Positions 1 to 64,000 of a DNA stretch of 64,000 bases are shown here, in pieces (positions within the stretch are counted from its first letter, which is position 1; the number at the start of each line of letters is the position of its first letter). A model generated the notes under the pieces. The model searched no databases. It saw only the letters and a program-made list of their open reading frames with translations, and was not told the DNA's origin. Origin of the DNA: an uncultured Candidatus Saccharibacteria bacterium (GTDB lineage: Bacteria > Patescibacteriota > Dojkabacteria > J137); NCBI GenBank assembly GCA_965230975.1, contig OZ246402.1, positions 229,771-293,770 on the forward strand, read 5' to 3'. The translations under genes were made by a program, and so were the position numbers.

Positions 1-654
1 TATTTGGTTAATAAAAATAACTACAGTATTAGTTTTATTAACTATACCTGTAATTTTTCTTAAAGCCTGACTCATAAGTCTTGCTTGTAATCCCATGTGT
101 GAATCTCCCATCTCTCCATCAATTTCTGCTTTAGGAGTTAATGCAGCAACTGAATCCACAACAATAACGTCTAGCGCAGCAGATCTTAAAAGTGTTTCTA
201 GAATTTCTAAAGCCTGTTCGCCATAGTCTGGCTGTGAAATTAGCAAGTTATCTGTTTCTATACCAAGCTTCTTTGCGTATTCCGGGTCAAAAGCGTGTTC
301 TGCATCAATAATCGCGGCTGTGCCACCTGCTTTTTGTGCCTCTGCAATAATGTGCATTGCTAAAGTTGTTTTACCAGAAGATTCTGGCCCGTAAATCTCA
401 ATGATTCTTCCTCTTGGAACTCCGCCAACACCTAGAGCGATATCAAGCCCTATTGCTCCAGTAGAAATAACATCCATCTTCTTAACTTTATCGTTTTCTA
501 AGGTCATTATTGATCCTTCACCAAATTGTTTGGTAATTTGTTGCATTGCCATTTTAATTGCGTCCATTTTCCCTTTGTTGTTATCGGATGCTACTGCAGC
601 TTTGCTATTATCGTTAGGTGCAGGTGTTGCGCTTTTGGTTTCTTCTTTTGCCAT
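1..654 (-). CDS. recA: Recombinase RecA. The C-terminal part is cut off by the window edge; the N-terminus is intact with its start codon at 652-654.
   Basis: The reverse-strand translation begins MAKEETKS and contains the Walker A motif [11 protein letters not shown] plus the canonical RecA core [21 protein letters not shown] and GGxALKF-like regions. The plus-strand ORF 401..658 in the supplied track is its antisense shadow. Confidence 0.95.
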
Positions 655-740
655 TTAATTATTTTAAAAATTAATTTAAGTAGTTAGGTTAAAAGTAAAC
701 TACTCTCCTTTTAGAGATATTATCATAGTAATACCAATTT

Positions 741-816
741 CTTGCAAATACCTTACAATTTGAAAAATTCAAACTAAGATTTTCTCAATTGGCTCACAAT
801 TTGAAAAATTATAAGT
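741..816 (-). promoter_or_regulatory. Recurrent two-part upstream element with a candidate sigma70-like promoter ahead of recA.
   Basis: The minus strand reads AATTTTTCAAATTGTGAGCC, then 22 nt, then GAATTTTTCAAATTGTAAGGTATTTGCAAGAAATTGG. Downstream there is TTGCAA-17 nt-GATAAT about 70 nt before the recA ATG. Confidence 0.5.
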
Positions 817-827
817 TTAAAATTCTA

Positions 828-1349
828 TTAAATAAGCTGGAGAGAAATTGTGGAGTTATAGTTTATAGGGCTTTTAAGAATGCATTTAATTTTGAAGGTT
901 CTAGTAGCGTTTTCTTTGAAAGTTAGTTTCTGTTTTTCAAAATCTTTATTGAAATCTGAAAGTAAAATTTTATTGTCCTCATCTAAAAGTTCAACCCTAA
1001 TAATATTTTTTAGGTTTGGTGCAATGTTTGCTTTAATGAAAGAATATGCAACTTTATCTTCTAAATTTCTAAGAGTAACTTGCCCCACTAATATGTTGGG
1101 TTCTCCTTGTTGCAAAGAAAATTCTATTTGTGATTCGCTAAGTTTAATATTTTCACTTGTACTTTCAAATTTTACTTTTCCAGGTTGGGCTTGAAATATC
1201 TGCATGCCTGCCACTTGGCTTACTTCTGATGCAAGTGTTAGTTTAGGCACTGGGTTTAGGGCGGTTACCCCAAGAACGGTCACTGCGATTACTGCAGAAA
1301 AAGCTGTGAATGCAGCAACTGATTTTGTGGTTTCTAGAAAATTATTCAT
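828..1349 (-). CDS. Hypothetical protein with an N-terminal transmembrane anchor, probably extracytoplasmic.
   Basis: 173-aa ORF with a hydrophobic N-terminus (VAAFTAFSAVIAVTVLGV) and no recognisable domain. Confidence 0.4.
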   Translation of the reverse strand: MNNFLETTKSVAAFTAFSAVIAVTVLGVTALNPVPKLTLASEVSQVAGMQIFQAQPGKVKFESTSENIKLSESQIEFSLQQGEPNILVGQVTLRNLEDKVAYSFIKANIAPNLKNIIRVELLDEDNKILLSDFNKDFEKQKLTFKENATRTFKIKCILKSPINYNSTISLQLI

Positions 1350-1500
1350 TTGAGACTCTTACTATATCTATACTAAAGACAGATTTGAATATTGTAAAGG
1401 ACTTTTGTCATAAAATATTGGAAAACAGATGGTTATTTCTTAATAAAAAAACTAAATTTTTTGCTAATATGAAAGTAGACTTAAATATTAATTTTATAAT

Positions 1501-2226
1501 TTGAAAAATCTATACGGTATTAAATCAGATCCTAATCCCGGCAGGGATTTATATTCCGAGGTTGCAGGTATTAGATATGCTCGTTTACCTGTTACTACTC
1601 CAATTGTAAAGATAGGAGACTCTTTTGAGGATTTTGTAGAAAACTATGTTGCTCCATTTATTCAAAAAGGTGATGTAGTTTGCATATCTGCAAAGGTAGT
1701 CAGTATTTGTAAAGCATTTGTTGTTCATGAATCTGAAGTGAAGATCTCATTGCTGGCCAGGATTATTGTTAAGTTTGTTAAAAAGTGGCCGGGAGATATA
1801 GGTTATTCCCACCCACGAAAGATGCAAGTTGCTATTATGCAAACCGGTTACCCAAGAATGATATTGGCTTTGCTAGGCGGGACTTTTATGAAGTTGTTAG
1901 GTAAGCCAGGCTATTTTTATAGAATTGCTGGGCATAATATTAATGCTATTGATGGTTTTAATCCTGTTTCTAAACCTCCAATGAATGAATATGCAGTTTT
2001 GCCACCTGTCAATGGTGATGAGATTTGCAATGATCTGCAACAAAAATATAGTGTTCCATTCGTGATTTTAGATGGAAACAATATTGACAATAATATTTTA
2101 GGAATGAGCGATGGTGCTAAATCACTCTACTCTGTTGAAAAATTCATGGAAATAGTAAAAGGAAACCCACAAGGCCAAGAAGATGATGGACAAGTAACAC
2201 CAGTGTTGATTGTTAGAAAGGTTTAA
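1501..2226 (+). CDS. F420-0:gamma-glutamyl ligase (CofE)-like family protein. The TTG start is uncertain.
   Basis: The segment GDVVCISAKVVSICKAFVV matches the CofE-family GDvvvvS.KvVSkaEGR core. The size is about 240 aa, typical of the CofE-like proteins common in small-genome bacteria. Confidence 0.45.
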   Translation: MKNLYGIKSDPNPGRDLYSEVAGIRYARLPVTTPIVKIGDSFEDFVENYVAPFIQKGDVVCISAKVVSICKAFVVHESEVKISLLARIIVKFVKKWPGDIGYSHPRKMQVAIMQTGYPRMILALLGGTFMKLLGKPGYFYRIAGHNINAIDGFNPVSKPPMNEYAVLPPVNGDEICNDLQQKYSVPFVILDGNNIDNNILGMSDGAKSLYSVEKFMEIVKGNPQGQEDDGQVTPVLIVRKV

Positions 2227-2657
2227 GGTTCTTTCGGGGAAAGTCTTCTACATCTACCAGTAAAATGTCCGACAGCAATTTTTCTTTCTTGTTCGTTATA
2301 AAATACTTTGCCATACTTTTTCATAAGCTCATTTCGATTGGTATACGATCTCGGTGAAAGGCTAATTTCTTCAGAGTAGCTATTTGAAAATGGATTAAAC
2401 CCATTAATATAGCAGTATATAAAATACTTTAAGGTCTGCATCAAGTTTGCACTTTCTTCTCTAAAGAAAAACAAATGGTTATTAATTAAGTAATCAGTTA
2501 TGGCTAGGAGTTTTGGATCCTCCAAGTCCCAATTCGAATTAAGGATGAAAGAATCTAACCTCTTACAAAGGTCCGCATCGCTGCTAATAACGTATAACTC
2601 AGTAAGCCCTGCTCCTTCATCGGGTTCTTCAGGGGTTGTAATTACGCCTGCACTCAT
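2223..2657 (-). CDS. Hypothetical protein.
   Basis: 144-aa ORF with no recognisable motif. It converges on the upstream plus-strand gene. Confidence 0.3.
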   Translation of the reverse strand: MSAGVITTPEEPDEGAGLTELYVISSDADLCKRLDSFILNSNWDLEDPKLLAITDYLINNHLFFFREESANLMQTLKYFIYCYINGFNPFSNSYSEEISLSPRSYTNRNELMKKYGKVFYNEQERKIAVGHFTGRCRRLSPKEP

Positions 2658-2787
2658 AGTAATTTTTTAACCGTGGTATTATAGCTCTAAAACTTAAATT
2701 AGTTAATGCTTATACCTCAAGAAAATTATGCGAGTTAGGAATTTTGTAACAGTAGCTTTGGGTAAATAATTGTAATAGAATAAATGA

Positions 2788-3387
2788 ATGAAAATATTAA
2801 AAACTCTAGTTTTGTTTGTTTTAGTTATATCATTAACACCAACTGCATTATTTGCTCAAACAACAGATGAAAGCTCTCTTCAAACTGAAAATGAGGTTGC
2901 TGTTGTAGAAGATGTAGAAGGATTAAGAGCGGAATTTAAAGAATATACTCAAAACCCGGAAAGTAAAGTAGTTAAATACGAAATGGTTATAAATTCTAAT
3001 ATAGATTCTGATAGAGTTAAAGTTACATGGTCCTTAAGAGGATTCAGTACCTTTGTAGATAAAACTCAAGCGGTAAAAAATATATCTGTACAAAAAGGAA
3101 AATCATACAGTTTAGCAATAGAATTACTACCGTCTGGTAAGGGGGTTACTGAGCTAGTAGGTAAAGCTGAGGCATTTACTGTAGATGGAAGTTTTGTTGC
3201 AACTGTTAGAAAAAACTTTGCTACTAATTCGGATCAAGAAGTTTTGCCACTTACAGATTCTTATAAAAGCGCAAAAAACATATCAACTATAAAAAACCTA
3301 GTAATAACCTCTTTAATATTAGTTGCAATAATGGCACTTGCCTTCTTTGGGTATAAGAGATTTAGAGTATGGTTAGAAAGACCTTAA
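2788..3387 (+). CDS. Hypothetical secreted protein with a signal peptide and a C-terminal transmembrane anchor.
   Basis: Signal-peptide-like N-terminus (MKILKTLVLFVLVISLTPTALFA). The C-terminus has a hydrophobic helix followed by basic residues (ITSLILVAIMALAFFGYKRFR). Confidence 0.45.
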   Translation: MKILKTLVLFVLVISLTPTALFAQTTDESSLQTENEVAVVEDVEGLRAEFKEYTQNPESKVVKYEMVINSNIDSDRVKVTWSLRGFSTFVDKTQAVKNISVQKGKSYSLAIELLPSGKGVTELVGKAEAFTVDGSFVATVRKNFATNSDQEVLPLTDSYKSAKNISTIKNLVITSLILVAIMALAFFGYKRFRVWLERP

Positions 3388-3516
3388 TCTTCTGTTTATA
3401 TGTTAATCTAAGGTAAAATACTAAATACAGAAGTTTAAGTCGGTTTAGCATAAATCCGCATCACTCAAATTTTAAACTGTAAGACATTTGTAAGAAATAT
3501 TTAGTATTATTAAACA

Positions 3517-5205
3517 ATGAAATGGATAATCCCAAGCCATAAAGGTGTTCCTTTAATAGAGTGGCTATGCGCACAAAGAAATATTCTAGATACAAGAAAG
3601 TACTTTTCACCTTCTCTTCAAGACTTGGAGGACCCATTTGTAGTACATGATATGCATAAAGCAGTAGACTTTATTGTCGAATCTGTAAAAAACAAAAAAA
3701 AGATTTTTATTCATGGGGATTTTGATGCAGATGGAATAACGGCCACATCAATTATGTGGATTTTCTTAAGCAAATACCTTAAAGCAGATGTAATGCCCTA
3801 TATACCAAGCAGATTTTATGAAGGTTATGGTTTAACAGAAGAATCTATAAGTGCAATCAAACAAAAGGGTGGTCAGGTAATTATAACAGTTGATTGTGGG
3901 GTTAAAGATATAGAGCTAGTAAATAAATACTCGCCAGAAATTGATTTTGTAATAACAGATCATCATACAATAAGAAGTATTTCTGAAAAAGAAGTTGAGG
4001 CAAGCAAGATAATAGGGGAATATTTAATATCTGCTAAGGCAAAGGCTGTAGTGCACCCTGCTCTACCACAAAGTGATTTTAAGGAAATTTGCGGTGCAAT
4101 GGTTTCTTTTAAAGTTTGTTCAGCTCTTAATCAAAAGCTTAATTTAGGGGTGAATATGCAGGAGTTCTCCGACTTATGTGCCATTGGTACAGTGTGTGAT
4201 GTTATGCCACTAGTAAAAGAAAATAGAACAATAGTACAATTAGGGCTTGGACAGTTAAATAAGCATAATAATTTGGGTTTAAAGGCACTATTAGAGATAT
4301 CAAAAGCAAAAGCAAATATAAGCGCTTATCATTTGGGATTTGTAATAGGACCGCGATTAAATGCAGCAGGGAGGCTTGGTGATGCACTAGATGCTGTAAG
4401 ATTGCTAACTACAGGCTCAGATGCCTTTGCAAGGCAAATGGCGCAGAAATTAGAGGACTTAAATTTAGAGAGAAAGCGGTTAACAGAAGAATTTATTGGT
4501 TTAGCAGAAAATGAGATTAAAAAAGATGAATCAGAAAAGCTATTTATTTTCTTTGGTGAAGAGTGGCCCGAGGGCTTACTAGGATTAATAGCCGGTAAGT
4601 TAAGTGAAAAATATTCTAAACCCGTAATAATAGGATCTAAAGGCAAAGTATATAAAGCTTCGGCCCGCAGCCCGGAAAACTTTAACATAACACAGTTTTT
4701 ATCAAACTTTGAACAATACTTAGAAAAGTACGGTGGGCATGCCCAGGCTGCGGGCCTAACAGTAAAATCGGATTCGCTTGATTTGTTTTTGCAAGCTATA
4801 AGGTCTTCTGCAAGTAAGTTAGATACAGAAATATTTGAAAAAAATCTTTATATCGATGCGGTTGCGCAATCTCTTTCAGAATTAAATCTTGATAATGCAG
4901 AAAAGATTTTAAGTTTAGAGCCGTTTGGAAATAAATGCCCAAAGCCTGTAATCTATGTAAATAACCTCAAGATAAAGAGATATACCTATATGGGTCAAAA
5001 TAATGAACACATAAAAATATACTTTGCAGATAAATTTGATAATGTTGTAGAAGCTTTGAGCTTTGGTGATGCAAAACGTTTTGAAGGTTTGTTAAACTAC
5101 CCTACTCTGCCAATCGAACTAGCAGTAAATTTAGAGGTTGATGAATGGAATGGCTTTAAAAAACCAAGTTTACGAATAATTGATTTTAGGGTGCAGCAAG
5201 ATTAG
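3517..5205 (+). CDS. recJ: Single-stranded-DNA-specific exonuclease RecJ.
   Basis: DHH motifs are present (IFIHGDFDADGITATSIM and ITDHH), and DHHA1 GGHAQAAG lies at the C-terminal side. The 562-aa length is typical. Confidence 0.9.
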   Translation: MKWIIPSHKGVPLIEWLCAQRNILDTRKYFSPSLQDLEDPFVVHDMHKAVDFIVESVKNKKKIFIHGDFDADGITATSIMWIFLSKYLKADVMPYIPSRFYEGYGLTEESISAIKQKGGQVIITVDCGVKDIELVNKYSPEIDFVITDHHTIRSISEKEVEASKIIGEYLISAKAKAVVHPALPQSDFKEICGAMVSFKVCSALNQKLNLGVNMQEFSDLCAIGTVCDVMPLVKENRTIVQLGLGQLNKHNNLGLKALLEISKAKANISAYHLGFVIGPRLNAAGRLGDALDAVRLLTTGSDAFARQMAQKLEDLNLERKRLTEEFIGLAENEIKKDESEKLFIFFGEEWPEGLLGLIAGKLSEKYSKPVIIGSKGKVYKASARSPENFNITQFLSNFEQYLEKYGGHAQAAGLTVKSDSLDLFLQAIRSSASKLDTEIFEKNLYIDAVAQSLSELNLDNAEKILSLEPFGNKCPKPVIYVNNLKIKRYTYMGQNNEHIKIYFADKFDNVVEALSFGDAKRFEGLLNYPTLPIELAVNLEVDEWNGFKKPSLRIIDFRVQQD

Positions 5206-5486
5206 GCTTCTACAGCCTTTGATTGAATAATCATTGCTTGCATATCTCTTAACTCCGTTTCTTCTAATCCAAAAATTCCAGCACTAGTTGCACTTAATAT
5301 TAGATCAGTAACATATGACTCTACTTCACTTAGGGACATAGGTTTAGGAAGTGTAAAGCTGCCGGCTTTGTTAACACCAAAAACACAAAAGTCTAATCTT
5401 AAAGTGGTCCCGGCGTATAATTTATCAGTACCAGGTATTACTGGTTTTATTCTTGATGCATCGGGGGTTGACGATTGATTTGTCAT
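5202..5486 (-). CDS. Hypothetical small protein.
   Basis: 94-aa ORF that overlaps the recJ stop by 4 nt (convergent). No recognisable motif. Confidence 0.3.
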   Translation of the reverse strand: MTNQSSTPDASRIKPVIPGTDKLYAGTTLRLDFCVFGVNKAGSFTLPKPMSLSEVESYVTDLILSATSAGIFGLEETELRDMQAMIIQSKAVEA

Positions 5487-5564
5487 AAAAGATTTTTTAA
5501 CTTATTTAGATTAATACTCTACTCTTTTTATTTCAACTTTATATTTTTAGTACTTAAAATCTTC

Positions 5565-5612
5565 GTTTAAAAAATCCCCTCTACTCTTTCGAATATTGGG
5601 GATAATTTTATT
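5565..5612 (-). terminator. Possible intrinsic terminator downstream of hup, with a long loop.
   Basis: On the minus strand there is ATCCCC, a loop of about 19 nt, then GGGGAT followed by TTTTTT. Confidence 0.3.
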
Positions 5613-5640
5613 TAGTATTAATTACTAACTAAGCATAAGC

Positions 5641-5916
5641 TTATTTAGCAACCATTTCTCTAAATTGCTTTCCTGGTCTGAATCTTGGAACGCTCTTTGC
5701 AGCAACCTTAACAGGTGCTCCAGTCTTTGGATTTCTCTTTGTGCTAGCTTTTCTTCTAACAGAAACAAAAGTTCCAAAGTTTGTTAATGTTACAGCTTGT
5801 CCCTTTGATACAGTAGAAACTACAGCTTCTACCATAGCATCGATAGATGCAGCAACATCTTTCTTTGTCATTCCTGTCTTGTTTGCGATGAAGTCTACTA
5901 ATTGAGCTTTATTCAT
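5641..5916 (-). CDS. hup: DNA-binding protein HU. The likely start is MNKAQLVD; the track ORF extends 3 codons further upstream.
   Basis: MNKAQLVDFIA...FGTF...RNPKTG..V.....VP.F.PGK is the canonical HU/IHF fold signature including the arm region RNPKTGAPV. Confidence 0.85.
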   Translation of the reverse strand: MNKAQLVDFIANKTGMTKKDVAASIDAMVEAVVSTVSKGQAVTLTNFGTFVSVRRKASTKRNPKTGAPVKVAAKSVPRFRPGKQFREMVAK

Positions 5917-6236
5917 TTTAAACAAAATAATTAATTAAAATTTCAGCTCTTGCTGATTACTAAAGCCGGCCGGCAATTAGCGTTTACAATGAGTTTAGAT
6001 TCAATCTTAAACTATGTCAATATTGTGACTCGCTCTACTCTGCTTACCAGTTGGTGCATTTGCTATTTTTCAATAGTAACGCCAAAAATTGGACACATTA
6101 ATGTTAAGGGTTGTAGTTCTGAAAAGTTATAGTGGGTAAATAGTTATAGAGATTAACTAACTTAGACTATAAGTTATAGGATATTATAATAAATTTAAAT
6201 GGAGTAGAGTCAAGGTCTATTATAAATAGACATAAT

Positions 6237-6617
6237 TTAACTATTATCCTTTGTGTATTGTCTTATTGCATCTTTAATGGCTTCAAGGGGCAGAGTAGCA
6301 CACTTTTTTCTGCTAATAGTGAGAGGTATCCCAATAAGGGTCTCCGGGTAATCATGAGCAATGCCTAGTATCTCAGTTAAGTCTTTACCTAATAGCGTTT
6401 CGTAGAGTATAGAGGCTGTGCCTATGGCAATAGAGCAGCCTTCTCCAGTAAAAGTTACATCTGAAATCTTATTATCTTTAACTTTTATACTTACATTAAT
6501 CTCATCTCCGCAAGATGTATTCAAAAGCTTTACAGTAGAATCAATTTCAATGTCTTTTTTGTTGTAATTACGTGGATTGACATAGTGGTCAAGCAAATTC
6601 TCCTGGTTTTCATTCAT
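6237..6617 (-). CDS. sufU: Fe-S cluster assembly scaffold of the SufU/NifU/IscU-like family.
   Basis: NPRNYNK...SCGDEI..SIKV........F.GEGCSIAIGTAS and the C-terminal KCATLPLEA match the SufU scaffold cysteine motifs. Confidence 0.8.
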   Translation of the reverse strand: MNENQENLLDHYVNPRNYNKKDIEIDSTVKLLNTSCGDEINVSIKVKDNKISDVTFTGEGCSIAIGTASILYETLLGKDLTEILGIAHDYPETLIGIPLTISRKKCATLPLEAIKDAIRQYTKDNS

Positions 6618-6681
6618 AACTAATTATAACATTACAGTAGGGTAGAAAGGTGTACCTTAGTTTGAGATATATTATTTTCTT

Positions 6682-7296
6682 TTATTTACTTTGATCACCA
6701 GCATTATCAATTTCTTTAGAACTGATAATGTTTTTTGAGGCATTAAGATACTCCAGAACACTATCTCTAGTTTCACGTATAAATTGCGTTGTGCCCCAAT
6801 AGACATTATTAGGTACACGTGAAATATAATGTTCGTCCTGTATACCCTTAAGAATCCATCTGATCATTTGTGGATCAATGTTTTGCTGGTATTTGTACTC
6901 TAGAAAGTTTTGTATATTATCAATAGCTTGTTTTTTAGATAACTGAACGTAGAGTAGTCTAGACCCTATAATAATTACCGGCCATATCAATAGAATCAAG
7001 CTGGTTTGGTTAATTAGCTTTAAATTAATGTTAACCGCAATAAGTATTGATGTAATTATTAGCATAGAAAGCATTCCGTACCCATAATAATTCATTCTAT
7101 TAGCTTTAAAATTGTAAGCCTCCGGGTATTTTTGAATCTCTTTACTTGGTAACTTCTCGCTACTAAAAGTATAAACTAGTGTAGATATCAAAAAAGTTAG
7201 AAAAATAGCTCCTTCTACAGACTCGCTCAGTCCGCTAAAAATGTAAATGCCTAGGCATAAAAGGTAAAGGGCAGAGTATGGATATGTTCTAAACAT
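6682..7296 (-). CDS. Hypothetical polytopic membrane protein.
   Basis: Several hydrophobic helices and no recognisable motif. Confidence 0.35.
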   Translation of the reverse strand: MFRTYPYSALYLLCLGIYIFSGLSESVEGAIFLTFLISTLVYTFSSEKLPSKEIQKYPEAYNFKANRMNYYGYGMLSMLIITSILIAVNINLKLINQTSLILLIWPVIIIGSRLLYVQLSKKQAIDNIQNFLEYKYQQNIDPQMIRWILKGIQDEHYISRVPNNVYWGTTQFIRETRDSVLEYLNASKNIISSKEIDNAGDQSK

Positions 7297-7351
7297 GGTT
7301 TTATTTATTTACTAATTTAATGATAAGATGTAAGGGTATTACATTCAAGAT

Positions 7352-8002
7352 ATGATAAAAATAGTTCCAAATATTTTGTCTTCTTCAAATGAAGATTTTA
7401 CAACACAGCTAAGTAGATTAGAGAGTTTCGAATCTATAGATATTGATATTTGTGAAGCTCCATTTACTTTGAAAAATAGTGTAAATGTTTCAACTGCAAT
7501 TGATCTATTGTCACTTTGTGATAAAAACCTAAGCTTTCATTTGATGATGCATAATCCAATAGAGTCTTTAGCATTGTTAAACAAATCTAATTTAAAAATA
7601 GAAACTGTATTTATTCACCAAGAGTCAAATATAGTGGGTTTAGAAAACCAAAATTACAAATTTAGCATTGGTATAACAGTTAAAAGAGAATCTAGACTTA
7701 AAGATTTAAGCTTTTATAACAAATATAACAGTGTTCAGTTAATGACAGGGACTTTTGGGGGGCAGGGGTTAGAGTTTGATGAAGAGTCGTTGTCTAAATC
7801 ATTACTGCTAAGGGATATGGGTTTTACTAAGGAGGTTGGAATAGATGGAGGTGTTAATTTAAATACTGCTAAGATAATAAAAGATTATCCAATAGATAGA
7901 GTAAGTGTTGGTTCATTTATTCACAAATCGAAAAATCCACAATTAGATTCTATGAAGCTCACTTTAGCATTAAACATGCGAAACATTGAGGAATCTTTCT
8001 AA
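7352..8002 (+). CDS. Ribulose-phosphate 3-epimerase-like TIM-barrel protein with a divergent N-terminal metal-site motif.
   Basis: It carries IVPNILSSS (compare Rpe IAPSILSAD), HLMM (HLMV), IHQE (vH.E), MTGTFGGQGLEF (MsVnPGFGGQ.F), GIDGGV and VGSFI. The canonical H-V-D-V-M-D-G-H stretch is replaced by DIDICEAPF. Confidence 0.5.
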   Translation: MIKIVPNILSSSNEDFTTQLSRLESFESIDIDICEAPFTLKNSVNVSTAIDLLSLCDKNLSFHLMMHNPIESLALLNKSNLKIETVFIHQESNIVGLENQNYKFSIGITVKRESRLKDLSFYNKYNSVQLMTGTFGGQGLEFDEESLSKSLLLRDMGFTKEVGIDGGVNLNTAKIIKDYPIDRVSVGSFIHKSKNPQLDSMKLTLALNMRNIEESF

Positions 8003-8047
8003 ATAGTCTAGTATATAAAGACGATTTTAAATTTTTTATAAATAATC

Positions 8048-9322
8048 ATGCCTACAGTAGTTCAATTACCTAAAGAGGAGGATGTAAATCTGCCTCGTAA
8101 AGAGAAATCCTCTAGTAGATTAATTAACAATATTACTTTCTTTGGAGACTCGGCTATTCCAGAAGATGATGATATTTACAGGTCTGTATGGAATGCTGCA
8201 AGATTCTTAGCAGAAAAGGGTTTTACCATTGTTAACGGAGGTGGCCCAGGAATTATGAAGGCTGCTACGGATGGAGCAGAGAGTGTTGGTGGGGAAACAA
8301 TTGCGGTTTACTGGGAGCCAAAATTAGCTTCTTTTTTTGAGGGTAAGAATTTAGCAAATATTACGGATGAATCCGAAGCCTCTTCTAATTACGTAATGCG
8401 AACATTAGGCTTAATTAGTAAAGGGGATGCTTATGTAGTGTGTAAGGGTGGTACCGGTACAGTATCTGAATTCGGTTTGGTTTGGTGCTTAGCAAAGTTA
8501 TATTACGGATGTCACAAGCCAGTAATACTTTACGGCGATTTTTGGGATGATTTGATAGAGTCTTTTCAAAAAACAATGAATATAGATGAAACTGAGCTTG
8601 CAGTGCTTTATCAGGCTACAACTCCTGAGCAATTAATGGATATTCTTCAGAAACATGAAATTTTGGTAAAAGACTGCAGAACAAAGCACTATGAAGGGGA
8701 TGAGCTTGCATTTGTAATTAGTGATAGAGCAAAAGTTGTAAGCCAAACATACAATAAAGTTGCAACTTCTTACCATTCAGAACATGCCGGCAAGCTTGTT
8801 TCTCAAGACCAGTTAGAAGAATTTACTAAACTGGTAAACCCACCGGCTCAGGTTTTAGATATTGGTTGTGGTCCGGGCTTTGACATGAAGTATTTATCTC
8901 AAAAGTATTCTGTTACAGGTTTAGATATCTCTAGCAAGTTTATTGATATTGCCAGATACGAAAACCCAGGTTCAGATATTTATTTAGGAGATATTGTTTC
9001 TTTTGATATAGGAACTTCTAAATACAAAGGTATTTGGGCAAGAGATTCTATTCATCACATTTCAGATAAAGACTTAGATTCAGTATTTCAAAAGATAGCG
9101 GACGCTTTAGTAGATGAAGGTATTTTCTATATTTTGGTTAGAGAAGGTGAGGGTGAAGTAACTGAAACTGAAAAGAAAGATTACTCTACAATTGAGAGGT
9201 TTTACCATTTGTTTTCTGCAGAAGAGCTTACTAATAGAGCAGAGAAGGCGGGTTTAAAAGTTGTAAAAATCGATCATACAAAAAGAAGTCACAAATGGCT
9301 TATTGGAGTTTTTCAAAAATAA
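8048..9322 (+). CDS. Fusion protein: an N-terminal LOG/TIGR00730-family Rossmann domain joined to a C-terminal class I SAM-dependent methyltransferase.
   Basis: The N-terminal half has VNGGGPGIMKAATDGA and KGGTGTVSEFGLVW, which match the LOG-family GGGxGlM and PGGxGTxxE motifs. The C-terminal half has VLDIGCGPGFDMKYL (methyltransferase motif I) plus downstream acidic motif II. Confidence 0.65.
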   Translation: MPTVVQLPKEEDVNLPRKEKSSSRLINNITFFGDSAIPEDDDIYRSVWNAARFLAEKGFTIVNGGGPGIMKAATDGAESVGGETIAVYWEPKLASFFEGKNLANITDESEASSNYVMRTLGLISKGDAYVVCKGGTGTVSEFGLVWCLAKLYYGCHKPVILYGDFWDDLIESFQKTMNIDETELAVLYQATTPEQLMDILQKHEILVKDCRTKHYEGDELAFVISDRAKVVSQTYNKVATSYHSEHAGKLVSQDQLEEFTKLVNPPAQVLDIGCGPGFDMKYLSQKYSVTGLDISSKFIDIARYENPGSDIYLGDIVSFDIGTSKYKGIWARDSIHHISDKDLDSVFQKIADALVDEGIFYILVREGEGEVTETEKKDYSTIERFYHLFSAEELTNRAEKAGLKVVKIDHTKRSHKWLIGVFQK

Positions 9323-9346
9323 CACGACCCTTGCTATAATAAGGGT

Positions 9347-9832
9347 ATGAAAACAATAAATGAAGTATTGCTAGATATACAGAAAGAAAATATAAAAGGT
9401 ATAACTCAAGATAAGCTTGACTTGATTGTTCAAATGCTTAATCTTGACCCTGAGACATTAACTAAACAAGAGTTAAAAGATGCCTTAAATACTTTCCTGT
9501 TAAATTATATTAGGACACCTGAATCTAAATTTACACAAGCTCAGCGTCTTATTAAGTTGTATGCACACAAATTAAGAGCATCAAGTACTATTCCTAAAGG
9601 TGAAGCAAAAGCAGAAGACATGTTAAGGTTTGAAAGAGAGGCTAGGAATAAGTATCAAAGTGTGGTTACAACTGTACTAATCTTGTATGTACAATACATG
9701 CGTAATCAATTAAGCTTTAAATCACCAATAAGATCTACAGAAATGGCTCAAGTTGCAAGGCTTGACATGAATACAGTAAGTATAGAACTTTTTCTAAACC
9801 AATTTCTTGGCACTCAATCAACTGAGTCATAA
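9347..9832 (+). CDS. Hypothetical protein.
   Basis: 161 aa with no recognisable motif. Confidence 0.3.
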   Translation: MKTINEVLLDIQKENIKGITQDKLDLIVQMLNLDPETLTKQELKDALNTFLLNYIRTPESKFTQAQRLIKLYAHKLRASSTIPKGEAKAEDMLRFEREARNKYQSVVTTVLILYVQYMRNQLSFKSPIRSTEMAQVARLDMNTVSIELFLNQFLGTQSTES

Positions 9833-9843
9833 GATATAAAATT

Positions 9844-10821
9844 ATGCCAAAAGCAGGTGTACCCACAAAAGAAGATCAGTTTACTCAAAGGCTAACCGAT
9901 ATATATTCGGATAAATCTAAGGAAATTATTGCTTGTCATAGTATTTTGCATTCTAAGACTTTTAGAATTAACACCTTAAAATCAAATATGTTAGAGGTAT
10001 TAGATTCGTTAAAGACCAAAGGTTTTGAGATTACTGAATCCAGTATGCAAAAAGCCTATATCTGTTTAAATGAATCTGAATCTATTCGGCTTAGTGATAC
10101 AGATGCATCAAAATCATTTAAGATTTACATTCAAGAGCTATCAAGCATGATTCCAGCGTTGTTACTTGATTTACAAACTGGAGATAAAGTTTTAGACCTT
10201 TGTGCGGCACCTGGGAGTAAGACAACTCAAATTGCAGATACGCTTGGTAATAAAGGAGAAATAGTAGCTAATGAACAAAATAGAGATAGGTTTTTTAAAC
10301 TAATGCAAATTATAAAAGACTATGGAGCAGTTGTAAAAACAATAAATGAAAACGGTAAAATATTGCCCCATAAATACCCAAATTATGTCCAGTATTTCGA
10401 CAAAATCATTGTAGACGTTCCGTGTTCAAACGAAGCAAGTCTAAGATTTGATCAACCTAAAACTTTTAAGTTTTGGAAAAGCTCTAACTCGTCAGGTTTG
10501 TCTAAATTACAAAAAGGCATTTTAGCAGCAGGAATTTCTATGCTAAAGCCGGGTGGGACTTTAATTTATTCAACTTGTACTTATGCTGTAGAAGAAAATG
10601 AAGGAGTAGTGGATTGGGCCTTAAAAAAACACCCAGATATTAAACTTGAGGAAATAGATTTTTCTAAAATACCAGAATTAGAAAATGTTAAGAATACTTT
10701 GCCCGGTTTAACAGAATACAAAAATAAGAATTTTGATAAAAGCCTAGGTAATACACTAAGAATTCTTCCAAATGAATACTTTAAAGGATTTTATGTAGCT
10801 AAGTTAATAAAACGCTTGTAG
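9844..10821 (+). CDS. rRNA m5C methyltransferase of the NOL1/NOP2/Sun (RsmB/RsmF) family, lacking the NusB-like N-terminal domain.
   Basis: VLDLCAAPGSKTTQIA (SAM motif), DKIIVDVPCSNEASLR (catalytic Cys motif DAPCSG-like) and TLIYSTCT (second catalytic Cys). Confidence 0.75.
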   Translation: MPKAGVPTKEDQFTQRLTDIYSDKSKEIIACHSILHSKTFRINTLKSNMLEVLDSLKTKGFEITESSMQKAYICLNESESIRLSDTDASKSFKIYIQELSSMIPALLLDLQTGDKVLDLCAAPGSKTTQIADTLGNKGEIVANEQNRDRFFKLMQIIKDYGAVVKTINENGKILPHKYPNYVQYFDKIIVDVPCSNEASLRFDQPKTFKFWKSSNSSGLSKLQKGILAAGISMLKPGGTLIYSTCTYAVEENEGVVDWALKKHPDIKLEEIDFSKIPELENVKNTLPGLTEYKNKNFDKSLGNTLRILPNEYFKGFYVAKLIKRL

Positions 10822-10837
10822 GTGTTATAATCGAGGC

Positions 10838-11605
10838 ATGGACAAAGGTATTAATATTGAAGAAAAAACAAATGAATTTATAAGAGCATCTATAGAAAAA
10901 CTAAGTGATGTTACTCAAGTTTCAGCTCTATTAGAGGGGCAAGCTATTAACGAGCAATTACTACTCGAGATTATTCAAACTTCAAAAAGATATTTTAATG
11001 CACTCATTAAAATTGCAAATTTAACAGATGAAGAATTAGCATTTCAAGAAATTGCTTCTGAGGTATGCAAAATTGAAGGTATAGAGGATCATTCTGCATC
11101 AAGTTTAGATGTGATGGATGTTCATCAGATTCTAAGTAAATTTCAAATAGAAAGACTTTACGAAAACTTAATATCTCCAAATGCAATGGGTGAGATTTAC
11201 CAAAGTGCAGTTAATGATTTAGCCAAAAGAATGCAGGGGGGTACAGATTTGCATTCTCAAGGTTTAAAACCGTCAGATAAAGACCCACGTTTTGACAATG
11301 TTATTTATGGCCACGTAATGAATTTAAAGTATCCAGAAATCATTCACTTTATTATCACTCACTACATAGTAAGAATGTTTAGAGTATTGTTTCTAGAAGA
11401 TAAAAACCCAGAAGTTAGAAAGTTAGCTGAAAGCAAAGATGCCTTAATAAATGCAATTGGGGATATAATTTTAATTAATGCAACCAAAACAAACTATAGG
11501 TATTGGAAGGATTTATTAAAGATTTGGATTACACCAAAAGGAGAAGGTGGCTTAGGTTGGATAGACCCTAGAAAGCCTAGAATCTATCAATCCCTTGTAG
11601 TATAA
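10838..11605 (+). CDS. Hypothetical protein.
   Basis: 255 aa with no recognisable motif. Confidence 0.3.
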   Translation: MDKGINIEEKTNEFIRASIEKLSDVTQVSALLEGQAINEQLLLEIIQTSKRYFNALIKIANLTDEELAFQEIASEVCKIEGIEDHSASSLDVMDVHQILSKFQIERLYENLISPNAMGEIYQSAVNDLAKRMQGGTDLHSQGLKPSDKDPRFDNVIYGHVMNLKYPEIIHFIITHYIVRMFRVLFLEDKNPEVRKLAESKDALINAIGDIILINATKTNYRYWKDLLKIWITPKGEGGLGWIDPRKPRIYQSLVV

Positions 11606-11610
11606 TCATC

Positions 11611-11658
11611 ATGATGAAAAATTCAATCGCTTTTACAAACCATCATCACCTCCATTAA
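11611..11658 (+). CDS. Candidate His-rich leader peptide MMKNSIAFTNHHHLH (15 aa) for hisS attenuation.
   Basis: Translated directly from ATG ATG AAA AAT TCA ATC GCT TTT ACA AAC CAT CAT CAC CTC CAT TAA. Four of the last five sense codons are His. The stop lies inside the first hairpin loop. Confidence 0.45.
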   Translation: MMKNSIAFTNHHHLH

Positions 11659-11712
11659 ATCTGGAGGAATATTCACGCATATTCAAACCTCCAGAAATGG
11701 AGGTTTTTTTCT
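11641..11712 (+). promoter_or_regulatory. Candidate transcription attenuator with mutually exclusive pause, antiterminator and terminator hairpins upstream of hisS.
   Basis: Segment 1 is CCTCCA at 11649-54, segment 2 is TGGAGG at 11662-67, segment 3 is CCTCCA at 11688-93 and segment 4 is TGGAGG at 11698-703 followed by TTTTTTT. Hairpin 3:4 extends to AAACCTCCA-GAAA-TGGAGGTTT plus a T-run, making an intrinsic terminator. Pairing 2:3 extends to an 8-bp TCTGGAGG/CCTCCAGA antiterminator. Confidence 0.5.
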
Positions 11713-11745
11713 TTTTAAGTTATTATCAATTATTAAATAAATTAT

Positions 11746-13020
11746 ATGAACAAATTATCAAATCAACCCGTAAAAGGTACTGCAGACTGGTTTCCAGAAG
11801 AATATGCAGTTAGAAAATATATATTCGATACCTGGAGAAAAGTATGCATAAGCTTTGGCTATCAAGAATACTTGGCACCAGTGGTAGAAAATGCAGAGGT
11901 TTACAGGGCCAAATCCGGCGAAGATGTGGGCGGAACGGAACTAATGTCGTTTTTTGACAGAGGAGGCCGGGAAATGGCAATAAGGCCCGAAATGACACCA
12001 TCTGTAACTCGTATGGTCACTCAAATTTACGAGAGTAGCCCTAAACCAATTAGGTACTTTTCTATTGCAAATTTTTTTAGAAACGAAAAACCTCAAAAAG
12101 GTAGAAACAGAGAGTTTTGGCAATTAAATGCAGATATGTTTGGAAGTGACTCTATAAATGCAGATATTGAAGTATTAAGACTATCTTTAGAACTCTTATT
12201 AGCATTTAATCCTCCAAAAAACAGCTTTGTACTTAATGTAAATAACAGAAAACTTATAGATTACATACTTAACGAAATTGCTAAGGTAACAGAGACTCAA
12301 AGAATTCAAGTAGTTAGAGTTTTAGATAAATGGCAAAAACTACCAATTGAAGAAATTAGAACTAGACTAGCTGTGGCAGGACTTTCTGCTAACCAAACTA
12401 GAAATCTTGAACTATTTATGACAAGTACTAATAGCGAACAACTTGTTAAAAACCTTCCAGAAATAAAAGAATCTGAAGGCTTTAAAGAGATCGAAACAAT
12501 AATTTCAACTTTAAATAACTTAGGATATTCTGAATGGGTAGCCTTTCAGCCAAACATTATTAGAGGCTTTGATTATTATGATGGAATGGTTTTTGAAGTA
12601 TCAGATAAAAATCCAGAAAATCCAAGAGCGTTATTTGGTGGCGGTAGATACAATGGCTTAGCTGGAATATTTGGTTCTCAGTCTTTCCCTGCTGTTGGGT
12701 TTGCCCCAGGAGATGAAACAACCAAGCTTTTTCTACAAGGTTGGAATTTGATACCAGAAAACTTAAAACCAGTAACTTACTATTTACCATTGCTTTCAGA
12801 GGAACTTGTTGAGCCAGCTTCTAAGTTAGCTCAAAAGTTAAGAAATGAAGGGAAAAATGTAATTCAAGGTTTAGAGTTGCAAAAGTTTGGAAAAGCATTT
12901 GATTACGCAAATAAAATAAAGGCAGACTATGTTGTGATTTTTGGAGAAGACGAGCGGGGTAGAGGTGAATATCAAATTAAGGATATGAAAAAAGGCGAAC
13001 AAACAACTTTTAAACTATGA
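11746..13020 (+). CDS. hisS: Histidine--tRNA ligase.
   Basis: Class II aaRS HisRS motifs are present. GTADWFPEE matches GTRDxLPEE, RYF.IANFFRNEKPQKGRNREFWQLNADMFG matches the RYERPQKGRYRQFHQ motif 2 region, and an anticodon-binding C-terminal domain follows. Confidence 0.9.
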   Translation: MNKLSNQPVKGTADWFPEEYAVRKYIFDTWRKVCISFGYQEYLAPVVENAEVYRAKSGEDVGGTELMSFFDRGGREMAIRPEMTPSVTRMVTQIYESSPKPIRYFSIANFFRNEKPQKGRNREFWQLNADMFGSDSINADIEVLRLSLELLLAFNPPKNSFVLNVNNRKLIDYILNEIAKVTETQRIQVVRVLDKWQKLPIEEIRTRLAVAGLSANQTRNLELFMTSTNSEQLVKNLPEIKESEGFKEIETIISTLNNLGYSEWVAFQPNIIRGFDYYDGMVFEVSDKNPENPRALFGGGRYNGLAGIFGSQSFPAVGFAPGDETTKLFLQGWNLIPENLKPVTYYLPLLSEELVEPASKLAQKLRNEGKNVIQGLELQKFGKAFDYANKIKADYVVIFGEDERGRGEYQIKDMKKGEQTTFKL

Positions 13021-13295
13021 CAAATTTAGACCAATTTATTGATACTGCAGAAGATGATCCATTTCAAATCTACGCCTTTTTTAAAGAGGGTTCTATTGAT
13101 TATGTAGAAACAAATGTGGGGAGTGGAGTATTGATTATCCAAGTCAAAGGGGAAAGTTTTGAACACGATGAATCGATTAGGCTTGCTATTGATACTGAAA
13201 CAGCAAGGCTTGTAGCACATTCTATTGATTGTAATACAACATATACTCAGTTAAAGAATCTTTTAACATCTCTTAACATAAGTTGGTTAGACTAG
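13017..13295 (+). CDS. Hypothetical small acidic protein translationally coupled to hisS through an ATGA overlap.
   Basis: 92 aa, with a start codon overlapping the hisS stop. No recognisable motif. Confidence 0.35.
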   Translation: MTNLDQFIDTAEDDPFQIYAFFKEGSIDYVETNVGSGVLIIQVKGESFEHDESIRLAIDTETARLVAHSIDCNTTYTQLKNLLTSLNISWLD

Positions 13296-13309
13296 GAAAC
13301 TAATTAAAA

Positions 13310-13783
13310 ATGAGAATTTTTGGATTTGGCTTTCAACTACACAATGTTTCTTCTAGAACTTTATATCAAATTGAAGGTTTTGAGCACAGAACTCTTCTTT
13401 GGGGTGTAAAAAGTATAGATAAATACCTTGAAAAACTTTTAAAAGATCAGCCACAATATATTTTGGGTTTGGGAATTTATACTGGAAAAGGAAAAGACTA
13501 TTTACATTTAGAAACAGAGACTGTAAATCAGTTTAAAAAATCTAAAATAGATGATGTTATTCAAGAAAAACTAAATATAAATCCATTTTTAAAAGAGTCG
13601 GAAAAACTAAAATTTACAAATACCATTGGTACTTCATTTTGTAATTATGTAAGTTGGAAAATTGTGTCTGAAATTCAAAAGGGCAAACTTAAATCAGAAT
13701 ATTCTTTTGTTCATATTCCCAAAAGTTTTGAAGCTAGTATGTCTGGTACAGTTATTCAGGATCAATTAGATAATCTCTCTTAA
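13310..13783 (+). CDS. Short pyroglutamyl-peptidase I (peptidase C15)-like protein.
   Basis: ILGLGIYTGKGKDYLHLETETVNQ resembles the Pcp ViHlGqagGr..i.lErvAiN region with the catalytic Glu. IGTSFCNYVSW resembles aGTfvCNhv with the catalytic Cys, and SFVHIP resembles the GfIHvP His motif. It is shorter than typical Pcp. Confidence 0.4.
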   Translation: MRIFGFGFQLHNVSSRTLYQIEGFEHRTLLWGVKSIDKYLEKLLKDQPQYILGLGIYTGKGKDYLHLETETVNQFKKSKIDDVIQEKLNINPFLKESEKLKFTNTIGTSFCNYVSWKIVSEIQKGKLKSEYSFVHIPKSFEASMSGTVIQDQLDNLS

Positions 13784-14149
13784 AAGCTCTTTGTATACCC
13801 TTTCAAGTTTAAGGTCAAAAGTAAGTAATTTTGCATTATATCTTTTGCATAAAGCTAAAATTAAACAATCATTTGCCTTTAAACTTCGGGCTGTTGCAGG
13901 CGGAATAGTTTTTAGAAATTCTAGGTCTTGGTCGTTATTATTTATGAATTTGCTTGAGAAACTTCTTGCTAATGAAACAAAATCAAAAAAGTTTGATCCA
14001 ATAGAAAGTTCTGCAGCAACTATAAATGGAACTAAATTTTTACTGTTACTTTCTTGATTCCGCATTATTTCTCTGGCTTTGAGATAGTTACTATCATCTT
14101 CATCTGCAAAAGAGAATATAAAACTTGTATCTATAATATATGTAGTCAT
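13766..14149 (-). CDS. vapC: PIN-domain toxin (VapC-like) of a type II toxin-antitoxin module.
   Basis: The N-terminal IIDTSFI places the first acidic residue, and further conserved acidic positions follow at E and D. The size is 127 aa. It sits immediately downstream of, and overlaps, an antitoxin gene. Confidence 0.6.
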   Translation of the reverse strand: MTTYIIDTSFIFSFADEDDSNYLKAREIMRNQESNSKNLVPFIVAAELSIGSNFFDFVSLARSFSSKFINNNDQDLEFLKTIPPATARSLKANDCLILALCKRYNAKLLTFDLKLERVYKELLREII

Positions 14150-14415
14150 TAACTTCTTACTTCTCTTTGAAAATTAAGTCCATTGCTACCCTTTTTCCCA
14201 CTTTTGAATTTATATTTTTCAAGATTAGATAAATATTCTTCTCGGGCTTTGTCTTGAACCACATCAGTTTTTTTAAAGGTAAGAGTATAAGTTACCTTTT
14301 TTGGTTTGCTTTTAGATATAGTTATTTCTTCGCCCTTTTCGGCTAATGCTAAGTAGTAACCTACGTTTTGCTGAAATTCTGTAGAACTAACAGTCATCTT
14401 TATTATAGATAACAT
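14149..14415 (-). CDS. Phd/YefM-family antitoxin. The likely start is the internal MTVSS.
   Basis: MTVSSTEFQQNVGYYLALAEKGEEITISKSKPKKV matches the Phd/YefM N-terminus (TvSatEarnnfsell..v..GEev.ItrrGkpvA). Its stop overlaps the vapC start. Confidence 0.55.
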   Translation of the reverse strand: MLSIIKMTVSSTEFQQNVGYYLALAEKGEEITISKSKPKKVTYTLTFKKTDVVQDKAREEYLSNLEKYKFKSGKKGSNGLNFQREVRS

Positions 14416-14480
14416 AATTTAATAGATAACATTATAATTTAAATATACAATTTTTAGTAGATTTAAATATTATATTTGTG

Positions 14481-14556
14481 AATTCTTACATAATTCTTAC
14501 AAATTGAAATTTTGTAACAAACAAATTCAATTTAGTTCACAATTTGAAATTTGCTG
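14481..14556 (-). promoter_or_regulatory. Recurrent upstream element in the phd-vapC promoter region, read on the minus strand.
   Basis: The minus strand reads GCAAATTTCAAATTGTGAAC, then about 22 nt, then AAAATTTCAATTTGTAAGAATTATGTAAGAATTC. This is the same two-part element found upstream of recA, the yraN-like gene and the tail-fiber-like gene. Confidence 0.5.
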
Positions 14557-14637
14557 GTAAAAAACTACAAGTATAGTTTTTTTTTATAAAATTCTTTTTA
14601 CAGCAAGACTTTAAAATAAAAACCCGCTAGAATATGT

Positions 14638-15852
14638 ATGATGAAATCATTGGGAATCCCAAACAACAAATTTTTAGTAGGTACTGCATCATCTGCACAT
14701 CAAATTGAAGGAGATAATATTTATAACAACTGGCATAAAAAAGAAATAATGCTGGAACAAATTGAAGATTCTGGCAAAGCAATTAATGGTTATGAGCTTT
14801 ATAAGACTGATAGAAAAATAATGCAAGATTTGGGTTGCAACGCATATCGGTTTTCTATTGAATGGTCAAGAATAAACCCAACGGAAGGAGTTTATAAAGA
14901 TAAAGAGATTGAACACTATAACAATGTGATATCAGATTTAATAGATAATGGAATAACACCTGTAATTACGCTTCATCATTTTACTAATCCAATTTGGTTT
15001 GCAGAAAAGGGAGGTTGGTTAAAAAGATCTAACGTATCTTACTTTATAAAATATTTAGAATATTTAATTCCTAGATTGGATAATCGGGTAGAGTACTTTA
15101 TTACAATCAACGAACCAAATGTGTATACTGCTTCCCAATATGTTGTAAAGGCCTGGTATCCTTACGAGCTAAATATTATTAAAGCATACAAAAAATATCA
15201 TAATTTGTTAGATGCTCATAAAAAAACTTACTCACTTGTAAAAAAATATTTTCCAAATAGTCAAATCAGTTTTGCAACAAATCATATGGTTATTAAACCA
15301 ATGAAAAATTTTGCCTACCCGATTAATTATTTACTTACTAAAATTGCAAAGTATTTAATTAACCAATATTTTTTGAATAGAGCATTAAGCACTATAGACT
15401 TTATAGCATTTAATTTTTACGGAATATTTTCTTTAGGATTAACTCGAGAAGGTATTAACACATTCCCAGATTTAAAAAAGATTTTTACAAATACAGGTGC
15501 CTCGTCTTATAAATATTTTCCTGCAGAATCAATTTCGGTTGCCCTAGATGAGCTTAATAAATACAAAAAACCTTTGATGATAACTGAAAATGGTTTACTA
15601 ACAGATCATGATGATGAGAGGGTTGGGTTCTTAAAAGTTGTATTTAAATCTATAAAAGAATGGAATCGAAAAAATAAAAACCTAATTGGATATTTTCACT
15701 GGACTTTAATAGATAATTACGAGTGGGAATTAGGATACAAAGCTCAATATGGTTTGTTTACCTACAATAAAGATACATTTGAAAGGATTCCTAAAGAGAG
15801 TTCAAAAGTGTTTAAACTACTGCTAACTCATTTTAAGTCAATAAAGTTTTAA
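14638..15852 (+). CDS. Glycoside hydrolase family 1 (beta-glucosidase/beta-galactosidase-like), a compact version.
   Basis: GTASSAHQIEG matches the GH1 N-terminal signature, TINEPN provides the acid/base Glu, and ITENG provides the nucleophile Glu. Confidence 0.8.
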   Translation: MMKSLGIPNNKFLVGTASSAHQIEGDNIYNNWHKKEIMLEQIEDSGKAINGYELYKTDRKIMQDLGCNAYRFSIEWSRINPTEGVYKDKEIEHYNNVISDLIDNGITPVITLHHFTNPIWFAEKGGWLKRSNVSYFIKYLEYLIPRLDNRVEYFITINEPNVYTASQYVVKAWYPYELNIIKAYKKYHNLLDAHKKTYSLVKKYFPNSQISFATNHMVIKPMKNFAYPINYLLTKIAKYLINQYFLNRALSTIDFIAFNFYGIFSLGLTREGINTFPDLKKIFTNTGASSYKYFPAESISVALDELNKYKKPLMITENGLLTDHDDERVGFLKVVFKSIKEWNRKNKNLIGYFHWTLIDNYEWELGYKAQYGLFTYNKDTFERIPKESSKVFKLLLTHFKSIKF

Positions 15853-15948
15853 TAGCGTCTTAAGCTTTCCAAATAATTAAATTAGATGTAGACTGACTAT
15901 GTCCGGTATTAAGACAACTGGCTTAATTTCTTTTACCTAATTATAAAT

Positions 15949-16731
15949 ATGAAAAATCTAGACAGTATTATTAAGTTCTTAGCTTCTTTAGGTTTAAGTT
16001 TTGATCAATCAAAAATATATATATCTTTGTTAGACGAACCTGGTGTCACAATTTTACAATTATCTAGAAATAGCAAAATAAGTAGAACAAATGTATATAG
16101 AATTGTAGAAGAGTTGGTAAAACTTGGTTTGATAGATGAAATTAAAAGAGACGGGAAAAAGTTATTATTTCCAGTGGGAGCACATAAATTAGAATTAATT
16201 GTTAAAGAGCAGGAATCTAAAGTAGAACTGATGAGAAATGTTTTGCCAGAACTTTCTGCATTAATTACATCTAGTGAAACTATTAATCAATCTGGAACTA
16301 AAGTTCAATTATATAAAGGGGTAGAGGGTGTTAAGCAAATGGTTTGGAATACTTTAAGGGCAAATAAAGAGTGTGTGGGATTTACATTTAGAAGTTTAAA
16401 AGAGATTGTTGGAGAGCAATTTGAACAAGACTGGAGAAGGGAATTTATTACCAGAAAGTTAAAATTTAGAGATATTGTGAGTGATAGTTTTTTAGCAAGT
16501 ACTATTGGTGAAGAACAAAAGCTTAGCTCGGTTGATTCTGTATTTAGAACTAAATATTTACCCAAAACTACTTTGGATATTAATCATCAGGTAGATATTT
16601 ATAATAATGTTGTAGCATATTATTTATGGACTGATAGTGAAATTTTTGGACTAGAAATTTACAACCTACGAATTGCAGATATGCAAAGGCAACTGTTTGA
16701 ATTAGCTTGGGAAAAGGGTATGGAAGTTTAG
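15949..16731 (+). CDS. TrmB-family sugar-responsive transcriptional regulator with an N-terminal winged helix-turn-helix.
   Basis: The N-terminus LGLSFDQSKIYISLLDEPGVTILQLSRNSKISRTNVYRIVEELVKLGLI matches the TrmB helix-turn-helix. A C-terminal effector-like domain follows. It lies next to the GH1 gene. Confidence 0.55.
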   Translation: MKNLDSIIKFLASLGLSFDQSKIYISLLDEPGVTILQLSRNSKISRTNVYRIVEELVKLGLIDEIKRDGKKLLFPVGAHKLELIVKEQESKVELMRNVLPELSALITSSETINQSGTKVQLYKGVEGVKQMVWNTLRANKECVGFTFRSLKEIVGEQFEQDWRREFITRKLKFRDIVSDSFLASTIGEEQKLSSVDSVFRTKYLPKTTLDINHQVDIYNNVVAYYLWTDSEIFGLEIYNLRIADMQRQLFELAWEKGMEV

Positions 16732-16755
16732 TTAATAAATTCCACACCCTTTATT

Positions 16756-17544
16756 TTATAAACCAATTTTAGCTTTAATTTGCGCAATTTCTGACTGTAA
16801 TGATTTAACCTCTTTATCCTTTTGTATTAAATGAAGGGTTAATTCTTCAATTTTTTCCATTTGGAGTTTAGTTAATTCTCCTAAATCTACACCTGATTTT
16901 TGCAAATTCTCTGAACTAGGTATGTTTGGTAAATGCCCGTTTTGATTAATGTAAGTTTCAACTTCGGGTAAGCTTTTTAATTTGTAGTTTTTGCTAAAAA
17001 CATAATCAGCCCAGCCAGAGGCAGTTACGGTTACTTGCTTTGTTTTTAATTTGCCGTTAATTTCAGTATTACCTAAAGGGTCAATGTAAAAGAGTGCTTT
17101 AAGGTTGGTGATGGCACTAGTACTTTGTGGATCGGCATGGAATATTTTAAAATAACCTGCGTTGTTTTCTGTCACAAAGCTACTTAATACCCAGGTTTCT
17201 TTACCGATCTCTCTTCTGTACCATCTGTCTGAAACATATCCATTTGTAGCAATATTGTTGTAGCCCCTACCATCTTTCCCCTTTGTACCGGCAATCCACC
17301 ATGACCCTGCACCATCCCCAATGTAAGCTTTACCTTGACTACTACTAAATGAGTCTGATGGGGTAGAGTAATTGATTGTTAAATTGTCTACCGGATTAGT
17401 AGTACCAATACCAACGTTACCAGAGTTAAAATAGATGTTAGAACCATTATAATTCCAAGGAAAGTCACCAATGGCAGCATAGCTTTTCGGCGCAATTGTT
17501 ATGCCAAAGATAAACATTACTGCTAAGAGTAATAATTTTTTCAT
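16756..17544 (-). CDS. Secreted tail-fiber-domain-like protein with a C-terminal coiled-coil/leucine-zipper segment.
   Basis: It has a signal peptide, the segment GNVGIGTTNPVDNLTINY, and the C-terminal WADYVFSKNYKLKSLPEVETYINQNGHLPNIPS...LGELTKLQMEKIEELTLHLIQ. These resemble the family annotated as tail fiber domain-containing proteins in Bacteroidota and elsewhere. Confidence 0.45.
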   Translation of the reverse strand: MKKLLLLAVMFIFGITIAPKSYAAIGDFPWNYNGSNIYFNSGNVGIGTTNPVDNLTINYSTPSDSFSSSQGKAYIGDGAGSWWIAGTKGKDGRGYNNIATNGYVSDRWYRREIGKETWVLSSFVTENNAGYFKIFHADPQSTSAITNLKALFYIDPLGNTEINGKLKTKQVTVTASGWADYVFSKNYKLKSLPEVETYINQNGHLPNIPSSENLQKSGVDLGELTKLQMEKIEELTLHLIQKDKEVKSLQSEIAQIKAKIGL

Positions 17545-17608
17545 TTATTAAAACTAATATTTAATTTGATTGCTGCAGCAATAGCTTTCAAAACTAGTAT
17601 TAGTTTAA

Positions 17609-17641
17609 GTTACAAATCTTACAAAAACCTTACAATTTGAA
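17609..17641 (-). promoter_or_regulatory. Recurrent upstream element (single copy) ahead of the tail-fiber-like gene.
   Basis: The minus strand reads CCAGAAAATTTCAAATTGTAAGGTTTTTGTAAGA. Confidence 0.45.
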
Positions 17642-17727
17642 ATTTTCTGGAATTTTAATTAAGCAGGTTTAAAGTTTCTTAAGTAGAAATTACTAAGCAC
17701 ATTGATAGTTACAGAGATTGAAAACAC

Positions 17728-18729
17728 TTATTTTGTGTAGTTATCTTTATACCATTTCCACATGCTCTCAATCATCTCTTCTATATTACGTTTTGCTTCC
17801 CAAGAAAGCTCTTTTTTGGCTTTGGATGCATCGCATGTAGAAAATACTACATCTCCAGCTCGCCTTGGTGCTACTTCGTAATCTAGTTTTTGTTTGGTTA
17901 CATTTTCAAAGGCTTTTATAACTTCTAAAACTGTCGTGCCTTTTCCAGTTCCTAAATTAAATAAGAAACTACCGCTATTTTTCTCAAGGTAATCTAGTCC
18001 AGCTAAATGACCTTCAACAAGATCTAGTACATGTATATAGTCTCTCACGCCAGTACCGTCTCGGGTAGGGTAGTCAGTTCCAAATACCTTTAACTTCATT
18101 GGCCTTAATCCTAAATGAGACATCATTAGTGCCGGTATCAGATTTTGCGGGTTTTCTGCTTCCTCTCCAATTTCTCCTGTTTCTAAATTTCCTGCCAGGT
18201 TAAAGTATCTAAAAATTACAGAGCTTATTCCAAATGCTTTGTGTGCATCTTTTAAGATTTGCTCTACCATATATTTTGTCCAAGCATAGGGTGATTCCGG
18301 GCTTGGCTTATAATCTTCTGTGAGTGGTTTGTCATCTGTCATGCCATAAACTGCAGCTGTAGAAGAGAATACAATTTTGTTTACGGAATTAGCTTTTGCC
18401 CATTCCAGCAGATTAATTGTTCCGCCTACATTGTTTCTATAGTATTCAATTGGGTTTTCTACAGATTCTCCAACGGCTTTTTTTGCGGCAAAGTGTATTA
18501 TTGTATTGATATTATCAAGTTTTAAGGTTAAAAGTTCTTCTTGATTTGTTAAGTCAATATTGTAAAAGTCAATTTTGGTGTTAAACATCTTTTCTAAGAC
18601 CTTTAAGTTCTTTCCTGAAGAATTTGAGAGATTGTCTATTACAATGGGTTTAAAACCGCTTTTAAGTAGTAAATAGACCATATGAGAACCGATGTAACCG
18701 GCTCCGCCGGAGATTAATATATTTTTCAT
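17728..18729 (-). CDS. galE: UDP-glucose 4-epimerase / NAD-dependent sugar epimerase. The start is taken at MKNILISGG; the track ORF extends 24 codons further.
   Basis: ISGGAGYIGSH (Rossmann GxxGxxG), the catalytic YxxxK region and the C-terminal epimerase tail ...SKAKKELSWEAK. Confidence 0.8.
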   Translation of the reverse strand: MKNILISGGAGYIGSHMVYLLLKSGFKPIVIDNLSNSSGKNLKVLEKMFNTKIDFYNIDLTNQEELLTLKLDNINTIIHFAAKKAVGESVENPIEYYRNNVGGTINLLEWAKANSVNKIVFSSTAAVYGMTDDKPLTEDYKPSPESPYAWTKYMVEQILKDAHKAFGISSVIFRYFNLAGNLETGEIGEEAENPQNLIPALMMSHLGLRPMKLKVFGTDYPTRDGTGVRDYIHVLDLVEGHLAGLDYLEKNSGSFLFNLGTGKGTTVLEVIKAFENVTKQKLDYEVAPRRAGDVVFSTCDASKAKKELSWEAKRNIEEMIESMWKWYKDNYTK

Positions 18730-18806
18730 AAAGTCGTTTTGAATAATATCTAATATTTGATAGTATACGTTGTTAAGCATATAATAACTCTGTTCAAACA
18801 ATCAAT

Positions 18807-19661
18807 ATGAATAATGAAAGAATAACGGTTTATTATCCAAATCAACGTATTAAAGTTGGATTTTTCGCAGCTTGGGCATTGATGGTAAAAAATATTATTA
18901 AATCTAGAGAGTTAATTTGGCAACTTTTTAGAAGAGATTTTTTAATGGCTTACAAAAAGTCTTTTTTTGGATTTAGTTGGTTAATAATTTCACCGTTAAT
19001 CGGAGTAGCGTCATGGGTTTTATTAAATGCTACTGGAATTCTTTCACCTGGATCAATAGACATCGCATTTTTGCCTTATGTCCTTTTAGGATCGTCATTA
19101 TGGGGGTTATTCATTGGCTTCTATTCATCTGCAATGGGAACATTAGATGCAGGAGCAGGTTTTATTAATCAAGTTAAATACCCACATGAGGCTTTACTTG
19201 TTAAGCAAACAGCTCAGCATTTAGCTAATTTTCTTACAACATTTGTATTAAATATTATTGTATTAGTTCTTTTCAGAGTTCAAATTCCTATAGAGATTAT
19301 TTTGTTTCCTATCGTTATTTTACCTTTATTCTTTTTAGGAGCAGGTATGGGTTTAATCATGTCTGTAATAAATGTTGTTGCACCGGATATCCCTAGATTG
19401 TTTGGAGTCTTTTTAAGTTTCTTGTTTTACGCAACTCCTATTGTTTATTCAGATCAAGTTTCTAGCCCTTTCTTGCAAAAATTGATAGAACTTAATCCGC
19501 TAACCTATTTAATTGGAGGTGTTAGAGATTTAATTATTAAAGGTGAATTAAAAGATATTAATATTTTTCTTACTTTATCTATTGTGTCCTTTGTTTTCTT
19601 TATGTTGGCATGGAGATTGTTCTATGTCTCTGAAGATAAAGCAATAGAAAAAATGATTTAA
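18807..19661 (+). CDS. wzm: ABC-2 type polysaccharide/teichoic-acid export permease (Wzm/TagG-like).
   Basis: About six transmembrane helices, 284 aa, immediately upstream of the cognate ATPase. The arrangement is typical of ABC-2 transporters. Confidence 0.7.
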   Translation: MNNERITVYYPNQRIKVGFFAAWALMVKNIIKSRELIWQLFRRDFLMAYKKSFFGFSWLIISPLIGVASWVLLNATGILSPGSIDIAFLPYVLLGSSLWGLFIGFYSSAMGTLDAGAGFINQVKYPHEALLVKQTAQHLANFLTTFVLNIIVLVLFRVQIPIEIILFPIVILPLFFLGAGMGLIMSVINVVAPDIPRLFGVFLSFLFYATPIVYSDQVSSPFLQKLIELNPLTYLIGGVRDLIIKGELKDINIFLTLSIVSFVFFMLAWRLFYVSEDKAIEKMI

Positions 19662-19665
19662 ACTT

Positions 19666-20922
19666 ATGGATGAAAATACAGTAATAAAAGTTGACGGTTT
19701 ATATAAAAAATTTTCAAGAAGCATTAAGCGAAGTATGATTTATGGTTCTGCAGATATTGCGAAAAGTATGTTAGGTATTTCGCCTAATACTGGAAAGTTA
19801 AGAAAAGGAGAATTTTGGGCTTTGGAAGATATAAGTTTTGAACTTAAAAAGGGTGAGGCATTGGGAATAATAGGTATAAATGGGTCTGGAAAATCTACTC
19901 TATTAAGATTACTAACAGGGATTTTCCCTCCTGACAAAGGAAAGATTCAAATTAATGGAACGATTGGATCCCTAATTGCCGTAGGTGCGGGTTTTCACCC
20001 ACACATGACAGGAAGAGAAAATGTCTATTTAAATGGAACAATATTAGGAATGACTAAAGGAGAGATTGATGAAAAATTCCAATCAATCATTGACTTTGCA
20101 GATATTGGAGATTTTATTGATGCTCCAGTATCCACTTATTCATCAGGTATGAGAGTCAGATTGGGTTTTGCAATAGCGATAAAGGGTAAACCAGATATTT
20201 TATTGATCGACGAAATCTTAAGCGTTGGAGATTTAAGTTTTAGGAATAAGAGCTTGAGACAAATGGCGGAATATAGAAGAAACGCCAAAGCTCTGATTTT
20301 TGTTAGTCATGATATGGAGCAAATTAGAAATCTCTGCGACAAAGTTATTTTGATTGATAAAGGTAAAGTGGTGTTCAATGGTGATGTTACAAAAGGGGTA
20401 GTTATGTTTGAAGAACTTACTAGAGATATTCGATTAAAAACTTTGAAAAAGGAAGGAGAGTTAAATAAAGTAATGAATACATTTGACACAGAAGCAATAA
20501 CAATAAAAGAAGCAGGTTTGTTATCTGAAGAAAATAAAAGCATTATTGAATTAGAACTAGGTTCATCCCTTAAAGCTTTTATTGATTTTGAGGTAAAGCA
20601 AATGATCGAAAGCTTAAGTATTAATCTCCCAATAGTAAGAGATGATAATCTTGATGTTTATTGTATAAACGCATTTAGCGATATAAATATAAGGTTTGAA
20701 AATTTGAAACCTGGTAACTATAAAGCTGTCTTAAAATTAGAAAAGCATAATCTTAATGCAGGAGTTTATAAATTTGGAACATTAACTTTCAGAAATAATA
20801 AGACTTTAGAAACTTTCATTAAGTCTAAAATCGATTTTGTATTTAAGGTTAAGTCAGATGGAAAAACTTATGAAAGAGGATTTATAGATACAAATCAAGA
20901 ATGGAGTTTAATTAACGAATAA
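19666..20922 (+). CDS. wzt: Polysaccharide export ABC ATPase (Wzt/TagH-like) with a C-terminal extension of about 170 aa, plausibly a glycan-cap-binding Wzt_C domain.
   Basis: Walker A GINGSGKSTLL, the ABC signature YSSGMRVRLGFA and Walker B ILLIDE. The ATPase core is about 240 aa and is followed by a beta-rich C-terminal extension. Confidence 0.8.
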   Translation: MDENTVIKVDGLYKKFSRSIKRSMIYGSADIAKSMLGISPNTGKLRKGEFWALEDISFELKKGEALGIIGINGSGKSTLLRLLTGIFPPDKGKIQINGTIGSLIAVGAGFHPHMTGRENVYLNGTILGMTKGEIDEKFQSIIDFADIGDFIDAPVSTYSSGMRVRLGFAIAIKGKPDILLIDEILSVGDLSFRNKSLRQMAEYRRNAKALIFVSHDMEQIRNLCDKVILIDKGKVVFNGDVTKGVVMFEELTRDIRLKTLKKEGELNKVMNTFDTEAITIKEAGLLSEENKSIIELELGSSLKAFIDFEVKQMIESLSINLPIVRDDNLDVYCINAFSDINIRFENLKPGNYKAVLKLEKHNLNAGVYKFGTLTFRNNKTLETFIKSKIDFVFKVKSDGKTYERGFIDTNQEWSLINE

Positions 20923-20928
20923 CTAACA

Positions 20929-21624
20929 ATGAAAAACTTTTTTAAAATATCTAAGCCTTTTAAGTCAACTGTGTTTGATAATTACGATGATTATAAAAAG
21001 ATACAATACAGGTCAGATCCAAAAGAGTTTTTGGATTCGAGATTGAAGATTACATCGTCGTTTACTTATATAATTCCAGAACTAATACGATTAGGAATTA
21101 ATATACCTGTAAAAGAATCGGAAGGAATAACAAAAGGTCAGCTAAAAGGAAATGAGATTAAAATTTTAGATGCTGGTTGCAGGGATGGTTGGACAATAGA
21201 GTTTTTAAACTCTCTTGGTTACACTAATGTAACAGGTTTAGAATTATTTGATGAATATGTAAATTATTGCAATGAACGTGGTAGAAAGGCAGTAAAGGGA
21301 GATGTTCATGATTTAGAATTTAAAGAAGGAATATTTGATTTTGTATATTGCAGGCATACACTTGAACATTGCCTTGATCCAGTAAAAGTTATAGGTGAAT
21401 TTTTAAGAGTTACTAAAAAAGGAGGAGCTGTTTATATTAGTTTCCCTTTAGAGTCAGAGACCTTTGGAAAGCATACAACAGCTATTCCAAATGTTGAGGC
21501 CGTTAACGCTATACTTTCTAAGATTAAATTAAAATTCAATCCAATTTATGTTGACAAAACAGAAAATCTTAAAGAGATCATACCAGAAGGTGAAGAAATG
21601 ATAATTTTTCTTCAAAAGACATGA
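20929..21624 (+). CDS. Class I SAM-dependent methyltransferase.
   Basis: ILDAGCRDGWTIEFL (motif I) and VYCRHTLEH (motif II/III-like). Confidence 0.65.
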   Translation: MKNFFKISKPFKSTVFDNYDDYKKIQYRSDPKEFLDSRLKITSSFTYIIPELIRLGINIPVKESEGITKGQLKGNEIKILDAGCRDGWTIEFLNSLGYTNVTGLELFDEYVNYCNERGRKAVKGDVHDLEFKEGIFDFVYCRHTLEHCLDPVKVIGEFLRVTKKGGAVYISFPLESETFGKHTTAIPNVEAVNAILSKIKLKFNPIYVDKTENLKEIIPEGEEMIIFLQKT

Positions 21625-22481
21625 TTAACGCCATAACAAAAATAACCAATAACCTAGGACTAAAAAGATTCCAGTTAAAAAGACTGGATAGATTTGAAAC
21701 CTTAAATTATCTTATAGATAATAATTTATCAATTTCTAGATTTGGAGATGGGGAATGTTCTATTGCATTTGATCATAAAGGAATTCATTTTCAAGAGTAT
21801 TCAGATGATTTAAAAGACAAACTGTTAAAAGTGTTAACTACAAAGAACGATAAAATACTAGTTTCATTTAATAATAGTTTTGTTGATGAGTCAAAATATA
21901 GGGTAATTGTAAAATATGGAAGAACTGGCAAAGTTTACGATAGCTTCGAAACAATTAAGTTAGCAAATGACATAGGTATTTTAGAAAGAAAAAATGAACA
22001 AATTTTCTACAAAGGAAAATTTCGTGAAATAAGAAGAATTTTTAAAAATCCAATACTAGGTGATGCAACAGTATTTTACATTGGGTTTTACTATAAGGAG
22101 TATCAAAAAGCAAATTTAGAAATAGTATTTGAGTTATATAAAAGACTGTTTAAAGATAAGAGAATATTGTTTGTTTGTCCCGAAAATCCCCTTATGAGCA
22201 AATCTTTTAGGACTTTAATAGAAGAGGGAGTTATTCAAAGTCATGAGGATGCTACATTTTATTTTGTTCCCTCAACAAATGCTTTCTCAAAATATAAAGA
22301 AATCTTAGAAAGTATTTTAGAGAGACAAGATACTTTTGATTTAGTTATTATACAAGCGGGTCCTACTGCTACGGTATTAGCTCACGAGTTATCAACTAAA
22401 CATAATATAAAAGCATATGATGTAGGCTCACTAAACGAATCCATCTATAAAGTTTGGATGGATACTAATTTTATATTTTAA
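21621..22481 (+). CDS. Hypothetical protein, possibly a DUF1792/GT-D-type glycosyltransferase.
   Basis: The SISRFGDGE motif contains a D-x-E. From memory this resembles the DUF1792 metal-binding motif, but this could not be verified. Confidence 0.3.
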   Translation: MINAITKITNNLGLKRFQLKRLDRFETLNYLIDNNLSISRFGDGECSIAFDHKGIHFQEYSDDLKDKLLKVLTTKNDKILVSFNNSFVDESKYRVIVKYGRTGKVYDSFETIKLANDIGILERKNEQIFYKGKFREIRRIFKNPILGDATVFYIGFYYKEYQKANLEIVFELYKRLFKDKRILFVCPENPLMSKSFRTLIEEGVIQSHEDATFYFVPSTNAFSKYKEILESILERQDTFDLVIIQAGPTATVLAHELSTKHNIKAYDVGSLNESIYKVWMDTNFIF

Positions 22482-22490
22482 GTAAGTTGA

Positions 22491-23111
22491 ATGAATCTTT
22501 TGAAAAAAATAATAAATTTGAAATCAAAGAATTTTGATTTTGATGCATATTTAAAAAAAATAAACCCAGAGGATATTGTTATTGATTGCGGTGCGAATGT
22601 TGGAACAATAACCACCCAACTAGCGGCCACAGGAGCTAAAGTCTATTCTTTTGAACCAAATCCTTACGCATTTGCAGAATTAAAGCGTAATACAGAATTA
22701 TTAAATAATGTGACATTGTTTAATAAAGGGGTTTGGGATAGATCAACAAAGATTAAACTATTTTTACATAAAAACGCTGAAGATAATCCTGTTTATTGGT
22801 CCCAAGGTTCTTCAATATTAGTAGAGAAACCAAATGTTAATCAAGAAAATTTTGTTGATATTGAGGTTGTTGATTTAATCAAGTTTATACAGGATTTAAA
22901 TCATAAAGTAAAATTTTTAAAAATTGATGTCGAGGGTGCAGAGTATGAAATACTTGATAAACTAATTGAAACAGGTGCTTATAAGTTAGTTGACTTAATT
23001 GTGGCAGAAACACATGCACATAAAATCCAGAATTTAATTGACAAAGATAAATCTATAAGAGCAAAAATAGCTAGAAATAAAATAAAGAATATTTCACTAG
23101 AATGGATATAA
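22491..23111 (+). CDS. FkbM-family methyltransferase.
   Basis: VIDCGANVGTIT matches the FkbM-family DvGAN.G motif. 206 aa. Confidence 0.6.
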   Translation: MNLLKKIINLKSKNFDFDAYLKKINPEDIVIDCGANVGTITTQLAATGAKVYSFEPNPYAFAELKRNTELLNNVTLFNKGVWDRSTKIKLFLHKNAEDNPVYWSQGSSILVEKPNVNQENFVDIEVVDLIKFIQDLNHKVKFLKIDVEGAEYEILDKLIETGAYKLVDLIVAETHAHKIQNLIDKDKSIRAKIARNKIKNISLEWI

Positions 23112-24649
23112 AAATTAATTGGGACAAGTTATTTAAATATGCAACATTTGGTTTTGCGTTAATTTCATTACTGATTCTAGTCCATAACGTTTTTGCTAAT
23201 AAATTTGAAGACTCTTATGATTATTTTGCACATCTAGAAGTGTTAGAGTATTACTCAAAACCCTTCAACATTAATTTAGTCACACCTGATAATTTTAGAT
23301 TTTCATATAACGCACCACTTTATTACATAATTATTGGGAAAATACATTTTCTGGCAGAATATTTACTTAAAGTAGACTTTAATCCTTTTTTAACAGCTCG
23401 AATATTGCACTTAATCGGGTTCTTAACTGTTTGGTATCTGGTTGTATTCAGACTATTAAAAAAATTGGGACTGAGTAACTTAAATAAGCTTATTTTCACT
23501 TTATTATTTTTTATAATTCCTAACCAGTATCTTGGTTTGTTAATGGTTAGAGCAGATCATCTTGCATTCATTTCGTTAGGTTTATTAATCTACTTTTGGT
23601 TTTACTACGATTTTTTAAGACAGATACATCATTCAACTTGGAGAAAAATAGTTTGGGGGTTGTTACTAATCGGAATCGGTAACAGCAGACATTTACTATT
23701 ACCTATTTGTTTACTATTCCTTAGTTTAGGTAGTTGGAAGATACTTTTCCCATTGAGCAGATTGAAAATAAAAAAGACTATTTTAAATTCAATATTTATT
23801 TTAATAGTAATAACTTTAGCATTTAATTTCTACATAATAAGAATAATTAGCACTGGAAGCCCAACAAGCTATGCTACATCCGATATGTATGTAAAAAAAT
23901 ATGAGATTTATGAAACTTACAGACCCTTATCTTACAAATTAGAAATGTTATTTAATTTTGAGTTCGACAGAATGTTTACCTTACCAAATAGGCAAACTAT
24001 TTATGGAGGTTTTACGAATTTTAATCCTGAGTCGATAGATAAACTTTTATATGAAGAAAAGATTTACCCTGTTATAGTTTCAAAAGGTTTAGACTTAGAT
24101 ACTTATATTTTGCAAGATGGGAATTACATACTTAACAAAGATAAAGATCAAATAACTAAGGCCTATGGTTATGCAGCTGTATATTCGGTAATAAACTACA
24201 ATAACGCATATTTTCCTAGATTAATAAACGATATGTGGGGAGATCACTGGTTATATTTTTCCGGTCCTCGAAGCGTTGATAATGAAGTAAAAGAAAAACA
24301 AGTAGTCTTATTAGTGACAATACCATTAACACTAATTTATTTTGGAAGTGGAATTTGGATACTTATAAAATCAATTCGAAAGAAAGACTGGAAGTCTTTT
24401 ATAGATATTCAAAATTTACTAATTATTTTATTTCTAGTTAGTTTTACTACACTAACCATATACTCATCTTTCATATTTACAGAGGCGGGCAAGAACTCAA
24501 TTGTAAAATTCATATATTTAGGTGCTTTTTTTTATTTACCATTTTTAAGTTTAAGTATTTATCTTAAAAACAAGGTAAAAACTTCTGTTTTATTACTTAT
24601 TTATTTCATAATTGTGTATATAATTTCTATACCATTATATATTTACTAA
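23102..24649 (+). CDS. Polytopic membrane protein, possibly a GT-C-type glycosyltransferase or polymerase.
   Basis: More than ten predicted transmembrane helices and 515 aa, embedded in the glycan locus. No specific motif was recognised. Confidence 0.35.
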   Translation: MDIKINWDKLFKYATFGFALISLLILVHNVFANKFEDSYDYFAHLEVLEYYSKPFNINLVTPDNFRFSYNAPLYYIIIGKIHFLAEYLLKVDFNPFLTARILHLIGFLTVWYLVVFRLLKKLGLSNLNKLIFTLLFFIIPNQYLGLLMVRADHLAFISLGLLIYFWFYYDFLRQIHHSTWRKIVWGLLLIGIGNSRHLLLPICLLFLSLGSWKILFPLSRLKIKKTILNSIFILIVITLAFNFYIIRIISTGSPTSYATSDMYVKKYEIYETYRPLSYKLEMLFNFEFDRMFTLPNRQTIYGGFTNFNPESIDKLLYEEKIYPVIVSKGLDLDTYILQDGNYILNKDKDQITKAYGYAAVYSVINYNNAYFPRLINDMWGDHWLYFSGPRSVDNEVKEKQVVLLVTIPLTLIYFGSGIWILIKSIRKKDWKSFIDIQNLLIILFLVSFTTLTIYSSFIFTEAGKNSIVKFIYLGAFFYLPFLSLSIYLKNKVKTSVLLLIYFIIVYIISIPLYIY

Positions 24650-25630
24650 ATGATCAAAATATATTTACCAAATACTGAAAATTATACAGGAGGACCCAAA
24701 ACTTTTTTAATGAACTTAAAGAAGTACATAGACTCTAATCCGGAAATCGAAATTGTCGATATTGATTTAAATTCAAACGTGATATTGTTTCCGGTAGAGT
24801 ATCCAAAAGGCAGACTATCAGAACTTAAAGATAAAAATATAAAGATAATACAAAGGTTGGATGGAGTCTTTTACCCTTCCAAGCATACAGCTCAACAAGT
24901 AGAGTTTAATCAATCAATCAAGTATATATACGATAACTTTGCCGATTACATTATTTTTCAAAGTGACTATGGAAAAAGACAATGTTTCGAGATGCTTGGA
25001 CCCAAATCATCTAATAAATATTCGATAATAATAAATGGGGCAGATAAAGAATTATTTCAGCCTACAAAAAAAGAGTTAGATACTTCCTGTATTCGATTCG
25101 TTACCACAGGTAATTTCCGAAACGAAGATATGTTAAGTCCTCTTATACAAGCATTAGATCTTTTAGAGAACAAATATAAATTTGAATTTACAATTATTGG
25201 AAAAGTGACCAACGAAAAGTTGAAACCTCTGTTAAAAAGAGGATTTGTAAAACATTTTAAAAATATTGATCATTCCTCAATGATAGATTATTTAGCTAAA
25301 TCTGATATTTTTCTTTATTCTTTTATTAATCCGGTGTGCCCTAATTCTGTTATAGAAGCAATCTCAATAGGACTACCCGTTGTCGGTCTTAATAGCGGCT
25401 CTATGCCAGAATTATTATCTTTCAATACAAATCTTTTAGCAGAAGTAAGTAGTGATCTTTTTCAACTAGATTCAGATATTAATCCTGAAAGATTAGCATT
25501 AAAGATAGAGGAATTAATTTTAAATTTTGATGAATATAAAAATAATTCTCTGAATAATGCACATTTATACTCTATGGAAGAATGTGCTAAGGAGTATATT
25601 AAGGTAATAAAGAAAGTTGTAACTAAGTAA
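24650..25630 (+). CDS. Glycosyltransferase family 4 (GT-B, group 1).
   Basis: C-terminal EAISIGLPVVGLNSGSMPELL matches the GT4 E-x7-E region. Confidence 0.7.
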   Translation: MIKIYLPNTENYTGGPKTFLMNLKKYIDSNPEIEIVDIDLNSNVILFPVEYPKGRLSELKDKNIKIIQRLDGVFYPSKHTAQQVEFNQSIKYIYDNFADYIIFQSDYGKRQCFEMLGPKSSNKYSIIINGADKELFQPTKKELDTSCIRFVTTGNFRNEDMLSPLIQALDLLENKYKFEFTIIGKVTNEKLKPLLKRGFVKHFKNIDHSSMIDYLAKSDIFLYSFINPVCPNSVIEAISIGLPVVGLNSGSMPELLSFNTNLLAEVSSDLFQLDSDINPERLALKIEELILNFDEYKNNSLNNAHLYSMEECAKEYIKVIKKVVTK

Positions 25631-25637
25631 ACAAGAA

Positions 25638-25802
25638 ATGTTTATTGAAGATACAAAAGCACCAACCACTGAGTTACCAATTACTTATGCAGATATATTA
25701 AAATTTGGATTTAAAACGGGTTATAAACCAAGAATTAATGCTAAAGAAGGTGTAAATTTGTTTCTTGATTGGTATATTAAATACTATAATTATAAGATTT
25801 AA
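25638..25802 (+). pseudogene. Remnant of the C-terminal end of an NAD-dependent sugar epimerase/dehydratase gene (54 codons).
   Basis: The translation MFIEDTKAPTTELPITYADILKFGFKTGYKPRINAKEGVNLFLDWYIKYYNYKI matches the conserved C-terminal tail of SDR-type epimerases (..D.SKA...LG..P....EGL...V.WY). Nothing precedes it in frame. Confidence 0.5.
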
Positions 25803-25810
25803 GAAAATTT

Positions 25811-26719
25811 ATGAATTCACCTAAGGTTTCGATAATTGTAACTTTATATAATTTAGGGGAGTATATTGCAGACGCCCTGAATTCTGCCTTGCAGCAGGAC
25901 TATGATAATTTTGATGTGTATTTGGTTAATGATGGTTCTACTGAAGAACTATCGAAAGAAAGAGTGTTATTTTATAAATCACAGAATATTCCCAATCTAA
26001 TCATTTTAGACCTAGAGAATCAAGGTGTAGTTAAAGCTAGGAATTTTGCAGCTTCAAAAAGCGATGCTAAGTACATTCTTTTTTTAGACGGGGATGATAT
26101 TTTGAGAAGTGACTATTTGAAAAAAACAGTGAACACTTTTTTGAGTTCAAAATCAGAGAAGCTAGGTTTTGTAACTACTGATTACCAGCATTTTGGTAAT
26201 AGCAGCTCATTTGTAGATATTCCTTTACCGAATATTCCTACTATGTTGGTTAAGAATAGTGCCCACACATCCTCTTTGATTCTAAAAGATGCATTTGAAT
26301 CAGTAAAAGGTTACGACATTAAATTCACTGGATACATGGATTGGGATCTGTGGCTTAGTATTATTGAGAAAGGATTTACTTGGCAGGTTATTAAGGAACC
26401 CCTATTTAATTATAGAGTAAGGTCAGGTTCGATGGTTACAAAGAGCATTCAAAATTTTGAAAATCTCTTTTCAATTCTTCAAAAGAAGCACATAAAACTA
26501 TACAGAGAAAACTGCGATTCGGTTATAACTGCTTTACAATTGAATTACATTCAAGTATTTAAAGAACTAGATTTAAAAAACCAACATATTGATTATATTA
26601 CTGACGCGTTTAATAAGCTTGAAAAAGAATTAGTCATTACACAGACTCAGCTTAAAAAAATTAAATCGAAAAAGATATATAAATTTTTATCATTTATTAA
26701 TAAATTTCTAAAACTGTAA
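25811..26719 (+). CDS. Glycosyltransferase family 2.
   Basis: VSIIVTLYNLGEYIADALNSALQQDYDNFDVYLVNDGSTE and a DGDD motif. Confidence 0.75.
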   Translation: MNSPKVSIIVTLYNLGEYIADALNSALQQDYDNFDVYLVNDGSTEELSKERVLFYKSQNIPNLIILDLENQGVVKARNFAASKSDAKYILFLDGDDILRSDYLKKTVNTFLSSKSEKLGFVTTDYQHFGNSSSFVDIPLPNIPTMLVKNSAHTSSLILKDAFESVKGYDIKFTGYMDWDLWLSIIEKGFTWQVIKEPLFNYRVRSGSMVTKSIQNFENLFSILQKKHIKLYRENCDSVITALQLNYIQVFKELDLKNQHIDYITDAFNKLEKELVITQTQLKKIKSKKIYKFLSFINKFLKL

Positions 26720-26733
26720 AATTATAAATAATT

Positions 26734-28101
26734 ATGGAAAAAAAAGACTACATCAAATTACAAACAGATTTAATTTATAATAAAGATAGACTAAGTCAAT
26801 TACAAAACTCATATCAGTTTAAATTGGGTAATTTAATATTCTCCTTTTTCAAGAAACCTTGGTTATTGCTAATTTCGCCTTTACTAATTCTTAGATTTAT
26901 CTTAGACCTTATATTTGCAATTATTAAACGAAAGTTAGTGCCAGCAGTATATAGATTTATTAATAGGAATTGGCCTTCAGATAAAATTGCATTTGCGCTG
27001 AACTTAGGTTTAGTAGGGGGTACAGAAAAAGTTTTTGAAAAGCATGTTAGATTTGCAGCTGAAAAGTATGATGTAGAAGTATTTTTTAATAAAGCTTCTG
27101 GCCCAATAGCTGATTCTTTAAAAAAGGATTTTAAGGTAGGGGAGGGAAGAGTGTTGAGTTATCAAATGCTAAGACATAAATACATTTACTTAGCACAGAC
27201 ATTTCCCAATATCAGGTTTATTAAAGAAGCTAATCCTAATGCCAGAATAAGCTTTATACTTCACGAACACCTTTCCGGTTGGTTAGAAACGTTTCAAAAT
27301 AGTCCAGATACAGTTTTATTTGATCATATATTTTGTATAAGCAAACTTGTTAGAGACAAGTTCTTAGATAAAGTACCGTGGTACCCTGAGGAAAGAGTCA
27401 GTGTTCTGTATAACCCCCACTTTAACGGTAATGAAGATCCTAAGATAGTAAAAAATAAAAATGTAGATCCTAATAAGTTTGTACTTGGATATCTTGGTAG
27501 AATAAGCCCAGAAAAGAATACATTGGGGCTTGTTCAGATTTTTAAACAATTTAACAAAATAATGCCAAATACAAAATTAGTATTAGCAGGACCTATTCAT
27601 GAGCATGTACCAGAATATAAGGAGTTGTTTCTTAATGAAATTAAAGATAATCCAAATATTGAATATATAGGTTCCATAGGTGGTCCTGGTCAAATCACTG
27701 GAGGTGAGTTCTTTTCTAAACTAGATGGCATAGCTTTTAGTTCTTTTGTTGAAGGCATCTCTTTGGTTGCTACAGAAGCAATGTCATTTGGGCTGCCAGT
27801 TATCACTACGAATGTTGGTGCAATGTCAGAGGCAGTTATTGAGGGCAAAACAGGAATGCTTGTTGATATTGAACCAATAGATTTCAACCCATTTTCTGAA
27901 CAGAAACCACCTTTCAAAAGCCTGACTAAGAAAGATGAAGAAGAGTATGTTAAGGTATTAAAAAAGTTTGTTAAACACAAATGGGATAATTCCGAAATAT
28001 TTAATCAAACTATAGAGGTTTTTGGTCTAGATTTTGCAAGAACGAGATTTATGAATGAGCTTGATAAAATTATTCAATCTCAACCCATAAGGTTGGATTA
28101 A
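26734..28101 (+). CDS. Glycosyltransferase family 4 with an N-terminal membrane-associated extension.
   Basis: GRISPEKN and EGISLVATEAMSFGLPVITTNVGAMSEAV. Confidence 0.7.
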   Translation: MEKKDYIKLQTDLIYNKDRLSQLQNSYQFKLGNLIFSFFKKPWLLLISPLLILRFILDLIFAIIKRKLVPAVYRFINRNWPSDKIAFALNLGLVGGTEKVFEKHVRFAAEKYDVEVFFNKASGPIADSLKKDFKVGEGRVLSYQMLRHKYIYLAQTFPNIRFIKEANPNARISFILHEHLSGWLETFQNSPDTVLFDHIFCISKLVRDKFLDKVPWYPEERVSVLYNPHFNGNEDPKIVKNKNVDPNKFVLGYLGRISPEKNTLGLVQIFKQFNKIMPNTKLVLAGPIHEHVPEYKELFLNEIKDNPNIEYIGSIGGPGQITGGEFFSKLDGIAFSSFVEGISLVATEAMSFGLPVITTNVGAMSEAVIEGKTGMLVDIEPIDFNPFSEQKPPFKSLTKKDEEEYVKVLKKFVKHKWDNSEIFNQTIEVFGLDFARTRFMNELDKIIQSQPIRLD

Positions 28102-28117
28102 CGAAAATCTTTTAGTG

Positions 28118-29494
28118 CTATTTTTCTCTCCAACTTAAGGTTTCTTCTCTCCCACTTTGTTTAGGTAAAAAGATAAGTGCAATAGCAAATATTCCGGTTA
28201 TATGCACAGAATAAACGAATCTATAGTCTCCACCCACACCACCTGCTAATAGCGGCAACAAATTGAATAACGATATAATGGCAAATCCTAAAGTAAGCTT
28301 ATTTCTTCTTATAACAAAGGTCCCAATTGTAATTATAATATAGCCAAAAATATTCCAGTAAAGATGTTCAGGTATCTTGTATTTAAAAGTGTAATTTGTG
28401 TACTTTAACAATATATCACTAAATATATTTGGGTTATAAGTAGGTAAGTTGTGATTTTCTCTCATATAATCAGGAACTCCAGGCTCTCCATAAAAAAATA
28501 CCAGTGAATTTAGTCCTATCATATTTGCAAAAGCACAAGCTCGATTTGCTAAAACACTAGGTAGGCTTCTTCTAATAATTCCAATAGCCAATGCATCAAA
28601 TTCTCTTTTATAGTTAGGGTCCTCTAAAACTTTCATATTGAAATCAGGGTTATGAAAGTAAAGAGAGTTACCATTCCTACAATCATACTTTTCTTTTATG
28701 CTTTTAACCGAGATAAGCTGTTCTAATACCTTGGTTTGTTCTTCAGTGATTGGATATCCTCCAACAATTGCTCCCGCGGTCATATGAATAAGACTTACGC
28801 TGTTTATAAAGTTTGGCTTATAAACTTTTAAAATGCTTGCTAATGGAAATTGTATAAACAAAAAGATTGCTAAACTTATTAAAAATATAGCAAGTGATTT
28901 TTTCCAATTTGTGACTTTTAAAAAATAGTAAACAACAGGTATCAAAAATATAAACAAGACTCCATTATGTCTTAAAGATGCGATTATTGTAATTAGTGTT
29001 GAGAATAACAATAATTTTTTTCTACTTTTGGGGAAACCATCTAGATAATGAACTAAAAACAGAGTAGATATAGCTAGTATTCCAAGACTAAAAGGTATGT
29101 CCTTCCATAATGTAACATTAAAGATTCCAATTGAAGGAGATGATACATATATTACAAATAGAATTAAGGCTAAAAATCGATTTAACCCCTTTTTAATTAA
29201 GAATGATAAAAGGTAGGCCGGCAAGATAGATGCAATGATTATCTGTACTATTGCAACTATTGCAGGATTATTCCAAATTCTTTGTAAAATACTTATTATT
29301 AGCGTATGAAAATAGGGGTGATGGTTGTCAAATGCGAAATTTGCTGCTTGGGTCCACTGATCATTAGAATCGGGTGTCATTATTCCAGGATAGAAAGCCA
29401 CTAACCACATTGAAAATACGAACAACGAAACAATGAAAATTAAAATAAATGTACTGTTATTGCCTAAAAAATGCTTTATGTTATTTAAATGCAT
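28118..29494 (-). CDS. Polytopic membrane protein, possibly a GT-C-type glycosyltransferase.
   Basis: About 12 transmembrane helices. The first extracytoplasmic loop contains YPGIMTPDSNDQW. Confidence 0.35.
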   Translation of the reverse strand: MHLNNIKHFLGNNSTFILIFIVSLFVFSMWLVAFYPGIMTPDSNDQWTQAANFAFDNHHPYFHTLIISILQRIWNNPAIVAIVQIIIASILPAYLLSFLIKKGLNRFLALILFVIYVSSPSIGIFNVTLWKDIPFSLGILAISTLFLVHYLDGFPKSRKKLLLFSTLITIIASLRHNGVLFIFLIPVVYYFLKVTNWKKSLAIFLISLAIFLFIQFPLASILKVYKPNFINSVSLIHMTAGAIVGGYPITEEQTKVLEQLISVKSIKEKYDCRNGNSLYFHNPDFNMKVLEDPNYKREFDALAIGIIRRSLPSVLANRACAFANMIGLNSLVFFYGEPGVPDYMRENHNLPTYNPNIFSDILLKYTNYTFKYKIPEHLYWNIFGYIIITIGTFVIRRNKLTLGFAIISLFNLLPLLAGGVGGDYRFVYSVHITGIFAIALIFLPKQSGREETLSWREK

Positions 29495-29551
29495 AATAAT
29501 TGCTGTTTAAGTTCTAATTAACTATAATTACCTATCAATATTTTTACTACA

Positions 29552-30844
29552 ATGACTGCGACAAGTAAAGCCTTAATTTTAACCACTAAGTTTTTGAGAA
29601 AAAAAAACATACTGCTAATTTTGATATCTTTTTTATTCGTTTCATTACCTTTCAGTTTTCTATTCTCGCCTCCCCCACGTAGTCAAGATTCTATATGTGG
29701 GATGTATGTACATATTACTGAAAATACTGGGTTTACATTAAACTGCGACTCTGGTGCATTAGTGAATTTAGCTCTAAACCCAAAAAGTGTCTTAGGTAAA
29801 GGGGAGTTACTTCAAAGTAGACCGGGAATAATACCAGTAGGTATATTATTTGCGATTCCATTTATTGTTGTTTCGAATATTATTAATATACCTGAATATA
29901 TTGCAGAAACAGGTATAAATTTAAATTATTTTTTAGGATTTGTGCTTTTTAATTTTGTATTACTATTATCAGGAGTATTTCTTTTTATTAAGATAGGAAT
30001 TTCTCAAAATTTTAGCAAGTTATTAATTTTAGCAGGGTCGTTAGGACTAGTAACTAATTTTGTGGTAAAGGCATTTATATTTACCCCGCATCAACAAATT
30101 TTTAATGTAGTACTTCCAATTATTTTAATATATATAATTGTAAAAGGGATTGAGAAAGATTTTAGTAATAAAACTATTTTTTTTGTTTCAGTTATAACTG
30201 GTTTGTTTTGCCTTTTTTACCCTAGTTTTGTCTTAATACCTGCAGCATTAGGTATTATCTTTGTTCACAATAGAATAAATTTAAAAAGATTAAATATCTT
30301 TAAATTTATACCGTTATTGATTGCGCTAATTATCTCCCTATTTCCAACATTGATTTGGCCAATCTTGGTTAGAGTGAGAACAGGTAATTACTTTAACTTA
30401 GCATCAGATGGCTATAGGCAATTTGTATGGATTTTTGATGCATTTAAAGAAGGTTTATCTCCCGGAGTGCATGCTATAACTCTGCATTTTAACGATTTCC
30501 TTAGATCTATATCTCTTGAATTTATTGTTTCATTTGTACTTATAATAGTTTTATTGTTTGGGGTACTATTTCTGAAAAAAGAAAAGAGAGTTGTTATAAC
30601 TAAAAATCTAAGTTTATATTTTATCCTGCTAGGAATAGTTGCTATATTTTACTTTCTTCTAGGGAGTTACTTCGAGAGGTTAACTTATAACATTCTGCTA
30701 ATTATACAATTCATAATAATATTAATATTTAGTAGATACTTAAAGATATTTACCCAGTTCAAGAGGTTAGACTTAGTAGTTTTAGTATTTGTGATTGTAA
30801 AGTTTGTTGTTTTGCTTGTTCAAAATGGTCCTTATACAATTTAG
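29552..30844 (+). CDS. Polytopic membrane protein of unknown function.
   Basis: 430 aa, highly hydrophobic. Transcribed divergently from the preceding membrane protein. Confidence 0.35.
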   Translation: MTATSKALILTTKFLRKKNILLILISFLFVSLPFSFLFSPPPRSQDSICGMYVHITENTGFTLNCDSGALVNLALNPKSVLGKGELLQSRPGIIPVGILFAIPFIVVSNIINIPEYIAETGINLNYFLGFVLFNFVLLLSGVFLFIKIGISQNFSKLLILAGSLGLVTNFVVKAFIFTPHQQIFNVVLPIILIYIIVKGIEKDFSNKTIFFVSVITGLFCLFYPSFVLIPAALGIIFVHNRINLKRLNIFKFIPLLIALIISLFPTLIWPILVRVRTGNYFNLASDGYRQFVWIFDAFKEGLSPGVHAITLHFNDFLRSISLEFIVSFVLIIVLLFGVLFLKKEKRVVITKNLSLYFILLGIVAIFYFLLGSYFERLTYNILLIIQFIIILIFSRYLKIFTQFKRLDLVVLVFVIVKFVVLLVQNGPYTI

Positions 30845-31045
30845 AATGCAATTTTCATATTAACGAAGTAATAGTTTAATAAAGTAAGTTAATAATAAAA
30901 ACCATCCCAAAAAACCTGATTGACAATAAGCACGAATACTATTATTTTGATTAGTACTAACAGAATACCATTTTGATAAAATCTCACTTAAATAGTTGAT
31001 TGATATCATTTCTCTGTTTATCAGCAATACATATAAATTTTTAAT

Positions 31046-31762
31046 ATGAAAGTAACAAAAGATCAAAAAAATTATATAGGTAGGGATTTGGAAGCAATGT
31101 CAGCTGCTAAAAACTACTATAACTGGATTATTTCTGAATTTGGGAAATATATTAAAGGAGATGTTGCAGAAGTTGGTGCTGGATCTGGAACTTTTACAGA
31201 TTATATTCTTAAAAAAAATCCAAGTTCTATTTTGACAGTTGAGCCTTCAGAAGAGATGTATCCATTACTAAAAAAGCATGTAGAATCAAATACTAAAATA
31301 TCAACATATAATGGATTTTTTGAAGATACAATAAAAGGTAATGGAGAGAACTTGGACTCAGTATTATATATAAATGTTCTTGAACATGTTGAACATGATT
31401 TTGAGGAATTAAAACATGTGTATAAATCTTTAAGAAAAGGAGGGTATGTTTGTATATATGTACCAGCATTACCGTGGATATATGGTTCTTTTGATGAGCA
31501 GGTCGGACACTATAGAAGATATACTAAAAAAGACTTAAGAAAAAAATTAGAGGATGCGGGTTTTCATGTTGAAATGATCAGATATTCTGACATTATTGGC
31601 ATACTACCTTGGTTATTTAGTTTTAGAATCTTAAAACGGAAGGATTTAGGTACAAAACAAGTAGGTATTTATGATAAATACATAATTCCATTAATTAAAA
31701 CTCAAGAGAAGCTTGTTAAATCCCCTATAGGAAAGAATTTATGGGCTGTGGGTAGGAAGTAG
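31046..31762 (+). CDS. Class I SAM-dependent methyltransferase.
   Basis: VAEVGAGSGTFTDYIL (motif I) and VLYINVLEHV. Confidence 0.65.
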   Translation: MKVTKDQKNYIGRDLEAMSAAKNYYNWIISEFGKYIKGDVAEVGAGSGTFTDYILKKNPSSILTVEPSEEMYPLLKKHVESNTKISTYNGFFEDTIKGNGENLDSVLYINVLEHVEHDFEELKHVYKSLRKGGYVCIYVPALPWIYGSFDEQVGHYRRYTKKDLRKKLEDAGFHVEMIRYSDIIGILPWLFSFRILKRKDLGTKQVGIYDKYIIPLIKTQEKLVKSPIGKNLWAVGRK

Positions 31763-31775
31763 CTTCAATACAAGC

Positions 31776-32627
31776 CTATGAATTTGGTACTCTCATTTTA
31801 GATGCTTTGTTATTAAGCTTTTGCCCGGTTAAATCTCCAGTCAATGATTGTAAAGTTGCAGCCATTAAATGGTATTCTGGACCATGTGCTCGCATTTTAA
31901 TTTTCCCCTCTTCAGTTTTTTGAATAGGGAATAGCAAGAATTTTATATAATCCTCAATCAAATATTTAATATGTCCATTGATTCTTGAATATTCTGGTAA
32001 GCGTCCTAGATCTTTTTCTAATAACTCAAATATTTCCTTTAGTAAATTATCAGATGCCAGTCCCAATCTACAGTTGGTTACCCCATTTGCCTCGAATATG
32101 GGTAATGCCCTAGGGATTAGGTGATACCCAACAGAAAGTAGCCCATAACTTTTTTTATCTGCCTCATCTAAAGGTTCTGGTATTACCTTCTTTACCTCCT
32201 GAGCATTTGTATAGGTATCATATGAAGTTTCTTCTAAGATTGTTGCATCTTCAAACTTATTTATTAACGCAAAAAGCTCAGCAGATGTAATATCAGGCCC
32301 CACAGAAGTGCTATATAATAAACTTCTTACATATTCTTGCATAGCCCTTGCTTCAGTTTTACCACCGCCTCCTACTGTTGATCCACCAGAAAAAATAATC
32401 TTTTCTGTTATACCTAGCCTCCAAAGCAAATATGAAGTAATTGCATTTATTTTTGAAGGAATGCTTAAAATACCGGGCATGGATGTAGATTTATCCCAAT
32501 TATGACCTAAAGCCACTATGAAATTTACAGGCCCATTGTCTGCAACATACTCAAGCAAACTTTCTATTTTTAGGACTTGGGGATGTTTAATGTATTCATT
32601 ATTCGAAGTATCTTTAAATTTATCCAT
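31776..32627 (-). CDS. DUF218 / YdcF-SanA-ElyC family protein.
   Basis: IFSGGSTVGGGGKTEARAMQEYV and ILEETSYDTYTNAQE match the DUF218 GG...G.sEA..m and E..S.nT.eNA motifs. Confidence 0.55.
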   Translation of the reverse strand: MDKFKDTSNNEYIKHPQVLKIESLLEYVADNGPVNFIVALGHNWDKSTSMPGILSIPSKINAITSYLLWRLGITEKIIFSGGSTVGGGGKTEARAMQEYVRSLLYSTSVGPDITSAELFALINKFEDATILEETSYDTYTNAQEVKKVIPEPLDEADKKSYGLLSVGYHLIPRALPIFEANGVTNCRLGLASDNLLKEIFELLEKDLGRLPEYSRINGHIKYLIEDYIKFLLFPIQKTEEGKIKMRAHGPEYHLMAATLQSLTGDLTGQKLNNKASKMRVPNS

Positions 32628-32728
32628 TTCGAGGTATTGCCCTTAATAAAGTATATTTTTAATCTCAATTTATATTAAATTGGTTGAGAATATTTTATAA
32701 GTTTTTGCAACCCTACTTCACTAATCAA

Positions 32729-33460
32729 TTACATATTAAACTTCACAATCTCTTTTATTGCTTTATATCCATCTTCAAATGCGCTCATTTTTTTACCTTC
32801 TGCAATAGATCTTGGAAAGTAGCTTATAGAAACTATCCCGAACTTTAAATGTTTTCCATTCAATTTATATTTTGATAATTTAGCAGTTAGCTCAGGTTCC
32901 AACCCAAATCTACTTGTAGAGGTAATGTTGCCTCCTACAGCCCTTGCAACCTCCCCATTCATTAGTTTGTAGCAAACCTCCATGTCTGGAATCCAAACTT
33001 TGATCCTAGGGTAGGTAAACACATTAGAAGCAAAAGATAAGAACTTATTGCCAATATAATTTTGCCAATAAATAACTTTATTTTTCTTTCCAAATCTATT
33101 TCCGTAAACTACATCTAGACTTTTTTCTTGCATTAAATTTAATAAGTCACAAATTTCGTTAGGCTCATATTCAAAATCTGCATCTTGAATTACAACAACA
33201 TCACCCGTAGTTTTCAAAATACCATTTCTAACAGTTTGAGATTTACCTGAATTCTTTTCGTTAGAATAGGCATGTACTTGAGGGTTATTTTTCTCTAAAT
33301 CTTGCATGATAGCCCAGGTATTATCCTTGCTTCCATCATTAACGATTATAACTTCCATTTCACTTACATGGGGATATTGGACTGATATAACCTTTTCAAC
33401 TAATTGCGCTAATGTTTTTTCTTCATTCCAAGCTGGAATAACGATAGAGAGCTTATTCAT
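32729..33460 (-). CDS. GT2 polyprenyl-phosphate glycosyltransferase (dolichol/undecaprenyl-phosphate mannose or glucose synthase-like; GtrB-like).
   Basis: LSIVIPAWNEEKTL, VIIVNDGSKDNT and DADFEYEP. It is followed on the same strand by a GtrA-like gene. Confidence 0.7.
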   Translation of the reverse strand: MNKLSIVIPAWNEEKTLAQLVEKVISVQYPHVSEMEVIIVNDGSKDNTWAIMQDLEKNNPQVHAYSNEKNSGKSQTVRNGILKTTGDVVVIQDADFEYEPNEICDLLNLMQEKSLDVVYGNRFGKKNKVIYWQNYIGNKFLSFASNVFTYPRIKVWIPDMEVCYKLMNGEVARAVGGNITSTSRFGLEPELTAKLSKYKLNGKHLKFGIVSISYFPRSIAEGKKMSAFEDGYKAIKEIVKFNM

Positions 33461-33468
33461 AAAATTAA

Positions 33469-33897
33469 TTAAATCTTTTTAAATACAAAAAACTTATAAA
33501 GTATAAAACTGGAACACATTTGCATTCCCGTCGTAATTAGTTTAGTGATTGGAATTGGAATATGCAAGTCAAGAAAGATAGCAAATACTATAACTCCAAA
33601 TAAAACTAAATTGAAAATGCTAACAAAAACAAATTTAGGAAATTGTTTTTTTGTAGCCTCTTGATTGCCTTTAAACGAGATATATTTTTGAAAATAGAAA
33701 GAGTAGATTAGTGCTAATGTTGTAGATATCACATTTGGAATAAATACAAACCCTAACAATTCAAGTTTGAAATTTAGAATATAGGTTTGAAAAGTAAGAA
33801 GTCCAAAATCTACTAAAAAAGCTGTAATACCTCCTACTAAAAAGTTTCTAAACTCTTTAGTTAAAAATAATTTCTTTAATTTATTAATTAGCTGCAT
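33469..33897 (-). CDS. GtrA-family small membrane protein.
   Basis: 142 aa with four transmembrane helices. FRNFLVGGITAFLVDFGLL matches the GtrA signature. Confidence 0.65.
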   Translation of the reverse strand: MQLINKLKKLFLTKEFRNFLVGGITAFLVDFGLLTFQTYILNFKLELLGFVFIPNVISTTLALIYSFYFQKYISFKGNQEATKKQFPKFVFVSIFNLVLFGVIVFAIFLDLHIPIPITKLITTGMQMCSSFILYKFFVFKKI

Positions 33898-34009
33898 ATT
33901 ATTGGAATTTGATGTAAATCGATAACCATAATATCAGTATTTATAAGTTCAGTACATAGGTTTTGCAAAAAGAATGTGGTATATTTTTGTAATAATTAAA
34001 TAATCTTTA

Positions 34010-35359
34010 ATGCGCAAATATTTTATACAACCTAAATACTTTCTAATAATTGTTATATTTATTTCTATATCTGTAGCTTTAGGAATAAGAATAGTTAGCC
34101 CAAAGTGGAAATCAATCTCTTCTGATGGCTTTGGTTACTACGTATATTTACCTCAAATCTTAAAATACCAAGATATCAAAGGAGTAGCGGTGCTAAATAA
34201 TTTAGCAGAAAACGAGCAACAAAATGCACAAGGTAGATTATTACCTTTAGAAAATGGTAATTATATAAATAAATATCCGATTGGTGAGGCTTTGTTAATG
34301 CTCCCATTTTTCTTAGGAGCAGATTTGATTAATTCAATATTTATTCATGGAAACAACTATTTTGAAGGCATTTTTTCTTTAGTACCAAGTATTGCCTCAA
34401 TTTTTTATTTTTCTTTAGGCATTATTTTTTTACAAAAAATCTTAGGTAAGTTCTTATCAAATAAAGTCACTTTAATTACTCTAACTTTAGTAATTTTTGG
34501 TACAAACTTATTACACTATTCTACCTTTGACCCATCTTTTAGCCACGTATACAGCTTTGCACTATTTTCTATATTTACCTATTTTGTAATCGAGTTTGAA
34601 AATTATAAAAACAAACTATCTTATTGGGCTACTTTAGGAGGTTTAATTGGCCTGATAATTTCGGTTAGACAAACTAATGTAATAATCTCAATTTTGCTTT
34701 TATATCCATTAATTAAAGAAATCCAGAATTTAGGATTAAAACAATTCTTAAAAAGCTATGCAAAAAGTTTTGTAACTTTTGCCGGTTTTGCAATATTACT
34801 ATTTTTACCACAAATTATTTATTGGTATATAGTTACCGGAAGCCCGCTGGTATCATCTTATTCGTATAATGCATACGAAACTTTCAATATTTTACATCCA
34901 GAAGTAGGAAATGTTTTATTTAGTGCAAGAAAAGGTTTGTTCTTTTGGACTCCAATATTGTTACTATCAATCCCAGGGTTTATTTTAATGTTTAAAAAAA
35001 GAGTAGAACATCGATACCCATTTTTAAGTGTATTGCTTATTCAACTTTTTATTGTTTCGGCTTGGTGGGCGTGGAGTTACGGTTTCTCTTTTGGCCATAG
35101 AGCTTTTACTGAATTTGCAGTATTTTTTGCATTGCCCCTAGGATTCTTTGTAGACTGGTTGATAGCAAGAAAGCAAAGACACTACATTTTAATAGGTTTT
35201 GTAATTATTGGTTTGTTGATGTTTTTAAACTTATTTCAAATGCAACAATATTGGCGCGGACTTTTACACCCAGATGGCATGACAATAGAAAGCTATATAA
35301 AAATATTTATGCAACCGTGCATAGGCAAAATAGAGTTCTTAAGATGCGATTGGTTATAA
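34010..35359 (+). CDS. Polytopic membrane protein, a candidate GT-C glycosyltransferase (GtrC-like partner of the GtrA and GT2 genes).
   Basis: 449 aa with more than ten transmembrane helices. Transcribed divergently from the GtrA/GT2 pair. Confidence 0.35.
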   Translation: MRKYFIQPKYFLIIVIFISISVALGIRIVSPKWKSISSDGFGYYVYLPQILKYQDIKGVAVLNNLAENEQQNAQGRLLPLENGNYINKYPIGEALLMLPFFLGADLINSIFIHGNNYFEGIFSLVPSIASIFYFSLGIIFLQKILGKFLSNKVTLITLTLVIFGTNLLHYSTFDPSFSHVYSFALFSIFTYFVIEFENYKNKLSYWATLGGLIGLIISVRQTNVIISILLLYPLIKEIQNLGLKQFLKSYAKSFVTFAGFAILLFLPQIIYWYIVTGSPLVSSYSYNAYETFNILHPEVGNVLFSARKGLFFWTPILLLSIPGFILMFKKRVEHRYPFLSVLLIQLFIVSAWWAWSYGFSFGHRAFTEFAVFFALPLGFFVDWLIARKQRHYILIGFVIIGLLMFLNLFQMQQYWRGLLHPDGMTIESYIKIFMQPCIGKIEFLRCDWL

Positions 35360-36427
35360 GTACTTATCAAACCCCTCTTCCTCCATCTTCTTCAAGAATT
35401 CTTTGATCCTAGTATTGTCATCCTTATGGAAAACTGCCAATACATCTGGGGTGTTAACTACAATCATTCCTTCAAGTCCTATTGTTGCAACAAGCTTATC
35501 AGATTGAGTATTGTAAATAAGTGTGTCAGATGATCCCATATCAAAACTGTGTCCGTTAACCACATTCCCATTAGAAGCGTCTTCCAACGCTTCTTTAAAG
35601 GCTATCCATTCACCAACATCACTCCAGCCCATATCAGTTAATAACACCTCTGCATCTTGAGGCTCTAAGTATTCGGCAAAAGCATAATCTGCAGATATTT
35701 TTTCAAGAGTTCTAAACTGTTCCATTACTTCTTTATCAAAATTGCTATCTCTAATCTCTTTTATTACCTTATACATCTCTGGCCTTGAAATTTGCAACTT
35801 CGAATTGTATTGTGCAGCTGTTAAGTTCCAATAACCAGGGTTCCACCCATAGTGCCCATCATTAATATAGCTTTCTGCAACTTCTTTTGTTGGTTTTTCT
35901 ACAAACTTAACAAATTTATGAAGATCCAAACCCTCAGAAACTGAGTTTACCAACTCACCAAATTGAATATACCCTCTATGTGGAGAGGGAAATCTGGCAG
36001 GAACTGCAATTAATGTTATTTTCCCGTTCTCTTTATGAATCTTTTCAGCCTCTCTTAATGAATTAATAAAAATATCAGGTTTCTTAATTAAGTGGTCTGA
36101 CCACTGAACAGATATTAGTTCGCCTGGGTAAAGTGTATCAACGTAGTTAACTGCCAAACTTACAGCTGGGCCAGTATCCCTCATTTCTGGCTCTAGAATT
36201 ATATTTCTTTCAGGAAGTTCTGGAACAATGCTTTTAACTTCTTTTTCGTATTGCACTCCTGTGCTAATAAAAATATCTTCATCTTTAAAACCTTGTTTTA
36301 ATACTTCGTACCTAAGTCTAAGTAGAGGTTTATCATTAACAATAGGTAAAAACTGTTTAGGAGAAGATTTTCGACTAACTGGCCAAAATCGTTTACCAGT
36401 GCCACCAGCAAAAATAATTATTTTCAT
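35354..36427 (-). CDS. manC: Mannose-1-phosphate guanylyltransferase (GDP-mannose pyrophosphorylase).
   Basis: MKIIIFAGGTGKRFWPVSRKSSPKQFLPI matches the nucleotidyltransferase G-rich loop. The size is about 357 aa, typical of ManC. Confidence 0.75.
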   Translation of the reverse strand: MKIIIFAGGTGKRFWPVSRKSSPKQFLPIVNDKPLLRLRYEVLKQGFKDEDIFISTGVQYEKEVKSIVPELPERNIILEPEMRDTGPAVSLAVNYVDTLYPGELISVQWSDHLIKKPDIFINSLREAEKIHKENGKITLIAVPARFPSPHRGYIQFGELVNSVSEGLDLHKFVKFVEKPTKEVAESYINDGHYGWNPGYWNLTAAQYNSKLQISRPEMYKVIKEIRDSNFDKEVMEQFRTLEKISADYAFAEYLEPQDAEVLLTDMGWSDVGEWIAFKEALEDASNGNVVNGHSFDMGSSDTLIYNTQSDKLVATIGLEGMIVVNTPDVLAVFHKDDNTRIKEFLKKMEEEGFDKYL

Positions 36428-36509
36428 AGCAAGAACTAATATATAAGAATTTTACTTTAAAAAACCAATTTGTAGGTCTATTATATCCATACATTTTAAA
36501 TTTACAAAT

Positions 36510-37946
36510 ATGACTTTAAATAATTTAATTGCTCAAACAGGAGTTAGTTTTGGCACAAGCGGTGTAAGAGCTCTTGCTGCAGATATTACAGACCAAGTTG
36601 CATTTTTATACACAACATCTTTTATACAATTTGTAGAAAAAAGATATTCAAATCTAGAAAAAACTATTGTACTTGCAGGTGATAGAAGACCAAGTACTCC
36701 AAGAATTTTGAACGCAATTGCATCTGCTTGTATACAAAAAGGATACAAAGTTATTTATGGAGGTAACATTCCAACTCCAGCTTTAAGCTATTATGGATTC
36801 TTGCACAAATACCCGAGCATAATGGTTACAGGCAGCCATATTCCTTTTGATAGAAACGGAATTAAATTTAATAAACCAAATGGAGAACTTTTGAAAGATG
36901 ATGAGAAGGACTTGAAAAATGAGATTATTCAAGATGAAAATCCAGTAATAACAAATGTGGAACTAAAAGAAGATCCTACTGTTAAAAACGCTTATGTAAA
37001 TCGATATTTAGATTTCTTTCCTCAAAAATATTTGTCTGGAAAAAGAATTGGTTTGTACGGTCATTCGTCTGTAACACGCGAAGTATTTTATGAAATACTT
37101 ACAAGCTTTGGTGCAGAGGTTACTAAATTAGGTTTTACAGAAGAATTTATTCCAATTGATACAGATGCAATAAGGGAAGAGGATAGAGTTTTATATAAAA
37201 ATTGGGAAAAAGAATACGACTTTGATGCGATAGTTTCTGCAGACGGAGATGGAGATAGACCAATGGTTGGAGACGATTTAGGCGAAATTATTGTTGGAGA
37301 TGTTTTGGACACCTTAGTCTCAAGTTATTTAGGTGCAAATACTGTTGTTTGCCCAGTAATGTGTAATACAGCAATAGAGAAGAGTGGCTTGTTCAGTAAA
37401 GTTCTTAGAACAAAAATAGGTTCCCCTTATGTAATTAAAGGTATGTTAGATAATCCAGAAGGAATAGTTGTCGGTTTTGAAGCTAATGGAGGATTTGTTT
37501 TAGGTTCTAGAGTAGAAAAAGAGGGTAGGATTTTAGAGCCTTTAATGACAAGGGATGCTTTATTGCCAATTCTTGCTGTTTTGGCATTATCAATAGGTAA
37601 AGGCAAGCTGATAAGTGAACTCTTTGACAATTTGCCAAAAAGATTTACATACAATGATAGGCTTAAAGAATTTCCTACAGAAAAAAGTAAGGAATTACTA
37701 TCTAGTTTAACCAATATTGTAAAATCAAAAATGACATTAGAAGGTTCTGTTTTAGAGGGGATAGGAGGTATGGTGGTAGAGGTTAATGAAACGGATGGAC
37801 TAAGGCTAACTATGGAAAATGGTGATATTTTTCAACTAAGACCATCGGGAAATGCTCCTGAATTAAGATGCTATGTAGAATCAGATACTGTTGATAGGGC
37901 AAAAGAGCTAAATAAATTATTGCTTTCAAAAATCAGTTCGTTATAG
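36510..37946 (+). CDS. Alpha-D-phosphohexomutase (phosphomannomutase/phosphoglucomutase family).
   Basis: The active-site phosphoserine loop VTGSHIPFDRNGIKF is present, the metal loop reads DGDGDR, and the sugar-binding region GFEANGG is present. Confidence 0.7.
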   Translation: MTLNNLIAQTGVSFGTSGVRALAADITDQVAFLYTTSFIQFVEKRYSNLEKTIVLAGDRRPSTPRILNAIASACIQKGYKVIYGGNIPTPALSYYGFLHKYPSIMVTGSHIPFDRNGIKFNKPNGELLKDDEKDLKNEIIQDENPVITNVELKEDPTVKNAYVNRYLDFFPQKYLSGKRIGLYGHSSVTREVFYEILTSFGAEVTKLGFTEEFIPIDTDAIREEDRVLYKNWEKEYDFDAIVSADGDGDRPMVGDDLGEIIVGDVLDTLVSSYLGANTVVCPVMCNTAIEKSGLFSKVLRTKIGSPYVIKGMLDNPEGIVVGFEANGGFVLGSRVEKEGRILEPLMTRDALLPILAVLALSIGKGKLISELFDNLPKRFTYNDRLKEFPTEKSKELLSSLTNIVKSKMTLEGSVLEGIGGMVVEVNETDGLRLTMENGDIFQLRPSGNAPELRCYVESDTVDRAKELNKLLLSKISSL

Positions 37947-38423
37947 TTTTTTATGTCTCTTTCTTGCAGGGTATTTTTTAGAATTTTTATCTTCAACTAA
38001 GAAGCTTTTTTGATTTAAAATGTCGTTTTTGTATTGTGCAAAGATTTTAAGTTGGTTTTTATCGTAACTAATCAACTGTGGGTTTTTATATTTTAAAGAA
38101 GTTAGTATTACTGAATTATCTGTAAAAGAGATATCGTTACTAAGCGATATATCAAGAATGCTTGCAAACTCACTTTGGTCTATATAATGTACAAAATAAA
38201 ATTTATTAGTATTGAGAAATTCTTTGATAAAGAGAGTAAAAGATTGTTTGTAATCACTATACTTAATGTTTGCAAGTGTAATTAATTCACTAATAACAAG
38301 ATTATTTATAACTATAATTTCATTTTCCTCTAAAAGTTTTTCAAATAATTCAATTGATTTATTGTGAAAAACATCAGATTTTAGCAAAAAAGAAACTAAG
38401 AAAGATGTATCAACTGTCACCAT
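37941..38423 (-). CDS. PIN-domain toxin (VapC-like).
   Basis: The N-terminal VTVDTSFLV carries the first Asp, and ISE and FTDNS carry further acidic residues. It overlaps an upstream RHH antitoxin gene. Confidence 0.5.
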   Translation of the reverse strand: MVTVDTSFLVSFLLKSDVFHNKSIELFEKLLEENEIIVINNLVISELITLANIKYSDYKQSFTLFIKEFLNTNKFYFVHYIDQSEFASILDISLSNDISFTDNSVILTSLKYKNPQLISYDKNQLKIFAQYKNDILNQKSFLVEDKNSKKYPARKRHKKL

Positions 38424-38697
38424 ATATATACTTCTTATAATTAGTACTCATATTTTTTGATTCTGGTTTGTTGTCTTCTATAACAAATTGTTCTAAATAT
38501 TTTTTTATATTACTTGGTTTTTTAGTGTTTCGTTCATTATATTCAGCAATTAATTCTCTTACAACTTTAGATATAGATTTGCCTTCTCTTTCTGTTAAGA
38601 TTTTAAACTTTTCGTATTCTTTAGCATCTATTTCTAATGGTGGTAACTTTGCTTTGTTCATTTTTATATAATACATTAAAGTTATATAAGACGTCAA
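38410..38697 (-). CDS. Ribbon-helix-helix (CopG/VapB-like) antitoxin. The likely start is MNKAKLPP at 38659.
   Basis: LEIDAKEYEKFKILTEREGKSISKVVRELIAEY is an RHH-like beta-alpha-alpha segment. The gene overlaps the PIN gene start. Confidence 0.45.
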   Translation of the reverse strand: MTSYITLMYYIKMNKAKLPPLEIDAKEYEKFKILTEREGKSISKVVRELIAEYNERNTKKPSNIKKYLEQFVIEDNKPESKNMSTNYKKYIYGDS

Positions 38698-38698
38698 C

Positions 38699-39352
38699 TT
38701 ATATAGAAACTACTTTTTGTATTCTTTCGATTGCTTTACTCATATTTCTTGTGCCTTGCCCAACAGGATAGTAAGTAGGGTAAACCTTGTAGGTCTTGCC
38801 CTTTACTAATAATTCCTCATATTCGGTAGTAAGGTAATTTGAAACTGACACTGGCTTGCTCAACAGAGTAGAGCTTACCTGATTCCCTAAAGAAAATATA
38901 ATTTCCGGATTTATTAACTTGATTTCATTCAGCAGAGAGGGTAAATATTCTTTAAAAATAGAATCTGGTAAATGCCTAGCATCTATTTGAGTGCATTTAG
39001 CAATATTTGTAATGTATAGCGAGTCTTGAGCAACAGCGTTATATAGAGTCTCTGAAAATTCTGCAGTCCATTCTTCAGGTCTTAATTTAGAAGTTAGTTC
39101 GATAAGTTCTTTATTGGTTAACAGACCAAGTTTAAATAGCAACTTCCACACATTTTTTGTTCCTAGCCAAGGTGCTTGAATACCCACCCAATTTAAATTT
39201 GAAGATACATTTTTTGCAGTAGGATTCATAAAGACAAGCAAAACCTTAGGATTTTTGGTCTGACCTGCTCCATAAATAGGTTTTAGGTGTGAATCTCCAT
39301 GTTTTAAATGAAGTCTGTCAAATTCAGGGAATAATTCAGTTAGTTGAATCAT
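38699..39352 (-). CDS. Uracil-DNA glycosylase superfamily protein (family 4-like).
   Basis: IYGAGQTKNPKVLLVFMNPTAKN resembles the UDG family-4 GEG.....l.fvGEaPG motif A region. The overall size is 217 aa. Confidence 0.35.
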   Translation of the reverse strand: MIQLTELFPEFDRLHLKHGDSHLKPIYGAGQTKNPKVLLVFMNPTAKNVSSNLNWVGIQAPWLGTKNVWKLLFKLGLLTNKELIELTSKLRPEEWTAEFSETLYNAVAQDSLYITNIAKCTQIDARHLPDSIFKEYLPSLLNEIKLINPEIIFSLGNQVSSTLLSKPVSVSNYLTTEYEELLVKGKTYKVYPTYYPVGQGTRNMSKAIERIQKVVSI

Positions 39353-39355
39353 AGC

Positions 39356-39766
39356 TTATTTCTTAAACACAAACTTATTATATATAAAATAATTCCAAAT
39401 AGTCATTACAATAATTGTTAAAATCTTGGCTACCAAAGATGATTGATTGCTTAAATCAAAAAATATATCAAAAACAAAAACTTCAAAAATCACAAGATTT
39501 ATAAGTTGAATTAAAACATACCTAGACAACTGATTGCCAGTATTTCCAGTGTTTGTTTTAAAAGCAGACTTCTTTTGGAAATAAAACCCAATAAAAATTG
39601 CAACTGCAGAAGAGATTACATTTGGTACAAAAACAACTTCAAGGATGCTTAAGTTAAAGTTAAGAACTTTAGTTTGGAATTCTAAAATTAGAATGCTTAA
39701 AAGAGTAGAAACTGCGCCAGCAAGTATAAACTCCCAAAACTTTTTTGAAGATAGAATTTTGATCAT
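39356..39766 (-). CDS. GtrA-family small membrane protein (second copy).
   Basis: 136 aa with four transmembrane helices and a GtrA-like N-terminus FWEFILAGAVSTLLSILILEF. Confidence 0.6.
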   Translation of the reverse strand: MIKILSSKKFWEFILAGAVSTLLSILILEFQTKVLNFNLSILEVVFVPNVISSAVAIFIGFYFQKKSAFKTNTGNTGNQLSRYVLIQLINLVIFEVFVFDIFFDLSNQSSLVAKILTIIVMTIWNYFIYNKFVFKK

Positions 39767-40734
39767 TACTTTAAAAACTGCTCACGGTATTCATTTGCTG
39801 GCGCAGCCTTGAAATATTCTTTTAAAGCAGGGTTTACACTCGCTAACCCATAATATTCAAGCATAAATTTTACTTCTGGGTGGTATTGGGCTAAATCAAT
39901 TAACCTTTCTTGCCCAATAATATTCATATCTGCCTTTATTCGAACCTCCCACTTTGCAATTAAATACATTCGATTTAAAAACTTAACATGCTCTTTTAAA
40001 TAATCCCCATCTGTTTTTAATCTTTTTAAAGAGGCGTTCACAAAATGAAAGACATAGGATTTATTAACAGTGCCCAATTTCCCAAACTGTCTTAAATAAT
40101 AAGATAGGTCAAAATCATCTCCATATCCGTGAACAATTTTAGGATCCAAAAAATAGCCCAGATCTTTAAAGTATTTGGACTTTATAACGTTGCAAAACCC
40201 ACCACAAAATAAGTAAAAAGCATCACCAGTATCTCTAAATTCCAAACCCTCTTTTGTATGAGGCGGATTAAAGTAGAGCATGTATTTATAAATTTTATCT
40301 CCAGTTAGTGGCCATCTTTTCTTAACCTGCCACCTAACTAATCGCCAAAGCAAACTCTCATCATAGTATTGATTGCTATCTGGGCTAACCTGAACAACCT
40401 CATCTTTTTCATCTAAGACTTTGTTTAATTCTTGTAGCCATCCACTAGTCACTATGCTGTCTGGATTTAAAAAACAAACTCTCTCAAATGCTATAGCTTC
40501 TTGATAAGCCGAATTTACACCTCCTACATAGCCTAAATTTTCCTGATTAATCTTAATCGTAATTTGAGATGGATATTTCTTTTTAAATTTATCACCAACG
40601 GCTATAGATTTTTCATCTCCAGGATTATGAACTAAGAAAATATGAAAATTCTGTGTATGTTTGAATACACTTTTCAGACATTGATCTAAATGCCACGGAA
40701 CTTTATAGTTAACTATAATTATTGCTGTTTCCAT
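39766..40734 (-). CDS. Glycosyltransferase family 2 (rhamnosyltransferase-like).
   Basis: IIIVNYKVPWHLDQCLKSV and GYVGGVNSA, with the acidic motif GYGDDFDLSYY. Confidence 0.6.
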   Translation of the reverse strand: METAIIIVNYKVPWHLDQCLKSVFKHTQNFHIFLVHNPGDEKSIAVGDKFKKKYPSQITIKINQENLGYVGGVNSAYQEAIAFERVCFLNPDSIVTSGWLQELNKVLDEKDEVVQVSPDSNQYYDESLLWRLVRWQVKKRWPLTGDKIYKYMLYFNPPHTKEGLEFRDTGDAFYLFCGGFCNVIKSKYFKDLGYFLDPKIVHGYGDDFDLSYYLRQFGKLGTVNKSYVFHFVNASLKRLKTDGDYLKEHVKFLNRMYLIAKWEVRIKADMNIIGQERLIDLAQYHPEVKFMLEYYGLASVNPALKEYFKAAPANEYREQFLK

Positions 40735-41543
40735 TAAATTCTATTGAATAAATAATCTTTAATCATTGCAAGTTTGCTTTTAAAAGTATAGTGGCGTAAT
40801 GCAATCCACAGCCAAGCACTTGCCTTGATTTTATTAATTTTCTCAATTTTATGTTGATCGGCAGATCTCATCCATTTGTGGTATAGAGTTGCTTTTGGAT
40901 TATAAATTACTTTGTACCCAGCTTTATTTGATCTGATAAATAATTCGAGTTCATCCATATAAAGCTTAATTTTTTCCCAATAAAATCCAATTTCTGCTAA
41001 GTATGAGGCTTTATACATAATGCAAGCACCTGTAACTCCAAAAACATATTCTTCTTTATCAAATTGTCCAACATCAGCTTCTTCAAATCCCCTATCGTAG
41101 GCTTGCTTAAAACCATCAAAAATTAATCCTGCAGAATTGATTTTTCCATCAAATTGGTTTTGATAAAATTTAACTTTAGGGCCAGATGCAATTGTATTTG
41201 AATCTTTATCTAAGCTTTCCTTTAGTTGTATTACTAAATTTTTAGATAGTTTTGTATCGGGGTTTAAAACCATTATGTATTCAACTTTGTATTTATCTAT
41301 CAAATATTTAATTCCAATATTATTAGAAAGAGATAAATAATAATTTTTATCTCTTTCAATAATTTCAACATTTGCAAATTCTTCTTTTACAATTCTTACA
41401 GTTTCATCTGTCGAGGCATTATCTACTATTAATACTTTTAAATTTGGGTAATCTTGATCCTGCAAGGATTGCAGACATTCTCTAATATCTTTAGCATTGT
41501 TCCATGTTACAATCACTACCCCAACTAACGAATTGTTGTTCAT
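40734..41543 (-). CDS. Glycosyltransferase family 2.
   Basis: VGVVIVTWNNAKDIRECLQSLQDQDYPNLKVLIVDNASTDET and YMDELELFIR. Confidence 0.7.
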   Translation of the reverse strand: MNNNSLVGVVIVTWNNAKDIRECLQSLQDQDYPNLKVLIVDNASTDETVRIVKEEFANVEIIERDKNYYLSLSNNIGIKYLIDKYKVEYIMVLNPDTKLSKNLVIQLKESLDKDSNTIASGPKVKFYQNQFDGKINSAGLIFDGFKQAYDRGFEEADVGQFDKEEYVFGVTGACIMYKASYLAEIGFYWEKIKLYMDELELFIRSNKAGYKVIYNPKATLYHKWMRSADQHKIEKINKIKASAWLWIALRHYTFKSKLAMIKDYLFNRI

Positions 41544-41669
41544 AAAATATTCAAATAGATTCAGTTAATTCTAATATCTATTTATATAAAATCCAAATAG
41601 AAATATAATAACTGGTACTTTTTGAAAGTAACGTTTCCATTCTTGTTGGATTCATATTAATATATACAC

Positions 41670-42455
41670 ATGGAGAATAGATTTACATTAATACCGGTAG
41701 TAAATGCCCAAGACCTTGACTCTTTGGCCCAACCAACATTTGGAAATATAAATGTTGGTTCTCAAACTGGCTCGGTTGCTACAGTCCTTTTGAGTTCTAC
41801 AAGTACATCTACCCAGGTGGGGCAAAAATTTAAAGTTAGTGTAGAGCTTAAGACAAGCGAGCAACAAATTAACGAGTATAAAATTGCTATAGACTTTGAC
41901 CCTACAAAGCTAACGGTAGTTGATCAAGATAGTGTAACTGCAGGAACGCAAGTAAAGCTTTTAGATACGGTATTTAGTGTTTCTAACCCCCAAGTTAACA
42001 ATACAGTTTCTTCTACAGGGCGAATTACGCTAATAGCAAATACTCCAAGTGGAAATGGTTTCTCTGTAAACAAAAGCATAATAGAAATTGAATTCCAGGC
42101 ACAAACAATTGGTGCTGCAAGTATAAAGGTTGCTCAGGGTTCTACGGGTACTCAGCTTACAAGAACAAATGGAACTGCACTGACATTTACTCCAAACGAA
42201 CTATCGGTACAAATAAGCGCACAATCTACAAGTGGAAACACAAACACTGGTGGCAATACAAATACGGGAGGAAATACAAATACGGGTAGTACGGGTGGAA
42301 ATACAGGTTCTACAGGTGGAACAAGCGTACCTTCTACAATCCCAAATACAGCAATTACAGACGATATGCCATATTTACCATTAGTAGCTGGAGTTGTTAT
42401 GGTGGGAGTTGGTATATCTCTTTTGAAGGGTAGGCCTACAAAGAATAATCTGTGA
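41670..42455 (+). CDS. Cell-surface protein with a cohesin-like N-terminal domain, a Gly/Asn/Thr-rich linker and a C-terminal transmembrane anchor.
   Basis: The beta-sandwich-like region FKVSVELKTS..YKIAIDFDPTKLTVVDQDSV...GRITLIANT has a cohesin-type pattern. It is followed by (GNTNTG)n repeats and MPYLPLVAGVVMVGVGISLLKGRPTKNNL. Confidence 0.4.
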   Translation: MENRFTLIPVVNAQDLDSLAQPTFGNINVGSQTGSVATVLLSSTSTSTQVGQKFKVSVELKTSEQQINEYKIAIDFDPTKLTVVDQDSVTAGTQVKLLDTVFSVSNPQVNNTVSSTGRITLIANTPSGNGFSVNKSIIEIEFQAQTIGAASIKVAQGSTGTQLTRTNGTALTFTPNELSVQISAQSTSGNTNTGGNTNTGGNTNTGSTGGNTGSTGGTSVPSTIPNTAITDDMPYLPLVAGVVMVGVGISLLKGRPTKNNL

Positions 42456-42589
42456 AATTCTATTTGAATCTTCTTAAATTTTTATACTTTGTGTAAAAAC
42501 CTCAGATAATTAGATAGATATTGAAAAAACTGATTGTTTAAACGAAACTTTTTTGTTAAAATACTGAGCTTGATTCCGGGAACGAAATT

Positions 42590-42859
42590 ATGAATAACCA
42601 ACCACAAAAGAGATTTTTTGAAATAGAAGGTGTTGTAATGGCAGCTCTTCCAGAACTTAGATTCGTTGTAGAGGTAGAGTATAGGGGTATTAAGCACAAG
42701 GTAAATTGCCATGTATCAGGCAAAATGAAAACAAGATTTATAAGTTTAGAGGTAGGAGATAAAGTTAGAATTCAAATATCTTTAGACGACATTAATAAAG
42801 GAATAATAACCAGAAGACTGACAATGCGAAATGTAAAAGTTGGACCAGAGTCAGTTTAG
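42590..42859 (+). CDS. infA: Translation initiation factor IF-1. The start is uncertain and a short C-terminal extension is present.
   Basis: EIEGVVMAALPELRFVVEVEYRGIKHKVNCHVSGKMKTRFISLEVGDKVRIQISLDDINKGIITRRL matches the IF-1 S1-like fold (EGtVvEaLpn..FrVeLeNGhev.ahisGKmR...I.il.GDkV.ve.spyDl.kGRI..R). Confidence 0.8.
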   Translation: MNNQPQKRFFEIEGVVMAALPELRFVVEVEYRGIKHKVNCHVSGKMKTRFISLEVGDKVRIQISLDDINKGIITRRLTMRNVKVGPESV

Positions 42860-42947
42860 ATATTTACTAAATAGGTCATATCTGGTATAAATAGCGAACT
42901 TTTTAAGAGCTATTTTTATTTATAAATGGCCACAACATTTTTGAAAT

Positions 42948-43100
42948 ATGAAAGTAAAAGCAAGTATTAAAAAAAGATGTAATGATTGTTACATCGTAAA
43001 AAGAAACAAGATCAAGGTTGAAAGTGGCAAGGTCACAATTAAACCAACATATTACGTATATTGCAAAACAAACCCTAAACACAAACAAAGACAGGGGTAA
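42948..43100 (+). CDS. rpmJ: Ribosomal protein L36 with an insertion of about 12 aa in the zinc-ribbon loop. It is absent from the ORF track because it is under 60 aa.
   Basis: The translation [50 protein letters not shown] has the canonical MKVrAS.KK.C..C termini and ends in [10 protein letters not shown]. The minus-strand ORF 42903..43088 is its antisense shadow. Confidence 0.75.
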
Positions 43101-43130
43101 TAATAATTAAATATAAATTAAACTTATAAC

Positions 43131-43514
43131 ATGGCAAGATTAGTAGGAGTAGAAATACCAAACGAAAAAAGAGTAGAAGTAGCACTTACATATATTTATG
43201 GTATAGGTCTTCCAACTTCACAAGAGATTTTAAAAGCTACAAATATTAATCCAGATACTAGAGTTAAAGATTTAAAAGATACTGACATTAGAAAGTTATA
43301 CGAATATATTGATGCAAACATTCCAACAGAAGGTCAGGTAAAACAAAAAAACTTTTTGGCAATTAAAAGATTGAAAGACATTAGGGCGTTTAGAGGAATT
43401 AGACATAAGGTAGGTTTACCTGTAAGAGGTCAAAACACTAGAACAAACGCAAGAACTAGAAAAGGCAAATCTGCTGCAGTGGGCGGATTAAAAATTAAAT
43501 TAGCAAAGAAATAA
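43131..43514 (+). CDS. rpsM: Ribosomal protein S13.
   Basis: [26 protein letters not shown]. Confidence 0.95.
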
Positions 43515-43552
43515 TATTTATTTAATAAATCGCTAAGCGAAACTGTAACAAA

Positions 43553-43963
43553 ATGGCAAAAGCACAAAAACCAACAACAAAAACAACAGAAAAAAAGAAG
43601 AAAAAGTTGAAACTAGCATCACCAAAGGTGCTTGCAACAATTAATTCTACTTATAACAACACTATTGTTAGTATTACTGATTACTCTGGTAATGTAATTG
43701 CGCAAAGTAGTTGTGGTAAAGTTGGTTTTGCAGGTAGCAAAAAAAGCACACCTTACGCAGCAACAAAAGCTGGAGAAGATGCAGCTATTAAGGCTATAGA
43801 GGTTGGTGCAAGAGAAGCAGAAGTTATTATTAAAGGAATTGGAGTTGGTAGACAAGCAGCAGTTAAAGGTATAAGAACTGCAGGTTTAAGAATCACTTTG
43901 TTGGCAGATAGAACATCTGTACCACATGGTGGATGTAAACCAAGAAAAGTACCTAAGAAATAA
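43553..43963 (+). CDS. rpsK: Ribosomal protein S11.
   Basis: INSTYNNTIVSITD..GN....SSCG..GF.GSKKSTPYAA and the C-terminal DRTSVPHGGCKPRK. Confidence 0.95.
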   Translation: MAKAQKPTTKTTEKKKKKLKLASPKVLATINSTYNNTIVSITDYSGNVIAQSSCGKVGFAGSKKSTPYAATKAGEDAAIKAIEVGAREAEVIIKGIGVGRQAAVKGIRTAGLRITLLADRTSVPHGGCKPRKVPKK

Positions 43964-44082
43964 ATAAACAGTTTATTGTTCAGTTAACCCGGAGCATTAA
44001 ACAGTAGATTAAAAATTAATTTAATTTAGTATCAATTACAAACAAATTGAATTTTGTAATTTGAATTTAAAACTTAAATAGT

Positions 44083-44685
44083 ATGGCACGATATACAGGA
44101 CCAAAGTGGAAAATCAATAGAAGAGAAAACGCAACAGTTTTAGGACATGGAGAAAAATGGAAAAGAAGACCAACATTACCTGGTCAATTCCCAATACTTA
44201 AGAAAAGACCTTCAGATTACGCAATTCAATTTAGAGAAAAGCAAAAAGTAAAAAGAATGTACGGAATGACAGAAAAGCAATTCGTAAGATTCTATAAGCT
44301 TGCTACAAAATCTCCCGGAAACACAAGTACAAGGTTATTACAACTATTAGAACTTAGAGCAGATAATGTATTATTCAAATTAGGTTTTGCATTAACAAGA
44401 GCTCAGGCAAGACAAATGATTAGTCACGGCCACATTTTATTAAACGGTAAAAAACATGATGTTCCATCTGCAATATTAAGTGTTGGAGATGAAGTTACAT
44501 TAGTAGCAGAAGGACAATTTAAATCTTACATCGGAGAATTAGAAAAACAAAATAAAACTTTCCAAGTTCCAGCATGGTTATCAAAATTGGAGTTAGGTGG
44601 CAAAGTTGCATCAGAACCAACAAGAGATCAAATGGATCAATCAATTAAGGAAAGACTTATTGTGGAACTTTACTCTAGAAAATAA
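44083..44685 (+). CDS. rpsD: Ribosomal protein S4.
   Basis: MARYTGPKWKINRRE and the S4 RNA-binding domain (LDNVLFKLGFALTRAQARQMISHGHILLNGK). Confidence 0.95.
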   Translation: MARYTGPKWKINRRENATVLGHGEKWKRRPTLPGQFPILKKRPSDYAIQFREKQKVKRMYGMTEKQFVRFYKLATKSPGNTSTRLLQLLELRADNVLFKLGFALTRAQARQMISHGHILLNGKKHDVPSAILSVGDEVTLVAEGQFKSYIGELEKQNKTFQVPAWLSKLELGGKVASEPTRDQMDQSIKERLIVELYSRK

Positions 44686-44736
44686 AATTTTAATCCCGTT
44701 AGTTAACGGGATATTATTAACTATTAAGAAAACAAA

Positions 44737-45714
44737 ATGATATCTTTAAATGAATTTGTAGTAAAAAGAGTATCAGAAAAGGAAAATTCAGCAACTTTTG
44801 CAGTAGGTCCACTTCCAAAAGGATATGGTCATACTTTAGGTAACTTCTTAAGAAGGATATTACTATCTTCAATTCCAGGTTCTGCTATTACAGCAGTAAA
44901 AATTGATGGGGTTCAACATGAATACTCTACAATGTCTGGGGTTCCAGACGATGTCTTAGCAATATTACTTTCTATAAAGAATGTAGTTGTAGCATCTAAA
45001 ACATTGGAGCCAGTAACATTAAAAATTGATGTTAAGGGTAAAGATGGTCAAGTTGTAGAAGTTAAAGCAGGTGATTTTGATCAAGACTCAAATGTAGAGA
45101 TTATTAACCCTGAATACGTTATTACAAAATTAACTAGCTCTAAAGCTAAATTTTCTGCAGAAATTACTGTAGAGAGAGGTGCAGGATATACATTACCTAA
45201 AGAGGAATTAAGAAAAGAAATTTCAGTATTACCTTTGGATGCTTCTTTTACACCTATCAGATTGGTTAACTATATAGTTACATCTGCCAGAGTTGGTAAA
45301 GAAACTGATTTAGACCAATTAGAACTTTCAATAGAAACTAATGGTTCTTTAAAACCAGAAGAGGCATTACACATTGCAGCAGATACTATTAATCAAATGA
45401 CAGCACATTTAAAAGGATTAACAGAAACCCTACTTTCTGGAGATGAAATTGCTGTAAGCTTAAATGAGCAACAAAAAAAGACAAGAGTTAAGCAAGCTAT
45501 GGAAGAAGAAGATGAGGCTAAAACACCAATTAAGGTTGTAGATCTTAATCTTTCAACTAGATTAACTAACTCATTGTTAAAATCAGGTTACGATGACCTA
45601 AGAAAATTAGAAGGAATGACAGAAGAGGAACTATCAAATATTAGAGGAATGGGAAGCAAGTCATTTATAGAATTGCTAGATGTTTTAAAAAAACACAATA
45701 TCAAATTAATTTAA
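44737..45714 (+). CDS. rpoA: DNA-directed RNA polymerase alpha subunit.
   Basis: N-terminal dimerisation domain (GPLPKGYGHTLGNFLRRILLSSIPGSAIT) and a C-terminal domain with an HhH. Confidence 0.95.
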   Translation: MISLNEFVVKRVSEKENSATFAVGPLPKGYGHTLGNFLRRILLSSIPGSAITAVKIDGVQHEYSTMSGVPDDVLAILLSIKNVVVASKTLEPVTLKIDVKGKDGQVVEVKAGDFDQDSNVEIINPEYVITKLTSSKAKFSAEITVERGAGYTLPKEELRKEISVLPLDASFTPIRLVNYIVTSARVGKETDLDQLELSIETNGSLKPEEALHIAADTINQMTAHLKGLTETLLSGDEIAVSLNEQQKKTRVKQAMEEEDEAKTPIKVVDLNLSTRLTNSLLKSGYDDLRKLEGMTEEELSNIRGMGSKSFIELLDVLKKHNIKLI

Positions 45715-45733
45715 ATAAGTTTAGTTAGATAGA

Positions 45734-46231
45734 ATGAATAAGGGAGTAAAAAAATACAAGATGTCGGGAAAAAAGAGCTCTCATAGAGATTCAGTAATTA
45801 CATCTCTTATGATTGAACTTATCAGGGCTGAAAAAATTAAAACTACACCAACTAAAGCAAAAATTGTAAAAGCAGAGTTTGACAAATTGGTTACAAAAGC
45901 CAAAAAGAACACTGAAGCAAGTAAAAGACTTGTAGAAGCATATTTTGGTTCTAAGCAAGTTGTTGTAAACAAGCTTTACAAAATCGTAGGTGATAAGTTG
46001 CAAGATAGAAATTCTGGTTATACATATTCTGCAAGATCTCTACCAAGAAAAGGAGATAATGCACAACAAATGTATGTTATGATCGTTAATTCAGAGATTA
46101 AAGAAAAGAAAAGTAGGTTACAAAAAGCTCTTGAAAAAAGAGAAGAGGTGCAAGAAGAAAAATCAGTAGCAGGTAGAATTAAAAAAGCTGTAGGTTCAAA
46201 ACCTGCAAAAAAAGCTAAAAAGGAAGAGTAA
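45734..46231 (+). CDS. rplQ: Ribosomal protein L17 with a Lys-rich C-terminal extension. The start is possibly at MSGKK (45761).
   Basis: SSHRDSVITSLMIELIRAEKIKTTPTKAK matches L17 (sSHRkAmfrNma.sLi.hE.I.TT..KAK). Confidence 0.85.
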   Translation: MNKGVKKYKMSGKKSSHRDSVITSLMIELIRAEKIKTTPTKAKIVKAEFDKLVTKAKKNTEASKRLVEAYFGSKQVVVNKLYKIVGDKLQDRNSGYTYSARSLPRKGDNAQQMYVMIVNSEIKEKKSRLQKALEKREEVQEEKSVAGRIKKAVGSKPAKKAKKEE

Positions 46232-46251
46232 TTAATAGTTATTTAGAAATT

Positions 46252-46698
46252 ATGAAAAGTATTACATCAGTAAAACAAAGTGATATTTTAGAAAAATGGT
46301 ACTTAATTGATGCCAGAGGAGCAAGAATTGGTAAATTAGCTTCTATTACTGCACAATTACTTCTTGGAAAGAATGATGTTTTAAAAAGAGACTATCATGA
46401 ACCAAAAACAAAAGTAGTTATTATTAATGCAGATAAGCTAGATATTACAGAAAAAAGAGGTATGACTAAATTTTACAAATCATACTCAGGTTTTCCAGGT
46501 GGTTTAAGATATGCGTCATTAAAAGATTTAAGTGTTAAACATCCAGAAAAACCAATAGAATCTGCTATCAAAGGAATGTTGCCAAGAACTAAAAGAGGAA
46601 AAGATATGATGGCTAATGTTAGAATTTATACAGGAGAGGAACATAAACACCAAGCTCAAGAACTTGAAAAAATTGATTTACAAACTTTTAATATATAA
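46252..46698 (+). CDS. rplM: Ribosomal protein L13.
   Basis: WYLIDARGARIGKLASITAQLLLGK...VVIINADKL.IT....KFY.SYSGFPGG and MLPRTKRGKDMMANVRIYTGEEHKHQAQ. Confidence 0.95.
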   Translation: MKSITSVKQSDILEKWYLIDARGARIGKLASITAQLLLGKNDVLKRDYHEPKTKVVIINADKLDITEKRGMTKFYKSYSGFPGGLRYASLKDLSVKHPEKPIESAIKGMLPRTKRGKDMMANVRIYTGEEHKHQAQELEKIDLQTFNI

Positions 46699-46705
46699 CC
46701 ATTAA

Positions 46706-47107
46706 GTGAATAACATGTCAGAATACGCATTTACAATCGGAAGAAGAAAAACATCAACAGTAAGCATGAGACTGTTTGGAACTGCTGGTAAAAGCACTTT
46801 AAACGATAAACCTTTAGAAAAGTACTATTTTTCTAAAACAGACACCATAAAGATTAATAAGCCATTTAATGCAGCAGAACTAAATCCAGCTGACTTTTAC
46901 TTTACAGCAAAATCAGTTGGTGGTGGAAGGGTTTCTCAACTAGAGGCTTTGATCCATGCATTATCTAGAGCAATTATCAAAAAGTTCCCTGAAAAGAAAA
47001 AAGCATTAAAAGATGCCGGATTATTAACAAGAGACCCAAGAATGGTAGAAAGAAAGAAACCAGGTTTAAGAAAAGCAAGAAAAGCAGAGCAGTACTCAAA
47101 ACGTTAA
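46706..47107 (+). CDS. rpsI: Ribosomal protein S9.
   Basis: C-terminal GGGRVSQLEALIHALSRA and RDPRMVERKKPGLRKARKAEQYSKR. Confidence 0.95.
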   Translation: MNNMSEYAFTIGRRKTSTVSMRLFGTAGKSTLNDKPLEKYYFSKTDTIKINKPFNAAELNPADFYFTAKSVGGGRVSQLEALIHALSRAIIKKFPEKKKALKDAGLLTRDPRMVERKKPGLRKARKAEQYSKR

Positions 47108-47130
47108 GATTAATTTCAGCTTTAATATCA

Positions 47131-47160
47131 AATCCCCCAATCAATTGGGGGATTTTTTTA
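47131..47160 (+). terminator. Rho-independent terminator after rpsI.
   Basis: AATCCCCCAA-TCAA-TTGGGGGATT is a perfect 9-10 bp stem, followed by TTTTTTT. Confidence 0.8.
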
Positions 47161-47164
47161 ATTT

Positions 47165-47250
47165 GTGAGCCAATTTTTCAAATTGTGGGCTAAATTGAAA
47201 TTTCTTAATTATAAAATTTCAATTTGTAAGATTTTTGTAAGAAATTTGGA
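47165..47250 (+). promoter_or_regulatory. Recurrent two-part upstream element ahead of the yraN-like gene.
   Basis: The plus strand reads GCCAATTTTTCAAATTGTGGGC, then about 22 nt (TAAATTGAAATTTC...), then AAAATTTCAATTTGTAAGATTTTTGTAAGAAATTTGG. The spacing and sequence match the elements upstream of recA and phd-vapC. Confidence 0.5.
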
Positions 47251-47262
47251 ATAATATTAAGA

Positions 47263-47616
47263 GTGAATACAATTATTAAAGGCAGTTACTTTGAAATGAT
47301 AGCTGCAAATTATTTAAGAAGATATAACTACATATTACTTGATCATAACTTTCATTCTAAATTTGGAGAGCTAGATTTAGTAATGTTATTAAATAATGAA
47401 TATATTTTTATAGAAGTAAAAAGCTTGAATATTAATAGTGAATACTCTATATATCAAAGTTTCTCAAAACAAAAATATAATAGAGTAAACAAAACAGCGC
47501 AATACTGGTTAAGAAAACATAATTTGGAAAATAGTATTTATAGAATTGAATTTATAGGTATAATAAGCTATTTAGATAAATATTATTTAGAACATTTTAA
47601 ATATATAGACTTTTAA
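47263..47616 (+). CDS. UPF0102/YraN-family endonuclease. The annotated start is GTG; the true start is possibly at MIAANYL.
   Basis: YLRRYNYILLDHNFHSKFGELDLVMLLNNEYIFIEVKS matches the YraN motif (GEiDli.......vFVEVK). Confidence 0.7.
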   Translation: MNTIIKGSYFEMIAANYLRRYNYILLDHNFHSKFGELDLVMLLNNEYIFIEVKSLNINSEYSIYQSFSKQKYNRVNKTAQYWLRKHNLENSIYRIEFIGIISYLDKYYLEHFKYIDF

Positions 47617-49851
47617 ATGAATAAATCAATCCAATTTTACGGGCCATTTTTTTCCAACTATAGCTATGCAAGAATTAGCAGGGGTTTAGCTTTTGGCATA
47701 AATAATCTAAATACTAATTACACAGCTTACTTTTCTGCTAATCCAGAAACAGTGGACTATTATCCATCCGAAAAAGATTTGGCAACTAAACCAGATATTA
47801 AAAATTTATTCAAGCCATATGGCTTTGAAAGCGATGTTGTAATTTATAATAACTATCCTAAAACAATAACCTCTTTAAATGGCTTAGATCAGTTGCCCGG
47901 TAAATTAAAGCTTATGTTTTTATCTTGGGAAGAAAGTACTTACCCAAAAGAGTGGGTAAATGAAATTAATGCAAATTTGCACGGCGTATTGGCTATAACT
48001 CAGTTTGTGAAAAATGTGCTTATAAAGTCAGGCGTTAAAGTTCCTATACAAGTTATTCCATTGGGGGTTAATCAGGATTGGTTCAAAAACACCCAAGCTA
48101 CTTACAAATTAAAAACAAGAAAGCAGATTAAATTCTATCATAATAGTACCGGAAAAAAACGCAAGGGGGTAGACCTGCTTATAAAGGCATACTTTGAATT
48201 GTTTACAAATCAAGATGACGTTTGTTTAGTTATAAAAACAACTCCACAAGTCGAAAACCAATTCCTACAATTAATTGACCAATATAAAAGTAAAACATCT
48301 CCAGAAATCGAATTAATAGTTAATGACCTTTCAGATGAAGAGATGGCAAGCCTTCAATCCCAAGTAAGCGCAAGTATATATCCGTCACGTGCTGAAGGGT
48401 TTGGAATCCCAGCTTTAGAGTCAATGCTTTTAGAAAAACCTGTAATTGTTACAAATTATGGTGGTTTCACAGACTTTTGTGATAACAATAATTCGTATTT
48501 AATTAATTGTAATGTTCAAAACATCGACCCAGCAGAAATACTTACTCCAGGTGCAAAGTGGGCAGAGCCGGATTTTGATCATTTAAAAACTTTAATTAAA
48601 AAAGTTTATAAAGCACTTACTAAAAAAGATTCTGTTGAGGGCAAAGAGCTTTTGAGTATTGTAGAAAACGGTAAAAAAACCGCGACTAATTTCAACTGGG
48701 ATAGTAGTGCCGATTTAGCTATAAAATTCATTAATCAAATATCTTCTTTACAAACCTTTAAAACCAAAAACTTTGGGGTTCTATCTTTCTTTAATGACGA
48801 AACTGGAATCGCCGATTACACCGAGGATCTATATAAATCAGTAGAATCATCTTTTAAAAAGTTCTACTATCTTTCTAATTCTGATTTGGCAGATAGAACA
48901 GCAAAAGATGCGTCTAATGTTATTAGGTGTTGGACAACAGGTGAATCAACTTTTGAACAGCTAATATCTTTTGTAAAAAAAGAAAAGCTAGATATAGTTC
49001 ATGTTCAGTATCATTCTGGATCAATGTTCCCCATAAAATCACTTGATTTACTTATAGAAAAACTTAAAGAGTTGAATATAGAATCATATTTGACTTTTCA
49101 TGCAGTAAGAGGTCCATCCTTTGATTTTATAAAAGAATCAAAAAACTTACTCAAATGGAACAAAATATTTATACATAATAAATCCGACTTTGAATATGCA
49201 AAAGAAAGTTTAAATAATGCTATAAGGCTACCTTTACCAACTGTAGTATTTAATAAAAGAAACAAGTTGAAACTTAAAAAAGAATTAGGTCTAGAAAATT
49301 ACCAATACATTTTTGCAACGCATGGATTACTGAATAAACACAAAAATATACCCCAAGTTATTAAGGCAATAAGCAATATTCTTAAAGACTATCCAAACAC
49401 CTTGTTTTTAGGATTAAACGCTGTAAGTGCCAATAATATTTATGCACAAAGTGAATATCAGGAATGTGTTGACCTTATTTCAACACTAAAAATGGAGACA
49501 AATGCATTTTTAATTACAAAGTTTTTAAGCGATGCAGAAATTGAAATTTTAATGCAAACTGTAGATGCTACAATCTTTGCTTATAATGACGTAGGTGAAT
49601 CTGCAAGTGCTTCAATAAACAAATCTTTAGCCAGTGGAGGGGTTACTATAGTAACAAATATAAACATGTTTATAGAATTTGATAAAGAAGTTTTAAGAAT
49701 TTCACAACCAAATGCAATTGAAATTGAAAAATCTTTAAGATTAGTAATAGAAGATGAGAATACTAAAGTTAAATTGCTAAAAGCTGCTGATGAGTATGTT
49801 AAAAACAATACATACGATAAAAGAGTAGTAGAAATGTTAAATATGTACTGA
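47617..49851 (+). CDS. Two-domain (tandem GT4) glycosyltransferase, 744 aa.
   Basis: The first GT4 module carries SRAEGFGIPALESMLLEKPVIVTNYGGFTDF. A second, degenerate GT-B module lies at about residues 400-744 (ESASASINKSLASGGVTIVTNINMF). This tandem GT4 architecture is shared with chain-extending mannosyltransferases such as WbdA. Confidence 0.65.
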   Translation: MNKSIQFYGPFFSNYSYARISRGLAFGINNLNTNYTAYFSANPETVDYYPSEKDLATKPDIKNLFKPYGFESDVVIYNNYPKTITSLNGLDQLPGKLKLMFLSWEESTYPKEWVNEINANLHGVLAITQFVKNVLIKSGVKVPIQVIPLGVNQDWFKNTQATYKLKTRKQIKFYHNSTGKKRKGVDLLIKAYFELFTNQDDVCLVIKTTPQVENQFLQLIDQYKSKTSPEIELIVNDLSDEEMASLQSQVSASIYPSRAEGFGIPALESMLLEKPVIVTNYGGFTDFCDNNNSYLINCNVQNIDPAEILTPGAKWAEPDFDHLKTLIKKVYKALTKKDSVEGKELLSIVENGKKTATNFNWDSSADLAIKFINQISSLQTFKTKNFGVLSFFNDETGIADYTEDLYKSVESSFKKFYYLSNSDLADRTAKDASNVIRCWTTGESTFEQLISFVKKEKLDIVHVQYHSGSMFPIKSLDLLIEKLKELNIESYLTFHAVRGPSFDFIKESKNLLKWNKIFIHNKSDFEYAKESLNNAIRLPLPTVVFNKRNKLKLKKELGLENYQYIFATHGLLNKHKNIPQVIKAISNILKDYPNTLFLGLNAVSANNIYAQSEYQECVDLISTLKMETNAFLITKFLSDAEIEILMQTVDATIFAYNDVGESASASINKSLASGGVTIVTNINMFIEFDKEVLRISQPNAIEIEKSLRLVIEDENTKVKLLKAADEYVKNNTYDKRVVEMLNMY

Positions 49852-50009
49852 TATTACAATAAATTTATGTGATATAACCCAGTTCATATATTGTTAGTAA
49901 TTTACAATGTCAACCTATTCTCCCCTAGAAATTGAACCTACAGATCATGGTTTACCAGAGCTAGGTAAAGACAAAGTTGCCCAGTTACAATCTACTCTTG
50001 AATTCTACC

Positions 50010-50552
50010 TTAATCTATTTCAATTATCACAGAGGTAAACTCTGCATCATCTATTTCTCCAGGTACCACTTGTAAGGCCAAGTCTTTCCCGCTTTTGTGA
50101 GCTTGTAAAAGAAACGTTTCGCTTAAGGAACCTTGCGTAGCTAAAATTTCCCACCCAGATGCAGGTAAATCTTTTTTATATAAATTAAATACCTCATCTG
50201 CAGGTTGTCCTGATTCATATCTTACTCCCATAACTCCATCATAGTTGTAGGTTGATATTTGACCGTGATCATAAATTTTTATTTCAGAAGGGAATTCTGA
50301 ACTAAGCTCTCCATAAGTATATTTGTCAGAACTTAGTGATTCTGGTTTGTAACTATTATCTTCTGTAATAATTGGTTTGTTTGGTGAAAGTAACTGTTCA
50401 AGATTTGTATATCGCAAAGCTATTATAAGCAAAATTACGGATATAATAATAAACCCAATTACAACACCTATTAAAATATTTAGTGGTCTTATTTGGGTCT
50501 TTCTAGGAAATAAATTGTCTTTAGCAGGTAAAGCTGAAGAGGTATTAGTCAT
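50010..50552 (-). CDS. Hypothetical membrane-anchored extracytoplasmic protein.
   Basis: Single N-terminal transmembrane helix (LNILIGVVIGFIIISVILLIIAL). No recognisable motif. Confidence 0.35.
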   Translation of the reverse strand: MTNTSSALPAKDNLFPRKTQIRPLNILIGVVIGFIIISVILLIIALRYTNLEQLLSPNKPIITEDNSYKPESLSSDKYTYGELSSEFPSEIKIYDHGQISTYNYDGVMGVRYESGQPADEVFNLYKKDLPASGWEILATQGSLSETFLLQAHKSGKDLALQVVPGEIDDAEFTSVIIEID

Positions 50553-50711
50553 AATTTACATTAATAAAGGATACAATAATATACTACTATTCTTTTGAAG
50601 TACATTTCAACTGAATAATGAACAACTATACATTATATATTATGAGACTTGTAAAATTCTCTATTTTAGATCATACTTTTAAAACTCACTTAAATATTAA
50701 TAAAATCTAAC

Positions 50712-51980
50712 ATGACAAAAGACTCCAAACAATTAAGGTCTTATTTTCACGGTATAGAGCCTCGAAGCTTTATTAAGTTGCTAGCCGTAGTTTTGTTTTT
50801 AGCAATAATTATAACTTTGGCTGTATTAGGTTTTTCATCAGGTTCTAACTCGCTAATTTTAAATCAAATTTCAGGACTAATTTCATCTGGAATAAGTTCA
50901 GTAGAGGCAGAGTCTGGCAGTGTGTCAAACGGGGCTACTATAGTTTCGGATACTTCTGCTTCTGGGGGTAAGTACATCCAATTTGGTTCTACAGCTACTA
51001 CCACAACACCAACTGTAGGTTTTCAACCTTCAGCTCCATATTACGGGTCTTTTTACTACATGTGGTATAAAAACGATTCTGTAGATGGGGCATGGAGTTA
51101 TTGGACAGACAGCTCTAATAACCCTCCTAAGACATGGTTTTCTCATTATATTCCAGATTTTAAACCTGGAGAGTTTACACCTGCCTCAGAGTTGTATAGC
51201 TCTCATTCTTACGATACATTCAAATGGCAAGTATCAAAAATGGCAGAGTCTAAAATGGAATTCGCGATTGCATCTTGGTGGGGAGAAAATAGAAAAGAGG
51301 ATCAAGCTTTTGATAAGATTATCAATGATTTTATGAAAAGAAGCGATAATCCTTATCCTAACTTAAGATGGGCTATTTATTACGAGAATGAAGGCTTTGC
51401 AGATGATTCAACTGCTACTATTGTAAGCAAATTGCAATATTTAAAAAAATATACAGCAAGTAATTACTTCTTAAAAGTAGGTGGTAAACCGGTTATTTTT
51501 GTTTATGCTGGAGCAAATGATGTCCCAGGCACCATGACAAAGAGATGGTACGATGCTAATTCACAGCTAAACAACGAATTTTATATAGTACTAAAAGTAT
51601 TCCCAGGTTATGCAAATGATTCATATCAGCCAGCTTCATGGCATCAATATGCACCAGCTGTAAGATATGGAGTCCACGCACCATATTCTGCATTTGTAAG
51701 TCCAGGATTTTGGCTAGATGACGGATCTGCAGAAAGATTAGAAAGAAATTCTACAGATTTTGAAACAGCTGTTAGAAATATGGTTTCTGTAAGTGCTACA
51801 TGGAAACTTGTAGAGACTTGGAATGAATGGGGTGAGGGAACTTCTGTTGAACCAGGTCAAAGAGTTAAAACTGTAAATGGCAATGAGGTGATAGATGAAA
51901 CAGCTCCTCAATTTGGTAATCTATATATAGATATATTAAATAGACAACTTCCAGCTTTAGAATCGGGCACTGGAAGGTAA
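50712..51980 (+). CDS. Membrane-anchored glycoside hydrolase family 99-like protein (endo-alpha-mannosidase-like fold).
   Basis: An N-terminal transmembrane anchor is followed by FYYMWYKNDSVDGAWSYWTD (GH99 hAFYYaWYGnP.fDG.y.HW), IASWWGE (LALSWYPP region) and the C-terminal TWNEWGEGTSVEP (GH99 SFNEWHEGTQIE). Confidence 0.5.
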   Translation: MTKDSKQLRSYFHGIEPRSFIKLLAVVLFLAIIITLAVLGFSSGSNSLILNQISGLISSGISSVEAESGSVSNGATIVSDTSASGGKYIQFGSTATTTTPTVGFQPSAPYYGSFYYMWYKNDSVDGAWSYWTDSSNNPPKTWFSHYIPDFKPGEFTPASELYSSHSYDTFKWQVSKMAESKMEFAIASWWGENRKEDQAFDKIINDFMKRSDNPYPNLRWAIYYENEGFADDSTATIVSKLQYLKKYTASNYFLKVGGKPVIFVYAGANDVPGTMTKRWYDANSQLNNEFYIVLKVFPGYANDSYQPASWHQYAPAVRYGVHAPYSAFVSPGFWLDDGSAERLERNSTDFETAVRNMVSVSATWKLVETWNEWGEGTSVEPGQRVKTVNGNEVIDETAPQFGNLYIDILNRQLPALESGTGR

Positions 51981-52006
51981 TTATTAATTAATATTATTTA
52001 AAACCT

Positions 52007-54037
52007 ATGTCAAAAATTAAACTATTAAGCATACTGATATCACTTAGTCTATTTTTGGGATTAGCTATCAATGTAAAGGCTCAAGAAGCTCCTATTATAT
52101 TTACTGCTGGTGGTGATATGGGCGATCCATCTAGAACTGAGCCAAAATTAGCTTACCAACAACTTGCTTCAATTAAACCAAGCTTCTTTTTAGCTCTTGG
52201 AGATATGAGTTATGAAAATCCAGGCATGGAACAATCTTGGTGTAATCAAGTTAAGAGCTATTTAGGAAGTGCGAAACTTCAATTAGTAATGGGTAATCAT
52301 GAAGACCAAAGTAAGGTAGATGGTTTTATAGGAGATTATGTTAAATATTGCACAGATAGAATGCCAAATATGGTTGGTACATACGGTGCGGAGTACTATT
52401 TTGATTATCCTGAAACATCACCACTAATGAGGGTTATAATGGTTGGAGCGGCCAATGATTGGGATGTTAATAATAATGGTAGTTTAGAATCAAACGAATA
52501 TTTTGATTATAACACTTCTACTGTTGCATCTAGAGCTCATTTATCATGGTTAGACAATGCAATAGATACTGCAAGAAGTTCTGGTATTAAATGGGTTATT
52601 GTTGGAATGCATAAAAACTGCATTACACTAGGCCAAAAGAGTTGTGAAATTGGTACAGAACTCACTAATCATTTGATTGCAAAAAACGTAGATATTGTAC
52701 TTCAAGGTCATGATCATACTTATCAAAGAACAAAACAATTAGGTTTTAGTTCTAGTTGTAATGGAATTGCAACGGTAAATGCAAACACAAATTGTATTGT
52801 AGATGAAGGGGTAAATAATACTTTTACGAAGGGTAAAGGTACAATAATTGCTATTGCAGGCAATTTTGGAGGATCAAGCTACTATAATGTGAGTGCCACA
52901 GATTCTGAAAAACCATATTTTTTAAAAGCTATGGGTGGTAATGCTTGGTACGATTTTGCAGCAGGGACAACTGGAAGTGATGTTACAAGAGGTTTCTTAA
53001 AATTCACTTTAACTAAAGATACATTGCAGGCAGAATTTGTTAAGACTTCTAAGCCTACAAGCACCTTTTCAGATTCTTTCAAAATTGTAGCAGCTACAAC
53101 AACACCAGATCCAACTCCTACGCCTGACCCAACCCCGACTCCAACGCCTACGCCAACTTGTTCTGAAATAGCACCAACAACTACAGGAAAAGTTACAACA
53201 AGTATAGAAGTTGGAACTGATTCAAACTATAAGTTGTGGACAAGAGTTAACTCAGCAGTTGCCACAGATTATTTATGGGTAAGTGTAGATGGAGGTTGCC
53301 CAAGCAAATTAGGCGGGACTTTAACCCCAAATACATGGACTTGGTCTAGCACTAATCTTTCTGGTACCCCGTTAACCTATAGTTTAACTAAAGGAACTCA
53401 TAATTTAACTTATATAGCTCAAAGCCAAACATCTATAAAATTGGATATTTCGCTTATGTTATCGAATACATGTGTTCCACAAGGGACTGGCACTAATTGT
53501 ACAAAACTAGAAGTACCTACACCTGATCCAACACCGACCCCAACGCCCACTCCTACACCAACGCCAATAGCTACAACAAATAACTTTGCACCTATCGAAG
53601 ATTCTCATGTTAGAGGCGATAAGGAGTCGTCAAATTATGGTAAATCAAATACTTTAGAGGTAGATGGTAGTCCAAAAAAGTACGTCTATATGAAGTTTGA
53701 CTTAAGAAGTTTGGCCGGTAAGACATTTGTAAGTGCAAAACTCAACCTGGCCGTAGTAGACTCATCTTCAAGTAGTCAAACCGTGTATATTGTTACAGAT
53801 GACAGCTGGACAGAAACAGGTTTGACATATAAAAATAGACCTGATTTTGGTACGAGCATAGCTACACTTAAAGGTGGAAAACAAGGCTCTACAATAGAAA
53901 TTAGTCTTGCTTCTGCATTGCAAAGCGAATTTGGAGACTTTGTAACAATTGCTATTGCTTCTAATCAATCAGATGGTTTAGATTTCAGCTCTAGGGAAGG
54001 TGCAAATGCTCCAAAATTAATTGTTGAATCAAAGTAA
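52007..54037 (+). CDS. Secreted multidomain protein: a calcineurin-like metallophosphatase (purple-acid-phosphatase-like), two Pro-Thr linkers, a central beta domain and a C-terminal DNRLRE/CBM96-like domain.
   Basis: It has a signal peptide. Metallophosphoesterase motifs are GDMGD, GDMSYEN, MGNHED and GHDHTYQR. (TPDP/TPTP)n linkers sit at 53101-53160 and 53521-53570. The C-terminal VYMKFDL....VSAKLNLAVVD....VYIVTDDSWTETGLTYKNRP matches the DNRLRE-domain W.E..lTwnNrP signature. Confidence 0.6.
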   Translation: MSKIKLLSILISLSLFLGLAINVKAQEAPIIFTAGGDMGDPSRTEPKLAYQQLASIKPSFFLALGDMSYENPGMEQSWCNQVKSYLGSAKLQLVMGNHEDQSKVDGFIGDYVKYCTDRMPNMVGTYGAEYYFDYPETSPLMRVIMVGAANDWDVNNNGSLESNEYFDYNTSTVASRAHLSWLDNAIDTARSSGIKWVIVGMHKNCITLGQKSCEIGTELTNHLIAKNVDIVLQGHDHTYQRTKQLGFSSSCNGIATVNANTNCIVDEGVNNTFTKGKGTIIAIAGNFGGSSYYNVSATDSEKPYFLKAMGGNAWYDFAAGTTGSDVTRGFLKFTLTKDTLQAEFVKTSKPTSTFSDSFKIVAATTTPDPTPTPDPTPTPTPTPTCSEIAPTTTGKVTTSIEVGTDSNYKLWTRVNSAVATDYLWVSVDGGCPSKLGGTLTPNTWTWSSTNLSGTPLTYSLTKGTHNLTYIAQSQTSIKLDISLMLSNTCVPQGTGTNCTKLEVPTPDPTPTPTPTPTPTPIATTNNFAPIEDSHVRGDKESSNYGKSNTLEVDGSPKKYVYMKFDLRSLAGKTFVSAKLNLAVVDSSSSSQTVYIVTDDSWTETGLTYKNRPDFGTSIATLKGGKQGSTIEISLASALQSEFGDFVTIAIASNQSDGLDFSSREGANAPKLIVESK

Positions 54038-54052
54038 ATTAAGGGTTTAATC

Positions 54053-54090
54053 AAGGCCGAGACAATAGTCTCGGCCTTATCTTATTTACA
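54053..54090 (+). terminator. Intrinsic terminator after the phosphatase-CBM gene.
   Basis: AAGGCCGAGAC-AATA-GTCTCGGCCTT is a perfect 11-bp GC-rich stem in an AT-rich genome, followed by a T-rich tract (ATCTTATTT). Confidence 0.7.
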
Positions 54091-54238
54091 AACTGTATTG
54101 ATTTGAATGTCTTGAATCTACATGTATGCACTCATCTGTGTTAAAATCACATGTCGCAAAGTTACTTTAGATTTGCTTTAAATATAGTTTAAAACTTATT
54201 AAGGTAACAATAATTAAATATAAAAACAAACTATAATA

Positions 54239-55810
54239 ATGCCAAAAAACGCAAAATCAGAACAAAAAGGAATTAGAACACCAGTTGTAGCAGTAATGGG
54301 TCATGTAGACCACGGTAAAACATCACTTTTAGATGCTATTAGAGGCACAAAAGTTGCAGATAAAGAAGCAGGTGGGATTACTCAAAATACTAGAGCTCAC
54401 GAAGTAGTTACAGATTCTGGTTTTAGAGTTACATTTATAGATACACCGGGCCACGAGGCTTTCTCAAACATGAGACTTAGAGGTTCTAGGGTTACAGATT
54501 TTGTTTTATTAGTTGTAGCTGCTGATGATGGTGTTCAGCCTCAAACAAAAGAATCTATTGAGTTTGCCAAAAAAGCAGGAGTGCCAATTATTGTGGCATT
54601 AAATAAAATTGATATAAAAGGTATTAATACTCAAAAAATTAAAACAGAGCTTTCTAGTTTTGGTGTTATGGTAGAAGAATACGGAGGAGATGCATTGTTA
54701 TTTGAAGTTTCTGCAAAAGAAAAAAAAGGTTTAAAAGAATTGTTAGATGGTATTCAGTTACTTTCAGAAATTAACGAATTAAAATCTAAAGAACCAAGAG
54801 TTGGAACTCAAGCAGAAGCTTTTGTTTTAGAATCTAATTTAGATAAATTTGTTGGTAATGTAGCACTTACAATTTTGAAAGCTGGCAAATTAACAGAAAG
54901 GTCTTTTGGTGTTACCAAAGATTTTACTTTCAAAGTAAGAGCATATTTAGACCATAATCAAAAGCCAATCAATAGTGTTTTAGAATCTCAACCTTTTTGG
55001 GTCACAGGTTTAAAACATACAGTTTCTACTGGTTCTACAATTTATTTTGTAGAAGATGAGGTTAAGGCTTTAGAACTTCAAAAGCAATTAGCCGTTGAAG
55101 CAGAAAAGAGTGTTGAAGTACCACCAGAGATTGAGGGTTTAGATCCAGAATCTTTATTTGCACAATTATTAATTCAGAAAGAGGAAATTAAACAAGGTAT
55201 ACAACAAAAAGAGTTAAATGTGATTGTAAAGTCATCTACCGAAGGTACTTTAGAAGCTATTTTAGAAAAGTTAAAAACTATTTCTAATGACGAAGCTAAA
55301 GTAAGAATTTTGGCAAGTGGTACAGGTAATGTTACAGAAGATGAGATTTCTAGAGCAAAATTGGCAAAAGCTATTGTTGTTACTTTCCAATTGCCTCCTA
55401 CTTCAAAAATTGAAGGAATTGCAAGAACTGAAAGAGTTTTGGTTAGAAACTACGAGGTTGTTTATGAGTTGTTTGATGAGGTTCAAGAGGTTTTAGATAG
55501 TATGGGTACTCCAATTGAAGAGGAGTTAGAAGTTTCTGCTTTAAGAATCAAACAGGTGTTTACTTTATCTAATGGAGATTTTGTTTTTGGTGGAGAGGTT
55601 GTTAGAGGTACTATTTTGAAAGGTTACAGAGTTAAGATTATGAGAGGTGAGACTGAAATTGGTAGAGGTAAAATCTCTTCTTTGAAAATTAGAAAAGACG
55701 AAGTTAAAGAGGTTAAAAAAGGTTTAGAATGCGGAATTATTTTAGATACTAAAGTTGAAGGGGTACAGGAAGGTGACGAAGTAGTAGCGTTTAGAGTAGA
55801 GGTGTATTGA
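54239..55810 (+). CDS. infB: Translation initiation factor IF-2, a minimal form beginning at the G domain.
   Basis: GIRTPVVAVMGHVDHGKTSLLD (G1), DTPGHEAF (G3) and NKID (G4), followed by a beta-barrel domain II and C1/C2 domains. At 523 aa there is no N-terminal extension. Confidence 0.85.
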   Translation: MPKNAKSEQKGIRTPVVAVMGHVDHGKTSLLDAIRGTKVADKEAGGITQNTRAHEVVTDSGFRVTFIDTPGHEAFSNMRLRGSRVTDFVLLVVAADDGVQPQTKESIEFAKKAGVPIIVALNKIDIKGINTQKIKTELSSFGVMVEEYGGDALLFEVSAKEKKGLKELLDGIQLLSEINELKSKEPRVGTQAEAFVLESNLDKFVGNVALTILKAGKLTERSFGVTKDFTFKVRAYLDHNQKPINSVLESQPFWVTGLKHTVSTGSTIYFVEDEVKALELQKQLAVEAEKSVEVPPEIEGLDPESLFAQLLIQKEEIKQGIQQKELNVIVKSSTEGTLEAILEKLKTISNDEAKVRILASGTGNVTEDEISRAKLAKAIVVTFQLPPTSKIEGIARTERVLVRNYEVVYELFDEVQEVLDSMGTPIEEELEVSALRIKQVFTLSNGDFVFGGEVVRGTILKGYRVKIMRGETEIGRGKISSLKIRKDEVKEVKKGLECGIILDTKVEGVQEGDEVVAFRVEVY

Positions 55811-55829
55811 GTTTACTACCATTAATACA

Positions 55830-56738
55830 TTATAAATCTGTTTTTGAGACTATATATTCTTCGATCTGGGTAATATATTCGTTATGTAGATTTCTTAAAT
55901 ATGAAATCCCCAGGGTAGGAGTTCTTTTTAGAATTTCCAAGTGATTCTTGAGTGTTTCTAAAGTTATGCCTTTCTCACCTAAAACTACTTCATCTTTTAT
56001 AGTCCCATTGAGAATATCTATATCAAACATGCAAGAGTTAATTCTTGACAGATGAATAACTTTTAGTTCCTTTAAAACGATAATTAGCGCAAGTCTTTCA
56101 GCTATCCTTATACCTAATGGCATCAATAGTTCTTGAATTCGATATCTGATAGAGTTTATTAAATTCAAATCGTTTTCATTAGTGATGGAGCTTAATGCTT
56201 CCAACTCTGTTTTTAAAGTATGTAGCATTGAAGAATCTATAACAGCATAAAGTTGATTAGGTTCAAGGTTGGTCCAAATATAGTCAAAATTCACGCTTTC
56301 GAGTACAGATTTCCGAACATCTCTTCTGCTTCCAGGTCCCAGTAATTGAGAGGTTAAATTCATTGGTCGAGCCACATGATATCTATAGTCTTTATTATTT
56401 CGGTTTCCGAAGCTACTCTTATTCGTAGTTGGTTTTATTAGTGGAATAGGCAATCCCCATTTGAGATATTTTATTTTACTACTGTACTCTTGATCCCTCC
56501 AGATAGTCACCCTTTTTGGCTCCTTGGCATAAGAGTATGATTCACTTAAGCTGTCGGTAAAGGTGTCATAATTTTTTTTACTTATAAAACCTGAGGTCTC
56601 AAATGATTGAGCATCTGTCTCTGGGTCTGTTATTCCGTGATATTTGAATGAGTCAGAAAGTATGAAACCTTCTTCGATATTTTCTAGAGTAATTGGGAGA
56701 TCATAATTATAGTTATCAATTATATCTATTTTGTTCAT
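55830..56738 (-). CDS. Hypothetical protein.
   Basis: 302 aa with no recognisable motif. Codon usage is consistent with its neighbours. Confidence 0.35.
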   Translation of the reverse strand: MNKIDIIDNYNYDLPITLENIEEGFILSDSFKYHGITDPETDAQSFETSGFISKKNYDTFTDSLSESYSYAKEPKRVTIWRDQEYSSKIKYLKWGLPIPLIKPTTNKSSFGNRNNKDYRYHVARPMNLTSQLLGPGSRRDVRKSVLESVNFDYIWTNLEPNQLYAVIDSSMLHTLKTELEALSSITNENDLNLINSIRYRIQELLMPLGIRIAERLALIIVLKELKVIHLSRINSCMFDIDILNGTIKDEVVLGEKGITLETLKNHLEILKRTPTLGISYLRNLHNEYITQIEEYIVSKTDL

Positions 56739-56777
56739 TAATAATAAAATAAGTATATATAAATTTATTATTTTATC

Positions 56778-57692
56778 TTACTTCCCCTCTAACCACTTTT
56801 CAACTTCTATTGCTGCTTTGCAGCCTGCACCAGCTGCTGTAATAGCTTGTCTATACCTATGATCTTCTACATCTCCGGCAACAAAGATGCCTTCTGCATT
56901 TGTATGAACACCGTCAGTTGATTTAACATAACCTTGCTCATCAAGTTCAACTACATTATTTAGGTAAGAAGTTACAGGAATATGACCAATAGCTAAAAAG
57001 AAACCATCTACTACAAGATCTTTTTCTTCGTTAGTTTTATTGTCTTTTAATTTAATTGAATCAACTTTTTGATCTCCATTAATTTCTAAAACCTCTGTAT
57101 TTAAAATCATTTCAACCTTTGGATTATTTTTAACTCTATCAATCATAATCTTAGTTGCTCTAAATTCTTCTCTTCTATGAATCAAATACAACTTGCTTGC
57201 AAACCGAGTTAAGAAAGAAGCCTCTTCCATAGCACTATCTCCACCACCAACAACGGCAACCACTTTATCTTTATAAAAAGCACCATCACAAGTTGCACAA
57301 GTAGAAACACCTCTGCCATAAAATTTATCCTCTCCGGAAATACCAAGTTTTCTTGGAGTAGCACCAGTAGCTATAATAATGGCTTTGGCTTCGAATGTAG
57401 CACCAGATCCTGTAGTCACTCTTTTTGTTTCTCCTAATTCTTCAACCTTAGAAGCATTTTCATAAACCATCTGTGCCCCAAACCTTTCAGCTTGTTTAAC
57501 CATGTTATCCATTAATTGAGGACCGGCAATACCATCTATAAACCCAGGAAAATTTTCAATATCTGTAGTATTCATTAATTGACCACCATACTGAAAACCG
57601 GCAATAACAATAGGTTTAAGATTTGCACGAGCAGAGTATATTGCTGCTGTTAAACCTGCTGGACCGGACCCAATAATGATAACTTCGTTCAT
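56778..57692 (-). CDS. trxB: Thioredoxin-disulfide reductase.
   Basis: IIIGSGPAGLTAAIY (FAD), the redox-active CATCDG motif and AVVGGGDSAMEEA (NADPH). Confidence 0.9.
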   Translation of the reverse strand: MNEVIIIGSGPAGLTAAIYSARANLKPIVIAGFQYGGQLMNTTDIENFPGFIDGIAGPQLMDNMVKQAERFGAQMVYENASKVEELGETKRVTTGSGATFEAKAIIIATGATPRKLGISGEDKFYGRGVSTCATCDGAFYKDKVVAVVGGGDSAMEEASFLTRFASKLYLIHRREEFRATKIMIDRVKNNPKVEMILNTEVLEINGDQKVDSIKLKDNKTNEEKDLVVDGFFLAIGHIPVTSYLNNVVELDEQGYVKSTDGVHTNAEGIFVAGDVEDHRYRQAITAAGAGCKAAIEVEKWLEGK

Positions 57693-57745
57693 TTTACTTG
57701 TAATAAAATAATTAATTTAAATTCTTTAGTTAAATTACTAAACAA

Positions 57746-58120
57746 TTAATTTGCACTAATTCCAAAAGCAGAAGTAAAGTTTCTTTCAAATACTGATTCT
57801 TCGTATGCACCTCTTTGCTCTCCAATAATCTCTCCATTTCTAAAGAAATATAACTGAGGTATGCTCATTATTCTGTATTTCATTGAAAGGTTTGGATTTT
57901 TGTCTGTATCAACTTTTACAAATTTAATTTTGCCATTATATTTTTCTGCAAATTTTTTGACTTGAGGAGCTATCATTCTGCAAGGCCCACACCATTCTGC
58001 CCAAAAGTCTACTACAACATCTCCCTCTTTGATTATTGAATCAAAGTCAGCATCTGTTGCGTGAATAACTAAATCTTGTTCGCTTGTCCCGTTTGCTTGG
58101 TTTCCATTTGCTGGATTCAT
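57746..58120 (-). CDS. trxA: Thioredoxin.
   Basis: FWAEWCGPCRMIAP carries the WCGPC active site. Confidence 0.9.
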   Translation of the reverse strand: MNPANGNQANGTSEQDLVIHATDADFDSIIKEGDVVVDFWAEWCGPCRMIAPQVKKFAEKYNGKIKFVKVDTDKNPNLSMKYRIMSIPQLYFFRNGEIIGEQRGAYEESVFERNFTSAFGISAN

Positions 58121-58188
58121 AATATTTGTTTAAAAAGTATAATATATTTTATATCTTGCTAAAAAGCATAGATTACTAGAACATATAA

Positions 58189-58449
58189 TTATGTAAGTTT
58201 AAAAAATTTTGAAACTAAATTTTCGAACGATTTTATTTTATCTTCAGGTTTAGATTTGTCAAAGCAATTATTAGTTTCCTCTTTTAATAATTCAATTGCA
58301 AGAGAGGATAGAGCATTACGTGTAGCTTGAATAAGCTCTACAATTTTTACATAATCTTCACCTTCGTCTATCATTTTGCCTACGGCATTAAACTGACCAT
58401 TAACCCGGTTAAATTGTTTTTTAATTTCTACACAACTTGAATTTGACAT
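58189..58449 (-). CDS. CsoR/RcnR/FrmR-family (DUF156) metal/thiol-sensing transcriptional repressor with a non-canonical ligand set.
   Basis: IKKQFNRVNGQFNAVGKMIDEGEDYVKIVELIQATRNALSSLAIELLKEETNNCF aligns with CsoR LKRIEGQVRGVQKMVEDNRYCIDILVQISAIQAALKNVGMQLLERHANHCV. Only the C-terminal Cys is conserved, and an extra Cys sits at position 6. It is the first gene of a minus-strand csoR-trxA-trxB array. Confidence 0.7.
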   Translation of the reverse strand: MSNSSCVEIKKQFNRVNGQFNAVGKMIDEGEDYVKIVELIQATRNALSSLAIELLKEETNNCFDKSKPEDKIKSFENLVSKFFKLT

Positions 58450-58456
58450 AAATTAT

Positions 58457-58475
58457 CATACCCCCAGGGGGTATG
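58457..58475. promoter_or_regulatory. Candidate CsoR-family operator: a perfect 19-bp palindrome in the divergent intergenic region.
   Basis: CATACCCCCAGGGGGTATG, a GC-rich inverted repeat. It lies 8 bp upstream of the csoR-like start codon and 50 bp upstream of the divergent metallo-beta-lactamase-fold gene. It has the same form as known CsoR operators (ATACCC-N-GGGTAT). Confidence 0.6.
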
Positions 58476-58525
58476 TTTGTCAAATTCATGGTAGAATATT
58501 TTTAGATAGTTGTTAACTTGATATT

Positions 58526-59227
58526 ATGGAACCATTGGGGCAAACGTGCAAAGAACTTCATTACAAATTTTTAAAAATTGTTAGAAATAAACAATCATCT
58601 TTTAGAATAAAATTTAATGGAAAAGTTATTTATATAGATCCAATTCAAATTTCAGAAGAAAATCATGACGCAGATTTTGTTTTTATAACACATGAACATT
58701 CTGACCATTTTGATCAAAAATCTATTGTTAAAATTATTAATCCTCAAACAATTATTATTTGCAATCAAATAGTTGCCAAAATTATTTTAGATGAATCTAT
58801 ACAAGATCCTCATTATTTACAGATTTTAAATCCTGGTCAAACAAAAATACTAAACGAGCATATAAGTATAGAAACAAAACCTGCATATAATCTGAATAAA
58901 TTTAAATATGCGGGTATTTTATATCATCCTAAAGAAAATAATGGGTTGGGTTTTATAATAACAATCTCTTTAAACGAAGATAAAGTTAAGATTTATCACA
59001 TGGGAGATACCGACTTTATTGCCAAAGATCAAAAAATAGAAGGGGTAGATCTTTTAATGATTCCAGTAGGTGGAACATATGTAATGACTTGGCAAGAGGC
59101 AGTAACTGCTAATAATGAAATAAAACCATTGGTTTCCGTACCAATGCACTTTGATTTAGGTGCTGGAAGTATTGAAGATGCATCTAATTTTGTTAATGAA
59201 ATAGAAAATCAAGGAGAAATAATTTAA
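58526..59227 (+). CDS. Metallo-beta-lactamase-fold metallohydrolase.
   Basis: ITHEHSDHFD supplies the HxHxDH metal motif. Downstream His and Asp ligands are present (IYHMGDTD, VPMHFD). 233 aa. Confidence 0.6.
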   Translation: MEPLGQTCKELHYKFLKIVRNKQSSFRIKFNGKVIYIDPIQISEENHDADFVFITHEHSDHFDQKSIVKIINPQTIIICNQIVAKIILDESIQDPHYLQILNPGQTKILNEHISIETKPAYNLNKFKYAGILYHPKENNGLGFIITISLNEDKVKIYHMGDTDFIAKDQKIEGVDLLMIPVGGTYVMTWQEAVTANNEIKPLVSVPMHFDLGAGSIEDASNFVNEIENQGEII

Positions 59228-59336
59228 ACTTAGTAGATTACAGATAAATATATTCCAAGTGTTTGTAATAGTGTAAAACTTGTTGAAACTTACCTTACGT
59301 TATACAATAGATAAGACTTTTAAGTTTTAAATTCAG

Positions 59337-60596
59337 ATGAATATTACACAAAAAATAATCACAATAGTAATAGCTGTTGTTCTGTTATTTTCTGGTATAG
59401 TCACTCCAATAGCAAGTATTAAAGCAGAAACCCCTCAAGAAAGATTAGAGGCTTTACAAAGAGAACTAGATCGAATCAAATCTGAAAAATCTGCTTTACA
59501 AAATCAACTTAATAATAATAATTACACTATATCCGGTTACAACTCTCAGGTATCTAAACTTCAAGGTGAGATTGCTTTATACCAAAAAGATATAGATGCA
59601 TTGGCAATTGAGATAGAACAGCTTGAAACAACAATAGAAGATTTAAATAACCAAATAACCCAAATGCGGGGTGATATTAAATCTACAGAAACCGTTGTAA
59701 CAGATTTAGATATAAAGTCTAATAATCGAATAAGAAATAGTTACATGAATTACAGAATGTATGGGACTACAGATCCAGGCACTTCTGCAATAATCATAAA
59801 CGATATAAATCGATTTTTTAAAGAATCTCAATATAAAGAATTAATACAAGAAGATACAAACGAAATGCTTGTTCAGCTTGCAAGACTTAAACAAGAGTTA
59901 GAAGTTAAAAAAGCAGAGTTAGAAGAAAGCTTAATTCAAGTTGAAAAAGATAAAGAATTGGTAGACATAAAAAAGCTAGATTTAGATAAGAAAAAAGAAG
60001 ATATTCAAGAAAATTTGAATAAATATTATTCAGAAGTTGCAAGATTACAAGCCGCAAATAATCAAAGTCAAAGTAGCTTAAAGTCTTTATCTGACGAAGA
60101 AAGAATGCTTAGCGCAAAAGCAGAATTAATAAAACAAGAAATTATGATGTCTGTAAGCTACGGCACCTGGGTTTTGGCCGGTACTATAATTGGTTTTCAA
60201 GGGTGTACAGGTTATTGCTTTGGGGAACATTTGCATTTTTCGGTTTATTATAATGGTGTTGCAGTAAATCCATGTGGAGTAATTCAACCAACCGGTGGTT
60301 GTGGTGGTAACGGATACCCATTACAAGCTCCAGTTAGAGGTAGCGTATCTTTTAATAGTGGTTTTGGTTGGAGATCTTTTGATAATGCATTTCACGATGG
60401 AATAGATGTTACTGGAATGCCGCTTGGTGCGCCAATTTATGCTGCACATGATGGTTATGTAACTAGAGGTTTAGATTGTTGGCATAGAGATAGAGGTTAC
60501 CCAACAAATGGGTGTGCAACTTATGTAAAAATATCACAAAATAACGGTAGTAATTCAGGTTATGTAACAGGTTATTGGCACTTAAAAGCGTTCTAA
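59337..60596 (+). CDS. Secreted peptidase M23 family protein with a long N-terminal coiled coil (EnvC/LytM-like architecture).
   Basis: A signal/transmembrane segment is followed by about 250 aa of heptad-rich coiled coil and then the M23 motifs GEHLHFSVYYNGVAVNP and HDGIDV. Confidence 0.7.
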   Translation: MNITQKIITIVIAVVLLFSGIVTPIASIKAETPQERLEALQRELDRIKSEKSALQNQLNNNNYTISGYNSQVSKLQGEIALYQKDIDALAIEIEQLETTIEDLNNQITQMRGDIKSTETVVTDLDIKSNNRIRNSYMNYRMYGTTDPGTSAIIINDINRFFKESQYKELIQEDTNEMLVQLARLKQELEVKKAELEESLIQVEKDKELVDIKKLDLDKKKEDIQENLNKYYSEVARLQAANNQSQSSLKSLSDEERMLSAKAELIKQEIMMSVSYGTWVLAGTIIGFQGCTGYCFGEHLHFSVYYNGVAVNPCGVIQPTGGCGGNGYPLQAPVRGSVSFNSGFGWRSFDNAFHDGIDVTGMPLGAPIYAAHDGYVTRGLDCWHRDRGYPTNGCATYVKISQNNGSNSGYVTGYWHLKAF

Positions 60597-60621
60597 ATTA
60601 AGCTAGAATTTATTAAATCTA

Positions 60622-61806
60622 TCACTTTGAATAAATTTTAAGTGCATCTTTAATTCCAATTATCAGCTTATCTATATCTTCTTTTGTATTGTAAATTGCT
60701 AAGCTGATTCTTAAACTTGCAGGGATTTTTAAAACTTCTCTATGTAGTATTTGAGTACAGTGGTGACCAGCTCTTACACAAATATCTTTCTCTCCTAAAT
60801 ATTGTGCTATGTCGTGAGGGTGTGCATTTTCAAAAGATATGCTTATAACAGCACCTGACTTTTCAGAAATTTCGGGATGATAGATCTTAATATTATCAAT
60901 TGTTTTTAATTTGTTAACTAAATATTCTCGTAGTTCTTGTTCGTGAGCTTGTATAAAATCAAAGCCTACAGAGTTAATATAGTCTACTGCCACACCAAGT
61001 GCATAAGCATCAGAAACGTTAGGCGTTCCTGCTTCAAATTTTGATGGAATATCTGCCCAAGTTGATTTGGTTCGAGTAACTTCTCTAATCATTCCACCGC
61101 CAACTTTAAATGGTTCCATATTCTTTAAGATCTCCTTTTTTGCGTATATAACTCCAATGCCCATCGGCCCGTACATCTTATGGCCAGAGAATACTGCAAA
61201 ATCTACATTTAAATCTTTAACATCTATTTTTGTGTGAGCAATTGCTTGTGCCAAATCGACCACAACAAAAGCACTCCGCTTATCATTAGTAATTTCTTTT
61301 ATTGGGTTTATTTGCCCCGTTACATTACTTGTATGAGCTAATGCAATTACATCAAAATTATATTCCGGCGGAATAATTTTTGAAGCATTCTTATATGTAA
61401 TATCTTCTAAGTAAATTAGTTTTGCATCTTTAATTTGTTGCCAAGGTAATAAATTTGAATGATGCTCTTTTTCTGAAACTAAAATTTGGGGTCTTGAATT
61501 TATTATGCCAGAAGAGTAAAGGCTTTGTGCAATTGCATTAACACCATCTGTTGTCCCAGACGTAAATATAATTTCCTCTGGATCGGCATTTATAAATTTT
61601 GCAATTTTTATTCTTGCATCTTCGTAAAGCTGTGTTGCTTTTTCTGAAAGAGGGTAGAGCCCTCTATGAACATTTGCATTATATTTTGTATAAAATTCAG
61701 TAAGTGCATTTATAACTACTTCAGGCTTTTGTGTTGTAGAAGCATTATCCACGAAAACCAAATTAGGATACTGCTTAAAAATTGGGAATACTTCTTTAAA
61801 ATTCAT
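60622..61806 (-). CDS. sufS: Cysteine desulfurase (class V aminotransferase; SufS/NifS-like).
   Basis: The PLP-lysine region FAVFSGHKMYGPMGIGVIYAKKE is present, along with the catalytic Cys loop RAGHHCTQ. Confidence 0.85.
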   Translation of the reverse strand: MNFKEVFPIFKQYPNLVFVDNASTTQKPEVVINALTEFYTKYNANVHRGLYPLSEKATQLYEDARIKIAKFINADPEEIIFTSGTTDGVNAIAQSLYSSGIINSRPQILVSEKEHHSNLLPWQQIKDAKLIYLEDITYKNASKIIPPEYNFDVIALAHTSNVTGQINPIKEITNDKRSAFVVVDLAQAIAHTKIDVKDLNVDFAVFSGHKMYGPMGIGVIYAKKEILKNMEPFKVGGGMIREVTRTKSTWADIPSKFEAGTPNVSDAYALGVAVDYINSVGFDFIQAHEQELREYLVNKLKTIDNIKIYHPEISEKSGAVISISFENAHPHDIAQYLGEKDICVRAGHHCTQILHREVLKIPASLRISLAIYNTKEDIDKLIIGIKDALKIYSK

Positions 61807-61850
61807 AGGGTAATTATACCATTATTGGTTAATCTATTTCACTTGAAGGA

Positions 61851-63731
61851 TTAGTTAGTCTCTATTTTTGTTGTAACTAATTTGTTGTTTACAGGGATAT
61901 TTTTATCTAGTACATATAAACTATCTTCAATTGTGTAAAAAATATATCTGTCAACAATATAAAAATCGGTTATTTCATCTTCTGGAGATATAAAGGTCAC
62001 TCTATTTGTAGTGTTACTTTTTAAATCATATTTAAATAAATTATTTCTACCATCCCTTGTTGCTACAAAATAGAATAGATCACTAGAATCTTGATCAAAC
62101 TTATAAAAACTACCATCATGCTCTTGTATTAAAGTTTTTATAGATAAACTTTGAACTTCTAAGCTAACTAAATCTTCAAAACCAGTTGAAGAGTTCTTTC
62201 TTGTAAACAATATAAACTCTGCATTTGGAGAAACATCATAAAAATTAACCTCTTCTTCAGATATTAATAACTTTGAGGTTTGTGTAGCTTTATCCCAAAT
62301 ATAAATATCATCAATTCTAGAATCAGCTTTTCTTAAGGTGTATACAACACTGCTATTGGTGCTACTTAGTAATAGATTGGTTATGTTTAGATTCTTTCCG
62401 CTAAATATTTGAATAGGGTTGTTACCATCTATATCCCTCATTTCTACTTTAACTTCTGTGGTTGAATTACTTCTGGTTGTAATAATGTTTATAATTTTGC
62501 CAGCTTTATAAAAATAATAGATACTTTGAAGTTGATTTGCAGAACCAGTTAATCTGTTTAAATTTTTAGTAACAAGATCTATGCTATATCCCATAGATAA
62601 AGATGCCGTGCCCAATCCCTTTATTCTTTCGTAATCATCTCTAAAAAACACATAAGCGTTATCATGAAACAATCCGGTAGGGTCTAACTTTTGTATGTTT
62701 GTAACCTGAACTTCATTTTGTCCATCTAAATCAGATTTAAATATTTGTTTCCCATTATTCTCACTTCGTTTAATGAAAGATGGAATAATATCATTTGCAA
62801 TCATTCTTAGTCCAAATATTTGATTTTCTCCTTGTACAGTTTTTACGGTGTAATCTCTAGTTAAATAATCTGGGTGTGAGATTCTTACTGAGTACTCTTG
62901 GTTAATATCTAAATCTTTAATTTCAAAAGCGCCATCATCTTTTACACTAATTTGAGCATCTGAAATATTGCTACCCTGTATTGTAGCTTTAATTGGAGTG
63001 GACTCGTTAAGCCAATCTTTAAATATTCCTAAAATATCTCCGGCTAAAGTTAGCGGTGTATCTTCTAAAACATTATTTCCTTCTTGAATATCAATAATTT
63101 TATCTATATCTTTGAAATTTATTGACTTAAATTCAAATACAATAGACCCTTTTTGTAAATTAGTAGCTGTAAAAGTCCAGTCATCATTAATCTTTACCTC
63201 TTCTAAATTGATATATAACTTATCTTTTGTAGAATCAAACTTTTGATCTGTAATGAATTTTCCTTTTAAAATGCCCGTTTGAAGTGGTGCAAGTTGTAAA
63301 TCTGCAGTAAATCTAAAAACCATAAAATTTCTTGGTAAAGCTATCTCTTGATTTACTTCGGAGTAATTTTCTAAAATTGCTTGAATATTTATTGTGTCTT
63401 GTTCAAAAAAATCTGAGACACTAAATTTCCCTTCGGAATCTGTTTGTGCGGTTAGATTATTTATTTTGATTTGTACATCTTTTAAAGGTGCTTGGGAAAT
63501 TACATCTTTTACACTACCGGAAATAATAATAGGAAATATTTTTCTATCTAACTTTGTAAAAAAGAGTATTAGTAGAATTGTGATTAATGTAATTAATCCT
63601 ATACCTAAAACTATAACGGCTCTTTTTAACAACTTTCTTATTTTTAAAAAATCAATATGCAGCTTAAATTTTATGCTTGGAATTTTAGGTTTAGATTGCA
63701 AGGTTGTATTTATTGCAGGTTCAATATTCAT
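61851..63731 (-). CDS. Large membrane-anchored extracytoplasmic protein with a carboxypeptidase-regulatory-like (transthyretin-fold) domain and a probable beta-propeller.
   Basis: An N-terminal transmembrane helix is followed by ISGSVKDVISQAPLKDVQIKINNLTAQTDSEGKFSVS (CarboxypepD_reg-like). The C-terminal half has repetitive beta-strand-rich segments (TolB-like). Confidence 0.4.
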   Translation of the reverse strand: MNIEPAINTTLQSKPKIPSIKFKLHIDFLKIRKLLKRAVIVLGIGLITLITILLILFFTKLDRKIFPIIISGSVKDVISQAPLKDVQIKINNLTAQTDSEGKFSVSDFFEQDTINIQAILENYSEVNQEIALPRNFMVFRFTADLQLAPLQTGILKGKFITDQKFDSTKDKLYINLEEVKINDDWTFTATNLQKGSIVFEFKSINFKDIDKIIDIQEGNNVLEDTPLTLAGDILGIFKDWLNESTPIKATIQGSNISDAQISVKDDGAFEIKDLDINQEYSVRISHPDYLTRDYTVKTVQGENQIFGLRMIANDIIPSFIKRSENNGKQIFKSDLDGQNEVQVTNIQKLDPTGLFHDNAYVFFRDDYERIKGLGTASLSMGYSIDLVTKNLNRLTGSANQLQSIYYFYKAGKIINIITTRSNSTTEVKVEMRDIDGNNPIQIFSGKNLNITNLLLSSTNSSVVYTLRKADSRIDDIYIWDKATQTSKLLISEEEVNFYDVSPNAEFILFTRKNSSTGFEDLVSLEVQSLSIKTLIQEHDGSFYKFDQDSSDLFYFVATRDGRNNLFKYDLKSNTTNRVTFISPEDEITDFYIVDRYIFYTIEDSLYVLDKNIPVNNKLVTTKIETN

Positions 63732-63733
63732 TT

Positions 63734-64000
63734 TTAAAGTTGTATTTTTGTATACTTTTCTTCAGGAATATAGGTTTCTATATTGCTTAAGCTTAAATAA
63801 TATTTTACTCTTCCTTTATTATCGAATCCATAACTTAAATATTGTGGTGCAGAAAAGTCAGAAATTTGTGTACTACTAATTAAATCACCATTCAAATTAT
63901 ATAAAGATAAGTAAATTGGAAGTTCTGTAAACAAAGCTTTCTCACCATTCTCTTTTGGGTATTCTGCATCTGATAGGGCATATGTTCTGACAACAAGTTT
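63734..64000 (-). CDS. Partial ORF running off the right edge of the window; hypothetical.
   Basis: The open frame continues past position 64000 with no in-window stop upstream of the TTG chosen by the track. Confidence 0.25.
   Translation of the reverse strand, partial: KLVVRTYALSDAEYPKENGEKALFTELPIYLSLYNLNGDLISSTQISDFSAPQYLSYGFDNKGRVKYYLSLSNIETYIPEEKYTKIQL

Follow-up and report, generated by a model that had tools for sequence, protein, structure and literature searches.

The 64,000-nt stretch of DNA that we analysed (the window) carries, directly upstream of hisS, an element that we read, with a probability of about 70%, as a leader-peptide (ribosome-mediated) transcription attenuator that responds to charged tRNA-His by adjusting read-through into the gene. 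Most likely it would increase expression of the synthetase when charged tRNA-His is in short supply. The putative regulated gene (11746-13020, plus strand) encodes a histidine--tRNA ligase of 424 aa that scored 343.7 bits with TIGR00442 (cutoff 286.75) and 195.7 bits with the HisZ model, under its cutoff of 271.65; Pfam placed the domains tRNA-synt_His and HGTP_anticodon (PF03129) in it. To judge by its sequence, the gene is a true hisS, a canonical equivalog with the anticodon-binding domain. Its stop codon overlaps the start of a 92-aa ORF (13017-13295), and on the other side the leader is flanked by a 255-aa gene (10838-11605). The closest named HisS relatives were from Patescibacteria/CPR MAGs; the host has a small genome and is CPR-like, neither a Firmicute nor a Mollicute, although the earlier, sequence-only reading had drawn its comparison with Firmicutes.

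Read directly, the region upstream of hisS contains a His-rich mini-ORF, M(M)KNSIAFTNHHHLH followed by a stop, of 14 or 15 codons. ATG codons are present at 11611 and 11614; from the latter the mini-ORF spans 11614-11658 on the plus strand and encodes MKNSIAFTNHHHLH, and it has 15 codons if translation starts at 11611. Four of its last five codons specify His (CAT at 11641, CAT at 11644, CAC at 11647 and CAT at 11653) and the stop codon is TAA (11656-11658). The regulatory His codons are the three consecutive ones at 11641-11649; the fourth, at 11653-11655, was too near segment 2 to be productive in our masked folding. Four segments follow one another along the leader, marked by the hexamers CCTCCA (11649-11654 and 11688-11693) and TGGAGG (11662-11667 and 11698-11703). 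Segment 1 (ACCTCCATT, 11648-11656, plus strand) pairs either with segment 2 through a 6-bp core or with segment 4 through 9 bp. Segment 2 (TCTGGAGG, 11660-11667, plus strand) begins 1 nt past the stop codon and forms the 5' arm of the predicted antiterminator, whose 3' arm is CCTCCAGA (11688-11695). An inner stem-loop, AATAT-TCACGC-ATATT (11668-11683, plus strand), seen in the MFE structures, extends this pairing to a helix of 8 bp plus 5 bp that takes up six of the nine nucleotides of the terminator 5' arm. The intrinsic terminator itself, AAACCTCCA-GAAA-TGGAGGTTT plus T7 (11685-11710, plus strand), has segment 3 (AAACCTCCA) and segment 4 (TGGAGGTTT) as the arms of a 9-bp stem (11685-11706) closed by a GAAA loop, with the T7 run at 11704-11710. 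The mini-ORF, the four hexamer segments, the terminator with its seven Ts and the 8-bp antiterminator had all been proposed in the sequence-only reading, and each was found in the sequence where that reading had placed it. Because segment 3 repeats the sequence of segment 1, and segment 4 that of segment 2, a terminator-like 1:4 hairpin could form as well.

A -10 box, TATAAT (P1; 11601-11606, plus strand, context TAGTATAAT), lies 7 nt before the ATG at 11614 and overlaps the stop codon of the upstream gene. Relatives carrying the element have TGATATAAT, TGGTATAAT or AAGTATAAT 6-7 nt ahead of the leader ATG, and at least six ordinary genes of the window have TGnTATAAT 5-6 nt ahead of theirs. 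No Shine-Dalgarno sequence was present before the mini-ORF or before any gene in the 64-kb window. The spacing of 6-7 nt between the TATAAT and the ATG suggests a leaderless mini-ORF. Given the lack of a Shine-Dalgarno sequence and the position of the TATAAT, the leader would most plausibly be translated from a leaderless transcript, probably in the 14-aa form that starts at 11614.

A search among relatives yielded five sequence-distinct instances of the element directly upstream of hisS, the one in the window and four in relatives with 64-68% identical HisS. The leader peptides read MKNSIAFTNHHHLH in the window, MERNKFTKLNLNHYSPQ in L011, MKTMIDKLNTHVHPQ in L096-98, MKTIELKKRNLHHIHQ in L099 and MDNNFEITYFHHSL in L100-102; those of the relatives have 14-17 codons, and L096 is distinguished from L097/98 by a synonymous CAT/CAC change. 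Across the five distinct leaders, His occupies 12 of the 30 codons in the last six positions and none of the 46 earlier ones, an enrichment with P ~8e-15 at a background proteome His content of 1.49%, and every leader has at least one His among its last six codons (P ~5e-6). The number of His codons per leader is 3-4 in the window and 1-3 in the relatives, with just one in L011, and the peptide is barely conserved outside the His positions. All five instances share a geometry in which the first His codon stands 8-9 nt ahead of the core of segment 1 and the stop codon either overlaps segment 2 or precedes it by 0-3 nt. Each also has a U-tract terminator, which in the relatives is located 35-60 nt before hisS. 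The recurrence of a His-run mini-ORF with paired hairpins in front of hisS, named beforehand as a check on the proposal, was thus borne out by these relatives. The upstream neighbour gene varies among the loci (in L099 the closest one is 485 nt away from the element), so it is hisS that the element accompanies; it was found only beside this gene, and both subclades of the HisS tree contain it. The close relatives L012, L014 and L015 lack it. Among more distant CPR hisS loci, ~85-90 with upstream sequence (9 GTDB genome loci and 80 JGI metagenome loci, HisS at most 61% identical), no homologous leader was detected by a terminator scan, by eye or by a scan for His-rich mini-ORFs. The candidates that these scans returned were rejected: the terminators belonged to upstream genes and the His-containing matches were C-termini of upstream proteins.

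The combination of leader ORF, alternating segments and terminator is far from chance. CCTCCA and TGGAGG occur 22 times in 64 kb, or about once per 2.9 kb, and here four of them alternate within 55 nt. Folding of the 140-nt region gave -29 kcal/mol, compared with -15.3 +/- 2.9 for shuffled sequences (z = -4.7; none of 200 shuffles as good). The terminator before hisS is the only terminator-like site on the plus strand in 9-15 kb and one of two strong intrinsic terminators in the 64-kb window, the other of which (47130-47155) simply follows rpsI; our terminator scan found none at all for most genes. Since intrinsic terminators are this rare in the genome (2 in 64 kb), the one in the hisS leader is not generic gene-end punctuation. 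Scans of the window for mini-ORFs of the form -10-N5-8-ATG and for terminators revealed no further attenuators.

These observations bear on a simple explanation, already disfavoured, in which the hairpin before hisS is the ordinary terminator of the upstream gene (10838-11605), accompanied by a mini-ORF and a second hairpin that both arose by chance. It lies 80 nt past the stop codon of that gene with no other terminator between, and AT-rich DNA readily yields short ORFs, with P ~0.34 for 13 open codons after an ATG. However, the four-segment architecture with a His ORF recurs before hisS behind different genes, at a distance of 485 nt in L099. A -10 box belongs to the element itself, His is enriched (P about 1e-14), the hexamers are clustered, and most genes of the window do without an intrinsic terminator. 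We regard this explanation as highly improbable.

Compensatory changes were found in the alternative helices. Pairs were counted over the five sequences in a gapless pseudo-alignment that we anchored on the complementary cores, because plain MAFFT alignment of the full leaders misaligned L011. In the 2:3 pairing 8 of 14 pairs were altered on both sides, with a covariation score of 0.264 compared with a shuffled mean of 0.112; for 1:2 plus 3:4 the corresponding values were 7 of 20 pairs and 0.250 compared with 0.116, and in the 1:4 pairing 5 of 14 pairs were altered on both sides. Slid-register controls gave much lower scores in every case, and an unguided MAFFT/RNAalifold run also recovered the 1:2 and 3:4 hairpins.

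Folding had been put forward as a check in the sequence-only reading. When a ribosome was masked on the early His codons, the nascent RNA formed the 2:3 pairing at -13.0, -11.8, -9.7 and -14.3 kcal/mol, and in L011 this pairing formed on the full-length RNA at -22.5 kcal/mol. A ribosome placed on the stop codon covered segment 2, and the terminator alone formed, at -8.1 to -16.4 kcal/mol. The masked folds therefore switched in all five instances, in line with the trpL/hisL geometry that had been proposed for the window and that places the His codons at segment 1 and the stop codon by segment 2 in each of them. For the free leader RNA in the window, the minimum free energy structure is not 1:2 plus 3:4 but a single long hairpin in which 1:4 encloses 2:3; this hairpin, too, abuts the U-run. 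When only segment 1 was masked on the full-length RNA, four of the five instances, the window included, still favoured the terminator by ~2-4 kcal/mol (in the window, terminator at -15.8 kcal/mol against -13.0 for 2:3). Since the full-length RNA favours the terminator, antitermination would have to be kinetic, as it also seems to be in classical attenuators.

In the attenuator that we propose, transcription from P1 would start on the AUG at 11614 or immediately beside it, and the leaderless RNA would be translated into MKNSIAFTNHHHLH. When His-tRNA-His is scarce, the ribosome would stall with one of the three His codons (11641-11649) in its A site and cover segment 1; segment 2 (11660-11667) would then pair with segment 3 (11688-11695), helped by the inner AATAT/ATATT stem, and segment 4 would be left unpaired. 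With the 2:3 pairing formed there would be no terminator, and RNA polymerase would go on to transcribe hisS together with the two small ORFs that follow it. When His-tRNA-His is plentiful, a ribosome at the UAA (11656-11658) would cover segment 2, as it did in the masked folds, the 3:4 terminator would form and transcription would end near 11710. In the absence of a ribosome, segment 4 could pair with segment 3 or with segment 1, and as both hairpins abut the U-run, termination would be the default.

A second candidate -10 box, TATTAT (P2; 11721-11726, plus strand), follows the terminator and precedes the ATG of hisS by 19 nt. At this position L011, L099 and L100 have an exact TGTATAAT and L096-98 have TATATTAT; the window context, GTTATTATCAAT, resembles the TGTATAATCAAT common to L011 and L099, and the TGTATAAT of L100 is found in a different context. 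Relatives that lack the leader have TAGTAAAAT or TGTTAAAAT 24-27 nt ahead of hisS, and the P2-like box sits where these relatives have their hisS promoter. With a promoter-like -10 between terminator and gene, hisS could be expressed independently of read-through, and the attenuator probably modulates hisS and is not the sole route to its expression. P2 probably supplies basal hisS expression, to which the attenuator would add a His-starvation-inducible part. The reading of the leader as a trp/his/pheM-style attenuator of hisS is supported by the comparative evidence and by masked folding of the five instances, but the P2-like box makes it unlikely that attenuation is the only control.

The same box could also accommodate a different arrangement, in which P1, the mini-ORF and the terminator constitute a stand-alone leaderless gene for a small RNA or micropeptide beside hisS, all hisS transcription comes from P2, and the RNA or the peptide might act in trans. 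Such a unit agrees with the retention of the P2-like TGTATAAT in L011, L099 and L100 at the promoter position of the leader-less relatives, and with a terminator that is thermodynamically favoured in most states; it would also resemble the attenuator RNA and leader peptide of Sinorhizobium, rnTrpL/peTrpL, for which roles in trans are documented (PMC6614838, PMC7298713). Nevertheless, a peptide barely conserved outside its His positions is typical of sensor leaders and not of functional micropeptides. A gene with a terminator would need neither a conserved, covarying 2:3 alternative nor fixed spacings between the His codons and segment 1 and between the stop codon and segment 2, and the element occurs only beside hisS even though the upstream neighbours change. 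We therefore consider the stand-alone arrangement unlikely. With attenuation of hisS as the preferred reading, the terminated short RNA or the peptide might additionally act in trans.

A switch that does not depend on the ribosome, either a T-box-like sensor of tRNA-His or a HisRS operator in the style of thrS, could choose between the same 2:3 and 3:4 structures and leave the ORF incidental: any ligand that sequesters segment 1 or stabilizes 2:3 would do so, and four of the five instances have CAY triplets in the apical part of 2:3. However, the sequence of this apical part is not conserved, and in L096 it contains no CAY. Rfam returned nothing at gathering score across the whole window, and neither His_leader nor T-box matched at E <= 10 in 11400-11900. 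At that threshold the locus gave sub-threshold hits to mir-8250, rli60 and Phe_leader on generic hairpins, the Phe_leader match (23.5 bits, gathering score 55) covering the generic terminator hairpin alone, and no T-box or other family was matched as such. The hisS T-box of Firmicutes follows the physiological logic proposed here, more HisRS at low levels of charged tRNA-His, and has the same output, a choice between terminator and antiterminator; unlike the hisS leader, which is only ~95 nt long and contains neither a T-box signature nor conserved T-box sequence, it binds tRNA directly in a leader RNA of more than 200 nt. Nor would a ribosome-independent switch account for the conserved reading frame, an AUG close to the TSS, the bias towards His or where the stop codon lies, and we give it hardly any credence.

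Among known systems, the proposed attenuator shares its layout with hisL and trpL of E. coli/Salmonella: a short ORF whose cognate codons fall within segment 1 or immediately precede it, a stop codon ahead of segment 2, a 2:3 antiterminator exclusive with a 3:4 terminator and its U-tract, and the position of the ribosome as the sensor. Unlike hisL, it has a synthetase and not a biosynthetic operon as its target, and its His codons number 3-4 (1-3 in the relatives), compared with a run of seven; unlike both, it has no Shine-Dalgarno sequence, a probably leaderless transcript, a possible 1:4 hairpin and no detectable homology in sequence or structure. In its sequence features the hisS leader appears to work like hisL and is not a homologous member of Rfam His_leader.

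Control of an aminoacyl-tRNA synthetase gene by a leader peptide was called unusual in the sequence-only reading, which overstated the case, as there are precedents (PMC1262725, PMC2965389, PMC4007540). Attenuators have been described or predicted for pheST in gamma-proteobacteria and for trpS and leuS in Streptomyces (PMC1262725). In E. coli pheM-pheST and in Streptomyces trpS/leuS, as proposed here, a leader peptide attenuates the synthetase gene by means of codons for the amino acid that the enzyme uses; the hisS leader differs from them in amino acid, in phylum and in the promoter-like element between attenuator and gene. In bacilli, a His leader peptide has been predicted before a hisS paralog and hisZ, and the main hisS keeps its T-box (Naville & Gautheret 2010, PMC2965389). 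That case shares with ours a short His-codon ORF and a premature terminator before a hisS-family gene outside the Proteobacteria, a likeness of layout; here, in contrast, the gene is the canonical hisS equivalog and the genome is CPR-like. [quoted passage not shown] Like these, the hisS leader would start at the AUG of a short, cognate-rich ORF ahead of a synthetase or biosynthetic gene; unlike them, it belongs to another lineage and its TSS is placed by the -10 spacing. Leader-peptide attenuation, its use for synthetase genes and leaderless leader peptides are thus already known elsewhere, and the lineage is what is new.

Our analysis leans, with less confidence than for the attenuator itself, towards a broader picture in which a family-level, CPR/Patescibacteria-like clade with genomes of ~1.1-1.2 Mb has kept a His-tRNA-sensing hisS attenuator, probably an independent invention, that is leaderless, operates in a genome free of Shine-Dalgarno sequences and has a segment 4 able to terminate with segment 1 or 3. 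Very little is known of gene regulation in CPR/Patescibacteria, whose tiny genomes hold few recognizable regulators, and we found no report of an attenuation system in CPR in the literature. If the attenuator is real, it would be the first described in this group; reduced, host-dependent organisms would be monitoring tRNA charging and adjusting synthetase supply, transcription and translation would be coupled tightly enough for the position of a ribosome to be sensed, and leaderless initiation would serve regulatory mini-ORFs besides ordinary genes. At ~95 nt, the hisS leader is a compact and easily testable RNA switch, and its order of parts (a -10 box, N6-7, an AUG, a mini-ORF of cognate codons and then a terminator of repeated segments) provides a template for searches in uncultured lineages. 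One other His-rich mini-ORF in the window, on the minus strand at 2059-2009, runs antisense within a 241-aa ORF and was taken as a chance occurrence.

Reading of positions 11300-12100 bore out every element listed in the sequence-only reading. Behind the stop codon of the upstream 255-aa gene (TAA, 11603-05, + strand) lie two candidate start codons, ATG 11611 and ATG 11614 (+), followed by AAA AAT TCA ATC GCT TTT ACA AAC CAT CAT CAC CTC CAT TAA (end 11658, +), a mini-ORF encoding the leader peptide M(M)KNSIAFTNHHHLH*. The alternating complementary segments 1 to 4 are built on CCTCCA (11649-54 and 11688-93) and TGGAGG (11662-67 and 11698-703), segments 3 and 4 pairing as the terminator AAACCTCCA-GAAA-TGGAGGTTT (11685-11706, +) with a seven-T run at 11704-10; hisS starts at 11746 (+). 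The two hexamers occur 22 times in the 64 kb, four of them, alternating, within 55 nt at the leader. The folding energy of the 140-nt leader region is -29 kcal/mol, where shuffles average -15.3 +/- 2.9 (z = -4.7). Its terminator, the only terminator-like site on the + strand between 9 and 15 kb, is matched by just one other strong intrinsic terminator in the window. Because of the hexamer clustering, the fold and the scarcity of terminators, the anatomy of the leader is beyond chance.

The other strong terminator, AAATCCCCCAA-TCAA-TTGGGGGATTT plus a T-run (47130-47162), lies directly behind rpsI (ribosomal protein S9), a position that suggests the end of an ordinary operon; the genome seems to have few intrinsic terminators. 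Another -10-proximal mini-ORF ending in His, MEHYIFVADHCKSHHH (2009-2059, - strand), was rejected as a chance occurrence, being antisense inside a 241-aa + strand ORF (1501-2226) and devoid of a terminator.

The gene downstream of the leader is a genuine hisS: its product scored 343.7 bits against TIGR00442 (cutoff 286.75) and contains the anticodon-binding domain, and the HisZ model scored under its own cutoff. The GC content of the window is ~31%. The nearest named HisS relatives are in metagenome-assembled genomes of Saccharibacteria, Pacebacteria, Peribacteria, Gracilibacteria, Falkowbacteria and Doudnabacteria; the organism is CPR/Patescibacteria-like and not a Firmicute.

Next to gene starts, no Shine-Dalgarno sequence was found at any of the 63 putative genes of the window. 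In a separate group of genes, a -10-like box is found 20-28 nt upstream. At least 6 of the 63 carry TGnTATAAT 5-6 nt upstream of their ATG, for example at 2788(+), 6617(-), 9347(+), 10838(+), 50712(+) and 61806(-), and this proximity, together with the missing Shine-Dalgarno sequences, suggests that this genome makes frequent use of leaderless mRNAs. The mini-ORF shares the layout of these TGnTATAAT genes, with TATAAT (11601-06, hereafter P1) 7 nt before ATG 11614, so its product is likely a 14-aa peptide made from a transcript starting at its own AUG.

Conservation of the His mini-ORF and paired hairpins in relatives was confirmed by four further sequence-distinct leaders directly upstream of hisS in the closest clade (HisS 64-68% identical; contigs of individual proteins). 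These comprise AAGTATAAT-N7-ATG, peptide MERNKFTKLNLNHYSPQ* and segments AGCCCTCA / AAGAGGGTT / GAAGCCCTCTT / TGAGGGCTT + T6 at locus L011; TGATATAAT-N6-ATG, MKTMIDKLNTHVHPQ* and ACCCTCA / TGAGGGTTAA / TTAACCCTCTA / TAGAGGGTT + T7 at L096-98; TGGTATAAT-N6-ATG, MKTIELKKRNLHHIHQ* and TTACACC / GGTGTAA / TTACACCTCTA / TGGAGGT + T7 at L099; and TGATATAAT-N6-ATG, MDNNFEITYFHHSL* and TCCCTCT / AGAGGGTTTAA / TTGAACCCTCTAA / TTAGAGGGTT + T6 at L100-102. Among more distant relatives (HisS ≤ 61% identical), none of nine genome loci and 80 from metagenomes had such a leader. The upstream neighbour varies (an LDcluster4-methyltransferase fusion, an RsmB-like methyltransferase or a hypothetical gene; a 485-nt gap in L099), and thus the element travels with hisS. 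On the HisS tree it occurs in both subclades and is missing from the close relatives L012, L014 and L015, which indicates an ancestral element with losses.

The five leader peptides have little in common besides histidine, which accounts for 12/30 of the last sense codons and 0/46 of the earlier ones (binomial P ~8e-15 against a proteome frequency of 1.49%). At least one His falls among the last six codons in 5/5 leaders (P ~5e-6), and between L096 and L097/98 one His codon varies synonymously, CAT/CAC. From the first His codon to the segment-1 core the distance is 8-9 nt (in L099 this codon is inside segment 1), and the stop codon lies 0-3 nt ahead of segment 2 or overlaps it.

Pairs were counted on a gapless alignment of the five sequences that we anchored on the segment cores. 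Both sides changed in 8/14 pairs of the 2:3 antiterminator helix (covariation 0.264 vs 0.112 for shuffles and 0.04-0.12 for slid registers), in 7/20 pairs of 1:2 plus 3:4 (0.250 vs 0.116) and in 5 pairs of the 1:4 helix; with five sequences and our own anchoring, these counts are supportive of the alternative pairings rather than conclusive. An unguided MAFFT/RNAalifold run recovered the 1:2 and 3:4 hairpins independently. The main rival explanation, that P1, leader and terminator form a separate small gene, leaves the covarying 2:3 pairing unexplained, as it does the codon and stop spacing and the exclusive association with hisS.

For the attenuator, we folded nascent RNA to just before segment 4 with 12 nt blocked, counted from the A-site codon's first base. 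A ribosome on the early His codons left 2:3 to form at -13.0 (window), -11.8 (L096), -9.7 (L099) and -14.3 (L100) kcal/mol, and at -22.5 kcal/mol in full-length RNA of L011; 2:3 thus formed with segment 1 covered in all five, as the sequence-only reading had predicted for the window. A ribosome at the stop codon covered segment 2, and the terminator alone formed (-8.1 to -16.4 kcal/mol). Stalling at the fourth His codon of the window (11653) would not be productive, since a ribosome there already covers part of segment 2. Free RNA of the window, L011 and L100 folded into a single long hairpin, 1:4 outside and 2:3 inside, abutting the U-run, and that of L096 and L099 into 1:2 plus 3:4; under either fold the untranslated state is predicted to terminate. 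In full-length RNA with segment 1 masked, the terminator was still slightly preferred in 4/5 instances (window, -15.8 vs -13.0 kcal/mol), so antitermination would have to be kinetic, as it is in the classical trp attenuator.

Between terminator and hisS lies a second -10-like box, P2: exactly TGTATAAT in L011, L099 and L100, TATATTAT in L096-98, and TATTAT (11721-26) in the window, in the context GTTATTATCAAT, which resembles the TGTATAATCAAT common to L011 and L099. In relatives without the leader, TAGTAAAAT or TGTTAAAAT stands equally far from hisS. By our rough base-composition estimate, about 0.01 per 35-nt spacer, an exact 8-mer shared by three independent lineages is unlikely to be coincidental; P2 is probably real. 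The hisS gene would then have a basal promoter, to which the attenuator adds an inducible share from P1.

The element upstream of hisS is a real, conserved regulatory element, and the reading we favour, with a probability of roughly 0.7, is that a leaderless His leader peptide modulates hisS by attenuation. Sequence and folding show its anatomy, conservation, His bias, covariation and in-silico switching; the transcription start, translation, stalling and conditional termination are our inference. In the proposed course of events, a transcript started at P1 would take up a 70S ribosome at its 5' AUG. At low His-tRNA-His this ribosome would stall at 11641-49, masking segment 1, so that 2:3 forms in place of the terminator and transcription from P1 continues into hisS and, probably, on through the 92-aa ORF that overlaps it and the 157-aa ORF behind. 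When it is ample, a ribosome at the UAA would mask segment 2, 3:4 would form and the transcript would end near 11710.

This logic is that of the hisL/trpL attenuators. In the gene it targets, the leader is comparable to pheM-pheST, to the attenuators of trpS and leuS in Streptomyces (PMC1262725) and to a His leader predicted for bacilli in front of hisZ and a hisS paralog (PMC2965389). Its predicted leaderless start has counterparts in 14 leader peptides predicted for Deinococcus deserti at aaRS and amino-acid genes (PMC4007540) and in mycobacterial attenuators with polycysteine sORFs (10.1101/834739). Rfam searches ruled out membership in His_leader, Phe_leader or T-box, and no RNA family, including tRNA, rRNA and riboswitches, reached the gathering threshold in the 64-kb window. 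A full-text search for CPR/Patescibacteria with leader peptide, attenuation or leaderless found no relevant paper; the attenuator type is already known, and the lineage is one without an earlier description of such regulation.

Finally, the surroundings of hisS differ among loci. An LDcluster4/Lysine_decarbox-methyltransferase fusion gene lies directly upstream of leader and hisS in L011, L097 and L098; in the window three extra genes intervene (8048-11605), a 161-aa unknown, an RsmB/F-like methyltransferase and the 255-aa unknown. Immediately upstream of hisS, a Trp_repressor-family (PF01371) gene is found in L015 (2649-2945), sister of the leader-bearing L011, and in the distant L087 (about 1200-1390), both devoid of the His leader, and may be a protein regulator in its place. 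Downstream, the 92-aa ORF has its ATG overlapping the stop codon of hisS and is followed by the 157-aa ORF (13017-13783); neither has a Pfam match, and both are probably co-transcribed with hisS and would then share any attenuator control. The downstream genes of relatives differ from these. Adjoining the hisS unit on the - strand (13766-14415), a PIN-domain gene (127 aa) and its overlapping 88-aa upstream partner are likely a VapBC-type toxin-antitoxin pair, and a similar pair occupies the same place in L015.
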